64,000 nucleotides of DNA, from positions 608,001-672,000 of the forward strand of contig CAVYIM010000003.1 in assembly GCA_963768655.1 (NCBI GenBank), given 5' to 3'. The notes below the pieces were generated by a model. That model was not told the origin of the DNA and did no database searches. It saw nothing but the letters and a program-made list of their open reading frames with translations. The position numbers were made by a program, and so were the translations under genes. The stretch comes from an uncultured Chloroflexia bacterium. Its GTDB lineage: Bacteria > Chloroflexota > Limnocylindria > Limnocylindrales > CSP1-4. This document shows, piece by piece, positions 1-64,000 of the stretch (position 1 is its first letter; each line of letters begins with the position of its first letter).

Positions 1-345
1 GCGCCGGACGCGCAGCCTGCTGCATGGGAGCCACCCAGGGACTCGCTTGCGCAGCCGGCGCCGCCGCCGATCGCTCGTCCTCGCTGGATCACCACTCAGG
101 CCGAACTCGCCGGCGAGAGCGCATCCACGGCGCCCCTGGTCACCGAGACAGCCCCCGCCCCAGAACGCGTGCTCCGTCCCTCGCTGAACGTGCTTCCGCG
201 CTATGGCGTGCTGCCGCGCTACGGGGTGCCTCAGCGGCCCGATACACCCGCTCCGGCCGAGTCTCCGACCGCGCAGGGGTCCGCCGAGCAGGTTCCGGCC
301 GAAAGTACGCTCCCCGCCGAGGCCGACTGGCCCGAAGGCATCTAG
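1..345 (+). CDS. C-terminal part of a Pro/Ala-rich hypothetical protein (truncated by window start)
   Basis: Frame 1 is open from base 1 to TAG 343-345 (APDAQPAAWEPPRD...AEADWPEGI*), with a strong hairpin downstream at 421-452. Confidence 0.5.
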   Translation, partial: APDAQPAAWEPPRDSLAQPAPPPIARPRWITTQAELAGESASTAPLVTETAPAPERVLRPSLNVLPRYGVLPRYGVPQRPDTPAPAESPTAQGSAEQVPAESTLPAEADWPEGI

Positions 346-420
346 GATCGCCGGCCGCCTGCCGCCCCGTGAGCCCCCGGAGCCCTGGCGTCGCAACCCG
401 CTCGCCTCGCCGTAGATGCA

Positions 421-452
421 GCAAGGCCCGCCGCCGAGACGACGGGCCTTGC
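421..452. terminator. GC-rich hairpin between convergent genes
   Basis: GCAAGGCCCG (421-430) and CGGGCCTTGC (443-452) form a 10-bp perfect inverted repeat; no U-tract. Confidence 0.45.
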
Positions 453-532
453 AGGTCGGGAGACCAGCTCACCAGGCCACCCGACAGGTCGAGCGGTCCG
501 GCCACCACGCCGGGCCGTCGCCAGAGAATCGG

Positions 533-655
533 TTAGTCCGCAGCCGCTTGCGCGGCGACTGCCAACGGCAGCAGAACAAGGATAAGCAACGCGGCGAGGA
601 CTACCAGCACCGTTGTTCGGATCGTGGCGATGGCGATTCCGCGGTAGCCGTTCAT
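533..655 (-). CDS. Small (40 aa) single-TM or signal-like peptide
   Basis: MNGYRGIAIATIRTTVLVVLAALLILVLLPLAVAAQAAAD; GAAAGGG SD-like motif just upstream of ATG 655. Confidence 0.55.
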   Translation of the reverse strand: MNGYRGIAIATIRTTVLVVLAALLILVLLPLAVAAQAAAD

Positions 656-699
656 AAGGCCCTTTCGACGAGGCGGCGTCGATGACTGTGGCGCGCCGC

Positions 700-806
700 C
701 CGCCTGCCGCACCTCTCGCCCGGCGCCGCCTGCCGCGCCGCCCGATGCCGCCTGCCGCGCCGCCCGATGCCGCCTGCCGCACCTCTCGCCCGATGCCGCC
801 TGCCGC
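700..806. repeat. Imperfect tandem repeat, 5 copies of core CCGCCTGCCGC (22-26 bp units)
   Basis: Read directly in the intergenic region between the divergent small ORF and dnaE2. Confidence 0.85.
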
Positions 807-857
807 TCGCCGCTCGGGCCACTCGGGCCACCGGCTCGGGAGGGCCTTCCTGTATAC

Positions 858-869
858 GAACACATGTTC
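858..869 (+). promoter_or_regulatory. LexA (SOS) box, Gram-positive/Chloroflexota type GAAC-N4-GTTC
   Basis: cGAACACATGTTCt directly abuts a TATTAT -10 hexamer (870-875) upstream of dnaE2, a classic SOS gene. Confidence 0.85.
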
Positions 870-948
870 TATTATCGAGTTCGCGCCGAACCGACCTTCC
901 AGCCGCCCGATCGACTGCGGCCCGGCGACCGAACCGCCCGAGGCACCG

Positions 949-3900
949 GTGGCCTCCTACGCCGAGCTCCACTGCCACACGCACTTCTCGTTCCTCGATG
1001 GCGCCTCTCCGCCGGACGAGCTGGTCGGGCGCGCCGTCGAGCTTGGACTCTCAGGTCTGGCGGTCACGGATCATGGCGGTCTGTACGGCGTGATCCGTTT
1101 CGCAGCCGCGGCCCAGGAGGTGGGGCTGCGGCCGATCGTCGGGGTCGAGATCGAGCTGATGGACGCGGCGGCGTCCGATCCGGCGGGGGTCGTCGTGCCG
1201 CCGCGTCGGCCACGGAGCCACGCTCCGGCGGTGGGCTTGCCACTTCCGGGGGAGTGGCCGTGGGACGACGGCCTGCCGGCCCGACCCCGCCCGGACCGCG
1301 CCCGGCTCCCCGGCCATCGGGATGCGGTCAAGGAGGATCTGCGTGGCGTCGGGGAGGAGCAGCGCGGTCCGCACCTCGTCCTGCTGGCGCGGAACGCGGC
1401 CGGTTATCGCAGCCTCTGCCGCCTGGTGAGCCGGGCGAATCTCGCCGGCACGAAATCGATGCCGCGCTTCAGCCAGGAGCTGCTGGCGGCGCACACCGAC
1501 GGGCTGGTGGCGCTGTCCGGCTGCCGCGAGAGCGAGATCGCCCGGCGGCTGCGGGTCGGGGATCGGGCCGGGGCGCGAGCCGCCACGGAACGGTATGCGC
1601 GGCTCTTCGGCGGGGGATTGGTCGGCCCCCGGACGCGCGGCGTCGCTCCCCGAAGTGCCACTTTCCGTGGCGATAGCCCGGCCACGGCGGGCTTCTTCCT
1701 CGAGCTGCAGCACCACCTCCTCCACGACGACGACTGGCTCGTGGCGGAGACCGCACTCCTCGCCGAAGAGATGGGCCTCCCGGTCGTGGTCACGAACGAC
1801 GTCCACTACGCCTACCCCGAGGGCCGGGAGCTCCAGGACGTCCTGACCGCCATCCGCCACGGTCGAACGCTCGACGAGCTGCGCGATCTCCGGCGCCCGG
1901 ACGGCGAGTCGTTTCTGAAGGGGCCCGGCGAGCTGATGGCACTGCCGCCCGCGGGCGGCGCGGCCGCGGGGAATTCGAACGCGGACGCCCGAACCGCGGC
2001 GGCCTGGGCCGAGGGAATCGGCAACGCGGGTGAGCTGGCCGCCAGCTGCTCAGTCGACCTTGGCTTCGAGCGCTACCGGTTTCCGGGCTTCCCGGTTCCC
2101 AGGAGCCACACGCCGTTTTCGTATCTCGAGGAGCTGTGCCACGAGGGCGCCCGCCGCCGCTATCACCCCATCTCCTCGCCGGTGGTGCGGCAGCTGGCTC
2201 ACGAGCTGGACGTGATCGAGCGGACCGGCCTGGCCGAGTTCTTCCTGATCTGCTGGGACCTGATGAGGTTCGCTCGCTCGCGTGGGATCCCGGCGCAGGG
2301 TCGGGGAAGCGCCGCCGATTCGATCGTGGCCTACGTTCTGGGCATCACCCGCGTCGACCCGATCCGCCACAACCTGCTCTTCGAGCGGTTCATCAACGAA
2401 GGTCGAACCAGCTATCCCGATGTGGACATCGACTTTTCCTCCGAGCGTCGGGAGGAGGTCATCCAGTACGTCTACAGCCGCTACGGGTCCGAGCACACCG
2501 GCATGGTCTGCAACCTGGTCACGTACCGGGCGCGGTCGGCGGTGCGCGAAGTCGGGTATGCGCTCGGGTTCCCGCGGCCGCTGGTCGATCGGGTCGCCAA
2601 GGCGCTCGAAACGTACGACTCGGTCATGGTCCGGCGGGACCTGGAGGCGGAGGGCGGCTTCGGCCAGTTCTTCGCCCAGACGGTCGAGCGCGAGGCTGAG
2701 GCTGAGACGGCGGCGCGGGGCGCGGTGGCGGCGCGGGCGACGGCGGCGCGGGGCGCGGTGGCGGCGGGCGCGGGGGCGGCGCGGGGCGGCACGGCCCGGA
2801 CGCGGGTCGAGACAGCGGCGGCGCGGGATGAGGCGGCTAGGAGTGACGCCGTGCCGGGCAGCTCGGCGGCCGGGACGGCCGAAAGGGCCATCGAGCGCGG
2901 CCTGGTCGACCGAATGGGCCAGCTGAACCACCCGCGCGGCGGCCGAATCGCCTCCCGTGCCCTCGTCTCGGGTGTTGCCGGGGCAACCGCTCGCGACGCG
3001 AGCCCGTTTCTCCCTAACACTCATCGGGTGAGTGCAATAGAGCCGGGCGGCCCCGATAGCGCAGCCGCGGTGGGAGCTGACGATGCGGCTCTCCCTAATA
3101 CTCACCGGGCGAGTGCCAGCAGGCTGCACGACCGCGTATCGGCACCTGGCGATGGTGCGGCGATGGTCAACCGGACCGATCCGCACTCCAAAGGGCAGGT
3201 CGCCGAGCTCCCAACGGGCCGCCCTCTCACTTCCTACTCACTCTATGCGTATAGCGCGGGAGAGCGGGGTGACGCAGGTGGGGCCTGCGTGGCGCGCGGC
3301 CCGGGGCGGGTCGTGGACCTGGGCGGCGGGTCGGCGATCGAGCAGCAACGGCGGTTGGCGCGGCAGCGGCCTGTCGGGTCGGACGACGAAGGGGGACCGG
3401 GCGACTCGCCGGCGAGCGTCGCCTGGCTGGCGGCGGAGAGGGTGGCAAAGGACCCGGCGCGAGCACTCGAAGCGGGCAGGGCCGGGAGGGCGATCAGCGG
3501 GCCCACCGCCGGGCCCGCGGCCGCCCACGTCGCCGCCCACGAGCCCACCTCCAGCGTGGCGCGGGTTCAGCCCCAACCGCAGATGCCATCCGAAATCCGG
3601 CGCGGCCCCACGATCGGCATGCCGGATTGGGAGCGCTGGCTGGCGTTCTGCGCCCGCATCGACGGCTTCCCGCGCCACCTCTCGATCCACAGCGGAGGCA
3701 TGCTCGTGACCGCGGCGCCGCTGATCGACATCGCCCCGCTGGAGCGGGCCACGATGCCGGACCGCGTTGTCGTCCAGTTCGACAAGCGCGACGTCGAGAC
3801 GATCAAGCTGATCAAGCTCGACCTTCTCGGCCTGGGCATGCTGGCCGCGATCGACGAGACGCTCGGGCTGATCGAGCAAGACTGCGCCGCCTGCGTCGAT

Positions 3901-5649
3901 CTCGATCGACTGCCGGAAGACGTGCCCGAGGTCTTCGAAATGCTCCAGGCGGCCGACACGGTGGGCGTCTTCCAGGTCGAGAGCCGGGCCCAGATGCAGA
4001 CGCTGCCAAAGTCGAAGCCGGCCAACCTGGACGACCTGGTGGTGGAGGTCGCGATCATCCGGCCGGGCCCGATCCAGGGCAACGCCGTCCACCCGTACCT
4101 GCGCCGCCGCCAGGGGATCGAGCCGGTCGAGTATCTCCATCCCAGCCTGGAGCCGGTGCTGCGCGAGACGCTCGGCGTGATCCTGTACCAGGAGCAGGTC
4201 ATGCAGATCGCGATCACGGTCGCGGGTTTCAGCGCGGGGGAATTGGACGGGTTCCGGCGGGCGATGGGGACGTGGCGCTCGAGCCGGGAGATGGAGAAAC
4301 TCCACCGGCGTTTCGTGGACGGCTGCCGCGCGGCCAACGGCCTCTCCATCGAGCAGGCCGAGGAACTCTTCCGCCAGGTCGCCGCCTTCGCGAGCTTCGG
4401 CTTCGCCAAGAGCCACGCCGCGGCCTTCGCCCGGACCGCGTACGAGTCGGCCTTCCTCAAGCTCTTCTACCCCGCCCAGTTCACGGTCGGGCTGATCAAC
4501 GCCCAGCCGATGGGCTTCTATCCGGTGGAGGTGCTGATCAACGACGCCAAGCGCCACGGCGTCGCGGTCCTGCCGGTGGACGTCAACGCCTCGAGCTACA
4601 AGACGACGACCGAATGGGTCGGGCGCGACGGCGAGCCACTCCCCGAAGAAGCGGGCATTGCGCGGCGGCCGGCCGTGGTGCGCTCGTCCGGCTGCGTCGT
4701 CCCCTCGGCCGCGTCCCGCGAGCGCTGGACGCCCGACCTGGCGACCGGCTACGGCATACGCCTCGGCCTGGCGCTCGTGAAAGGGATCGGCGACGAGCAC
4801 GCCGGCCGCCTGGACGCCGAGCTGGCCCGCGGGCCCTACCACTCTCTTGCAGACGTCGTGGCCCGAACCGAGCTGCCCGAGGAGGTCATCGAACGGCTGA
4901 TTCGAGCCGGGGCGCTCGACTCGCTTGGCCGGCCCCGGCGCGAGATGCTCTGGCAGCTGCGCGAAGTGATGGGCGCGACGCGCGGTCGGGTGGGCGGCCG
5001 AACGGACGAACAGGGACGAAAGGACGGACGGAGCAGGGCGGACGGACGGAGCAGGGCTTCCGGTGGCAAGAGCCGGCCTGGCGGACGGGTCAGGCGCGCC
5101 GCCGATGTCGGCGGACGCGCGGGCTGGCATCGGGCCGCCGGACGGCCGATGGATCTGCGCCTGCCGCCGACGCCGGCTCCGGAGCTTCCGGCGCTGACGG
5201 AGCGCGAACGCCTGGGCGACTCGTACGCGGTGCTATCGCTCGACGCCCGCCGGCAAGTGGTCTCGCTGTTCCGCCCGGCGCTGGAGCGGCTCGGGGCCGT
5301 GACCAACGCCTCGCTGGCGGATCGGGGCCCCGGCCCGGTCAGGCTCGGCGGCCTGGTGGTCACTCGCCAGCACCCGATGACGGCGCGCGGCACGGTCTTC
5401 CTGGCCCTGGAGGACGAGACGGGCATGGTCAACGTCACTCTCTGGCCGGACGCGTGGGCGCGTCTCCGGGGAGTGGTCCGGCGCCACGCGCTGCTCTACG
5501 TGGAGGGGATGCTCCAGCGCGAGGCGAACGTCGTGAACGTCGTGGCGCGCGAGGTCAGGCCGCTCCCCGTCGTGGCGGAAACAGTAGGCGGTCCGCCACG
5601 GCCCGAGGGCGTGCGGGCTCTCGGCTACAGCGGGATGCGCCGCGGCTGA
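949..5649 (+). CDS. dnaE2: Error-prone DNA polymerase III alpha subunit DnaE2 with large low-complexity insertions
   Basis: PHP motif AELHCHTHFSFLDG; GRGSAA; PDVDIDF; PRHLSIHSGG; KLDLLGL; DnaE2-typical IIRPGPIQGNAVHPYLRRR and NAQPMGFY; OB-fold LEDETG. GTG 949 has GAGG upstream; the ORF-track start at 682 runs through the promoter and repeat. Confidence 0.93.
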   Translation: MASYAELHCHTHFSFLDGASPPDELVGRAVELGLSGLAVTDHGGLYGVIRFAAAAQEVGLRPIVGVEIELMDAAASDPAGVVVPPRRPRSHAPAVGLPLPGEWPWDDGLPARPRPDRARLPGHRDAVKEDLRGVGEEQRGPHLVLLARNAAGYRSLCRLVSRANLAGTKSMPRFSQELLAAHTDGLVALSGCRESEIARRLRVGDRAGARAATERYARLFGGGLVGPRTRGVAPRSATFRGDSPATAGFFLELQHHLLHDDDWLVAETALLAEEMGLPVVVTNDVHYAYPEGRELQDVLTAIRHGRTLDELRDLRRPDGESFLKGPGELMALPPAGGAAAGNSNADARTAAAWAEGIGNAGELAASCSVDLGFERYRFPGFPVPRSHTPFSYLEELCHEGARRRYHPISSPVVRQLAHELDVIERTGLAEFFLICWDLMRFARSRGIPAQGRGSAADSIVAYVLGITRVDPIRHNLLFERFINEGRTSYPDVDIDFSSERREEVIQYVYSRYGSEHTGMVCNLVTYRARSAVREVGYALGFPRPLVDRVAKALETYDSVMVRRDLEAEGGFGQFFAQTVEREAEAETAARGAVAARATAARGAVAAGAGAARGGTARTRVETAAARDEAARSDAVPGSSAAGTAERAIERGLVDRMGQLNHPRGGRIASRALVSGVAGATARDASPFLPNTHRVSAIEPGGPDSAAAVGADDAALPNTHRASASRLHDRVSAPGDGAAMVNRTDPHSKGQVAELPTGRPLTSYSLYAYSAGERGDAGGACVARGPGRVVDLGGGSAIEQQRRLARQRPVGSDDEGGPGDSPASVAWLAAERVAKDPARALEAGRAGRAISGPTAGPAAAHVAAHEPTSSVARVQPQPQMPSEIRRGPTIGMPDWERWLAFCARIDGFPRHLSIHSGGMLVTAAPLIDIAPLERATMPDRVVVQFDKRDVETIKLIKLDLLGLGMLAAIDETLGLIEQDCAACVDLDRLPEDVPEVFEMLQAADTVGVFQVESRAQMQTLPKSKPANLDDLVVEVAIIRPGPIQGNAVHPYLRRRQGIEPVEYLHPSLEPVLRETLGVILYQEQVMQIAITVAGFSAGELDGFRRAMGTWRSSREMEKLHRRFVDGCRAANGLSIEQAEELFRQVAAFASFGFAKSHAAAFARTAYESAFLKLFYPAQFTVGLINAQPMGFYPVEVLINDAKRHGVAVLPVDVNASSYKTTTEWVGRDGEPLPEEAGIARRPAVVRSSGCVVPSAASRERWTPDLATGYGIRLGLALVKGIGDEHAGRLDAELARGPYHSLADVVARTELPEEVIERLIRAGALDSLGRPRREMLWQLREVMGATRGRVGGRTDEQGRKDGRSRADGRSRASGGKSRPGGRVRRAADVGGRAGWHRAAGRPMDLRLPPTPAPELPALTERERLGDSYAVLSLDARRQVVSLFRPALERLGAVTNASLADRGPGPVRLGGLVVTRQHPMTARGTVFLALEDETGMVNVTLWPDAWARLRGVVRRHALLYVEGMLQREANVVNVVAREVRPLPVVAETVGGPPRPEGVRALGYSGMRRG

Positions 5650-5656
5650 CCCGACG

Positions 5657-6370
5657 TCAGCGTCGCGCCGCAGGCCGCCGCTGAGCCGGCTTCTTCGCCG
5701 CAGGACGCTGCGTTCGGGCCGGAGCGGGGCTGGCCAGGGAGAGGAAGCGCTTGTACCAGCCGGATGCCGCGCCTAGGAGCGCGCCGAACGTGATCGCCGT
5801 CAAGGCCAGGTCGAGCGAAAAGGGGATGACCGCGAGCGTGCCTTCCGGAACGTTGGCCACATGGCCGCCCAAAGCCCAGAAGATCAGCACGTCGAGACAG
5901 AAGCTCGAGATCAACGAGCTGATGATGCCGGCCAGCCACGTGGCCCGCGGTGCCAGGAATCCCGCGAGCATCGGCTGGATGAGTGGCGGTGTGGCTATGA
6001 GCAGATCGCGGACGGTCGAGAACCCGCCGCTATTCCAGTCGTTCTGGGTAAGCCCGAACGCCAGCGAAGCGAAACTGAGGAGCGCAGTCGGCCATATGGC
6101 GTTGGTCTTCATGATCAGCGTCGGCGCGTAGCGCAGGTCGTCGATGTAGTGGACCGGGCGAGTGGCCAGCTTGAATGCGGAGAAGATCCCGACCTTCTGG
6201 CCTGGCCTGACGACCTGGTCCGGCGTCGGTCGGTCCGCCCTGGCTGCCGGCTGCGGTCGAGGCGCGACCTCCTCCTCGGGCGGTGTGCCCTCGGCCTCGG
6301 CCTGCGCCTGCAGGTACGCACGATAGCGGCGGCGCGCCTCCGCGCGTTCGGTGCTCTTGGCGCGAGCCAC
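5657..6370 (-). CDS. Hypothetical membrane protein (about 4 TM, basic termini)
   Basis: 237 aa, GAGGAG SD before GTG, several hydrophobic segments. Confidence 0.75.
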   Translation of the reverse strand: MARAKSTERAEARRRYRAYLQAQAEAEGTPPEEEVAPRPQPAARADRPTPDQVVRPGQKVGIFSAFKLATRPVHYIDDLRYAPTLIMKTNAIWPTALLSFASLAFGLTQNDWNSGGFSTVRDLLIATPPLIQPMLAGFLAPRATWLAGIISSLISSFCLDVLIFWALGGHVANVPEGTLAVIPFSLDLALTAITFGALLGAASGWYKRFLSLASPAPARTQRPAAKKPAQRRPAARR

Positions 6371-6700
6371 GATCTCTCCTCGGGTCGAATCGGATGGATA
6401 GGTCGGGCGCCGGCCGGGACGACGACGGCGCGGTCGGAATGGTAGTCCATGGCGCCCTCGGTCACAGGCCGAAAGATGGACGGCGCGTGGAAGAGCCGCG
6501 GCGAGGTCGCGGCGAGAGGGCGACGGCGAGGTCGCGGCGACGAGGGCGACGGCGCCAGGCGGCGCCCGGCGGCGGTCCGCCCGGCGACGTCCAGCGGCGG
6601 TCCGCCCAGGTCCAGATAAGCCGGGGTAAAGCGCCGGATAAGCCGCCGCGCGTACAACATGCGCGCCTTCCCCGCCCGCAAGCCGTCCTGAGGTGTTCCG

Positions 6701-9700
6701 ATGTCCGCTCCGCGCGGGGTTGCCGTCGTCCTCGTTTCGCTCCTGGTGCCACTCGCTGCTGTCTCGGCCGCCGTCTCCCCCGGCTACGCCGAGGCGTCGG
6801 TCGCGTGGCCGGTCTCAACGGGCCTGGTGCTGGCAGAAGTGGTGACCGGTGGCGCCTCCGCCTCGGACGAGTACGTGGAGATCTACAACGCCGCGGCCGT
6901 CGCGACCGACCTGGGCGGCTGCGAGCTGATCTACGTGACCGCGTCGGGTGCGACGACGACGCGAAAGGCCGCCTTCGACCCGCCGCTCATGCTCGCGCCC
7001 GGAGCGCACCTGCTGGTCGCCAATTCGGCTGGGGCGTATGGGCCGCTCGCCGACGCAACTTACACCGGCGGCCTGTCCGGCGATGGGGGATCGCTGGCCT
7101 TGCGGCATGTTGGCGGCGCGGTGATCGATGCGGTGAGCTGGGGGACGGCGAGCAACGCGTATGTCGAAGGGGCGGTCGCGCCGGCTCCTCCGGCCAGGTC
7201 GAGCCTGGAGCGGCGACCGGGGGGCGCGGCGGGCAACTGGGAAGACACGAACGACAACGCCTCTGACTGGATGGTGCAGTCGAACCCAATCCCGCAGTCC
7301 CTGGCTTCGACTCCCGTGCCGGCTCCGTCGAGCTCGCCTCCGGACGAGACTGCGACCGCGACGCCGCTCTCGCCTCCGCCTTCGGGCGAAACCTCCGAGC
7401 AGCCCTCGTCCGAACCCACGTTCGAGCCGACGGCTCAGCCGACGGCCGGACCCACGGCCGGACCCTCCGCCAGCCCGGCGGCCTCCGCCAGCCCGAACGC
7501 TACGGCCACGCTCGGGCCAACTGCCGCCCCGACGCCTACCCCGGCGGCGCCCACCGCCCCGGCCATCGATCCCGAGTCGGTCGCGGCGGCGCGGTCCGGC
7601 GCCATCGGATCACTCGTCCACGTGTCGGGTGTCGTGACCGTGACGCCGGGTCTGGTCGGCGCCGACAACCTGTTCGCGATCGCCGATTCGTCGGGCGGGA
7701 TCTTCGTCCGCCTCGCCGCGCCCGTCGACGGCGTCGAGATCGGTCGGTCCATCGACCTCGTCGGCGTGCTCGCGGCGCCGTACGGGCAGCTCGAGGTCCG
7801 CGAACTGGAGTGGCTCGAACTCGGGGTCACCGATGCCGCTCCCAAACCGATCGCCGCCACGCTGCCCGAGATCGGGGAGGGCCTCGAGGGTTCGCTCGTT
7901 ACCCTCGCGGGCACCATCGACTCGGTCAGCCTGGACAGCGGCCGGCTCGTCCTCACGATGGGCGACAAGCAGACGGAGCTGCGCGTCCTGGCCGATCCGC
8001 CCTCGGGCATCGTCAAGGCGGACGTAACCCGGGGCGAGCAGGTCACCCTCACAGGCATAGTCGGCCAGCGAGCCACCGCCCTCGGTCGCGAGGATGGCTA
8101 TCGGTTGTGGCTGCGGATGCGAGCCGACCTCCAGGAAGTCGTCCCGGCGTCGCCGAGTCCCACGGCCGCCTCGTCAACGGCCGGACCCTCCGCCAGCCCG
8201 GCGGCCTCCGCCAGCCCGAACGCTACGGCCACGCTCGGGCCAACTGCCGCCCCGACGCCTACCCCGGCGGCGCCCACCGCCCCGGCCATCGATCCCGAGT
8301 CGGTCGCGGCGGCGCGGTCCGGCGCCATCGGATCACTCGTCCACGTGTCGGGTGTCGTGACCGTGACGCCGGGTCTGGTCGGCGCCGACAACCTGTTCGC
8401 GATCGCCGATTCGTCGGGCGGGATCTTCGTCCGCCTCGCCGCGCCCGTCGACGGCGTCGAGATCGGTCGGTCCATCGACCTCGTCGGCGTGCTCGCGGCG
8501 CCGTACGGGCAGCTCGAGGTCCGCGAACTGGAGTGGCTCGAACTCGGGGTCACCGATGCCGCTCCCAAACCGATCGCCGCCACGCTGCCCGAGATCGGGG
8601 AGGGCCTCGAGGGTTCGCTCGTTACCCTCGCGGGCACCATCGACTCGGTCAGCCTGGACAGCGGCCGGCTCGTCCTCACGATGGGCGACAAGCAGACGGA
8701 GCTGCGCGTCCTGGCCGATCCGCCCTCGGGCATCGTCAAGGCGGACGTAACCCGGGGCGAGCAGGTCACCCTCACAGGCATAGTCGGCCAGCGAGCCACC
8801 GCCCTCGGTCGCGAGGATGGCTATCGGTTGTGGCTGCGGATGCGAGCCGACCTCCAGGAAGTCGTCCCGGCGTCGCCGAGTCCCACGGCCGCCTCGTCAA
8901 CGGCCGGACCCTCCGCCAGCCCGGCGGCCTCCGCCAGCCCGGCCGTCTATCACGACCTGGCGAGCGGGCTGGCAGCGAGGGGTCGCATCGTCGACGTGGA
9001 TGCAACGGTCACGGCCGCCGCCGGACTCATCGATTGGGGTGGCCCGACGATCGTCGTCGACGACGGGACGGCTGCCGTCGCAGTGGTGCTGCCGGACGGA
9101 GTCGCCGGCCCACGGGTCGGCGCCGGCGTTCACATCGTCGGCAAGACGGGCAGCCTTCACAGTGGACCCCGGGTTGTGGCCACGCTCGTCGAGGGGCAAG
9201 GCGAGGGCGTCGCGGTGCGGCCCCGCCAGATCTCCGGCGCGCTCGGCCCATCGCTCGAGTGGCAGCTCGGCGAGGTCTGTGGCCGCGTTCAACGCCTGAC
9301 GCGCGCGGGCTCGCGCTGGCGCGCCGACCTGGCGGTGGATGGCCAGATCGTAGCCGTGCTTGGCGAGCCCGGAGCCGGCATCGACCCGGCGGGCATCGTC
9401 GCAGGACGGCTCGCGCTGGCCACGGGAATCGTCCGCCGTTCCACCTCTGATCCGAGCGTCTTCCAGCTGCTGCCGAGATCGGGTGCGGATCTGACCCTGG
9501 GCCCGGCCCCAACCGCTTCCGGACAGAGCGCCGGCCCGGCCGGTCCGGCGTCGGCGTCACGGTCACCGGACGACTCTTTCGCGACCGAAGCCCTCACTAC
9601 CATCGCGCAGATCCCGGGCCGCGAAGGCGAGACCGTGACGCTCGCCGGGTTGATCGTGGACACCGGCCCAACGACGGCGACGCTCGACGACGGCACCGGC

Positions 9701-10198
9701 CGAGTACGCCTCGGTGGCGCGGACTCCTCGGACGCGATCTCCCTGCTCGAGCCCGGCGACGCCGTGGAGGTCACGGGCATCGTTTCGCGTGACGCCGATG
9801 GCTGGCTGGTCGAGGTCGATCCGGATCGGATCGTGACCCTCGCCGGCCAGGCCTCGGGCGGGGCCGCCTCGTCCAGCGCTCCGCCGGCCGGAGCCTCTCC
9901 TTCCGTCGAGTCGGCGTCCGGCAATCCTGCGTCGGCGTGCGAGACGCCGGCGGCCCGGGGCCAGGCCCACGGGCTGGCCCTTCCCGCCGGCGGCGGGCCT
10001 GGCTCAGATCCGACACAGATCGTCGCCCTCGTGGGCGGTGGCCTGGCGTTGCTCGCTCTCCTGGTTCTCCTCGGGCTCACGGTCGCCCGAGCGGCCCGAG
10101 AGCGCCGGCTGCACCGTCCCGGGCGGCCCCGGCGCTCCCGCGGCGGCAGCCCAGAGGCACAAGCCGTCGACCCAAGTGACGGCGCAAACGCCCGATGA
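6701..10198 (+). CDS. Secreted, membrane-anchored lamin-tail-domain protein with multiple OB-fold-like repeats
   Basis: Signal peptide; LTD-like motifs (LVLAEV...DEYVEIYN, IDAVSWG, SLERR, DTNDNASDW); Pro/Ser/Thr linkers; repeated VxGVVT...DxSGGI/DDGTG OB-like units; C-terminal TM and Arg-rich tail; GAGGTG SD. Confidence 0.8.
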   Translation: MSAPRGVAVVLVSLLVPLAAVSAAVSPGYAEASVAWPVSTGLVLAEVVTGGASASDEYVEIYNAAAVATDLGGCELIYVTASGATTTRKAAFDPPLMLAPGAHLLVANSAGAYGPLADATYTGGLSGDGGSLALRHVGGAVIDAVSWGTASNAYVEGAVAPAPPARSSLERRPGGAAGNWEDTNDNASDWMVQSNPIPQSLASTPVPAPSSSPPDETATATPLSPPPSGETSEQPSSEPTFEPTAQPTAGPTAGPSASPAASASPNATATLGPTAAPTPTPAAPTAPAIDPESVAAARSGAIGSLVHVSGVVTVTPGLVGADNLFAIADSSGGIFVRLAAPVDGVEIGRSIDLVGVLAAPYGQLEVRELEWLELGVTDAAPKPIAATLPEIGEGLEGSLVTLAGTIDSVSLDSGRLVLTMGDKQTELRVLADPPSGIVKADVTRGEQVTLTGIVGQRATALGREDGYRLWLRMRADLQEVVPASPSPTAASSTAGPSASPAASASPNATATLGPTAAPTPTPAAPTAPAIDPESVAAARSGAIGSLVHVSGVVTVTPGLVGADNLFAIADSSGGIFVRLAAPVDGVEIGRSIDLVGVLAAPYGQLEVRELEWLELGVTDAAPKPIAATLPEIGEGLEGSLVTLAGTIDSVSLDSGRLVLTMGDKQTELRVLADPPSGIVKADVTRGEQVTLTGIVGQRATALGREDGYRLWLRMRADLQEVVPASPSPTAASSTAGPSASPAASASPAVYHDLASGLAARGRIVDVDATVTAAAGLIDWGGPTIVVDDGTAAVAVVLPDGVAGPRVGAGVHIVGKTGSLHSGPRVVATLVEGQGEGVAVRPRQISGALGPSLEWQLGEVCGRVQRLTRAGSRWRADLAVDGQIVAVLGEPGAGIDPAGIVAGRLALATGIVRRSTSDPSVFQLLPRSGADLTLGPAPTASGQSAGPAGPASASRSPDDSFATEALTTIAQIPGREGETVTLAGLIVDTGPTTATLDDGTGRVRLGGADSSDAISLLEPGDAVEVTGIVSRDADGWLVEVDPDRIVTLAGQASGGAASSSAPPAGASPSVESASGNPASACETPAARGQAHGLALPAGGGPGSDPTQIVALVGGGLALLALLVLLGLTVARAARERRLHRPGRPRRSRGGSPEAQAVDPSDGANAR
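7454..8941 (+). repeat. Apparently perfect 723-bp (241 aa) in-frame tandem duplication plus 42-bp third partial copy
   Basis: ACGGCCGGACCCTCCGCCAGCCCG starts at 7454, 8177 and 8900; the translated copies are identical. Confidence 0.95.
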
Positions 10199-10245
10199 GC
10201 GGCCTCACAACGTGAGATCGCCCCGTGCCACCGACAATGGCGCGC

Positions 10246-10275
10246 TTGACGCTCAAGTTTGGCGCCGTCTATGCT
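10246..10275 (+). promoter_or_regulatory. Sigma70-type promoter
   Basis: TTGACG (10246-10251), 18-nt spacer, TATGCT (10270-10275). Confidence 0.65.
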
Positions 10276-10281
10276 CCGTTG

Positions 10282-10565
10282 AGGTGCCCAGCGTTGCGCA
10301 CCAGGAACGGTGGAAGAGGTATTGCCGAACGCGGTCAAGCGCGTGCCCCACAATGGAGCCCGGCAGCACCACAACGAACTCGGCCCCGGCAGGTCGGTCG
10401 GGGTTTCCGTCCCCACCGCATCGTTGCGGAGTTCTCAGGGTTGCGGGTTCAGCCGCCAGCGGCTGGTAGAACCGCCATCGGTTGTGCTCGATGTTCTCGT
10501 ACCGCCGTCCTCAGGCGGCCCTGCCTGAGGCGCTAGCGCAAGACCAGGGGCGCCGGCGCCCCGTT
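10282..10565 (+). ncRNA. Candidate large structured leader or ncRNA upstream of the DUF5679 gene
   Basis: Nested long-range helices found by eye (10303-10313/10502-10511; 10323-10327/10361-10365; 10370-10375/10481-10486; 10376-10381/10429-10434). G-U pairs favour the + strand. No family recognised. Confidence 0.45.
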
Positions 10566-10594
10566 TGGCTACACACATCGGGAGGCTGAACGAC

Positions 10595-10735
10595 ATGGCA
10601 GAGGGATACTGCGTCAAGGACAAGAAGATGGTCGAGATCAAGGACCCGCACAAGATCACCATGAAGAACGGGAAGCCCGCTACTCAGGGCACTTGCCCCA
10701 CCTGCGGCGGGAAAGTGACCCGTATCGGAGCCTGA
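10595..10735 (+). CDS. DUF5679-like small basic zinc-ribbon protein (46 aa, absent from ORF track)
   Basis: MAEGYCVKDKKMVEIKDPHKITMKNGKPATQGTCPTCGGKVTRIGA; GGAGG SD; followed by a terminator-like hairpin. Confidence 0.85.
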   Translation: MAEGYCVKDKKMVEIKDPHKITMKNGKPATQGTCPTCGGKVTRIGA

Positions 10736-10755
10736 CCGCTCCGTCGGTCGGTTCT

Positions 10756-10787
10756 GCAGCGACCCCCGCTACACCGGGGGTCGCTGC
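10756..10787 (+). terminator. Terminator-like hairpin
   Basis: GCAGCGACCCCCG / CGGGGGTCGCTGC 13-bp stem right after the DUF5679 stop. Confidence 0.65.
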
Positions 10788-10964
10788 CTGTCCGGGGCAC
10801 GACCGGGCGGATTGAACAAGCGGCCTCCGAGAGCATGATTGGCGTCACGCCGGGCTCGGTCGGAGCAGACGCTCGTTATGGGCCAACCGGCCCGCTTGGG
10901 CCGTGAATCCGCTTTGCTAGAATTGGCGAGCATCCCACCAATTCCCAACCGGTGAGGTTCTCCT

Positions 10965-11993
10965 CTGTCAGCACGGCCTGTCCTCGCGCTCGACGTCGGC
11001 GGCACGCAGATACGCGCGGCCGTCGTGATGGAAGATGGAACGCGGATCAATCGCGCCCAGGGCCAGACGCCCGTGGCGGACGGACCCGCGGCGATCCTGC
11101 GTGGCTGCGTCGCGGCCTTGACGGAAGCTCGCGACGGCGCACCGCCCGATATCCGCGAGGCGATCGTCGGCGTCGGGATCTCCAGCCCCGGCCCCGTCGA
11201 TCCGTGGCGCGGCATGGTCCTGCAGACGCCCAACATGGGCCCCGGCTTCAACGACGTGCCGATCGCCGCCAGCGTCGGCCGCGCACTGGGCCTTCCCGCC
11301 TTCCTCGATCGCGACGCGAACGTGGCGGCTCTCGGCGAGATGGCGTTCGGGGCAGCCCGCGATTGCTCCGACTTCATCTACCTGACCGTCTCGACTGGCG
11401 TCGGCGGGTCGATCGTGTCGGAGGGGCGAATCTTCCACGGTCCGGACGGAACCGCGGGCGAACTGGGCCACACGCCTGTCGCCATGGACGGGCTCTGCGG
11501 ATGCGGCGCGGTCGGGCATCTGGAGGCCTTTCTGGGCGGGGCGGCCATGGCCCGCACGGCGCGCCAGGCCGTTGTCGAAGGCCGCAGCCCCTACCTCACC
11601 GCCATCGCGGAGGAGGAGGGCATCGACGCCATCGATGCCAGGGACATCGCCGAGGGCGAGGACAGCGGCGACGAGACCTGCCACGCGATCCTGGAGCGAG
11701 GTCGCCGCGCCTTCGCCGTGGCCTGCGTCGGGTTCGTCGACGCGCTGAATCCGACCCGGATAGTGGTCGGAGGCTCCATCTCGGATGCCCAGGGCGCCCG
11801 GCTGCTCTACCCTGCCCGGGCCGAAGTAGCCGCGACCGCCTTCAAGATGCCCCGCAGCCGGGTCCAGATCGTCCAGGCCGAGCTCGGCGCGGACGTGGGC
11901 CTGGCCGGTTGTCACCCACTCGTGATCGCGCGCCTCGGCGACCCTGCCTGGCGCGGCGGTCGGCCAACGTCCACCTCCGCGCAGAACGGTTGA
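10965..11993 (+). CDS. ROK family sugar kinase (glucokinase-like), probable CTG start
   Basis: LALDVGGT, GISSPGP, DANVAALGE, STGVGG and GELGH...CGCG motifs. The ATP-binding motif lies upstream of the first ATG/GTG and an in-frame TGA sits at 10953. Confidence 0.85.
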   Translation: MSARPVLALDVGGTQIRAAVVMEDGTRINRAQGQTPVADGPAAILRGCVAALTEARDGAPPDIREAIVGVGISSPGPVDPWRGMVLQTPNMGPGFNDVPIAASVGRALGLPAFLDRDANVAALGEMAFGAARDCSDFIYLTVSTGVGGSIVSEGRIFHGPDGTAGELGHTPVAMDGLCGCGAVGHLEAFLGGAAMARTARQAVVEGRSPYLTAIAEEEGIDAIDARDIAEGEDSGDETCHAILERGRRAFAVACVGFVDALNPTRIVVGGSISDAQGARLLYPARAEVAATAFKMPRSRVQIVQAELGADVGLAGCHPLVIARLGDPAWRGGRPTSTSAQNG

Positions 11994-12026
11994 TCCGAGC
12001 GCGGCATCACTCCTGGAGGATCAGAC

Positions 12027-13040
12027 ATGGCAGTTCGCGTCGGCATCAACGGTTTCGGTCGCATCGGCCGGCAGTCGCTGAAGGCCATCATCGAGCGGGC
12101 CCCCGGGCTCGAGGTCGTGGCCGTCAACGACATCGTGGACGTCCCGACCAACGCACTCCTCTTCGCCCACGACTCCACCTACGGCAACTTCCACGGCACG
12201 GTCTCGCACACCGAGGATTCGATCGTCGTCAACGGTAAGAAGATCCAGGTCCTCCAGATCAAGGATCCGGCCACCCTGCCGTGGAAGGACCTCGGAGTCG
12301 ACATCGTCATCGAGTCCACCGGCATCTTCACCGACGCCGAGAAGGCCCGCGCCCACATCACTGCCGGCGCAAAGAAGGTCCTCATCAGCGCCCCGGCCAA
12401 GAACGAGGACATCACCATCGTTCTGGGCGTCAACGAAGGCCTATACGACCCCTCCAAGCACGTGATCATCAGCAACGCCAGCTGCACGACCAACTGCCTG
12501 GCGCCCTTCGCGAAGGTCCTCAACGACAGCTTCGGGATCGAGAAGGGCGTGATGAACACGATCCACAGCTACACCAACGACCAGCGCATCCTGGACGTTG
12601 CCCACAAGGACCCGCGCCGCGCCCGCTCGGCCGGCCTGAACATGATCCCGACGACCACCGGCGCCGCCAAGGCGCTCGCGCTCGTCATCCCCGAGCTCAA
12701 GGGCAAGGTCGACGGCTTCAGCCTGCGCGTTCCGACCCCGACCGTGAGCATCGTCGACTTTGCGGTCATCCTCCGCGACGAGACCACTGCCGCCGGAATC
12801 AACGACGCCTTCCGCGCCGCCGCCGCCGGCTCTCTCAAGGGCATCCTGGGCGTCTCCGAAGAGCCGCTCGTCTCGATGGACTTCAAGGGCGACTCCCGCT
12901 CTTCGATCGTCGACTCGGCCCTGACCATGGTCATCGGCGGGACCGGCAAGTTCGCCAAGGTCCTGTCCTGGTACGACAACGAGTGGGGCTACAGCTGCCG
13001 CGTTGCCGACCTGACCAAGTTCATCGCCGATCGCCTCTAA
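12027..13040 (+). CDS. gap: Type I glyceraldehyde-3-phosphate dehydrogenase
   Basis: [31 protein letters not shown]. Confidence 0.98.
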
Positions 13041-13118
13041 CCAGCGCCAAGTGTCGGATCGGGGCGGTCGGAGAGGCCGCCCGTCCCGATCCACGGCCAA
13101 GCCAGACCCGAGGTCACG

Positions 13119-15637
<2,519 letters not shown>

Positions 15638-15656
15638 CTCGACCTTCGTCAGTTCC

Positions 15657-15682
15657 GCGGGCCGGCCTTCGGGCCGGCTCGC
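15657..15682 (+). terminator. Hairpin with C(UUCG)G tetraloop after eno
   Basis: GCGGGCCGGCC-TTCG-GGCCGGCTCGC. Confidence 0.6.
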
Positions 15683-15791
15683 TGATTCCGGGCGGTCCAC
15701 GCGCCTCTGGCGCTGGGGGAGTGGCTTGGGGCGGCTCGGACGGGCGAGAGGATGAACTCGACGCAGTGCGGCTCGATGGTGCGCGCCTGGG

Positions 15792-16835
15792 TCAGATGAT
15801 TTCTTCCGGTGCGCGCGAGCGGAGCACGATGCGTGTTAGCGGTATGCGGATCTCGCTGAAGACCTCGATCGAGACGAGGAAACCGGCGAAGAGGAATACG
15901 ACCCCGAGCAGCTCGCCGACGAAGAAGCCGCTGGTGTTGCCGAACCTGTTCAGGCCGCTGGTGATGGACGGGATCAGGCCGCCGATAGCTATCAGCAGCG
16001 TGGCCGGGACGCGGCTGTTGAGGCGTCCGGTCAGCAGCGCCGCCACGGCGCCTGGCACGGAGACGGCGAGGTTCAGGACGATCGCGAACGGTGCCACTAC
16101 CAGGTTGCCGATGTAGTGCGTCGGCGATTGGTTACGGACCAATGAGTAACGGATGAGCCTGCGTTTGGGCATGAAGATGTAGGTGCTGTAGATGCCGCCG
16201 AGGATCAGGGCGAAGGCACCAGTGATGTTGAAGAAGGGCGTCAGCAGTCGCAGGTAGCCCGGGAACAGGTCGCCCGTCGGGATGTGGCTGACGGGGTCGA
16301 CGACCCAGCCGGGGGATGGGAGCGACACCAGGGCCATCATTACCGCCGAAACGAGGGTGCCCGCGACCATCGCTGCCGCAGCCAGGAGCGGCCACTTCGA
16401 GCCGCGGCGATACGTGTCGATGCAGATCGCCGCCGCCAGCACCGCCGCAATCGCGAAGTAAAGGATCGGGGCTGGGCCACTGTCGGCGTATTGGTACTTC
16501 GCCTGGGTCAGCGCGGTGAACAGCCCGGCGAGGAAGAGCGAGCCGGCAAAGGCGTAGCCGAAGCGCGTCTTGCCGAGCAGCAGCACGGTACCGAGCCCGA
16601 GCCAACCAGCCACCCAGATGGCACCTATCAGGTACCACGCTCGATACAGCGGCTCGGACCAGCCGAAGGCTCCCCCGAGGAACTCCGTGCCGGCGGAGAG
16701 CCCGTACCAGAGCATGCCGATGGCCCAGACGGCCTGGTACGAGCGCCGCCGTTCGCGCCACTGGCCGAACAGGAGCGCGCAGAAGACGAGGCTGAGCAGC
16801 GACGAGCAGAACGGCAGCACCACGTTGAAGTCCAC
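15792..16835 (-). CDS. Polytopic membrane protein of unknown function
   Basis: GTG 16835 with GGAGG SD (MDFNVVLPF...); about 10 hydrophobic segments. Confidence 0.8.
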   Translation of the reverse strand: MDFNVVLPFCSSLLSLVFCALLFGQWRERRRSYQAVWAIGMLWYGLSAGTEFLGGAFGWSEPLYRAWYLIGAIWVAGWLGLGTVLLLGKTRFGYAFAGSLFLAGLFTALTQAKYQYADSGPAPILYFAIAAVLAAAICIDTYRRGSKWPLLAAAAMVAGTLVSAVMMALVSLPSPGWVVDPVSHIPTGDLFPGYLRLLTPFFNITGAFALILGGIYSTYIFMPKRRLIRYSLVRNQSPTHYIGNLVVAPFAIVLNLAVSVPGAVAALLTGRLNSRVPATLLIAIGGLIPSITSGLNRFGNTSGFFVGELLGVVFLFAGFLVSIEVFSEIRIPLTRIVLRSRAPEEII

Positions 16836-17218
16836 GAACGCTCCTCCCCGATTGACGCACCCCCCTTTGGCCCTCCAAGGGTACACGTCCTGGTTTCGTT
16901 GGCGGCCGAGGCCCGGGGCAGTCGCCGGTCATCGTTGGCGTCTCGCCTTCGATCTGGCCGCTCGCACTCTCCAAACAGGCGCGTAGAGGCGAGACCATGA
17001 CCGGCGCCCAGTGGGGTATTGCCAACAGCCTTGGCCAGCAGCGCTTGGGACGCCACGCTCGCCCACCACGCCGTGCCGCTACCTGGGCATCCGCTGCCAG
17101 CTTCTAGCCGGATGCGATAGCCGATCTACAATCGCGGCGTGCGAGTGGGAGGGACGCAGGTGGCGATTGGCAGTCGTTCTTCCCGTGCTGATCTTCCTTG
17201 GAACTGCCGGGGTTGATT

Positions 17219-17503
17219 TCACAGCCGTGGCTTGCGTGCTGGCGTCCGTGCTGGCGGCTCGATGTCGCCCTCGCGGGCGTCCAATAGACCGAGCGCGACT
17301 CGGAGGGCTGTGGTCTTGCCAGAGCCGTTGGGGCCGATCAGCCCCACAACCTCGCCAGAGTGGACCTCGAAACTGAGGTCGGTCAGGCCGAATGATCCCC
17401 GTCCATAGTCGAAGTCGACGTGGCTAAGCGACAACAGTGGTGGGTCCGCCCCTCCTGCTGGCGCCGCCGACCCGGGGCGAGCCGCAACGCGCGTGGTTGA
17501 CAA
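17219..17503 (-). pseudogene. Truncated ABC transporter ATP-binding subunit (FepC/BtuD-like N-terminus)
   Basis: [16 protein letters not shown] Walker A; stops about 27 aa later with no signature or Walker B motif; strong GAGGAGG SD. Confidence 0.75.
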
Positions 17504-17865
17504 ATCGACCTCCTCTCGACGTTCGCACGAGAAACCCTCCTACGCTCGTGTCAGCCGGGACAGTCCCCGCGGCGTCCGCTAGTGATCAAGTTCCGACGGC
17601 TCCAGTCCCGCTCGGGTGCCGTCCACCGGAGCCATCATGGGGACTGTATCGGCGCGGTCTTCTCCCGCTCACTTGCTCTTCCCATGATCGGCAAACGAGT
17701 CAGCTGTACGAATTGCGGGTCCCATCCTGAATAGGCATCCCCCGTTCCCTCTCGGCGTCGCCCCTCTGTCGGCGACCGGATTGGACCGTCCAGCCCTCGG
17801 GAGCGGTCAACTGACAATTGGTGGGGCAGTGCATCCTGCCGTCAATGGGCAACGTCGTGTAGCCG

Positions 17866-18285
17866 ATGACTAATCTGCGGGTCACTCGGTCGGAGCGACG
17901 GGCACACGACCGACCCGATCACCGGCGAGGCGACCCTCTCGTCCTTGGTTCGGGCAGCGTCAGCCTCTCCTTCGACGCTCGTGGCCCGATCGGCCCTCGA
18001 AGAGGTCGCGGCAGCCGCCACATGGACTGGGTCTCGCTCCAGACTCCGACGTGCTGCCGCCACCTGGGTGCCGACAAGCCGATCACCTCGTCGCTCGAGG
18101 AATCCGTCGCCTGGTTGTCCGACGACCCGAACGCCGCCTTCGACAGCTCGTGAGGCCATGACCCTCTGATCCACCTGCCGGCCGGCGACTGGACGATCAC
18201 CGCCGTCACCGAAGTCGGCTTCGGGTCCGACTCCGGGATGGACCGCAACCTGGAGGTAACCGTCGATGTGCACGTGGCGGCCTGA
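17866..18285 (+). pseudogene. Remnant of a secreted-type protein gene with in-frame TGA at 18151
   Basis: The frame continues protein-like after the TGA: FDSS*GHDPLIHLPAGDWTITAVTEVGF...VTVDVHVAA*; the 5' part looks degraded. Confidence 0.5.
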
Positions 18286-18476
18286 GCCCCGGATCGGATC
18301 TCCGCAGCTGGGTTCAAGCGCTGGGCATGTTGGCGTGTCCTGGTCCGAGCTGGCGCTGTCGCATCCGGTCCGTTGAGAGGATTCGAGGCCGCAACGGCTG
18401 ACGACCCGTAGAATCCGAGCGTCGTCCCGGCGGCATAAGGTTTGAAGGCAGCCGGCGACCGCCGCAGGTTGGGCAT

Positions 18477-19442
18477 ATGGCCAGACGGCTCGAGGGCGTG
18501 CGGACCCTGTTCGCGTCGATCGTGGTTTCGGTTGTCGTGGCGGCTTGCGGCTTCGTCCCCGGCAGTGGCGCCGGGCCCGTCGCCACCCCGACGCCGGTAG
18601 CGGTCGTGCCGAGCATGTCGGTCATCATGGGCTCGGAGAACCTCCCTGCTCAGGTCGACGGTGAGCGCGTCTATCGCGTCACCGAACAAGCCGAGTGGGA
18701 GCAACTGAGCGGCAGCTTCCTGCTGGCCGCTACGCCCGCCTTTCCGACTGCGCCCTGCGCCGGCGGGCTCATCGCCAGCGGCAACTCCGCAGCCTACGAT
18801 CTCATCGGGACCTATTGCAGTTCGCCGGCTCTGACCAGCCTGGTATACGCCGCGCCCAAGAGCCCGGCGCTCGGGTCGGTGTGGGACTGGCTCAACCACG
18901 CCGCCGTATTCCAGGTCCACACCCACGACAGCGAGGCCGCCGAGTGCGGCGCCCTCCTGGACGAGTGCGAAGCCGCAGTCGTCGTCGACGCACTCGTCTG
19001 GCCGATCGTGCCGACTGAGATCGACGGCGAGCACGTCTATGGCGGGAGCGACTACTTCAGCTTGAACAGCGCCGGTAGTCAGTCCGGCAGCTTCCTGCTC
19101 GGTGGCGTCGTCTCGGTCGAGTCAGCCGAATCAACTGGCGTGACGACCGCCTGCTCCAGCGCTCCCGCCGAGAGGAGACTGGTCGCGAGTTGCGGCGGCT
19201 CGACCTGGTTCGCAATCGCGGGCGAGGGCGTCGCGCCAAAGAGCGACTTCCATGCCGTCGACGGCCAGGTCGTCGTCGTCCGCGCTCACCTCGACGATGC
19301 CGAGGCAGTCGACTGCTCGGAGGACATGATGGCTTCGTGCGAGTATGCGATGGTGGTCGAAGCGGTGGTCTGGACGTCGAACCCGTACGCGCCGGCCACG
19401 CCGGCTCCGCCCGTACAAACCACGACCCCGAGCGCAACTTAG
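18477..19442 (+). CDS. Cys-rich lipoprotein with two internal homologous domains
   Basis: Lipobox VVAAC; repeated P.(Q/E)(V/I)DGE.VY...GSFLL...H..D.EA..C...CE.A.VV.A.VW. Confidence 0.75.
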   Translation: MARRLEGVRTLFASIVVSVVVAACGFVPGSGAGPVATPTPVAVVPSMSVIMGSENLPAQVDGERVYRVTEQAEWEQLSGSFLLAATPAFPTAPCAGGLIASGNSAAYDLIGTYCSSPALTSLVYAAPKSPALGSVWDWLNHAAVFQVHTHDSEAAECGALLDECEAAVVVDALVWPIVPTEIDGEHVYGGSDYFSLNSAGSQSGSFLLGGVVSVESAESTGVTTACSSAPAERRLVASCGGSTWFAIAGEGVAPKSDFHAVDGQVVVVRAHLDDAEAVDCSEDMMASCEYAMVVEAVVWTSNPYAPATPAPPVQTTTPSAT

Positions 19443-19579
19443 GCGTCGAGCCCGAATCGAATGGCGGGTGGCCATGGAGCGCCAGGACAAGGGCGCAGGC
19501 TCACCGACGCCCAGGGCGACGTTCGCGCCCGCAGGTATTCAGAAGGCTTGTCTCTGACTCTTCTCAGCAGGAGGAAACG

Positions 19580-20301
19580 ATGTCAGACATCCTGGCCCTC
19601 ATCCGGGAGAGGCGATCCGTCCGAGGTCCCTTCGATCCCGAGCGCCCCGTGTCGATGCCGGACCTGGAGCAGATCCTGGAAGCGGCCCGTTGGTCGCCCA
19701 CCGCTCACAACATGCAGAACTTCGAGATCCTGGTCGTCGATGCCAGGGAGGTGCTGGCCGGACTGGGGGACATCAGCTCGCCGGTCTCGGAGATCTTCAT
19801 CCGGGAGAACTACGCTCAGCTTGCCTTCTCGGAGGAAGAGCTGCGGCGGAGGAAGGTCGGCATCCTTGGCGCGATGTTCCCCGCAGCCTGGAGGACTCCC
19901 GGGGCCGATTTCGAACAGGTTGCCCGTGAGAGTGCGCCCTCGTTCCTGAGAGACACGATCAAGGACAGCCCCACAGTCCTGATCGTGACCTACGATCCCC
20001 GAAAACGAGCCCCTGCCTCGGAAGGCGACGTCCTCGGGTTCATCAGCCTGGGCTGCGTCATGGAGAACATGTGGCTCGTGGCCCAGTCTCTGGGCATAGG
20101 CTGTCAGATCATGAGCGTCTTCAGCGGAGACGCCGTCGAGGAGCAGGTCAAGCAGATCCTCGCCATCCCCGAGTACATGAAGATCGCCTTCGCGGCCCGC
20201 CTGGGCTACCCTGCGGCTCGGCTTTCAAGAATGTGACGGTGCGTCGCGACGTGAAGGACTTCGCGCACCGAAATCGGTTCGGTATCAAGCTAACCGACTG
20301 A
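19580..20301 (+). CDS. Nitroreductase family protein, probable frameshift near the C-terminus (in-frame stop 20236)
   Basis: IRERRSVR, AARWSPTAHNMQ, ENMWLVAQSLGIG, LGYP; AGGAGG SD. A plausible tail VTVRRDVKDFAHRNRFG lies in another frame ending at 20301. Confidence 0.85.
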
Positions 20302-20374
20302 TACGCGCCGTGGCGCGGACCGCGGGCGCCGCACGCCGCGGGGAACCGCCCTCCGCGGGAACCGCCCCGCAGCC

Positions 20375-20986
20375 TCAATCCACGTCCACGCCCGTCTCGT
20401 CCGCCCTACCGGCGAGCTCGCGCAGAGCGGCCGCCGTTATCTGAGTTCGGTTCACCAGCACGAGTCCGAAGTGGCTGATCACCCGCCGATCGGCCAGCGA
20501 GCGCGCCGTCGCCGCCGTCATGGCCACGAAGCGCGGATCGGGTGAATCCACAAACGTGGCGATGTCCGTCTCCGAGAACAGGTAGATCGTCCCCGTCAGC
20601 GTGTGACCCTCGGTGAAGATGACCAGCTCCCTCGGCGCGCGCACCATGGTCGGCCGGTCCATGCCGCCGACGAGTCCCGTTTCGGCCGTGGACACGTCCT
20701 CTTTCTTCTGGCCGATGAAGGTGATCTCGTCCTGGTTGACCATCAGCTCCTCGATCACCATGCCGGTCGGTTCGCCGTTACGTCGCAGGAGCTGGGCGCC
20801 CGTCAGCCGGACGAAGCCGCGGCTGTGGTTGACCAGATCCGACAGGCGAGAGAAACGAAGAAGCGAGATGTCCCCGGAAACCCGCAGATGAGGACCCACG
20901 AGCTCGATCGTCTCGGACCGGTCCTGGCCGACCGGGCCGGGAGGTCCGAGCGGATCGACCGGTCGAGAGTTACCCCAGCCCATCAT
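20375..20986 (-). CDS. Hypothetical protein with two tandem DUF6812-like domains
   Basis: GGAGGG SD; two units of pattern G.I.L...RLSD.VN...FV.LT.A...VN...I. Confidence 0.65.
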   Translation of the reverse strand: MMGWGNSRPVDPLGPPGPVGQDRSETIELVGPHLRVSGDISLLRFSRLSDLVNHSRGFVRLTGAQLLRRNGEPTGMVIEELMVNQDEITFIGQKKEDVSTAETGLVGGMDRPTMVRAPRELVIFTEGHTLTGTIYLFSETDIATFVDSPDPRFVAMTAATARSLADRRVISHFGLVLVNRTQITAAALRELAGRADETGVDVD

Positions 20987-21125
20987 CGCTGCACCCTCCG
21001 ACTGTTTGATACCCGTTGGGCTGACTCGATTGTATTGGGTGCGCAAAGCGCCCCGCGTCGGCGTCCCAAGTATCGCCACATGTCAGCCCGGCCGTCGCGC
21101 CGGCGGTGGAGTGGCGGGATCGGGA

Positions 21126-22008
21126 TCAGGCGGGTCCCGCGCCGCCTGTCGCGCCTGAAGCGGCCGAATTGCCCGTTTCTCCCGAGGCGCCGGATGCGGC
21201 CGAGGCGCCGGATGCGGCCGAGGCGCCGGATGCGGCCGAAGCGGCCGGAAGCTCGAACCAGAGTCGCGCACCGCCGGTCGGCCAATTCTCGGCGCCGGCT
21301 CCACCGCCCTGAGCCTGCGCCAGGGCCTTCACGATCGACAGGTCCAGCCCGCTCGTGCCGGCGGCCCGACTGTGGGACGGGACGGCCTGGAAGAACCGCT
21401 CGAAGATGCGGCGCAGGGCCTCCGGCGGGATGCCCGGCCCGGTGTCCTCGACGGAGATGCGGACTCCGTGCCGGACCGCGCCGCGCCCGGTCGCCACGTC
21501 CCCGGGCGTCGCCGCGAGCCGAACCGTGCCCCCGGCGGGAGTGTGGTGCAGCGTTGTCTACAAGCGCCGTCACGATCTGGCGGGTTCTGTCGGGATCTGC
21601 GTCAACGACGAGACCACCGGGCGCGTCGACGGCCAGCGCCACGCCCAGCGTCGCCGCCCGCGCCTCGAACCCCGCGGCCACGGACGCGAGAGTGGCCCCA
21701 ACGTCAACCGCGCTCCGTTCCAGCGGCAGATGGCCGCCTTCGGCCAGGCTGATCGTGCGCAGGTCGTCCACGACTCGGGCGAGTACGCGTGACTGATCGC
21801 GGATCGTCTCGATGTGGCGCCCCTCCGGCGGGTACACGCCGTCGAGAATCGCGCTCGACGTGGCGTCGATCACCGCCAGCGGCGTCTTGAGCCGATGCGC
21901 GGCGTCCTGCAGGAAGTCGCGCCTCGACTCGTCGGCGCGCTCCAGCTCGCCGGCCATCGAATCGAACGTCCGGCCCAGCTGACCGAACTCGTCGTTCCCG
22001 CGTTGAAG
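21126..22008 (-). pseudogene. Sensor histidine kinase remnant (HAMP-HisKA-HATPase), 5'-truncated and frameshifted
   Basis: DEFGQLGRTFDSMA; H-box AAHRLKTPL; N-box LVDNA then a frameshift near 21550; EDTGPGI, IFERFF, GTSGLDLSIV in a second frame; no sensor/TM part. Confidence 0.85.
21183..21245. repeat. 18-bp tandem repeat x3 (CGAGGCGCCGGATGCGGC)
   Basis: Read directly; encodes ASAASG repeats at the kinase C-terminus. Confidence 0.85.
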
Positions 22009-22104
22009 CGACCATGGAGTGCCGATGGAGGGTGAGTGGAGGTTGGGTGGAGTGTTCACCAGGCCGGACACATCATGAAGATTGGGCTCAGTTACGCTTG
22101 CGGC

Positions 22105-22539
22105 ATGGAAGTCCTGATCCGCGATGCGGTCGAATCGGACGCCGAGGCGATCTCGCCGCTGCTTGTCCAGCTGATGCACGAACCGTCCACGGCCGAACAG
22201 GTCAGGGCGCGCCTGCGACGTCTGGGCGAAACGGGCTTTGACCGCGTGCTCGTCGCCGTCGCGGAGGGGCGGGTGGTCGGCCTAGCCGGGCTGCACGTCG
22301 CCTGGATGGTCCACCTGGACCGGCCCACCGCGCGGCTGATGAGCCTTGTCGTGGACGAGAGCTGCCGGGGAGGCGGGATCGGGCGGCGACTCGTCGAGGC
22401 GAGCTGCGAGCAGGCCCGGGAATGGGGCTGCGACCGCCTGGAGCTGACCAGCCGGCTGACGCGAACCGGCGCGCACTCCTTCTACGAGAGCGTCGGCTTC
22501 GAGCACACGTCGAAACGCTTCTCGATGCCGCTCCGGTGA
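22105..22539 (+). CDS. GNAT family N-acetyltransferase
   Basis: LVVDESCRGGGIGRRLV acetyl-CoA motif, AHSFYESVGF; TACGCT -10 six nt before ATG (leaderless). Confidence 0.9.
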   Translation: MEVLIRDAVESDAEAISPLLVQLMHEPSTAEQVRARLRRLGETGFDRVLVAVAEGRVVGLAGLHVAWMVHLDRPTARLMSLVVDESCRGGGIGRRLVEASCEQAREWGCDRLELTSRLTRTGAHSFYESVGFEHTSKRFSMPLR

Positions 22540-22939
22540 ACCAGTCGCCCGATCGTCGGCGGCCCGGCTTCGCGTAGCCGCTCGCGGGCCGCCCGGTCGG
22601 GTATCGAGTCCCCGCCGGAGGCGGCCCGAACCCCGTTTCTTGCAGCTACGCCTGCCAGGCGTGTTGTCCGCGAACGGACGCGGTTCGGAGGCGCCGGACG
22701 GCGTGTGGAGGGCACGATCCACGCTCAGCCAGGGGCGTCAAGGCTACCCGATCCGCCGGCGCCCGGCGTCCGGAAGGCGGCGTCCGCATCCAACCCGCCC
22801 ACCAGGCGTGGATGACGGAAACGACGGCGTCTTCGGCGGCCGTCGGGCATCCGCGCCGCCCCGGCCGCCCCAGGGCGGAAGATGAGGCCCCGATGATCGA
22901 GATGGGTTGCCTGCCTCTCGGGGGCTGGTCCCGCCAGAG

Positions 22940-23602
22940 CTAGGCGCGCCTGGCGAACTCGGCCACGAAGCGTGGAACCGGCGGATCTCCGGGCTCGAGG
23001 ATCTCGTCCAGGCGGGCCAGCTCCAGGCCGGGCCCAACGAAGTAGTCCAACTCGTCGCGGGTGAGCGGCCATGGCATCAGGCCCTCCGGGTCCTGCGGCC
23101 GGCGGCTCCGGGCCACGACGAGCAGGGTTCCGCCGGGGGCGACCGAACCGCCGATCGAGTGGGCGCAGGCCGCCCGAGCCTCGCCGTGCAGAACCTGGAT
23201 CGTGTAGGCCTCGAACACGAAGTCGAAGGCGCGCGACCAGCCGGGCGGCGGGGAGAGCACGTCGGCCACTTCGTAGCGCACGCTCGAATCGGGGAAGCGG
23301 GCGCGGCAGCGGGCGATCGCGGTTGGCGCGACGTCGAAGGCGGTCACTTCCAGGCCGGTGGTGGCCAGCAGCTCGGCGTCGTCACCGTAGCCGCAGCCGA
23401 CCACGAGAGCCCTGCCGCTCGGCGGAGCCGGCCGGCGCTGGAGCCATTCCACCAGGTAAGGGTTCGGTTCGAGATCGACCCAGGAGATGCGAAAGCCATC
23501 TCGTTCCGACTCTGCGTACAGCGTCTCGAACCAGCCGATCACGTCCCCACGAGCGATCGCATCGCGGGCGAGTTCTCGGGCGTGGGCTCGCGGGTCGGAC
23601 AC
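22940..23602 (-). CDS. Class I SAM-dependent methyltransferase (TPMT-like)
   Basis: RALVVGCGYGDDA motif I, AFDVAPTAI, FDFVFE; GGAGG SD. Confidence 0.9.
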   Translation of the reverse strand: MSDPRAHARELARDAIARGDVIGWFETLYAESERDGFRISWVDLEPNPYLVEWLQRRPAPPSGRALVVGCGYGDDAELLATTGLEVTAFDVAPTAIARCRARFPDSSVRYEVADVLSPPPGWSRAFDFVFEAYTIQVLHGEARAACAHSIGGSVAPGGTLLVVARSRRPQDPEGLMPWPLTRDELDYFVGPGLELARLDEILEPGDPPVPRFVAEFARRA

Positions 23603-23672
23603 TTGCGCCTCCGAATCAGAAGCGCCAGGTCAGGCGACCTGGCGCTTGCGGACTTCGAATGTGGGACCGAGC

Positions 23673-24530
23673 CTAGGGCTTCTTGGCTGCCGGCTTGACC
23701 GGAGCCTTCTCCTTGGCCGCCGGTTTCTCGGGCTTGGCTGCCGGCTTGGCCGGAGCCTTCTCCTTGGTCGCCGCTTTCTCGGGCTTGGCGGCGGGCTTGG
23801 CCGGCTTGGCGGCGGGCTTGGCCGCCGGTTTCTCGGGCTTGGCGGCGGGCTTGGCCGCCGGCTTGGCGGCGGGCTTTGCCGCCGGCTTGGTCGCCGCTTT
23901 CTCGGGCTTGGCCGCCGCTTTCTCGGGCTTGGCCGCCGGCTTGGCTGCCTTCGGGGCGGCTGCCTTCGGGGCGGCTGCCTTCGGGGCGGCTGCCTTCGGG
24001 GCGGCTGCCTTCGGGGCAGCTTTCGCCTTGACCGGCGTCTCGAGCTGCGCCGCTGCCGCCGCGCTGGCGGCCTCGGCTCGAGCGGTCTTGGACAACGCAG
24101 CGCGGGCCTTGCCGGCGGCTGTCTGCGGTCCCTTGGCCTTGGTGGCCTTGCCGGAGGCGATGCGAGTTCGAGCGGCCTTGACCGAGGCGGCCGTGCCGGT
24201 TGTCTTGGCGACACGTCCGGTCGTCTGGACGGACTCGCCGGCCTCGAGGGCATTGAGCCTCAGAGCCAGGCGCGACTTGCGGCGCGCGGCATTGTTGGGG
24301 TGGATCGCCCCGACCTTGGCGGCCTTGTCGAGAGCGCTCATCGCCTGCGCCAACGCTTCGGCGGTATCGCCTTCGGCAGCGCCGGTCGCGACCTTGACGG
24401 CATGGGTCGCATATGTCTTCGCCGCGCTGCGGCGCGGCTGATTGATGGCCCGCCGGCGCTCTGCCTGGCGAACCCGCTTGATCGCTGACGGCGTGCGGGC
24501 GCCGGTCCAGCCTCGGGGCGTCTTGGCCAA
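23673..24530 (-). CDS. rpsT: 30S ribosomal protein S20 with ~190-aa Ala/Lys/Pro-rich C-terminal extension
   Basis: SAIKRVRQAERRRAIN...SALDKAAKVGAIHPNNAARRKSRL; divergent from lepA as in Firmicute-type synteny; TTG start with GAGG. Confidence 0.92.
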   Translation of the reverse strand: MAKTPRGWTGARTPSAIKRVRQAERRRAINQPRRSAAKTYATHAVKVATGAAEGDTAEALAQAMSALDKAAKVGAIHPNNAARRKSRLALRLNALEAGESVQTTGRVAKTTGTAASVKAARTRIASGKATKAKGPQTAAGKARAALSKTARAEAASAAAAAQLETPVKAKAAPKAAAPKAAAPKAAAPKAAAPKAAKPAAKPEKAAAKPEKAATKPAAKPAAKPAAKPAAKPEKPAAKPAAKPAKPAAKPEKAATKEKAPAKPAAKPEKPAAKEKAPVKPAAKKP

Positions 24531-24657
24531 AGTTCGAAGACCTCTATGCTGCAACGGAAACGGCAGGCGCGCAGAGTGGGCGCCAGCCGGCGCGACGCTT
24601 GATGGTACCAGAGTCCGCGCGACACGCGTGCGAGCAGATACGCGCGCGAGCTTTTAC

Positions 24658-24801
24658 TCATGCGCACCGCGGTCGATGCTGCCTGGCACTCGTTCCGTTG
24701 ACGAGGAGCGCCAGGCCTTCGAGCAGCAAGAGCACGCCGAGGAGGCCGGCGAGCACCGCCAGGATCGCCACGCCGGTGGGACGGTCCATCCCGTTCTCCA
24801 T
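24658..24801 (-). CDS. Small membrane peptide or truncated membrane-protein remnant (47 aa)
   Basis: [34 protein letters not shown]...; GGAGGG SD. Confidence 0.45.
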
Positions 24802-24914
24802 CTGTATGCCCTCCGCTACCCAATGGTGAACGCGGATACGATAGTCGCCCGAAGCCCTCTGCGGCGCTTCTCGGCGTGGCCCTTTGCGCGCACCGCCCCG
24901 CTACACTCCCACCC

Positions 24915-26726
24915 GTGACCATACCTCAATCTCGCCTGCGCAACTTCAGCATCATCGCCCACATCGACCACGGCAAGACGACGCTCTCGGACCGGCTGCT
25001 GGAGCTGACGCACACCATCGAACCGCGCCAGATGACGAGCCAGATGCTCGACTCCATGGACCTGGAGAAAGAGCACGGGATCACGATCAAGGCCCGGGCG
25101 GTCCGCCTCGAGTACACGGCCTCCGACGGCCTGGTCTACGGCCTCAACCTCATCGACACACCCGGCCATGTCGACTTCAGCTACGAGGTCAGCCGCAGCC
25201 TCCAAGCGTGCGAAGGCGCCATCCTGGTCATCGACGCGACGCAGGGGATCGAGGCTCAGACGCTGGCCAACGTCCATCTCGCCCTCAAGCAGAACCTGAC
25301 GATCATCCCCGTTCTGAACAAGATCGACCTGCCGTCCGCCCAGATCGACGTCGTCATCGATGAGCTCGAGAACGTCCTGGCCATGCCGCGGGAAGAGGTG
25401 CTGCTCGCCTCGGCCAAGGACGGGACCGGCGTGCCGGAGATCCTCGAGGCGATCGTGCAGCGCGTGCCGCCGCCGAAGGGCGACCCGGATGCGCCGCTCC
25501 AGGGCCTCATCTTCGACTCGCACTACGACCCCTACAAGGGTGTCGTCGTCTACATCCGTCTCGCCCAGGGAACGCTCCACCAGCACGACATCATTCGGCT
25601 CATGGGCTCGGGCGCGGAGGCCGAGCTCGTCGAGCTCGGCTTCTTCCGGCCGCAGCTCGTGCCCGTGCTCGAGCTGCACGCGGGCGACGTCGGCTACGTG
25701 GCGACCGGCCTCAAGAGCGTCCGCGACGCGCAGGTCGGCGATACGATCACGACCGTGGGCCATCCGGCCGAGCATCCGTTGCCGGGTTATCAGCCAGCCA
25801 AGAGCCTGGTTTTCGCCGGCATCTACCCCATCGTCGGGTCCGACTACCCGCTGTTGCGCGATGCCATGGAGAAGCTCCACCTCAACGACGCCAGCTTCAG
25901 CTTCGAGCCCGAGAGCTCGGTCGCCCTGGGGTTCGGATTCCGATGCGGCTTCCTCGGCCTGCTTCACATGGAGATCGTCGAGGAGCGCCTGGAGCGCGAG
26001 TTCGGCCAGGAGCTGATCGCCTCGGCGCCTTCGGTCCAGTACAAGGTCGTGCTCATGCACGGCCAGGGAACGGTCGACGTGGACAATCCGTCCAAGATGC
26101 CGGATGCCGGCGTGATCGAGGAGATCCAGGAACCCTGGGTCAAGCTCGGCATCGTCACTCCGTCCAGCTACATAGGGACTCTGATGGAGCTGGCCAAGAA
26201 CCGGCGCGGCACCTTCCTCGAGATGGAGTATCTGGACCCCAAGCGCGTCCTGCTCAACTTCGAGCTGCCGCTGGCCGAGGTGATCGTCGACTTCTACGAT
26301 CAGCTCAAGACACGCACGCAGGGCTACGCGTCTATGGACTTCGAGGAGATTGGCTACCGGGCGGCCAACCTGGTCAAGGTCGACGTCCTTGTCGCCGGCG
26401 ATCCGGTCGATGCGTTGTCGGTGATCGTGCATCGCGACCGGGCTCAGGCGATCGGGCGCGAGCTGGTCCACCGGCTGCGCGGCCTGATCCCGCGCCAGAT
26501 GTTCGATGTCGCCGTCCAGGCCGCGATCGGCTCCAACGTCATCGCCCGCGAAACCGTCGTCGCCATGCGCAAGAACGTCCTCGCGAAATGCTATGGCGGT
26601 GACATCACTCGCAAGCGTAAGCTGCTGGAGAAGCAGAAAGAGGGGAAGCAGCGGATGAAGCGGGTGGGATCCGTGGAGATACCCCAGGAGGCCTTCCTGG
26701 CGGTTCTCCGAATGGACGAGGTATGA
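24915..26726 (+). CDS. lepA: Translation elongation factor 4 (LepA)
   Basis: [56 protein letters not shown]; GTG 24915 after TACACT. Confidence 0.98.
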
Positions 26727-27490
26727 CGTCCGACCAGTTCCGGATCCTCGTCGCCGTCGTCCTGTTGCTGACGCTGATCCTGCTCCGGCTCCAGGCCGAA
26801 TCGTTCGGCGCGGCCGAGTACGACGAGCCGAACAACCGCTATCACCGCGGGTTCTGGACGCGCCTCGCCTGGTACGCGCTTGGGCTGGCGCTTCTGGCGG
26901 CGATCTACTCCGTCCACCCCGAGCCGCACGACGTTCTCTATCTGGTCCTCGGGAAGAAGGTCGATGTCCTGACCTTCGGGCTGTCCTTGGCCGCGATCGG
27001 CGCAGCCCAGGCGGCGGTATTCGCGTGGCTCCGATACGGCCGTTTGCGGTTGCCGGCGCCGTCGGCCTACCCGGGGGCGGCGATCAACTCGATCGTCACA
27101 GCGGTCATCGACGAGGCCGCCTTCCGGGGCGCTGTTCAGGGCATGCTTCTCGCCGCGGGCATGCCGGATGGCAGCTCGATCCTCGTCCAGGCGATCATCT
27201 ACACGCTGGCCACGCGCATGGGTGCGCCGGGCCGGCATCGCTACATGCTCCTGCTCACGTTCGGGATCGGTGTGGCCTGCGGTTGGGCCACGCTCCGCAC
27301 GGGCGGCATCGGGGCGGCGATCCTGGCTCACTCGCTGACTTCGTTCGCCCTGTTCGTTTGCACAGGTCACGCTGGTCAGGTGCGCCGCGGCGCAGAGCCG
27401 GACGAGATGGACGCTCTCCGCAGGCCTGAGGGCTGGCTCGACGCGCGACGACCCGACGAGGCTTCCGGCCGTACCGACGCCGGCTCGTAG
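26723..27490 (+). CDS. CPBP (CAAX/Abi) family intramembrane protein with degenerate motifs
   Basis: Multi-TM; DEAAFRG (EExxxR-like), LRTGGI...LAHS; ATGA overlap with lepA. Confidence 0.7.
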
Positions 27491-27584
27491 CGGTCCACCG
27501 CCGGTCGGCGCCGCCGCATCGAACTGCCGCCGCCGGTCCGAGCCCGCTCGTGCCGGGCCGGCGCGAGCGGGCTACGCTCTGCGG

Positions 27585-28811
27585 GTGAGCACGCCACAAC
27601 CGCCCGTCGCGCTGTACGTCCATCTGCCCTTCTGCGTGGCCCGTTGCCCCTACTGCGACTTCGTCGTTTATGCCGGCGGCGAGGCGCGAGGACCTCGAGC
27701 GAGGACAGAGCGACTGTACGAAGCAGTCGGCCGCGAGCTGGAGCTACGCGCCGACGCTCTCGACGACCGGTTCGGGTCCGTGAGGCCGCCGCTGCAGACG
27801 CTCTACTTCGGCGGCGGCACACCGTCCCTCGTCCCGGGGGAGTGGCTGGCGCGCCTGATGGCGATCGTGCGGCGTCGCTACGGGCTCGCGCCCGGGGCCG
27901 AGGTCACGCTCGAAGCCAACCCGGGCCCCGACGAGCGGGGCGATCTCGCAGGCTTCGCCGCGATGGGAGTGAACCGCGTCTCGTTCGGTGCGCAGAGTAT
28001 GAACGGCGGGGACTTGCGGCGCCTCGGCCGGCGCCACTCCCCGGCGGACGTGGCGACGGCGGTGGCGCAGGCTCGCGCAGGCGGCCTCGGCTCGGTCAGC
28101 CTGGACCTCCTGTACGACGTCCCGGGGCAGTCGGTCGCGAGCTGGGAGTCGACTTTGCGGGCGGCGCTCGCGCTCCGTCCGGACCACCTCTCGCTCTACG
28201 CCCTCACGCTCGACGACCCCGATGCCGAGGGCCTCACCGGCGAAACGGGCGACCACCTCCCAACCTCGGCGGGCGCAAGGCGCTGGCGCGAGGCGGCCCG
28301 CCGTGAGCAGGACGACGATCGAGCCGCCGAGCAGTACGGTGTCGCCTCGAACCTGCTGGCAGCGGCCGGGTGGCGAGGCTACGAAATCTCCAACTGGGCG
28401 CGGCCGGGCCACGAGAGCCGCCACAACCTGACCTACTGGGAGCGCCGCCCATATGAGGCGGTGGGCCCCGGGGCTCACGCCTTCGACGGCGCGGTCCGGT
28501 GCTGGAACGGGGCCGCTCTGGAGGGGTACATCGCCGCGCTCCTCCCTGCGGCGGGGAACGGGGCTGTGCCACCGGGCGATTGCGAGATCATCTCGCCCGA
28601 GACGGCCGCAGCGGAACGTTCGATCCTGGCGTTGCGGCTGGATCGAGGAGTGCCTGCATCGTGGGCCGACGAGCCGTCAGCGGCGGACGCCTTCGAGTGG
28701 GGGCGATCCTCCGGGCTGCTGGAGGCCGTCGAATTCGACGGCGAAGCCCGTCTGCGCCTCACCCTTCGCGGTCGTCTCCTGAGCAACGAGTTGTTCGCAC
28801 GACTTCTGTGA
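27585..28811 (+). CDS. hemW: Radical SAM heme chaperone HemW
   Basis: LYVHLPFCVARCPYCDF, GGGTPS, EANP, YEISNW, HNLTYW; lepA-hemW synteny. Confidence 0.92.
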   Translation: MSTPQPPVALYVHLPFCVARCPYCDFVVYAGGEARGPRARTERLYEAVGRELELRADALDDRFGSVRPPLQTLYFGGGTPSLVPGEWLARLMAIVRRRYGLAPGAEVTLEANPGPDERGDLAGFAAMGVNRVSFGAQSMNGGDLRRLGRRHSPADVATAVAQARAGGLGSVSLDLLYDVPGQSVASWESTLRAALALRPDHLSLYALTLDDPDAEGLTGETGDHLPTSAGARRWREAARREQDDDRAAEQYGVASNLLAAAGWRGYEISNWARPGHESRHNLTYWERRPYEAVGPGAHAFDGAVRCWNGAALEGYIAALLPAAGNGAVPPGDCEIISPETAAAERSILALRLDRGVPASWADEPSAADAFEWGRSSGLLEAVEFDGEARLRLTLRGRLLSNELFARLL

Positions 28812-28974
28812 AATGCGCCTTTGGAGCCGGCGCCCGCCAGGGCTGACGAGATGGCGCTATGGGCCGACCACGGCGCCTGTACCGCCCTGCGCAACCGTGT
28901 CGTTGTGGTTTGTTGTTTAACACGCTATTCTTTGGTCATTCATTCCTCGGGCCCAACGAGGAAACTTCGAAGCC

Positions 28975-30273
28975 ATGATCAAGAGTCGCGCAGGCGAGAT
29001 CGCGCAGTCGGAGATCAGGCGCAACAACCTCAGCAGGATGCTCGAGGCGCTCCATCTTCAGGGCTCACTCTCTCGTTCCGAGTTGTCTGCCTGTTTGCAC
29101 CTGAATCGCAGCACTGTGGCATCGCTGATCGCCGAACTGGCGGCACGAGGCCTCGTGTGGGAGCGCTCCCGTGACAAGCCCGCGCCCCAGCCCACGCCCG
29201 GGCGTCCCTCTCCCGTCGTCGAGATCTGCCGTGAGGGCCCGGCCGCCCTGGCTCTCGAGCTGTCCACCGACTGGATCCGGGCCGCAGTGATCGGGCTGGG
29301 TGCCAACGTCGCCGTCTCGGTCAGCAAGGATCTGTCGCTCGCTTCGTCCACGCCGGAGGAGGCGCTGGACGAGGCTCATAGTCTCGTAGGGCCTATGCTT
29401 GCACAGCTCGATCATGGGCCACGCGTGGCCGCGATCGGGGTCTCGGCGCCGGGCGCCGTTCGAGCTGACGACGGTTATGTTTATCACGCGCCCAACCTTG
29501 GCTGGAGGGACGTTCCACTGGGTTCCTTGATCCGCAGCAGGTTCTCCGACCTGGGACTACCCGTGTTCGTCGGCAACGACGCCGACCTCGCCGCGTCCGC
29601 GGAGCACTTGCGAGGCTCGGGTCGGGGAACGGCGGATTTCATCTGCCTCTGGGGTGAAGGCGGCATCGGAGCCGGGATAGTGGTCGGCGGCCAGTCCCTG
29701 GCCGGGGCTGCCGGCTACGCCGGCGAGGTCGGACACATGGCCGTCGACCCTGAAGGCGCCGAATGTCGCTGCGGCTCACACGGCTGCTGGGAAACCGTGG
29801 TCGGCGAGGAGGCGCTTCTGCGCCGGTCCGGGCGCGACCCAAAGGGTGGCAGCGCGGCGGTCGCGGATCTGCTCCAGGCCGCGGAAGAGGGCGAAGGTGG
29901 GGCGCTCGCGGCCATCGCCGAGTCGGGCCGATGGCTGGGGATCGGGATCGCCGGACTCGTGAACGTTTTCAATCCCTCGCGGGTAGCGCTGGGTGGGCTC
30001 TACGCTCGCATCGATCCATATGCCCACGAAGCACTCGTGCATGAGCTCGGCTGCCGAGCGATGCCCGCGCCTCGTGCTATGGTTGAGTTGACGACAGCGT
30101 CGCTGGGTGCCGACGCGCTTCTGCTCGGCGCCGCCGAGCTCGCGCTGGCTCCCATTATTCGCGACCCAGCCACCGTCCCGCTGCCAGGCAATGCGGCAGC
30201 CATGAGTTCGCGGCGGCGCCCCCGTCCAGCCTCGTATACGTGGACGTTGACGCCGGCCGAGGCAAGGAGGTGA
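28975..30273 (+). CDS. ROK family transcriptional repressor (XylR/NagC-like)
   Basis: N-terminal HTH (LSRSELS...LNRSTVASLI...GRP), GNDADLAA, GEVGH...CRCGSHGCWE. Confidence 0.92.
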   Translation: MIKSRAGEIAQSEIRRNNLSRMLEALHLQGSLSRSELSACLHLNRSTVASLIAELAARGLVWERSRDKPAPQPTPGRPSPVVEICREGPAALALELSTDWIRAAVIGLGANVAVSVSKDLSLASSTPEEALDEAHSLVGPMLAQLDHGPRVAAIGVSAPGAVRADDGYVYHAPNLGWRDVPLGSLIRSRFSDLGLPVFVGNDADLAASAEHLRGSGRGTADFICLWGEGGIGAGIVVGGQSLAGAAGYAGEVGHMAVDPEGAECRCGSHGCWETVVGEEALLRRSGRDPKGGSAAVADLLQAAEEGEGGALAAIAESGRWLGIGIAGLVNVFNPSRVALGGLYARIDPYAHEALVHELGCRAMPAPRAMVELTTASLGADALLLGAAELALAPIIRDPATVPLPGNAAAMSSRRRPRPASYTWTLTPAEARR

Positions 30274-30398
30274 TAGCCAGCGTGACTTCAGGGCGGCTGC
30301 CCCTGACCCATCTTTTGGAAGCCCTCCGCCGCCGCGGCCGATAGGGAGCCGCGGGGCGGCGGAGACAATTGCTTCACTAGTGACGGAGGAGTCCCAAT

Positions 30399-31640
30399 TT
30401 GGACACCAGGAAGCTCGCAGTATCAATGATCGCAGTGGCCGCCATCGTGACGGGCTGCTCATCCTCGGCGACGCCGTCCCCGACGGCGCCCCCGACCGCT
30501 GCACCGACCCCCGTGCAGCTCACCATCGGTTCATTCGACAGCACCTTCGCCGCGATGTCTCAGCTGACCAACCTGACCGGACAAGGTTCGGGCTCCGTCG
30601 GCGTGATCCTCCCCGACGTCACCACGTCGGCGCGGTACACCAGCTATGACCTCCCGTATCTGACCACGGCATTCCAGGATGCCGGCTACTCGTCCTCCCA
30701 GTTCAACATCCAGAACGCCTCTGGAACCACCACCACCGAGGTGGCGATCGCCCAGGCCGACATCGCCGCCGGTGCCAAGGTCCTTCTCGTGGACCCGCTT
30801 GACGGCCCGACCGGCACGCAGATCCAGTCTCTGGCCCAGAACGCCGGCATCCCGTACATCAGCTACGACCGCGCTACGTTCCAGGGCACGAACACCTACT
30901 ACGTCAGCTTCGACAACGTCCAGGTGGGCAAGCTCATCGGCCAGGGCTTCATGGACTGCGTCAAGGCGTGGAACGTCGCCAACCCGCAGGTCTACGAGCT
31001 GGATGGCGGCGAGGACACTGATCCGAACGCCATCTCGTTCGCCGCTGGTTACAACAACGTCGTCTGGGGCACGGCCCTGACGAACACGACCGTCCTCACC
31101 CCCGGCGGGACCAACAGCGCCGGCATGACGCTCGTCGGCGATGCGATTGCCCCCGGCTGGGACAACACCAAGGGCGGGTCCATCTTCCAGCAGGCCTACA
31201 CCGCCAACCCCAAGATCAACGCCACGATTGAGGCCAACGACGGCCTTGCCGGCGCCGTGATCACCGTCCTCAAGGGCGCGGGCGTCGCCGCCAAGACGAT
31301 CCCGACGACCGGACAGGACGCCACCCTCGCGGGCATGGAAGCCATTCTCCAGGGCTATCAGTGCGGTTCGGTCTACAAGCCGATCTACCTCGAAGCCCAG
31401 GCAGCGGTCGCGCTGGCCACCTATCTTCGCGCCAACGTGACGCCGCCCGCCGCCCTCGTCAACAGCACCACCACCGATCCGGCGGACACCTCCATCACTG
31501 AGCCGGCGGCTCTCCTGACCCCGGAGTGGGTCACCGCCACCAATATGGAGACGACCGTCATCAAGGACAAGTTCGTCAGCGTGACGGACCTGTGCAACGC
31601 TGTCGGCGCATCCGTCTGCACGGCCGCCGGCATCTCCTAA
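30399..31640 (+). CDS. Monosaccharide ABC transporter substrate-binding lipoprotein (XylF/ChvE-like)
   Basis: Lipobox IVTGC, ISYDR, YYVSFDNVQVG, ANDGLA, TGQDA, SVYKP. Confidence 0.92.
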   Translation: MDTRKLAVSMIAVAAIVTGCSSSATPSPTAPPTAAPTPVQLTIGSFDSTFAAMSQLTNLTGQGSGSVGVILPDVTTSARYTSYDLPYLTTAFQDAGYSSSQFNIQNASGTTTTEVAIAQADIAAGAKVLLVDPLDGPTGTQIQSLAQNAGIPYISYDRATFQGTNTYYVSFDNVQVGKLIGQGFMDCVKAWNVANPQVYELDGGEDTDPNAISFAAGYNNVVWGTALTNTTVLTPGGTNSAGMTLVGDAIAPGWDNTKGGSIFQQAYTANPKINATIEANDGLAGAVITVLKGAGVAAKTIPTTGQDATLAGMEAILQGYQCGSVYKPIYLEAQAAVALATYLRANVTPPAALVNSTTTDPADTSITEPAALLTPEWVTATNMETTVIKDKFVSVTDLCNAVGASVCTAAGIS

Positions 31641-31696
31641 CCGATAGCAGGTCGCGAGGGCGCATACGCCCAAGCGTATCGAGTCATCGCGACCCA

Positions 31697-31733
31697 GCCG
31701 TGTCGCACCCGCACTTCGCGGGTGCGACACGGC
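31697..31733 (+). terminator. 16-bp perfect hairpin after the SBP gene (partial terminator or mRNA stabiliser)
   Basis: GCCGTGTCGCACCCGC-ACTTC-GCGGGTGCGACACGGC. Confidence 0.65.
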
Positions 31734-31875
31734 GTATTCAGGACCTGCGTGCGTGCGCACGTACGGCGGATAGACTGATATCGCACCCGGCGGAGCCACA
31801 GGCGCGCGAACCACGGATCGCAAACCGCCAGGAATTGCCAGGGACGCTTCGCGAGCGCAGATGGGAGTCCAAGCG

Positions 31876-32730
31876 ATGTCATTGACTCATATGGAGGAGC
31901 CCGCCGGAGGTGCTCCGGCCCCGGGGGGTCAGGCACTCGCCAATGGACCGGGGACCGCGGGGCCTCTGCTCATGCTGCGCGGCATCAGCAAGCACTTCGG
32001 TGCGGTGCAGGCGCTATTCGGAGTCGACCTGGATCTCCCTGCCGGCCAGGTGACCGCTCTCTGCGGAGACAACGGCGCCGGCAAGTCGGTGCTGACCAAG
32101 ACCATCGCCGGCATTCACCAGCCCGATCGTGGGGAGCTGTACTGGGAGGGTCGCCAGGTCCACATCCGCAGCCCTAAAGACGCTGCCTCCCTGGGGATCG
32201 AGACCGTCTACCAGGATCTCGCGCTCGCCGACAACCTGGACATCGTCCAGAACATGTTCCTCGGCCGCGAGAGGCTGAACCGCTTCACGCTCGACGAGGA
32301 CAACATGGAGCGGGCCGCGGGGGAAACCCTGGCCAGCCTGCACGTCACCACAGTGCGCTCCATTCGCCAGCCAGTGGCTACGCTCTCCGGTGGCCAGCGC
32401 CAGGCGGTAGCCGTTGCCAAGGCGGTCATGTGGAATTCCAAACTGGTGATGCTTGACGAGCCCACGGCGGCTCTCGGCGTTGCCCAGACCAGGATGGTGC
32501 TCGACCTGGTCAAGCGGCTCAAGGACCACGGCCTCGCCGTCATGGTCATCTCCCACAACCTCAACGACGTCTTCGAGGTCGCCGACCGGATCGCCATTCT
32601 CCACCTCGGTCGGATGGTCGCCCAGGACCGGGCCTCGGTCTTCGATCGGCAGAGCGCCGTGGACTTCATGACGACCGGAGGGTCGAGTCGTGAGGTCGCC
32701 GCATCCGCACCCAACCAGAGGAGGGACTGA
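31876..32730 (+). CDS. Sugar ABC transporter ATP-binding protein (single domain)
   Basis: GDNGAGKS, IETVYQDLAL, LSGGQRQ, LDEPTAALG, ISHN. Confidence 0.93.
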   Translation: MSLTHMEEPAGGAPAPGGQALANGPGTAGPLLMLRGISKHFGAVQALFGVDLDLPAGQVTALCGDNGAGKSVLTKTIAGIHQPDRGELYWEGRQVHIRSPKDAASLGIETVYQDLALADNLDIVQNMFLGRERLNRFTLDEDNMERAAGETLASLHVTTVRSIRQPVATLSGGQRQAVAVAKAVMWNSKLVMLDEPTAALGVAQTRMVLDLVKRLKDHGLAVMVISHNLNDVFEVADRIAILHLGRMVAQDRASVFDRQSAVDFMTTGGSSREVAASAPNQRRD

Positions 32731-32733
32731 GCC

Positions 32734-34188
32734 ATGGCTGGGGTCGAAGACCAGAACTCAGGCAAGAAGACTTCCGACGATATCGCGACCCAGGCTGAAA
32801 CGGCGCCGGACCTTACCGCGGCCGCGGTCGAGGTCATCCCGCCGGAGATCGTCGCCCAGTCATTGGGCGAGTACATGAGAGCGTGGTCTACCCGAGTCAG
32901 GAGCGGCGACGCGGGCGTGCTGCCCGTGGTGGCAGCCCTGGTCATCGTCACGATCGTCTTCCAGCTCGTGAGCCCCAACCACGTCTATCTCAAGCCGATC
33001 AACCTCGTCAACCTGTTCGACCAGAGTGCGGTGTTCATTCTCCTTGGCATTGGCGAGATCTTCGTCCTGTTGCTCGGCGAGATCGACCTTTCCATCGGCT
33101 ATGTCGCGGCGATCGGCGGAATCGTCGCCGGCCTCCTTGTGCAGAAACCCGGCCCTTCCTTCAGCCTGCCGTCCCACATCGGCCTTCCGTTCGGCATCTC
33201 TATCGCCGTTCCATTCGGCAACATGCCGCTGTGGCCGTTCGACGGGCAGATCTGGCCCTGGTGGCTCGCCATCGCCTTCGCGCTGCTCGTCTGCGCCGGG
33301 ATCGGGGCCCTTCAGGGGCTCATCATTACGCGGTTGAGGCTGCCATCGTTCGTGGTCACGCTGGCCGGACAGATGTTGTTGTTCGGGCTCATGATCATCA
33401 TCCTCGGCAATGCCGGGGGCGTGGGCATCACGAGCATAATCTTGCCCGATCAGCGAGCCTTGTACGGCATCGTCTGGGACTACCTGGACGTCTGGCTCAG
33501 CTGGCTTGGCCTGGCGGTCATCGTGTTGGTGATTGGCGGGTCGATGTGGCGACGTGACGCCAGCCGGCGCCGCAGCGGCCTCGTGGCCCCGCCGGTGGGT
33601 CTGACCGCCGCCAAGATTGTCTTCATCGCGGTCGCGGGCATCGTCGTCGTGGCGATCTGCAACGTCGACCGCAGCCAGGGGAAGCTACCGATCATCGGCG
33701 TCCCGTGGGTCATACCGCTGGTCCTCGCCATACTCGGAGGTGCGACGATCCTGCTCGAGCGGACTCAGTTCGGGCGACACGTGTACGCCGTGGGAGGCAA
33801 CCCCGAGGCGGCCCGGCGGGCCGGCGTCGGCGTGACTTCGATCCGCACCTGGGCTTTCATCATATGCGCGACCGTGTCCGGCATGGGCGGCATCGTCTAC
33901 GTCTCATCGCTGGGCGGCATCACGACCAACATTGCCGGTGGCCAGTACGTGCTCTTTGCCGTGGCCGCCGCCGTCATCGGTGGCACGAGCCTCATGGGCG
34001 GTCGTGGGCGCGCGATCCACGGCCTCCTGGGTGGTCTGACCATCGGAGCCATCTACAACGGCCTGTTCCTGCTCGGTCTCGCGGTCCAGTATCAGTACAT
34101 CGCTACCGGTCTCGTGCTGCTCGCCGCAGTGTCCGTCGATGCGCTCTCGCGCAGGAGCGCGACGTCCGGCAGCATGGCCCGGGTCTAG
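32734..34188 (+). CDS. Sugar ABC transporter permease (XylH-like)
   Basis: GEIDLSIG, PSFVVTLAG, FGRHVYAVGGNPEAARRAG, AAAVIGGTSLMGGRG. Confidence 0.93.
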   Translation: MAGVEDQNSGKKTSDDIATQAETAPDLTAAAVEVIPPEIVAQSLGEYMRAWSTRVRSGDAGVLPVVAALVIVTIVFQLVSPNHVYLKPINLVNLFDQSAVFILLGIGEIFVLLLGEIDLSIGYVAAIGGIVAGLLVQKPGPSFSLPSHIGLPFGISIAVPFGNMPLWPFDGQIWPWWLAIAFALLVCAGIGALQGLIITRLRLPSFVVTLAGQMLLFGLMIIILGNAGGVGITSIILPDQRALYGIVWDYLDVWLSWLGLAVIVLVIGGSMWRRDASRRRSGLVAPPVGLTAAKIVFIAVAGIVVVAICNVDRSQGKLPIIGVPWVIPLVLAILGGATILLERTQFGRHVYAVGGNPEAARRAGVGVTSIRTWAFIICATVSGMGGIVYVSSLGGITTNIAGGQYVLFAVAAAVIGGTSLMGGRGRAIHGLLGGLTIGAIYNGLFLLGLAVQYQYIATGLVLLAAVSVDALSRRSATSGSMARV

Positions 34189-34375
34189 CCGGGCCGCGCG
34201 CCGGTTCCTCGGGGCACGGCTCGCGCCGGAGGCTCGTTTCCGCCGCCTTCGATTCGGGCGCCCTCGACCGGGGCGCCCGAACCTGGATCGTGCCCGGAGG
34301 AACGGGTGTCGGGCCGCGGAGGCCGCGAGGACGGCTGGCGGTCGGCGCCTTCGGCCTGTGGCGAGCCGCCGCTCG

Positions 34376-34405
34376 CCGGTGACTCCCGGTGACTCCCGGT
34401 GACTC
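34376..34405. repeat. 10-bp tandem repeat x3 (CCGGTGACTC)
   Basis: Read directly, immediately upstream of the hrcA -35 box. Confidence 0.8.
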
Positions 34406-34409
34406 GCCG

Positions 34410-34439
34410 TTGACACTCTCGGGGCGGGACTGCTACCAT
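34410..34439 (+). promoter_or_regulatory. hrcA promoter (TTGACA-18-TACCAT) overlapping a degenerate CIRCE
   Basis: TTGACACTC-N9-GACTGCTAC at 34410-34436. Confidence 0.75.
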
Positions 34440-34451
34440 CGGCGCAGCCAG

Positions 34452-34478
34452 TTAGCACTCGACTAGTGAGAGTGCTAA
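34452..34478 (+). promoter_or_regulatory. Perfect CIRCE element (HrcA operator)
   Basis: TTAGCACTC-GACTAGTGA-GAGTGCTAA. Confidence 0.98.
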
Positions 34479-34608
34479 CCAACCGCCAGGGCCTCGCCGG
34501 CCGGGGGATCGGCGGTGCCGCGGTCCCGGGACATCGCCTCGGACTCGACGCACCGACGCCGCTTCCAGGTACGGCTCCGCCCGACGGGAAAGCATCGGAG
34601 TGTCACCC

Positions 34609-35682
34609 ATGGCGCGACGGCCACGCCGCACCAACGACACGCTGGACGAGCGATCGGGCGCCGTCCTGCGGGCCGTCATCGACGAATATGTAAGCTCCGC
34701 GGTGCCCGTCAGCTCGGGTTCGCTGGTGGCGCACTACCCGCTCGGCGTGAGCAGTGCCACCGTTCGGGGCATCCTGGCGGATCTCGAGACCATAGGCTTG
34801 CTGACCCATCCTCACACCAGCGCCGGGCGCGTACCGACGGACGCCGGCTATCGCTACTACGTCCGGGTGCTTGCCGACGAGCAGTCGCTGCCGCCTGTGG
34901 AGCAGCGCATGATCCGCCATCAGTTCGGCCAGGTCGAGTTCGCCAGCGAGCAGTGGTTCCGCCTCGCGGCCAGCACCCTCGCGGCCAATACCGGCACCGC
35001 CGGCCTGGCGACCACCGCCAAGCCCAAGGCCGCCCGCGTTCGCCGGGTGGAGCTGCTCTCGGTCCAGGACCGCATGGCTTTGATGATCGTGGTCTTCCGC
35101 GAGGGGACGACCAGGCAGGTTCTTCACAACCTCGCCATGGCGGCCGAGCAGGACGAGTTGACCCGGGTCGCCGGGCTGCTGAACGTGCTTGCGGTGGACC
35201 GGACCGCCGACGAGATCGAGGCGGCGCTGGCCGACCTGCCGCTCGCCGAAGAGGCCGGCGGCGGCTCGGACCTCCTGCATCGCTTCGGCGAGTTGCTCGT
35301 CCGCGCCATGCGCGAGTTCGACGCCGCAGCCATCGACGATCTCTTCAGCGATGGCCTGCTCAACGTCATGGCGGCGCCGGAGTTCGATCGCAGTGAGAAG
35401 GTGCGTCAAGTCTTCGCCGCGCTCGAGAACCGCGCCTATCTGGGCTCGCTCGTCGAGGCGGTGGCCCGGGCCGGCAGCATCCAGATCTTCATCGGCCACG
35501 AGAACAGGCCGCTCGAGATGCAGGACGTCTCCCTGGTCCTCGCCCCATACGGACGGATCGGGCGAGCGGTCGGCGTCGTCGGCGTTCTCGGGCCGACGCG
35601 CATGTCATATCCACAGGCGATCGCGTCGGTCGAATTCGTCTCGGACCTCATGAACGAGCTGGTGGAGCATCTCTATGCCTGA
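34609..35682 (+). CDS. hrcA: Heat-inducible transcription repressor HrcA
   Basis: VSSATVR, PHTSAGRVPTDAGYRYYV, GVLGPTRMSY; CIRCE upstream. Confidence 0.97.
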   Translation: MARRPRRTNDTLDERSGAVLRAVIDEYVSSAVPVSSGSLVAHYPLGVSSATVRGILADLETIGLLTHPHTSAGRVPTDAGYRYYVRVLADEQSLPPVEQRMIRHQFGQVEFASEQWFRLAASTLAANTGTAGLATTAKPKAARVRRVELLSVQDRMALMIVVFREGTTRQVLHNLAMAAEQDELTRVAGLLNVLAVDRTADEIEAALADLPLAEEAGGGSDLLHRFGELLVRAMREFDAAAIDDLFSDGLLNVMAAPEFDRSEKVRQVFAALENRAYLGSLVEAVARAGSIQIFIGHENRPLEMQDVSLVLAPYGRIGRAVGVVGVLGPTRMSYPQAIASVEFVSDLMNELVEHLYA

Positions 35683-36295
35683 TCGACCCCTGACCTCGCG
35701 AACCCACCACCGCGGCGCGGCCGGCGACTGGCCCGGGCAGCCTTCCTCCGGGGCACATCCCGCCGAACCCCCGACCGACACCGGCGCCGAGCTGGAGCGG
35801 CTTCGGGCCGAGCTGGAGGCGGCCCAGGCAGAGACCTCCGAACACCTGGCCAGCCTGCAGCGGACCGCGGCCGACTTCGCCAACTTCCGGCGCCGTACGG
35901 CCGAGGATCGAGAGCGCGAGCTCGGCCTGGCCAGCGAGTCACTGCTTCGCAAGCTGCTGGCCGTGGCCGACGACTTCGATAGGGCGCTGGACACCATGCC
36001 GGCCGACCTTCGGGGAATCGGCTGGATCGAGGGCATCGTCCTGCTCGACCGCAAGCTGCGCCAGCTGCTCGAGAGCGAGGGTGTGACTCCGATAGAGGTG
36101 ATCGGCCGGCCCTTCGACCCGCGCGAGCATGAAGCGATCGCCAGCGTCCCCGCCACGGGGCGGCCCGACGGGGAGATCGTGGCCGAGGTCCAGCGCGGCT
36201 ATCGAGTGAGAGATCGAATCCTGCGGCCGGCGAAGGTCGCGGTCGCCGACGGCGGCGCGGCCGCTCGGGGCGACGCCAATTCATACAGCAACTGA
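35675..36295 (+). CDS. grpE: Nucleotide exchange factor GrpE
   Basis: [33 protein letters not shown]. Confidence 0.96.
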
Positions 36296-36327
36296 CACAC
36301 ACCGATCCAACTAGGAGCGACATACAG

Positions 36328-38253
36328 ATGGGCAAGATCATCGGCATCGACCTGGGCACGACGAACTCCGTCGTGGCGGTGATGGAGGGCGGAGAGCCGA
36401 CCGTCATCCCATCGGCTGAGGGCGGCCGGACGGTCCCCTCGGTCGTCGCCTTCACCAAGAGCGGCGATCGGCTCGTCGGCCAGCTGGCCAAGCGCCAGGC
36501 CGTCACGAACCCGGGCAACACCGTCTACTCGATCAAGCGTTTCATGGGCCGCCGCTTCGACGATCCCGAGGTGGCGCACTCGTTGCCGCTCGTCCCGTAC
36601 AAGGTCGAGCGCGACGCGCACAGCGACGGGATCAAGGTCGTCCTTGCGGACGGCAAGACGTACACCCCGCCCGAAATCAGCGCCATGATCTTGCAGAAGC
36701 TCAAGGCGGACGCGGAGGCGTACCTGGGCGAGAAGGTCACCGAGGCGGTCATCACCGTCCCGGCCTACTTCGACGATACCCAGCGCCAGGCCACCAAGGA
36801 CGCGGGTCGAATCGCCGGCCTGGACGTCAAGCGGATCATCAACGAGCCCACCGCTTCGGCGCTCGCGTACGGCCTGGACAAGAAGCACGACGAGAAGATC
36901 GCCGTCTACGACCTGGGCGGCGGCACGTTCGACATCTCGATCCTCGAGCTGGGCGAGGGCGTCTTCGAAGTCAAGGCCACCAATGGCGACACCCACCTGG
37001 GCGGCGACGACTTCGATCAGCGCGTCATCGAATGGCTTCTGGCTGAGTTCAAGCGCGACGAGGGGATCGATCTCCGCAACGACCCGCAGGCTCTCCAGCG
37101 GCTCAAGGAAGCGGCCGAGAAAGCCAAGATCGAGCTCTCCACCACCACGACGACCGAGATCAACCTTCCGTATATGACCGCCCACGAGGGCAACCCGAAG
37201 CACCTGGTGATGACCCTGACCCGGGCCAAGCTGGAAGACCTGACAGCGGATCTGATCGACAAGACCCGCGGTCCCGTTTCCCAGGCGTTGCGCGACGCCG
37301 GGCTCAAGCCGTCGGAGATCGACGAAGTAGTCCTGGTTGGCGGTCAGACCCGGATGCCGGCGGTCGTCGAGGCCGTCAAGCAGATGTTTGGCGGCAAGGA
37401 GCCGCACCGCGGCGTGAACCCGGACGAAGTCGTGGCTATCGGGGCTGCGATCCAGGCCGGCGTGCTCGCGGGCGAGGTCAAAGACGTCCTGCTCTTGGAT
37501 GTGACTCCGCTCTCGCTCGGCATCGAGACGATGGGCGGCGTGATGACTCGCCTGATCGATCGCAACACCACGATCCCGACGAGCAAGAGCCAGGTATTCT
37601 CGACTGCGTCGGACAACCAGACCCAGGTGGAGGTCCACGTCCTCCAGGGCGAGCGCGACTTCGCCACGGACAACAAGACCCTGGGCAAGTTCATCCTCGA
37701 CGGGATTCCGCCGGCTCCGCGAGGCATCCCCCAGATCGAGGTCACCTTCGACATCGACGCCAACGGCATCCTCGACGTCAAGGCCAAGGATCGGGCGACC
37801 AGCCGCGAGCAGCAGGTCCGCATCACCGCCAGCTCGATGCTGTCCAAGAGCGACGTCGACCGAATGGTCGGCGAGGCCGCGGCCCACGCCGACGAGGACC
37901 GCAAGCGCAAGGACGAAGTCGAGGCCCGCAACCAGGCCGACGCCCTGGCCTATCAGGCCGAGCGCACCCTGCGCGACCTGGGCGACAAGGTCTCGCCCGA
38001 CGACAAGGCCGAGACGGAGCGCCGTGTCGAGGCCGTCCGGACGGCGCTCAAGGGCAGCGACCTGGCCGCGGTGAAGTCCTCATCGGACGCGCTGGTTCAG
38101 CAGCTGCAGAAGGTTGGCACGGCGGCCTACCAGGCTGCCGGAGCCACTCCCCCGGGCGGCACTGACGACGGTCAATCGGGCGGAGCATCCTCCGACGGCT
38201 CGTCTGCCCAGGGGAACGAGGAAGTCGTCGAGGGCGAGTTCAAGGAGGCCTGA
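36328..38253 (+). CDS. dnaK: Chaperone DnaK
   Basis: [30 protein letters not shown]. Confidence 0.99.
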
Positions 38254-39578
38254 TCGGGCCGTTCGTCCTGCTGCGCGTACGGATCCCAGCGCGCCGCTCT
38301 GGAACTCTGGGCTGGCGCGCTGGTGCTTGGGGCTGGCGCGCCGGCGGTCGCCGGCCGTGGCACCCACGCCCGCGATCTGCCGACGCGGGCGAGCGTCCTG
38401 CGGGTCCGCTGCCGGTCCACGAGCTCGATCGAAATCGGTACGAGCAGCCCGACCGCCACGGCCGTCGTGAGGACGAGGAGCACAAGCAGTGCGGCGATCG
38501 CAAGCTGGAAGGGGCCGGTTCCCGAGCTGGGCCACGCCAGCACGTCGGTGCGGCCGGCGAGCGTGGCGACGGTGATGATCGTGAAGGCCGCCACGGGCAG
38601 GGTGTAAACCACAATCGCCAGTGCGTTGGCCAGCCGCAGGCAGATCGACCAGGCCGTCCCGACCAGCGAGCCGCTCGACCCGGAGACGCCCAGCCTCGCG
38701 AACAGATCCGGCAAATGACGCGCCGGGTCTATCAGCCAGCCGAACGGATCTTCGGAGTTGCGCTGGGCCAGTTCCACGGCCACGAGGGCGGCAATGAGGC
38801 CCGGCAGCGCATAGCCCCGCCAGAAGAGCGCGGCCGGCACGAGCAGGCCGACCGCGATCCGGGCCTGAGTCCGCAGCATGGCCAACCAGCAAGTGCCGGC
38901 GCGATACGGTGTCAGGTACGGCGTCGCCGCTCCAAGGCCCGGTGCGTTGTGGGTCGAGAGGCCCAGGAAGATCGAGAAGAAGAGCAGGGCCAACGCTCCG
39001 ATGACGGCGAACGCGATGGCCATCGCCTCGAGCAGCCCCTGGTGGCCGTTGTCAACCTGCGTCCAGGCCAATGTGATCGAGCCCGTCTGCAGGGCCGCGC
39101 GCGCAACTGGAGTCAGAGTCGTGACTATCAAGGCGCCGTCGACGAGGAGGAGCGTCAGGAGCCCGGCGGCGAGGTAACCCACGAACCACACCGGCACGAA
39201 CGCCCGGGTCGCCAGCGACCAGGCGATGCGGCGCCTGATCCAGCCGGTGAGGGACGGCAGCCGGAACCGCGGCTCCGGCTTGGGCTGAGCCTGAGGTGCC
39301 GAGAAATCGCGGACCGGCGTTGGGGCCAGGGCAACCGGCCGCGAGTAGTAGGCCGGAACATCGTCGTCCGACGGTCCCCCACCCGGGCCGCCCACGGCCG
39401 CGGGACCGGCGCCGATTGCACCGGGAAGGAACGGCGCTGGACCCGGCGTTCCGCCCGGCCGGGCGATCGGCGCAGACTCCTTCGGCTTGCTGCCGAACTT
39501 CTGGTGGCAGTGGTAGCACCGGCCCGTGCCGGCGCGATTGAGCGACCGGCAATGCTGGCAGACCCAGAATTCGTCCAC
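38172..39578 (-). CDS. Membrane protein with N-terminal RanBP2-like zinc ribbon and DUF4328-like TM region
   Basis: [10 protein letters not shown]...RCYHC, Pro/Gly linker, about 5-6 TM segments; AGGAG SD. Confidence 0.75.
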
Positions 39579-39824
39579 GCGCGAGCTTCTCTCCTGGCCT
39601 GGATGTGCGTCGTGTTGGAACGCCCGACTTGCGCGGCTTCGATGATAGCCTCGCGGATGGGTCCGCGAGACACGCCCGAATGGTCACAGGACCGTTCGGG
39701 GCAATGGTTCTCCCGGAATGCCGGCGGGTCAATGCCTTCCTGGCTCGAATCGATCCGGTCGCCGACTGCGGGCCGGGTCATCGGCAACAGGTTGGACCGG
39801 CACGCCGGGCGTTACCATCGCCCC

Positions 39825-40829
39825 GTGCCAGACGCCGTACCCTCACCGGAATCCGCGATCCATGCCCGCAGCCTGACGAAACGCTTCGGGGCGTTCACCG
39901 CCGTCGACAGCGTCGACTTCGACGTGGCCGCCGGCGAGTCCTTCGGGTTCCTCGGCCCCAACGGCGCCGGCAAGACTTCCACGATGCGGATGATCGGGAC
40001 TGTCTCGCCGGTTACCGCCGGAACGCTCACCGTCTTCGGGCTGGACCCGGCTCACAATGGGGCTCGGATTCGGTCCCGGCTGGGCGTCGTCCCTCAAGCT
40101 GACACGCTCGACAACGAGCTGAGCGTCCTGGAGAACCTGCTCATCTACGGGCGCTACTTTGGCCTGTCGTGGGGCGAGGCCGGACGTCGAGCCACGGAGT
40201 TGCTCGATTTCGTGCAGCTGACGGAGCGATCCGGCGATCAGGTCGAACCGTTGTCCGGCGGCATGAAGCGGCGCCTCGTGATCGCGCGGGCCCTCATCAA
40301 CGACCCGGAGATGCTCCTCCTCGACGAGCCGACGACCGGCCTGGACCCCCAGGCCCGGCACCTGCTGTGGGACCGCCTGTACCGGCTCAAGCAGCGCGGC
40401 GTGACCCTCTGCCTGACGACCCACTACATGGACGAGGCGGAGCAGCTGTGCGACCGGCTCGTGGTCATGGACAAGGCGAAGATCGTGGCCGAAGGCTCGC
40501 CCCGCCAGCTGATCGAGCGATACGTCACGCGCGAGGTGCTGGAGCTGAGGTTCAATCGCGAGGACGAAGCCGAAGGCGACCGCGTGGCGACCGGCCCGGC
40601 AGGCGATGGCGTGACGAACGGCGGCGACCCCGACCTCGACGGCCAGCTCGAGGGCCTGGCCGAGCGAATTGAGCATCTGCCCGACCGGCTGCTCGTCTAC
40701 ACGGCCGACGGGGACGCGACCGCGGCCGCCGCCTTCGAGCGCGGGCTTCGACCCGCCAGCGTCCTCGTTCGCCGGAGCTCGCTGGAGGACGTCTTCCTCC
40801 GGCTCACCGGCCGCAGCCTGATCGAATGA
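39825..40829 (+). CDS. ABC-2 exporter ATP-binding subunit (NodI/DrrA-like)
   Basis: GPNGAGKT, LSGGMKRRL, LDEPTTGLDPQAR, TTHYMDEAE, SLEDVFLRLTG. Confidence 0.93.
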   Translation: MPDAVPSPESAIHARSLTKRFGAFTAVDSVDFDVAAGESFGFLGPNGAGKTSTMRMIGTVSPVTAGTLTVFGLDPAHNGARIRSRLGVVPQADTLDNELSVLENLLIYGRYFGLSWGEAGRRATELLDFVQLTERSGDQVEPLSGGMKRRLVIARALINDPEMLLLDEPTTGLDPQARHLLWDRLYRLKQRGVTLCLTTHYMDEAEQLCDRLVVMDKAKIVAEGSPRQLIERYVTREVLELRFNREDEAEGDRVATGPAGDGVTNGGDPDLDGQLEGLAERIEHLPDRLLVYTADGDATAAAAFERGLRPASVLVRRSSLEDVFLRLTGRSLIE

Positions 40830-41650
40830 TGGCTGCCGGCACTCCGTCTGCGGCGGGCCGCGGGCTCCTGTTCGGCCTGACGTTGCATCCCTCGTTCCGA
40901 GTTCTCGAGCACGACCTGCTGGTCTTTCGGCGGGGCTGGCACAGCTACATCCTGTCCGGTCTCAGCCAGCCGTTCCTGTACCTGCTGTCGATGGGCGTCG
41001 GCCTGGGCTATTACGTGAACCGCAATGGCGGGCTGCCCGGCGGCGTTCCTTATCTGGACTACATCGCGCCGGCGCTGCTGGTCACGCAGGCCATGATGGT
41101 CGCCAGCGCCGAATTGGCCTGGCCGACCATGAGCAAGTTCGCCTGGGAGAAGACGTACCTGGCGGCCCTCAACACTCCGCTCGGGTCCACGAACCTGCTC
41201 GCCGGCGACATGATGTGGATCGCCTTTCGGGCGACGCTGATCTCGGTCCTGTTCTTCGGCGTCATCCTGCTGTTCGGGGCCGTCGGCTCGCCGCTCGCCA
41301 TCCTGGCCGTCCCGGTCGCGGTGCTGACCGCGATGTCCTTCGCCGCCCCGATCATCGCCTTCACTGCGACGCAGAAGACCGACCAGCCCTTCAACATGCT
41401 GTTCCGGTTCGGCATCACGCCGCTCTTCCTGTTCAGCGGCACTTTCTTCCCGATCGACAATCTGCCGCTCTTCATCCGACCGCTGGCCTGGTTCACGCCG
41501 CTCTACCACGGCGTCAGCCTGGCCCGGAGCTTCTCGCTGGGCCAGATCGACCCGATCGGCGAGGTCGTCCACTTCGCCGTCCTGGGCGCGTTCGTGGTGT
41601 TTGGACTGGTCGCCGCGCGGATCACATTCCGGCGCAGGCTGGAAGTCTGA
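40826..41650 (+). CDS. ABC-2 exporter permease (NodJ-like)
   Basis: PFLYLLSMGVGLG, PLFLFSGTFFP, TPLYHGV. Confidence 0.9.
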   Translation: MMAAGTPSAAGRGLLFGLTLHPSFRVLEHDLLVFRRGWHSYILSGLSQPFLYLLSMGVGLGYYVNRNGGLPGGVPYLDYIAPALLVTQAMMVASAELAWPTMSKFAWEKTYLAALNTPLGSTNLLAGDMMWIAFRATLISVLFFGVILLFGAVGSPLAILAVPVAVLTAMSFAAPIIAFTATQKTDQPFNMLFRFGITPLFLFSGTFFPIDNLPLFIRPLAWFTPLYHGVSLARSFSLGQIDPIGEVVHFAVLGAFVVFGLVAARITFRRRLEV

Positions 41651-42459
41651 TGCTCGCCCTGCGCCTCTCCGCTCCGGTAGCCCTGGTCCGACCGACCCGC
41701 ATGGTCGAGCGCAACCTGATGGTCTACCGGCGGACCTTCATGGTCATCTTCTCCGGCTTCTTCGAGCCGCTGTTCTACCTGTTCTCGATGGGCTTCGGGG
41801 TGGGCGCGCTCATCGGGTCGGTCCAGCTGGACAACGGCAGCAGCGTCCCCTACGCGGTATTCGTGGCCCCGGCGCTCCTGGCCTCGTCGGCGATGAACGG
41901 CGCCATCTACGAGACCTCGAACAACTTCTTCTACAAGCTCAAGTACGCGAAGCTGTACGACGCGGTCATCGCCACGCCCATGTCGCTGAGCGACGTGGCC
42001 CGGGGCGAGATCCTGTGGGCCCTGCTGCGCGGCAGCCTGTACGTCGTCGGATTCCTGGTCGTGATCGCCGTGCTGGGCATCGGAGGCCTGGGCCTGATCA
42101 GCTCGCCGCTCGGGATCCTCGCTTTCCCGGCCGCGATGGTCGTGGGCTTCGGCTTCGCCGGCGCCGGCATGGCCGCCTCGACGTTCGTCCGCAAATGGCA
42201 GGATTTCGACATCCTGCAGCTGGCGATCATGCCGATGTTCCTGTTCTCGGGCACGTTCTACCCGATCACCGCCTATCCGCCGGCGCTCCAGGTCTTCGTC
42301 CAGTGCACGCCGCTCTACCGCGGCGTCCACCTCATCCGCGCCCTGACGACGGGCACGCCCGACCTGTGGATGATCGCCGACGTCGTCTACCTGGTGGTGA
42401 TGGGGCTGATCGGCCTGGCCATCGTGGCGCGCCGGCTGGAGCGGCTGCTGGGGGCGTAG
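41650..42459 (+). CDS. ABC-2 exporter permease, second paralog
   Basis: SGFFEPLFYL, MPMFLFSGTFYP, TPLYRGV; TGATG coupling to the previous gene. Confidence 0.9.
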   Translation: MLALRLSAPVALVRPTRMVERNLMVYRRTFMVIFSGFFEPLFYLFSMGFGVGALIGSVQLDNGSSVPYAVFVAPALLASSAMNGAIYETSNNFFYKLKYAKLYDAVIATPMSLSDVARGEILWALLRGSLYVVGFLVVIAVLGIGGLGLISSPLGILAFPAAMVVGFGFAGAGMAASTFVRKWQDFDILQLAIMPMFLFSGTFYPITAYPPALQVFVQCTPLYRGVHLIRALTTGTPDLWMIADVVYLVVMGLIGLAIVARRLERLLGA

Positions 42460-42492
42460 GGGGCGGGGCGCAGCACGCTACACTCGGCATCG

Positions 42493-43056
42493 ATGACTGC
42501 TGCTGAACTGCTGAACGTCGAGGCGCTGCAGAGGCTGGGTGAGGGGCAGGGTCGGCTGCGAGTCCACATCGACGAACCGCCCGGGCTAACCGCGCCTGCG
42601 CGTTTCACCGCGCGTGAGATCCTGACCCAGGCGTCTGGAAAAGTGGTCGGGCGAGTGGGTGCCAGGGGACCGGTCACCGATATCATCGGCACCTATTGGG
42701 GTAGCCCCCGCCTTATGAGCGACCGACTGGTGTCGTGGCTTACGGACCACAACGTAACCGGCTGGCGCGCGGTCCCGGTCGAGATCGAGAACGAACCGGC
42801 TTTGGGGCCCTTGTGGCTTCTGGTCGTAACTGGTAGGGCCGGGCCGGTCTACGGAGTCGACGAGAAGTACCGCGAAGGATTGCCCGCCTTCGGCTACTTC
42901 CTGGACCCGGCGGAATGGGACGGATCGGACCTCTTCGTCCCGGCCAATACGTCCGAGGTCCTCGTGACCGCCCCGTGCGCCGACCTGCTCAAGAAGGCTC
43001 GCTTCAGGAATCTCCGACTGGAGCCAGCAAGCCTGGAGACGAAACCCCACTCCTGA
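42493..43056 (+). CDS. Hypothetical protein, resembles Imm11/DUF1629-type immunity proteins
   Basis: LMSDRLVSWL...VTGWRAVPV and WDGSDLF...VLVT...LKKARFRNL; TACACT upstream. Confidence 0.6.
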   Translation: MTAAELLNVEALQRLGEGQGRLRVHIDEPPGLTAPARFTAREILTQASGKVVGRVGARGPVTDIIGTYWGSPRLMSDRLVSWLTDHNVTGWRAVPVEIENEPALGPLWLLVVTGRAGPVYGVDEKYREGLPAFGYFLDPAEWDGSDLFVPANTSEVLVTAPCADLLKKARFRNLRLEPASLETKPHS

Positions 43057-43231
43057 GCCGAACGCAGGCCTCGAACGCAAATTCGCGCACGCCAGTCCGG
43101 GACCATGGTGCTGACGCCGATCCTGTCCGGCTCAGTCGGACATTCGCAGGATCGCGGTGCGCGGCGGCGCGAGCCCGACTGCGGCGCGGCCGCCGCCGCC
43201 CTTGGCCCGCCTCTCGTATCCTTTCAGGCTG

Positions 43232-44359
43232 ATGGCTACCGAACGCAGCTACTACGAGATCCTCGGCGTGGAGCGCAACGCCGACGACGCCGCGATCAAG
43301 CGCGCCTTTCGCAAGCTGGCCCAGCAGTGGCATCCGGACGTCAGCTCGGAGCCGGGCGCGGCCGAGCGGTTCAAGGAGATCAACGAGGCATACCAGGTAC
43401 TGTCCGATCCGAAGCGGCGCCAGATCTACGACATGGTGGGGCGGTCCGGCCTCGGCGACATGGGCGGCGCCGGCTCGCCGTTCGGGGAGGGCTTCCCCGG
43501 GTTCGGCGATCTGTTCGATGCTTTCTTCGCCGGCATGGGCGGCGCGCCGGGTGGGGCCAGGCGCGGCCGGCGGCCGGCGGGCTCCGATCTCAGATACGAC
43601 CTGCGGATCAGCTTCGACGAGGCGGTGCGCGGCATCGAGCGCGAGATCGAGTTCGACGCGCTCGACCGTTGCGGAACCTGCGCCGGCAGCGGGGCCGCGC
43701 CCGGCAGCACGTCCGCGCCGTGCTCGGCCTGCGGCGGACGGGGCGAGATCCGGGCCGTGCGCCAGACGATGCTCGGCCAGATGGTCAACGTCAGCGAATG
43801 CACACGCTGCCACGGCGAGGGGCGTGTGGTGGACACTCCCTGTCAGACGTGCCGCGGCGACGGTCGAGCGCAGAGGCGAAAGAAGCTGCGCGTCTCGATC
43901 CCGGCCGGCATCGACGAAGGGCATCAGATCCGGCTTTCGGGCGAAGGTGAGGCGGGGTCGCGGGGCGGGCCGCCGGGGAATCTGTATGTGGCGGTGCACG
44001 TCACGCCCCACGCCACGCTTCGCCGCGAGGGAACCGAGATCTTCCACGACCTGCAGCTCTCCATCGCTCAGGCCGCGCTCGGGACGCGGGCTCGAATCCC
44101 CACGATCGAAGGCGAGGAGGAGATGGAGATCCGGCCCGGAACGCAGCCCGGGACGGAGATCCGGCTGCGGGGCCGCGGCGTGCCGCACCTGCGCCGGCCC
44201 GGGACGCGCGGCGATCTCCACGTCATCGTCCACGTCAACGTGCCGACGAAGCTCTCGAAGCGGCAACGCCAGCTGCTCGAGGAGCTGGCTGCCGAGTCAG
44301 GCGAGGCCGTGCTGCCGGCCGGCGGCATCTTCGATCGGATGAAAGATGCCCTCGGCTGA
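43232..44359 (+). CDS. dnaJ: Chaperone DnaJ (class A)
   Basis: J-domain with HPD, G/F region, four CxxCxGxG motifs. Confidence 0.97.
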   Translation: MATERSYYEILGVERNADDAAIKRAFRKLAQQWHPDVSSEPGAAERFKEINEAYQVLSDPKRRQIYDMVGRSGLGDMGGAGSPFGEGFPGFGDLFDAFFAGMGGAPGGARRGRRPAGSDLRYDLRISFDEAVRGIEREIEFDALDRCGTCAGSGAAPGSTSAPCSACGGRGEIRAVRQTMLGQMVNVSECTRCHGEGRVVDTPCQTCRGDGRAQRRKKLRVSIPAGIDEGHQIRLSGEGEAGSRGGPPGNLYVAVHVTPHATLRREGTEIFHDLQLSIAQAALGTRARIPTIEGEEEMEIRPGTQPGTEIRLRGRGVPHLRRPGTRGDLHVIVHVNVPTKLSKRQRQLLEELAAESGEAVLPAGGIFDRMKDALG

Positions 44360-45428
44360 GGGCGAGGCGAACGGCGCGCAGGCTGGGGCGGGCGCGAGGA
44401 TCGAAGGCACGGCGGGCGAGGGCGCGGCCGCTGCCGATCTGGCCGGTGCGGTATCAGGGCCCGAGCCTGGCGAGCCGCTCGAGTACTCGGCGTTGGGCCC
44501 GGGCGTCTGGGTCGAGCTTTCGGTCGCCGCCGACATCGAGGCCGTCGAGGCGGTCAGCGAGATCCTGACCCGTTTCGCGCCGGGCGGGACCAGCGTCGAG
44601 CCGAGCTTCGGGCTGACCGACGAGGGGCTCGGTGCCGTCGTCGATCCGAGCAAGCCGGCGATCGTTCGGGCGTATCTGCCGGGGCTCGATCCGGCGGGCG
44701 TTCGGCAGGCGATCGCGGAGGCGACGAACGCTCTCGGCCACCTGCAGGCCTTCGGGCTGCGGCCTATCGGCGTGCTGACGACCCGCATCGTGCGCGAGGC
44801 CGATTGGGCCGAGGCGTGGAAGAGCCACTTTCCGGTGCTCCGGGTCGGGCGCCGGCTGGTCATCCGGCCGACGTGGCGCCGCCACCGCCGGCGGCTCGGC
44901 GACGTGGTCCTGTCGCTCGATCCGGGCATGGCCTTTGGGACGGGGCTTCATCCAACCACGCGGCTGTGCCTGGCAGCACTCGAGGCCCTCGCCGATGAGG
45001 GGCTGGTGGCCGATGCCCGCATCCTCGACGTCGGCTGCGGATCGGGGATCCTGGCGATCGCCGCCGGCAAGCTCGGCGCCCGCGACCTGCTCGGCGTCGA
45101 TACCGACCCGGTTGCCGTGGAATCGACCCTTGCCAACGCGCGCCTCAACCTGCTGACCCGCCGCATCCGCGTCCGCCAGGGCAGCGTCCCGACCGGGGAG
45201 CCCGCTTTCGACGTAGTCCTCGCCAACCTCATCGCCTCGCTCCTGGTCCAGCTGGCGTCCTCGCTTCGGGCGGAGCTGTCGCCGGGGGGCCGCATCCTGG
45301 CCTCGGGCATCTTCCGCGACCGCGAGGGCGACGTCTTCGCCGCCTTCCGCGCCGCGGGTCTGGAGATGGGCCGCCGCTGGGCCGAGGAGGATTGGGTCGC
45401 ACTCGAGGCGATCGCGCCGGGGATGTAG
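44346..45428 (+). CDS. prmA: Ribosomal protein L11 methyltransferase
   Basis: DWAEAWK, LDPGMAFGTGLHPTTRLC, LDVGCGSGIL; follows dnaJ. Confidence 0.95.
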   Translation: MPSAEGEANGAQAGAGARIEGTAGEGAAAADLAGAVSGPEPGEPLEYSALGPGVWVELSVAADIEAVEAVSEILTRFAPGGTSVEPSFGLTDEGLGAVVDPSKPAIVRAYLPGLDPAGVRQAIAEATNALGHLQAFGLRPIGVLTTRIVREADWAEAWKSHFPVLRVGRRLVIRPTWRRHRRRLGDVVLSLDPGMAFGTGLHPTTRLCLAALEALADEGLVADARILDVGCGSGILAIAAGKLGARDLLGVDTDPVAVESTLANARLNLLTRRIRVRQGSVPTGEPAFDVVLANLIASLLVQLASSLRAELSPGGRILASGIFRDREGDVFAAFRAAGLEMGRRWAEEDWVALEAIAPGM

Positions 45429-45742
45429 GGGCGGCGCCGGCGTGGGCGGCGCGGGCGTGGGCGGCGCCGGCCGGGGCGGCGCCGCGGGGCCGCCCATTTC
45501 CCAACTCCCGTGAGGAGGACATTGAGCAAGGTCCACGGGCGCTCCGAAGCGGGAGCGGCCGGATTGAGGGCGTCTTCGGCCGGGAACGCGGATCAGCCAC
45601 GCTTGCCTGAGCGTGAACACCGTTGTCGCCAGGGAAGACCGTTCGTGCTCGGGCGGCTTGCCTTTGCCCAATGTCCGCGCCATGGGAGATCGGCAAGTGC
45701 GCCGGCAGGCACCGCCACTGCGCGGCCGAGTACGATCTGGCG

Positions 45743-47200
45743 GTGAACGAGCGTCCCGCCACTCGCCCTGTCCATCGCGCGGCCATCGCCAACCTTGGCT
45801 GTAAGGTCAACCAGTCGGAGATGGACGCCGTCGAGCGGCTGCTGCGCCAGCGCGGCGTCGAGCTGGTGGGCGCGCACGAAGCGGCGGATCTCGTCGTCGT
45901 CAACACCTGCACCGTGACCTCCATCGCGGACCGCAAGTCGCGCCAGGTCGTTCGCCGGGCCCGCCGGGCCAACCCCGACGCGCAGGTCCTCGTCACCGGC
46001 TGTTCGGTGGCGATCGATCCGGAGTCGCTGGCCGGGGCCGATCCTCTGGCCCGACTCTTCGACAACGACTCGAAGGGCCGGCTGCCGGCCGAGATCGCGA
46101 GCCTGATCGAGCCTGGTGCCGGTCGGCCGATGCCGACGCTTTCGGGGGTCGATCGGGCGGTCGAGCCGGGGGTCGATCGGGCGGTCGAATCGAGCGCCGG
46201 CCGGGCGTTCGAAATCGAGGCCGACGAGGGCTCGATCGATGACGCCTTCGACGATAGGACCGACATCGACCGAACGCGCGCCTTCGTCAAGATCCAGGAC
46301 GGCTGCTCGTTCCATTGCACCTACTGCATCATTCCGCGCGCTCGTGGGCCGGAGCGTTCCATTCCCGCCGATGACGTCGTCGCTGAGGTCCGGCGCGCTG
46401 TGGCGGCCGGCCATCGAGAGGTGGTGCTGACCGGCATCAACGCCGGCACGTACGACGACGGGGGCGACTCGCTGCCGCGCCTGGTTCGCCGCATCCTGGC
46501 CGAGACGGTTGTGGAGCGGATCCGGCTGAGTTCGATCGAGCCGCAGCACGTCACCGCCGAGCTGCTCGAGGTCTGGTGCGGCTCGGCCGGGCGCTGCCTG
46601 CCGCACTTCCACATCCCGCTGCAATCCGGCGACGACACGATCCTGCGCCGCATGGGTCGCCGCTACGACGCCGCGTTCTACGCCGCGTTGGTGGGTCGGG
46701 TGCGGCGGGCCATCCCCGGGCTCGCCGTCCACGCGGACGTGATCGCGGGCTTCCCCGGCGAGGACGATGAGGCCTGGGCGCGGACGATGGCGCTCCTGCG
46801 GGACCTCGATCTGGCGGGTGTCCACGTCTTCCGGTACTCGGCGCGGCCGGGGACGCCGGCGGCGCGAATGGTCGGGCAGGTCGACGGGCGGACGAAGAAG
46901 CGGCGCTCGGCCGAGGCGCTGGCGCTTGCGGCGCAGGCGCGGGCGCGGTTTGCGGAGCGGCAACTCGGCCGCGAGCTGCGGGTCCTGTTCGAACAGCCAC
47001 TCCCCGATGGACGGTGGCTCGGTCATGCGGAGAGCCATGTCCCGGTCGCGGCGGCGCCGGCCAACGGCCGGTCGCTGGAGAACGCGATCGGCCTGATTCG
47101 CGCGGAGTCGATCGATCCGGCCACTCCCGACCGAATCGTGGGCAGGCTCCTGTCGATCTCAGCGGCGCAGGAACCTCTGGCGGAACCGGCCCTCAAGTAG
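45743..47200 (+). CDS. mtaB: tRNA methylthiotransferase MtaB (MiaB/RimO family)
   Basis: LGCKVNQSE, NTCTVT, VKIQDGCSFHCTYC, HIPLQSG, GFPGE; conserved position after prmA. Confidence 0.88.
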   Translation: MNERPATRPVHRAAIANLGCKVNQSEMDAVERLLRQRGVELVGAHEAADLVVVNTCTVTSIADRKSRQVVRRARRANPDAQVLVTGCSVAIDPESLAGADPLARLFDNDSKGRLPAEIASLIEPGAGRPMPTLSGVDRAVEPGVDRAVESSAGRAFEIEADEGSIDDAFDDRTDIDRTRAFVKIQDGCSFHCTYCIIPRARGPERSIPADDVVAEVRRAVAAGHREVVLTGINAGTYDDGGDSLPRLVRRILAETVVERIRLSSIEPQHVTAELLEVWCGSAGRCLPHFHIPLQSGDDTILRRMGRRYDAAFYAALVGRVRRAIPGLAVHADVIAGFPGEDDEAWARTMALLRDLDLAGVHVFRYSARPGTPAARMVGQVDGRTKKRRSAEALALAAQARARFAERQLGRELRVLFEQPLPDGRWLGHAESHVPVAAAPANGRSLENAIGLIRAESIDPATPDRIVGRLLSISAAQEPLAEPALK

Positions 47201-47252
47201 CAAGATCGACGTCGCCACAGCCTCGCCCCGTCGGGAGCATCAGGAGCGCGCC

Positions 47253-47600
47253 ATGCCGACCGATTGCCTGTTCTGCCGAATCATCGCCGGCGAGCTGCCA
47301 GCGTCCCAGGTTCATTCGGACGATTCGGTCGTCGCCATCCGCGACATCGCGCCCCAGGCCCCGACGCACATCCTGCTGCTGTCGCGAAAGCACATCGCCT
47401 CGGTGGGCGAGGTCGGCGAGAAGGATCGCGATCTGATCGGCACGATGTTCGCGGTGGGCGCGGAGCTGGCGGCGCGCGAGGGAATCGCCACCGGCGGCTA
47501 CCGCCTCGTCATGAATGTCGGCCGAAACGGCGGTCAGACGGTCGACCACCTGCACGTCCACCTGCTCGGCGGCCGCCCGATGGCCTGGCCTCCCGGCTGA
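47253..47600 (+). CDS. hinT: Histidine triad (HIT) nucleotide-binding protein
   Basis: CLFCRII, DIAPQAPTH, GQTVDHLHVHLLGGR. Confidence 0.93.
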   Translation: MPTDCLFCRIIAGELPASQVHSDDSVVAIRDIAPQAPTHILLLSRKHIASVGEVGEKDRDLIGTMFAVGAELAAREGIATGGYRLVMNVGRNGGQTVDHLHVHLLGGRPMAWPPG

Positions 47601-47623
47601 TCCGGGCGCAAAGCCTCCCGGCG

Positions 47624-49337
47624 CTAGCGCCTCCGGCCGCCGCCCGCCGGAGAGTGGCGTTGTTCGCGCACCGGCAGAGGCTCGTCGATCGCGGCCCAGG
47701 CCCGGACCCGGTCGCGCTGCACCTTGAAGGTGTGGGTTCGCGGGAAGTCGGCGTCGGGCCAGAGCCGCCAGCCGGCGACGCGCTGATGCACCGCAAGAGT
47801 CCGATTCGCCGCTCGAACGGCTGCCTCGATCTCGGAACGAACGCGGACCGGATCATCGAGCTCGGGGGCGCGGGTAGCATCGGCAGGCTCGTCGGGCTCG
47901 GGCAGCAGGGGCGCGCCGGGCGCCAGCACGACCGCCTCGATCCGGCCGGGCCGCGGCTCGACGACCACCGCGTCGCGGATGCCGGCGGTTCGGAGGGCGT
48001 TCTCGACGTCCTCGGGGTAGACGTTGAGGCCGTTAGGCAGGACGATGATGTCCTTCTTGCGGCCCATCAGAAATCAGGTGGCCGGACGCGTCGTGGCGGC
48101 CGATGTCGCCGGTTCGATACCAGCCGTCGGGCGTGAAGGAGCCGGCGTTCGCGCCGGGATCGCGCCAGTAGCCTGTGAAGAGCGTCGGCCCACAAACCAG
48201 GATCTCGCCGTCGTCGGCGAGCTTGACCTGGACCGGAGGGATCGTCCGGCCCACCGTCCCGAGGCCGTGGTCGCGCTGGTTCGTGGCCGAGGCGACGCCG
48301 CACTCGGTGGCGCCGTAGCCCTGCATGACCACGACCCCCAGGTCCTCCCAGGCCTGCTGCAGCGATGGCGGCAGGAACGCGGCCGCACAGACGATGAGAT
48401 TGAGCGAGCCGCCGAGCTGGCGATGGACCCGGGCGAAAAGGCGGCGACGGGCGGGGTAGGGGAGCCGGCGCGCGACCCGCCGCAGCCGATTGAAGGTGGC
48501 GAGCCTGCCCTGTCGGGCGACCTCGGTCTCGATGGCCGACCAGAAGAGGTCGACGATCTGAGGGACCAGCACGAGCGACGTCGTCCGATGGTCGCGGATC
48601 GCTTCGAAGACGACCCGCGGGTTGCGGCTGCGGATGTAGAGCACGTGGGCGCCGACGCTCATCGCGTAGAAGACGGTCGCGACCTGCTCCAGAAGATGCG
48701 AGAGCGGCAACAGTGAGACCGCTCGATGCTCCTGTTCGGGCAGGAGGTTGTGCGCCGCCTCCAGAGTGCCGATCAGGTTGCCGTGGGTCAGCATCACGCC
48801 CTTCGGCTCGCCGGTGGTGCCCGAGGTGAAGACGACCTCGGCGAGATCCTCGCGGCCGGGGCGCCGCCAGGAGCTCACCTGCGCCTCCCAGTCGGCCGGG
48901 AAGGTGGCGTCGGGTTCCGCGGCGAGTCGCTCCGCGACGGACGACGGGAAGTGCTCGAGGCGCGCGTCGGCCGGGTCCGGGGTGTCGCGGCCGGTGCCGA
49001 GCACGAGGTGGCGGGCATCCGCGCGGGCGGCGATGCGCTCGATGGCGCCGGGCGACATGCGCAAGTCCAGGGGCACGGTGGTGACGCCGGCGCGCATTGC
49101 CCCGAAGTAGAGGGCGGGCACGGCCGGACTCGAAGGCGCCCAGACCAGCAGTCGATCGCCGGGCGCCAGCCCCAACGCGCGAAGCCGCCAGGCGATGATC
49201 CGGCTGCGCCGGTTCAGCTCGCGGTAGGTCCAGTGCTCGGTCGCCCCATCGTCGCCGCGCATTCCGAAGGCGAACCGATCGCCGTACCGGGCTTCGCCCT
49301 GATCGATGATGTCGAGGAGGCTATCGAGGCGGTCCAT
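47624..49337 (-). pseudogene. Long-chain acyl-CoA synthetase (AMP-binding) split by a single +1 frameshift near 48071 (possible sequencing error)
   Basis: FTSGTTGEPKG, QGYGATE, GWYRTGDIG in one frame; MGRKKDIIVLPNGLNVYPEDVE...PRTHTFKV in the next. Confidence 0.8.
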
Positions 49338-49390
49338 CGCCAGCCATAGTACAGACATCGAATGCGCGTTCCCCCCGCCAGGTGGGCCGG

Positions 49391-49420
49391 TAGACAAGCG
49401 TGGGGGGATCGGGCTACACT
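49391..49420 (+). promoter_or_regulatory. rpsU promoter
   Basis: TAGACA-18-TACACT. Confidence 0.6.
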
Positions 49421-49516
49421 CCGCGGGCCCTGTTCGTGGGCGGTCTACGCGCGCTCCTCGGAGCGAAGATCCTGGACCGCGATCGCGAGCGAGCCCCAAA
49501 GGAGGTGAGTCCCGGA

Positions 49517-49702
49517 TTGGCAGAAGTCCGTGTGGGTGAGAACGAGAGCTTCGAGAGTGCCCTGCGCCGGTTCAACAAGAAGATCCAGCAGAGCGGCATC
49601 CTGGCCGAGGCCCGTCGCCGCGAGCACTACGAGAAGCCGAGCGTGAAGCGCAAGCGCAAGGAAGCGAAGCGCAAGAAGGTCGCCCGCCAGCAGCAGAGCT
49701 AG
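49517..49702 (+). CDS. rpsU: 30S ribosomal protein S21
   Basis: [15 protein letters not shown]...[12 protein letters not shown]; AAGGAGGTG SD, TTG start. Confidence 0.97.
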
Positions 49703-49776
49703 GCCCGACCGACACGCCGTCGATGGGTCGCGCGACCGTGCTGCAGATGCGCCACCCGCCCCGAGGTGCCACACCG

Positions 49777-50241
49777 GTGTCCCTCCGAGATCGACTCGAT
49801 ACCGAGCTGAAGGCCGCAATGCGGTCGCGTGACGCCATGCGCCTCGACGCTCTGCGCATGGTGCTCACCGCCGTCCAGCGCGCCGAGAAGGAAGGCAAGC
49901 ACAGGCTTTCCGACGAAGAGATGCTCGGCCTTCTGGCCCGCGAGCTCAAGGTCCGCCGCGAGTCGGTGGATACCTTCCGCGCCGGCGGCCGGCAGGACCT
50001 CGTTGCCAAAGAGGAGGCCGCCATCGCGGTCGTCTCTGAGTTCATGCCCCAACCACTGTCCGAAGCCGAGCTGCGGTCGATGGTCCAGGCTGCCATCGCC
50101 GAGTCCGGCGCCGCTTCGCCGCGGGACATCGGCAAGGTGATGGGCATTCTCTCGCCCCGGACCCGCGGCCGGGCCGACGGCAAAGCCGTCAGCCAGCTCG
50201 TGACGCAGCTGCTGGCCGCGCGAGCCGCCGGCGGATCGTGA
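49777..50241 (+). CDS. yqeY: GatB/YqeY domain protein
   Basis: LKAAMRSRD, RRESVDTFRAGGRQDL, DIGKVMG, GRADGK; follows rpsU. Confidence 0.93.
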   Translation: MSLRDRLDTELKAAMRSRDAMRLDALRMVLTAVQRAEKEGKHRLSDEEMLGLLARELKVRRESVDTFRAGGRQDLVAKEEAAIAVVSEFMPQPLSEAELRSMVQAAIAESGAASPRDIGKVMGILSPRTRGRADGKAVSQLVTQLLAARAAGGS

Positions 50242-50251
50242 CCGTGAAGCC

Positions 50252-52393
50252 GTGCTGAAGGAGCCGCGCGACCTGCCGCGCTCGTTCGGACGACACGACG
50301 CCCTGCGGCTACTGATCGCGGCCTTCATCCTCGTTGCGGGGCTCGCCGTCGGCGTTGCTCCGGACCTGGCGCCCACCAACAGCGGTCTGGCGGCGGACAC
50401 AGTCGCTGGGTTCGCCGTTCAAGCGCCTCGCGACGCCGTCATCGACAACCCGGTCGAGACCGAGGCCGCCCAGGCAGCCGCGGTCGCGGCCGTGCCGCCG
50501 CAGTACGACTACACGCCCCAGCACGCCGCGGTCATCGCCGACAACCAGGTCGCGACGTTGCAGCTGGACATCGCCCCCGTCGACGCGGCCTTCAGCACGA
50601 GCAAGACTCCCGAGGCTCTGCAGGCCGCGCTCGGCACCGTGCTGCCGTCTCTTCCCTACAACGCACGCTCGATCCTGATCGGGCTCGATGCTTCGGGATG
50701 GGCGGCCGTAGAGACGGCCGCGGAGGAACTCCTGCTGACCGTCGAGCAGGCCCAGGAGATTCGGGATGCCACGATCGCGCCGACCATGGTCAGTCAGCAG
50801 ATGCCGGCCGGTCTCACCGGGTCGGAACAGCAGCTCGTCGCGGCTCTGGTGACGCCTCTGGTCGTGGCCAACTCCACGTACAGCGCGACGCTGACCCAGC
50901 AGGCCCAGGAGCAGGCGAGGTCAGCTGTCGCCCCCGTAACCGATACAGTCAAAGCCGGCCAGGTGATCGTGGACCAGGGCCAGCTGATCACCCCGGCCGA
51001 CATGGTCAAGATCCACTACTACGGCCTGGATTCATCGAGTACAGATTGGGGTAAGCCTGCGGCCTGGATCGCGCTCGGCGCCCTGGTGTCGTCTCTGCTG
51101 CTGGCCTGGATGTGGCGCTTCCGACCCGAGTACTGGCATCGCGGCCGGACGCTCGTGCTCGTCGGCTTCGTCTTTCTGCTGGTGGCTCTCACCGAGAAGG
51201 TTCCGGCAGGGCGGGCCTGGCTGCCATATCTAATACCCACGGCTGCCGCCGGAATGCTTCTGGCGGTCCTGCTCGACGCCGGCACCGGGACGGTGATGGT
51301 GGCGCTTCTCGCGACCCTGGCGGGGATGGTGAACGGGTCGTCGCTGGAGCTGACGACCTATGTCTTCCTCGGCGGGCTGGCGGGCATCCTCGCCATCCGC
51401 AAGGGCGAGCGTCAGCATTTCTTCGTCCAGGCCGCCTTCGCCGTTGTGCTCGCGGAAGTGGCGGTCATCGGCGTCTTCTCGTTGCTTGGGCAGCAGGACA
51501 TGACCGGCACGCTGCAGCTGTGGGCTGCGGCCGCGGGCGGTGCGGTCATCGCCAGCGTGGTCACTCTCGGGAGCTTCGCGATCCTGGGCAATCTGTTCGG
51601 CATCCTGACCGGTTCGCAGCTGCTCGAGCTGGCCAATCCTTCGCAGCCGCTCCTGCGACGGCTCCTTGTGGAGACGCCGGGCACGTACCACCACTCGCTC
51701 ATGGTCGGCAACCTGGCCGAACGGGCGGCCGAGTCGATCGGCGGCGACGCGTTGCTGGCGCGCGTGGCGGCCTACTATCACGATGTCGGCAAGCTGGCCA
51801 ATCCGCTCGTCTTCATCGAGAACCAGCAGGGAGGCGACAACGTCCACAACCAGCTGGAACCCGAGGACAGCGCCGCGATCCTGCGCCAGCACGTCGCGGA
51901 TGGCGTGAATCTGGCTCTCAAGGCCAGACTGCCCAAGCCTCTGATCGCCTTCATCCCGCAGCACCACGGAACCTCTCTGATCGCCTTCTTCTACGCCAAG
52001 GCACGCGAGGCGGCAGCGGCTCCGCTCGGCGGCCTGGATACCAAGGCCGGCCGCGCGGCGGCCGAAGCCGTCGATCAGAAGCCCTTCCGCCACGCCGGCC
52101 CCAAGCCCCAATCACGGGAGGCGGCGGTGCTGATGCTCGCCGACGGCGTCGAGGCGTCCGTTCGCTCGCTTTCGAGCCGCGACGAGGCGACAATCAGGGC
52201 GATGGTCACCCAGATCATCGGCGAGCGCCTCGCCGACGGCCAGTTGAACGAGTGCGACCTGACCATCCGAGACCTCGACAGCGTCCGCGAGGCCTTCGTC
52301 GGACAGCTTCTCGGCATGTACCACCAGCGGATCGCCTATCCTCAGAACAAGATCGTCGAGATCGAGTCACGTCGCGGGCGTGGCTTGGGCTAG
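50252..52393 (+). CDS. 7TM-HDIG membrane HD phosphohydrolase (PgpH-like c-di-AMP phosphodiesterase family)
   Basis: Extracellular domain, 7TM, PGTYHHS, YYHDVGK, QHHGT, MLADGVEA. Confidence 0.9.
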   Translation: MLKEPRDLPRSFGRHDALRLLIAAFILVAGLAVGVAPDLAPTNSGLAADTVAGFAVQAPRDAVIDNPVETEAAQAAAVAAVPPQYDYTPQHAAVIADNQVATLQLDIAPVDAAFSTSKTPEALQAALGTVLPSLPYNARSILIGLDASGWAAVETAAEELLLTVEQAQEIRDATIAPTMVSQQMPAGLTGSEQQLVAALVTPLVVANSTYSATLTQQAQEQARSAVAPVTDTVKAGQVIVDQGQLITPADMVKIHYYGLDSSSTDWGKPAAWIALGALVSSLLLAWMWRFRPEYWHRGRTLVLVGFVFLLVALTEKVPAGRAWLPYLIPTAAAGMLLAVLLDAGTGTVMVALLATLAGMVNGSSLELTTYVFLGGLAGILAIRKGERQHFFVQAAFAVVLAEVAVIGVFSLLGQQDMTGTLQLWAAAAGGAVIASVVTLGSFAILGNLFGILTGSQLLELANPSQPLLRRLLVETPGTYHHSLMVGNLAERAAESIGGDALLARVAAYYHDVGKLANPLVFIENQQGGDNVHNQLEPEDSAAILRQHVADGVNLALKARLPKPLIAFIPQHHGTSLIAFFYAKAREAAAAPLGGLDTKAGRAAAEAVDQKPFRHAGPKPQSREAAVLMLADGVEASVRSLSSRDEATIRAMVTQIIGERLADGQLNECDLTIRDLDSVREAFVGQLLGMYHQRIAYPQNKIVEIESRRGRGLG

Positions 52394-52451
52394 AAGAGGA
52401 GGGATCCTGGCCGATGAGGGCGTGGGCCATCGGCGCGGAAGCGCCGAGGGC

Positions 52452-53207
52452 ATGACGATGAACGACTACGGGGCCCCTGGTCCCGACTCGACGGAGGCGC
52501 CCGCCTCCGTCGATGGCGATCGTCCGGGATTCGCCGACCCGGACGATGCCACGACCGCGTCGGTCTACCTCCCGCCCTTCCGAGTCGACGTCACCGCCCG
52601 GAGTGGCGTCGCCCATCTGGTTTCCCGGCACCGACTGGCTGCGGCGGTCCGGCTGGCCCTCGAAGCCGCCGGCGCACCCGGCCCGGCCTCGATCGGCGTC
52701 GTGCTCTCGGACGACCGCGAACTGGCCGAGCTCAACGGCGTTCACATGGGTCATGCCGGCCCGACCGACGTACTGTCGTTCCCGTTCTTCCCGCCCGAGG
52801 CCTACCCCACGCACGAACGCGGCGTGCCGGCCGGACGCGATCCGTGGGTCGCGGCAGCGCTCAAGCAGGCCTTTGCCCTGCCGCCAGGCTTGCGGGCCCA
52901 CCTGGGAGACGTGATCGTGTCGGTGGAGAGGGCGGTCGCGCAGGCGTCCGACGGCCTCGGCGGGCAGACCGGCGACGTGCGCTGGACGCCGGCCGAGGAG
53001 CTGCTGCTGCTCGCCGTTCACGGCACGCTGCACATCTGCGGCTGGGACCATGCCGAACCCGTGGAAGAGGCGGGGATGAGGGCGCTGGAGCGGAGTGTCC
53101 TCGAGTCGTTGCCGCTCCACGACGCGGAGCGCGCGTCATCGCCGGCGCGCGATGCGAGTCCCTCGGAGACGCAGACGGGGTCGCCGGCGGCCGCGCCCGA
53201 CTGGTAG
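52452..53207 (+). CDS. ybeY: rRNA maturation RNase YbeY with extensions and insertions
   Basis: PTDVLSFP, LGDVIVS, HGTLHICGWDH. Confidence 0.9.
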   Translation: MTMNDYGAPGPDSTEAPASVDGDRPGFADPDDATTASVYLPPFRVDVTARSGVAHLVSRHRLAAAVRLALEAAGAPGPASIGVVLSDDRELAELNGVHMGHAGPTDVLSFPFFPPEAYPTHERGVPAGRDPWVAAALKQAFALPPGLRAHLGDVIVSVERAVAQASDGLGGQTGDVRWTPAEELLLLAVHGTLHICGWDHAEPVEEAGMRALERSVLESLPLHDAERASSPARDASPSETQTGSPAAAPDW

Positions 53208-53387
53208 GTCGGCCCCGATTGACCGATCGGTCGTCGAGGATCTCGCGGCCCACGAGCCGCAACGCCCGCCTGACGCCTCGAATCTGACGCATGGCCGCGC
53301 CTGATACCATCCGCGCAGGCCCTCCGGAACGGGATCAGGGCCTGTTTTGCGTGTCGCGACATGTTCGAGTGGACCAGCGGAGCAACG

Positions 53388-54070
53388 GTGAAGATAATCG
53401 TCGGCCTCGGTAATCCCGGCGCCCAGTACGAGAAGACGCGCCACAACATCGGCTGGATGGTCCTCGACCGGCTGGCCGATCGAGCCGGCTGGTCCGGTCG
53501 CGGTCGAACGCGTGACGCCGCCGCGATCGTGCAGGGGCGCTTCCGCGGGCTCGACCTGCTGCTCGTCAAGCCGCTCACCTACATGAACGAGTCCGGGCTC
53601 GCGGTCCGCAAGGCCCTGGCGCGCGAGCGCACTCCGCTGGGCGAGCTGCTGGTCGTGGCGGACGACTTCGCCCTTCCCTTCGGCAAGCTCCGCTTCCGCG
53701 AGGGCGGCAGCGCGGGCGGGCACAACGGGCTGCGGTCGATCATCGAGGAGCTGGGCAACGAGCAGTTCAGCCGGCTCCGCGTCGGGATAGGCGATCCGGG
53801 ACGGGACGCCATCGACCACGTTCTCAGCCAGTTCGGGCGAGGCGAGAAGGCCCGGCTGTCCGAACTGTTGGACGCGGCGGCAGACGCGGTCGAAGCCTGG
53901 GCGCGTGAGGGCACGAACAAGGCGGCCAACCACTACAACGCCTTCGAGCTGCGCCCGGACGACGACGAACGCGCGGCCCCGTCCGGCGAGATTGACGGGC
54001 CGCCCGGGCCGGACGGCATCCGACGCACCCGAACGGGCTGGCGAAAGGTGAAGCCGCCCGAAGGTGGCGA

Positions 54071-54074
<4 letters not shown>
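53388..54074 (+). CDS. pth: Peptidyl-tRNA hydrolase with C-terminal extension
   Basis: IVGLGNPG, TRHNIG, KPLTYMNESG, GGHNGLRSI. Confidence 0.96.
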
Positions 54075-58009
<3,935 letters not shown>

Positions 58010-58047
58010 CGGTCAGCGCTTCGGGCACGGTCCGACTGCGGCGGTTC

Positions 58048-58088
58048 GCCCGAGTTGGCCCGAGTTGGCCCGAGTTGGCCCGAGTTGG
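58048..58088. repeat. 10-bp tandem repeat x4 (GCCCGAGTTG)
   Basis: Read directly in the mfd-acyltransferase intergenic region. Confidence 0.9.
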
Positions 58089-58220
58089 ACTCCATCGCGT
58101 AACCTATGGGCGGCCCGAACCGCCGTAGATTGGGCGGATGGGCCCCGGTGGAGTCCGTCACGGGCGGCCGGCTAGTTCCGTCGCATCCCGCTTCACGGGT
58201 ACCAGACAGAAGGACAAGGG

Positions 58221-60512
58221 ATGCAGCAGACGAACAGGAGAAGGGCGACCGCCTCGCGCGAGAAGGACAACTTCCGCCCCGACATCGAGGGGCTCCGAGG
58301 GGTCGCCGTCCTCCTCGTCGTCTTCTTCCATGCGGGGATGCTGTCGAACTCCGCCTTCCAGGTTCCGGGCGGTTTCATCGGCGTCGATCTCTTCTTCGTC
58401 GTCTCCGGCTTCCTCATCACGGGCCTCCTAATCCGAGAGCGCGAGAAGACGGGCAAGCTCAGCTTCTCGAAGTTCTACGCGCGGCGAGTGCGCCGCATCC
58501 TGCCGGCTGCCGCGGTTGTCCTGCTGGTCACGATCCCGCTGGCATACGTGCTCGTCACGCTGATCCAACGCCCGGACACCATGGAAGACGGGGCGTCGGC
58601 CGCGCTCTCCATCGCCAACATTCAATTCGCCCTGACGACGGACTACTTCAACCCGGTCACCTACTCGCCGTTCCTCCACTTCTGGTCGCTCGGCGTGGAA
58701 GAGCAGTTCTACTTCGTCTGGCCCGCGCTGCTGTTGGTGGCGGCGTGGCGCCGCCCGCGCCTGGGGGCGGGCCTTGCCCTGGCGGCCGTATGCGTCGTCT
58801 CGTTCGCGGCGAGCGTCTACATGACCGACGCGAACCCGAGCTGGGCCTTCTACATGCTGCCGACCCGGGCCTGGCAGCTGGCCGCCGGAGGCCTGCTGGC
58901 GGTCGGGGCCGGCTCGCTGGCGCGGGCGCCCGCGGCGTTGCGCCAGGTCATCGGCCAGGTGCTCGTGATCGTCGGCTGGCTGGCGCTGGCGGTGTTGTTC
59001 GTCGACGCCTTCGCCCTCAACTCGAACGTCCCCTATCCGGGCATGGCGGCGCTCGTTCCGACGGTCGCAGGAGTACTGCTCATCGCCTCAGGCACGCAGC
59101 CTCATGGCCCCGGCGTGGTCCTCGGGCTCATGCCGATCCGCTTCATCGGCAAGATCAGCTATTCGCTCTACCTGTGGCACTGGCCGATGCTGATCCTGGG
59201 CGGGCTGTACCTTCAGGCGGCGCAGCCGGCCCTGTCCCCTGACCAGGTGCAGCAGGTTCTCACTCCGGCTCAGGCGTATGCGCTCGCCCTCTTCTCCATT
59301 CCGGTGGCGACGGTCAGCTGGGGCCTGGTCGAAGAGCCGTTCCGGCGCGGCTACATACCGCTGCCGCGCCCCAGCCGCACCGTGCTGGCCGGCGTGACCG
59401 TGATGGTCATCGTCGCCCTCGTCGGTACCAGCTTCAACATCAGCGCCCAGAATGCGCTGGCCGATCTCGGCGGCGTAACGGCTCAGGTCAACCCGACGGA
59501 CACCCCGCAGCCGACCGACACGCCCGGCATCGGCGTCACGGACATGCCGCCGACGACGGCGCCCAGCTTCGCGACGCCGCCGCCTGGTGACACGCCCACG
59601 CCCGTGCCGGGCATGACCCCGGCCCTGACGATGACCCCGCCGGGCCCGCCGCCCACGACCTACGCGGTCACCAACGCGCTCCGCCCCACCCTGGCCAACG
59701 CGCCCACGGACTACGAGGCGCCCTGGGGGGATCACTGCCTGGGCTGGGAGGCGACGACGGTGCCGCCCGCCTGGGGCAAGTGCATCTTCGGCAACCCCCA
59801 GGGAACCTACCAGGTCGCGCTGATCGGCAATTCACATGCCTCTGCGCTCTTTCCCGCGGTCAACGCAGTGGCCAAGGCGCAGGGGTGGAAGCTCGAGGTC
59901 TACCTGAAGATCGACTGCTCCTTCGTCGACATCCCGATCACGGACATCAACCTCAAGCGCCAATACACGGAGTGCGCAACCTGGAACAACAACGTGATCG
60001 CGAGCTTGAACGCCCACCCGCCGGATCTCGCCATCGTTTCCATGATGCGCGAGATCAACAACGTCAACCCATCCGATGGCACCATCAGCGCCCAGGGCAA
60101 CGCCATGGCTCGTGAGATGGAGAAGATCCCCAGCTCCACCAAGGTCGTGATGATCCAGGACATCCCGGACCCATGGACCTATGAAGTGCCGACGTGCCTC
60201 TCGCAGAACCTGTCCGACTACCGCAACTGTGCCTATTCGCGGTCAAGCGGTTTCGGGCGGAACATGGGTAAGCGCGAGGCCATCGCGGCCAAAGCGTCGG
60301 GGGCGAGCCTGATCAATCTCAACGACGCCATCTGCCCGGGAACGGGGCCGTGCCCGGCGGTTCTGAACGGCATGATCACCTTCCGCGACCAGCACCACCT
60401 GACGGCCACCTTCTCCGCGTCGCTGGGGCCTGCTCTGGACCAGAAGCTGATCGCAGTCCTGAATGCATCTTCCACGCCGCCGCCTGCGCCTTCTGCTTCG
60501 CCATCCAGCTGA
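58221..60512 (+). CDS. Acyltransferase-3 plus SGNH domain O-acyltransferase (OatA/OafA-like)
   Basis: FRPDIEGLRGVAV, GVDLFFVVSGFLI, HFWSLGVEEQFY, ISYSLYLWHWP; Pro/Thr linker; GNSHA...DQHH catalytic-type motifs. Confidence 0.92.
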   Translation: MQQTNRRRATASREKDNFRPDIEGLRGVAVLLVVFFHAGMLSNSAFQVPGGFIGVDLFFVVSGFLITGLLIREREKTGKLSFSKFYARRVRRILPAAAVVLLVTIPLAYVLVTLIQRPDTMEDGASAALSIANIQFALTTDYFNPVTYSPFLHFWSLGVEEQFYFVWPALLLVAAWRRPRLGAGLALAAVCVVSFAASVYMTDANPSWAFYMLPTRAWQLAAGGLLAVGAGSLARAPAALRQVIGQVLVIVGWLALAVLFVDAFALNSNVPYPGMAALVPTVAGVLLIASGTQPHGPGVVLGLMPIRFIGKISYSLYLWHWPMLILGGLYLQAAQPALSPDQVQQVLTPAQAYALALFSIPVATVSWGLVEEPFRRGYIPLPRPSRTVLAGVTVMVIVALVGTSFNISAQNALADLGGVTAQVNPTDTPQPTDTPGIGVTDMPPTTAPSFATPPPGDTPTPVPGMTPALTMTPPGPPPTTYAVTNALRPTLANAPTDYEAPWGDHCLGWEATTVPPAWGKCIFGNPQGTYQVALIGNSHASALFPAVNAVAKAQGWKLEVYLKIDCSFVDIPITDINLKRQYTECATWNNNVIASLNAHPPDLAIVSMMREINNVNPSDGTISAQGNAMAREMEKIPSSTKVVMIQDIPDPWTYEVPTCLSQNLSDYRNCAYSRSSGFGRNMGKREAIAAKASGASLINLNDAICPGTGPCPAVLNGMITFRDQHHLTATFSASLGPALDQKLIAVLNASSTPPPAPSASPSS

Positions 60513-60754
60513 CGTACCGTCCGGCCGGCTCGGTCCGAGTTCATGGGCTCGGCGCCCATTTCGAGCTCGGTCGGCGGCGAACCGCGGCGATTGGCGGGCG
60601 GATCCCGGCCTCGGCCTCGTCCGCAGCCTCGGCCGGCTCATAGCAGCCCGACCGGATCTGACGATTTTCAGGTTGGCTGGTCTGGAGCCCACGTCGCTGC
60701 GGTAGACTTCGCCTGCCGAACCCAGCCGAAGCTTGACCGGAGGACAGCCTCGAC

Positions 60755-61276
60755 ATGACAGCCGAGGAGCTGCGCGCCAAGATCCGCGAGATCCCCGACT
60801 TCCCAAAGCCGGGCATTCTCTTCTACGACATCACGACTCTGCTCAAAAATCCGGACGCCTACCACGAGGCGATCGATCTCATGATCGAGCCATATCGCGA
60901 TTCGGGCGTGGAGCTCGTCGTTGGCATGGAGTCACGCGGATTCATCTTCAGCGGCCCGATTGCCTACCAGCTGCATGCCGGCCTGGTGCCGGTCCGCAAG
61001 CTCGGCAAGCTGCCGTCGGAGACCGTCTCGGTCGAGTACGCGCTCGAGTACGGCTCCAACACGCTCGAGATCCACAAAGACGCCATCGGCCGAGGTCAGC
61101 GCGTCCTCATCGTCGACGACTTGCTCGCCACCGGCGGCACCGTCCGCGGCACGATCGAGCTGGTGGAGCGATTGGCGGGCCAGATAGTCGGCCTCGACTT
61201 CCTGGTCGAACTGCTCCTCCTCAAGGGCCGAGATCGCCTGCGGAGCTACAAGACGACGAGCGTCATCCAGTACTGA
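60755..61276 (+). CDS. apt: Adenine phosphoribosyltransferase
   Basis: IPDFPKPGILFYDITTLL, ESRGF, YALEYG, VDDLLATGGT. Confidence 0.97.
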   Translation: MTAEELRAKIREIPDFPKPGILFYDITTLLKNPDAYHEAIDLMIEPYRDSGVELVVGMESRGFIFSGPIAYQLHAGLVPVRKLGKLPSETVSVEYALEYGSNTLEIHKDAIGRGQRVLIVDDLLATGGTVRGTIELVERLAGQIVGLDFLVELLLLKGRDRLRSYKTTSVIQY

Positions 61277-61382
61277 TCCGCGGACGAGGTCCAGTGAGCT
61301 TCCCCGGCGCCGACGAACAGAACCCCCTGGATCGCCCCGGCTGGGCTGCGATCGTCGTCGCTCGCCGCCCGCCGGTGCGACA

Positions 61383-62249
61383 GTGACCACACGAGCGGTG
61401 GCCAGGCGAGAACACGCCGCGATCTCGGTCCAGGAGACGACGGATCGGGTGATGCTGCGAGCGTTCCTGGAAACGGATCGCCTGTTCGCCGCGTATGCCC
61501 TGTGCGACCTGGACGACCGCGAATTCCTCCGAACGCGCTGGGGAGTGGCGCTGTCCGGTGGCCGCCCGGTGGCCGTCGTGCTCCAGTACGCCGGCTACTC
61601 GCCCCAGCCGGTCTTCGTCATGGGCGAGAATGCGGGCATCGAGGGCATCCTCGCCTCAGTGATCAAGCCACGAACAGCCTACGTGGCCGCTCTCCTGACG
61701 AATCTCCCGGCGGTCGCGGCCCAATACCGCGTGGATGCCGGGCCCGAGATGGTCCGGATGTGGACCGACCGAGCCCATTTCCGACCCTTCCCGGCCAACG
61801 TGGAGCGCCTGCTGCCGGTCGAGATCGGCGAGCTGAACCGCCTCTACCAGCTGGGTTTCGCCTCGTGGCTGCCGGCCAGCGCGATCGCCGACGGGCTGTA
61901 TTACGGCATTCGCGTCGGCGGCAGGCTCGTTTCCGCGGCCGGTACGCACGTCATCAGCGCCTCTGCCCGTCTGGCCGTCGTCGGCAACGTCATGACCCAC
62001 GTCGACCATCGCGGCCACGGCTACGCGACCGCCGTTACCGGGGCGGTGACCTCCGAGCTCCTCCGCTTCTGCGATCAGGTCGTCCTCAACGTTCGAGCCG
62101 ACAACCCGCCCGCCCTGGCGGCGTACCGGCGCCTCGGCTATCAGACACACGTGACCTTCGAAGAACGGCTTATCCACCGCAGCGAGTCGGCCTGGAGTGG
62201 CTGGGCGGGTCCGATCCGTCGCCTCTTCGCGGCCCGGAAGGAGTCCTGA
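61383..62249 (+). CDS. GNAT acetyltransferase (FR47-like C-terminal domain)
   Basis: VGNVMTHVDHRGHGYA, LNVRADNPPALAAYRRLGY. Confidence 0.88.
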   Translation: MTTRAVARREHAAISVQETTDRVMLRAFLETDRLFAAYALCDLDDREFLRTRWGVALSGGRPVAVVLQYAGYSPQPVFVMGENAGIEGILASVIKPRTAYVAALLTNLPAVAAQYRVDAGPEMVRMWTDRAHFRPFPANVERLLPVEIGELNRLYQLGFASWLPASAIADGLYYGIRVGGRLVSAAGTHVISASARLAVVGNVMTHVDHRGHGYATAVTGAVTSELLRFCDQVVLNVRADNPPALAAYRRLGYQTHVTFEERLIHRSESAWSGWAGPIRRLFAARKES

Positions 62250-62253
62250 CCCG

Positions 62254-63555
<1,302 letters not shown>

Positions 63556-63731
63556 TCGTCTGACGGGCGCAGGCGGGACGCCCTGTCCCGCCGGGCGCCA
63601 CGGTCCGGAGCGGTCGCCCCGGCCGCGTGACGGCTCGCGCCCGGAATGGCACTCTCCACGTGCTAACCTTCGGGCTGCCCGCGTCGGGGCCAGATCGCGC
63701 AGACTGCCTGAGCTCGAATACCGGGAGACCG

Positions 63732-64000
63732 ATGGCCAGCTTCCTCGACGACCCTCAGCACCTTTTCACGTCCGAGTCGGTGACCGAAGGGCACCCCGAC
63801 AAGATGTGCGACCAGATCTCGGACGCGATTCTGGACGCGATCCTGGCCGACGATCCGGACGCGCGTGTCGCGTGCGAGACGGCCACGACCACGGGCATCG
63901 TCCTGGTCCTGGGTGAGATCACGACTTCAACCTACGTGGACTTCCAGTCCGTCGTCCGTGAGACCGTCAAGGAGATCGGCTACACCAACGCCGACTATGG
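63732..64000 (+). CDS. metK: S-adenosylmethionine synthetase (5' part, runs off window)
   Basis: [36 protein letters not shown]. Confidence 0.97.

Follow-up and report, generated by a model that had tools for sequence, protein, structure and literature searches.

Bacterial ribosomal protein S20 (bS20) is among the smallest and least elaborated proteins of the bacterial ribosome. It is a primary 16S-binding protein, placed at the bottom of the 30S body in the Thermus 30S literature, and E. coli ribosomes that lack it are reported to be impaired in mRNA binding and in subunit association. Canonical bS20, as seen in the M. smegmatis, Thermus thermophilus and E. coli structures, is a three-helix core present in single copy, and this it has in common with the protein described here; compared with the canonical form, our S20 adds a 10-aa N-terminal extension, a 46-aa module and a disordered tail of 125 aa. 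Among the solved structures, bacterial S20 chains have 76-108 aa and plastid bS20c chains reach 202 aa, and none of them aligns beyond residue 98 of our query.

According to the parts of the survey by Ntountoumi et al. (2019; PMC6821194) that are drawn on here, low-complexity tails are frequent on bacterial ribosomal proteins (822 regions), with S2, S16 and L25 as the commonest carriers and with lysine-rich tails on L21; richness in lysine is taken there as a hint of nucleic-acid binding. The supplement holds at least two S20 proteins with K/A terminal regions of 29-35 aa, and S20 is mentioned zero times in the main text as drawn on here (PMC6821194). Our S20 shares with these tails a biased terminal region that is conserved among orthologues, and the L21 of the same genome has a tail of this kind as well, in line with what the same parts of the survey say of L21. 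It differs from the two S20 examples of the supplement in that its tail is about four times as long and is preceded by a conserved, non-repetitive module. K/A tails on ribosomal proteins, S20 included, are thus already known, and the conserved module is the new element. A further parallel is mosquito RPS6, for which the portion of the report considered here (PMC548281) describes an H1-like lysine/alanine-rich C-terminal extension, i.e., as here, an extended small-subunit protein in one lineage, although it is eukaryotic, concerns another ribosomal protein and is of independent origin.

Similar tails are also found on DNA-binding proteins. The disordered K/A/P C-terminal domain of linker histones H1/H5 is resembled by the S20 tail in composition, while HupB, AlgP and Hc2 share with it a Lys/Ala/Pro repeat composition and tandem-repeat DNA. 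The tail of mycobacterial Ku is one more parallel of the AKP/PAKKA type, as far as the consulted part of its description goes (PMC3553676). Unlike these AKP-tailed DNA-binding proteins, S20 has no HU, HC2 or Ku domain, and the folded partner of its tail is an rRNA-binding protein. In the open full-text literature (subscription journals lie outside it), we found no paper on a long Limnocylindria S20 or on the module.

The gene considered here lies in the window, i.e., the whole 64,000-nucleotide stretch of DNA that was analyzed, and belongs to a genome of 3.37 Mb (9 contigs, 88.6% complete, about 70% GC) from a member of Limnocylindrales (Chloroflexota), a placement that follows the database names of its relatives. 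For the comparisons below, f1 denotes the family of the window's genome, f2 and f4 the other families with a long S20, and f3 the sister family of the same class with a short S20. The features of the locus, in the order of the reading direction of the gene, are as follows.

24541 to 24545, minus strand: AGAGG, a motif resembling a ribosome-binding site, 10 nt 5' of the TTG start; read from the sequence, with the start position kept in relatives.
23673 to 24530, minus strand: rpsT coding sequence, 285 aa plus the TAG stop (23673-23675); identified by Pfam/NCBIfam match, the sole S20 match of the genome.
24501 to 24530, minus strand: N-terminal extension, aa 1-10 (M-AKTPRGWTG); start conserved, and missing in the short S20 of sister family f3.
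24252 to 24500, minus strand: canonical S20 three-helix core, aa 11-93; Pfam/NCBIfam, AlphaFold2 (AF2) pLDDT 83-95, and Foldseek.
24195 to 24251, minus strand: variable hinge, aa 94-112; 60% identity in the genus, pLDDT below 50 at aa 105-112.
24057 to 24194, minus strand: conserved basic two-helix module, aa 113-158 (46 aa); alignment, AF2 model and profile search.
23676 to 24056, minus strand: Ala-rich spacer and disordered Lys/Ala/Pro(/Glu) repeat tail, aa 159-285, ending in KKP; composition, repeats and AF2.
23943 to 24021, minus strand: 15-nt tandem repeat, 5.3 copies, 98% identical, giving AAPKA units; Tandem Repeats Finder.
23682 to 23857, minus strand: 51-nt tandem repeat, 3.4 copies, 87% identical, giving KPEK/KEKAPAKPAA units; Tandem Repeats Finder.
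23620 to 23647, minus strand: perfect 12-bp hairpin whose first base lies 26 nt past the stop, resembling a terminator although its U tract is weak; sequence and folding.

Residues 11-93 match PF01649 (Ribosomal_S20p) along all 83 positions of the profile (E 2.2e-19; 70.3 bits, cut-off 29.5), and the protein also matches TIGR00029 of NCBIfam (E 1.8e-19; 70.1 bits, cut-off 33). PF01649 is the only Pfam family found in the 285-aa S20 at E≤1. When the AF2 model, which was built on a 65-row alignment, was compared with solved structures, the best Foldseek rows were all S20 chains of solved ribosomes (probability 1.00, TM-score by target 0.73-0.82), with only the core being aligned. The best PDB chain matches S20 at E 2e-11. 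A preliminary description made from the sequence alone had recognized a genuine S20 of 285 aa with a long K/A/P tail, and both the family matches and the tail composition bear this out. Its core of about 97 aa is correct as to the S20 core but not as to the size, as the Pfam core spans 83 aa and the final predicted core helix ends at aa 96.

The start codon of the gene is a TTG (24528-24530). We set it at 24530 because, in the loci parsed for f1, f2 and f4, the three families with a long S20, a start codon is found exactly 10 codons ahead of the Pfam core. This codon is TTG in f1 (with a few GTG), GTG in f4 and ATG in f2; a TTG further upstream, at 24554, shows no conservation in relatives. 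A non-ATG start is common to this rpsT and to that of E. coli, which likewise begins at UUG. The short N-terminal extension that the preliminary description had noticed is thus confirmed as 10 aa from a conserved start position, and its mean pairwise identity is 99% in the genus, 77% in family f1 and 70% in f1 and f4 together.

On one side of the gene lies the divergent lepA (24876-26726, plus strand) and, downstream, a methyltransferase-like ORF (22940-23602, minus strand). A 68-nt stretch after the stop, which contains the hairpin, folds at -31.1 kcal/mol (z -2.8). A scan for consensus promoters and terminators gave no promoter and three terminator-like sites, none of which is this hairpin, and a search of positions 23400-25000 against Rfam at E≤1 returned two sub-threshold matches at chance level and no known leader or regulatory RNA. 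The genome holds one S20 match only, and so does nearly every relative; the second, short rpsT for which the preliminary description had proposed to look was not found in this 88.6% complete genome. We therefore regard the gene as a real, single and functional rpsT that encodes bS20, of which there is next to no doubt.

How far this form of S20 extends was followed through increasingly wide circles of relatives. An S20 match was obtained in 39 of 41 related genomes and, within the genus, in 23 of 24 other species, where the stop-to-stop frames measure 224-635 aa. It was obtained in 142 of 151 genomes of the order, in 199 of 201 of the class and in 295 of the 301 of a phylum sample; it should be noted that a few unpublished genomes are counted in the tallies for class and phylum, and that no conclusion depends on them. 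In family f1, 105 of 108 genomes, from 27 genera, were matched, and every frame was at least 182 aa long. In contrast, all six loci that were read in family f3 encode an ordinary S20 of about 88-90 aa, free of both extensions, and the single f5 genome likewise has an ordinary short S20. The length survey that had been suggested earlier was thus carried out, and it separates the long frames of f1 from the short proteins of f3. Outside the class, among the 150 phylum rows listed, six have frames of at least 200 aa and most have 90-170 aa, again measured from stop to stop.

Called protein lengths are given here by group.

Same genus: 21 proteins, 217-285 aa, median 254 aa.
Other genera of f1: 17 proteins, 209-276 aa, median 242 aa.
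Family f4: 21 proteins, 169-186 aa, median 175 aa.
Family f2 (1-Mb genomes): 6 proteins, 126-152 aa, median 147 aa.

The S20 of the window, with 285 aa, is the longest of the 21 same-genus proteins. These lengths and the alignments exclude loci with a frame change in the tail (L002, L003), with N or X (L014, L025, L035), at a contig end (L041, L044), with a wrongly parsed stretch (L015, L020, L066) or from an unpublished genome (L076). In the genus, the layout is intact to the K-rich C-terminus in 19 of 23 loci, while in the other four the tail is disrupted, by a frame change in L002 and L003 and by N or X in L014 and L025. These four are probably errors of metagenome assembly in the repeats; should they be genuine, loss of the tail is possible.

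As GC-rich DNA gives long chance frames, one should consider whether the long S20 is an artefact of a lost stop codon, a misassembly or a fortuitous frame, with the real protein ending near residue 100. Other frames of the same stretch are indeed open as well, and frames of up to 635 aa in relatives show how far an open frame can run. However, the same frame, with the same module and a K-rich tail, recurs in many species and genera that were assembled independently, the protein sequence of the module is clearly constrained (see below), and the stop codon is followed by a strong hairpin. A word-indexed search of 5.8 billion proteins, in which 8000 candidates were scored, gave 3840 relatives with 156 aa or more at E≤1e-3. 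A stop codon lost in this assembly only, which the preliminary description had named among the things that would speak against its reading, does not agree with an order-wide layout and with so many long relatives. On these comparisons, we regard the artefact as already refuted and give it almost no weight. The enlarged S20 is instead inherited across the order and, in part, across the class, with differences between families: f2 is without the module but keeps a short K-rich tail, while f4 has the module and, in place of the K/A/P tail, an acidic stretch at its end. Because of these two families, neither module nor tail is indispensable across the clade.

The segment between core and tail, which had been described earlier merely as basic, is indeed present and basic, but what had been missed is its structured and conserved character. 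It is a conserved two-helix module and not mere low complexity. The AF2 model places its helices at residues 113-130 and 138-158, with a low pLDDT of 50-63, and the alignment shows a near-invariant motif, QTAAGKA(R/K)AAL. Mean pairwise identity of the module is 84% in the genus, 72% in f1 and 61% in f1 and f4 together, and that of the core is 83%, 70% and 67%, respectively, while the hinge between them falls to 60%, 52% and 34%. By these alignments the conservation of the module equals that of the S20 core, and constraint at the protein level is clear.

A search of 1.84 billion representative proteins with a profile built from the module yielded only 78 matches at E≤1e-3. An S20 domain accompanies the module in 49 of them, and we read the other 29 as calls of the same S20 gene that are frameshifted, fragmentary or chimeric. 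The profile has no match in five genomes of the short-S20 families f3 and f5, while, as a positive control, it finds one copy in the window's own genome (E 1.5e-20). Within what was searched, the module was thus found exclusively in the S20 of class Limnocylindria, no other protein family being seen to carry it. An origin by gene fusion was also considered and was rejected, as there is no stand-alone copy in the five f3 and f5 genomes or among the 1.84 billion representatives, and nothing in the same searches pointed to a donor. The module would seem to have originated on S20 itself, as an extension gained before f1, f2 and f4 diverged, and to have disappeared afterwards from the streamlined f2. 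As no solved S20 aligns past query residue 98, the module is without structural precedent.

The tail presents a different picture. The AF2 model has no secondary structure from residue 159 onward. Over residues 161-285 (125 aa), the tail consists of 41% Ala, 26% Lys, 21% Pro and 6% Glu, has no Arg at all and bears a net charge of +25, while a crude proteome of 1090 long ORFs of the genome has 2.1% Lys and 8.4% Arg. Tandem DNA repeats make up the last third of rpsT according to Tandem Repeats Finder, with further periods of 12, 21 and 33 nt which, together with the 51-nt unit, yield the KPAA/KPEK repeats. The repeats named in the preliminary description (KAAAP four times, KPAA and KPEK) are present, although the count has to be corrected, as the AAPKA-type unit occurs in five copies. 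Mean pairwise identity of the tail is only 40% in the genus, 30% in f1 and 15% in f1 and f4 together, and the repeat units differ between species of the genus. The intact extensions of the genus are, nonetheless, alike in composition, with a K fraction of 0.17-0.22 and a net charge of +24 to +36, and many end in KKP or EKKPKA. These observations fit a tail whose length and sequence change by repeat slippage, with the composition being kept. The earlier suggestion that repeat number may vary by slippage agrees with both the tandem repeats and the range of 217-285 aa in the 21 same-genus proteins.

If slippage shapes the tail, one may ask whether the tail, as opposed to the module, is more than a harmless by-product of slippage during replication, left where GC-rich repeats close a highly expressed gene. 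Much of the above can be read in this manner: the repeats are near-perfect (98% and 87% identity), the length past the core varies from 124 to 194 aa in the genus at 40% identity, the tail is short in f2, absent in f4 and disrupted in 4 of 23 same-genus loci, and S20 tails rich in Ala and Lys, of 35-108 aa, are found elsewhere in Chloroflexota, as a mutational tendency would give. A by-product is, however, not expected to keep its charge and composition constant, to be retained in all sampled genera of f1 (27 genera) or to preserve a terminal KKP/KKPKA motif. Lys is, in addition, enriched 12-fold against a strong GC pressure and Arg is wholly avoided, and 125 residues added to a very abundant protein are costly, following an argument made in the part of PMC6821194 considered here. 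Because 26% of the codons are AAG or AAA at about 70% GC while the GC-rich Arg codons are avoided, the composition argues for selection on lysine as such. We accordingly judge the by-product reading to be unlikely, though it should still be taken into consideration.

The tail is the longest stretch of the K/A/P type in the genome. It does not reflect a genome-wide habit of K/A/P tails: seven ORFs pass the same filter and, of these, only S20 and L21 are ribosomal. Other families of Chloroflexota have Ala/Lys-rich tails on S20 too, with 35-41 aa in f24, 52 in f28 and, in a single genome of f9 (G412), 108 aa, so a tendency to such tails recurs in the phylum, and the tail of Limnocylindrales is the extreme case among the S20 loci read in it.

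The composition of the tail raises the question of DNA binding, and the preliminary description had called it histone-H1-like and had proposed that S20 tethers 30S subunits to the nucleoid or acts as a chromatin protein. The likeness to H1 holds for composition only, as no linker-histone, HC2 or HU domain was found at E≤1. The winged-helix Linker_histone domain of H1/H5 is absent from S20, the Hc2 family (PF07382) has no match in the window's S20 at E≤1 (one relative, P0178, reaches 25.9 bits at a cut-off of 40), and PF00216, the HU/IHF family to which a HupB-type HU belongs, is absent from the S20 protein.

According to the moonlighting reading, the tail binds DNA, and S20 compacts the nucleoid or ties ribosomes to it in a lineage without HU. 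It draws on a tail composition (41% Ala, 26% Lys, 21% Pro, no Arg) like that of known DNA-binding AKP tails, and on the distribution of HU. PF00216 was not found in the window's genome, where profiles for histone folds and Lsr2 are without a match as well. In the class, it was found in 0 of 44 genomes of f1, 0 of 5 of f2 and 0 of 49 of f4, as opposed to 21 of 21 of f3 and the 1 genome of f5, such that the HU-bearing families are exactly the families with a short S20. One relative in the JGI data is labelled 'DNA-binding protein HU-beta', presumably through similarity to the tail.

These families are, however, kin, and the split seen in the class may go back to one event on a single branch. In the phylum sample, PF00216 was found in only 136 of 301 genomes, and the coupling does not hold there: f21, which is HU-less (0 of 9), has S20 open frames of 90-98 aa, the HU-less f22 and f14 have C-terminal overhangs of 4-10 aa in the five loci read, and f9, which bears HU (14 of 14), includes the S20 with the 108-aa tail (G412). 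Within the class, f4 is HU-less and carries the module without a K/A/P tail. S20 gave no match to a DNA-binding domain, and most copies of a primary 16S-binding protein should sit on ribosomes. Loss of HU as the driver of the tail was thus rejected, as it shows no general coupling across the phylum. Since HU is also missing in short-S20 lineages and in over half of the phylum, the link to the nucleoid loses its specificity, and the proposed tether or chromatin role, for all the clean split within the class, has gained no specific support. We consider moonlighting of this kind to be improbable. A stronger form, in which the module anchors S20 to the 30S subunit while the tail binds DNA, so that ribosomes or free S20 would act as a major organizer or tether of the nucleoid, with a coupling tuned from species to species by the slippage-set length of the tail, would be a little less probable still. 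More than half of the Chloroflexota sampled gave no HU match, which makes the organization of their DNA a question of its own.

The explanation that we favor, and hold to be reasonably probable, is that of a lineage-specific, enlarged bS20 with an rRNA-bound module and a flexible, polycationic tail. As for the mechanism, in which the module sits on rRNA and the tail serves as a polycationic arm, we regard the chances as fairly evenly balanced. The module would lie on 16S rRNA at the foot of the 30S body, beside the S20 site, and would fold only upon rRNA; we place it on rRNA because this is where lineage-specific extensions of ribosomal proteins usually lie. The tail would remain flexible and would make non-specific electrostatic contacts with RNA or other polyanions round the small subunit. 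Its possible roles would include rRNA shielding or assembly, mRNA capture, and contacts with neighboring ribosomes or the nucleoid. Of the two additions, the module is the more likely to be important on the ribosome. The 16S rRNA gene of this genome (1498 nt, matching the full model) has no expansion to which the module could bind in model positions 1-720, where helix 17 is shorter by 17 nt. Loss of S21 was considered as a reason for the extension of S20 and was dismissed, as S21 is present in the genome.

The enlarged bS20 is of interest beyond the window, as an S20 of triple length is fixed in a whole order of abundant, uncultured bacteria of soil, peat and freshwater. Because the new module is as conserved as the core, the data suggest a structural feature in the ribosomes of this lineage that is unseen in any solved ribosome. 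The class also offers a natural case for the function of lysine-rich tails, with module and tail in f1, the module only in f4 and a short tail only in f2. The significance would be greater if the module makes a new ribosomal contact or if the tail acts on DNA.

Public sequencing runs were also considered. Each of 24 runs holds at most 0.10 of the sampled words, from which we take it that relatives are present and not the source organism. Four of the 24 were compared at 80% likeness, and contigs of three RNA libraries, mostly 80-95% alike, cover portions of core and module (about 24105-24545). Some of these contigs join module-like to tail-like sequence, with other letters between. As these matches are Logan contigs of relatives, and as RNA libraries may contain DNA, they were not counted as proof of transcription or as evidence of repeat polymorphism or of a habitat.

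Existing annotation of the relatives is mixed. Several are titled '30S ribosomal protein S20 [Candidatus Limnocylindrales bacterium]' by NCBI, and a few in the JGI data are mislabelled through the tail, as Meckel syndrome protein, ribonuclease E or HU-beta.

In a whole-genome search of the genome to which the window belongs (G000), no match to HU/IHF (PF00216) was obtained, and neither a histone fold nor Lsr2 was detected. In the class sample, PF00216 was found in none of the members of the three families with a long S20 (0/44 in f1, the family of the window, 0/5 in f2 and 0/49 in f4); for the two short-S20 families, it was found in 21/21 (f3) and 1/1 (f5). Across the Chloroflexota phylum sample, only 136 of the 301 genomes contain it.

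The genome-wide scan of open reading frames for low-complexity stretches of the Lys/Ala/Pro type, in which the tail of S20 is the longest, ranks the C-terminal tail of ribosomal protein L21 second in G000. This tail is rich in Lys, Ala, Glu and Pro, with 92 residues passing the filter. A further basic frame combines a low-complexity body rich in Lys, Ala, Pro and Arg with a zinc-ribbon-like C-terminal end (CxxC...CxxC), and may encode a nucleic-acid-binding protein. Both lie outside the window:

G000, contig C3, 154229-155038, plus strand: ribosomal protein L21
G000, contig C4, 762513-763346, minus strand: basic low-complexity frame, 278 aa from stop to stop

Independent AK-rich C-terminal tails of S20, all without the two-helix module specific to Limnocylindria, also occur in other Chloroflexota families:

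Locus L096 (genome G412): tail of ~108 aa
Locus L097 (genome G321): tail of ~52 aa
Loci L092/L093 (genomes G337 and G433): tails of ~35-41 aa

Two non-coding features flank rpsT:

Window 23620-23647, minus strand: perfect 12-bp GC-rich hairpin, 3' of the rpsT stop
Window 24531-24875, 345 nt: divergent rpsT-lepA spacer

The U tract of the hairpin is weak, and a consensus terminator scan did not pick the hairpin up. As judged from the recurring upstream "translations" of the loci, the last 30-40 nt 5' of the rpsT start are nearly identical throughout the genus; the Rfam scan of the spacer returned no matching family. In E. coli, autoregulation of rpsT is mediated by the leader of the gene together with its UUG start.

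Two further components of the small subunit were located, the second in the same window as rpsT:

G000, contig C5, 465474-466971, minus strand: 16S rRNA (L077), 1498 nt
Window 49523-49681 (G000, contig C3, 657523-657681), plus strand: ribosomal protein S21 gene

In the 16S rRNA, with the alignment viewed to model position 720, helix 17 is 17 nt shorter (model positions 451-468).
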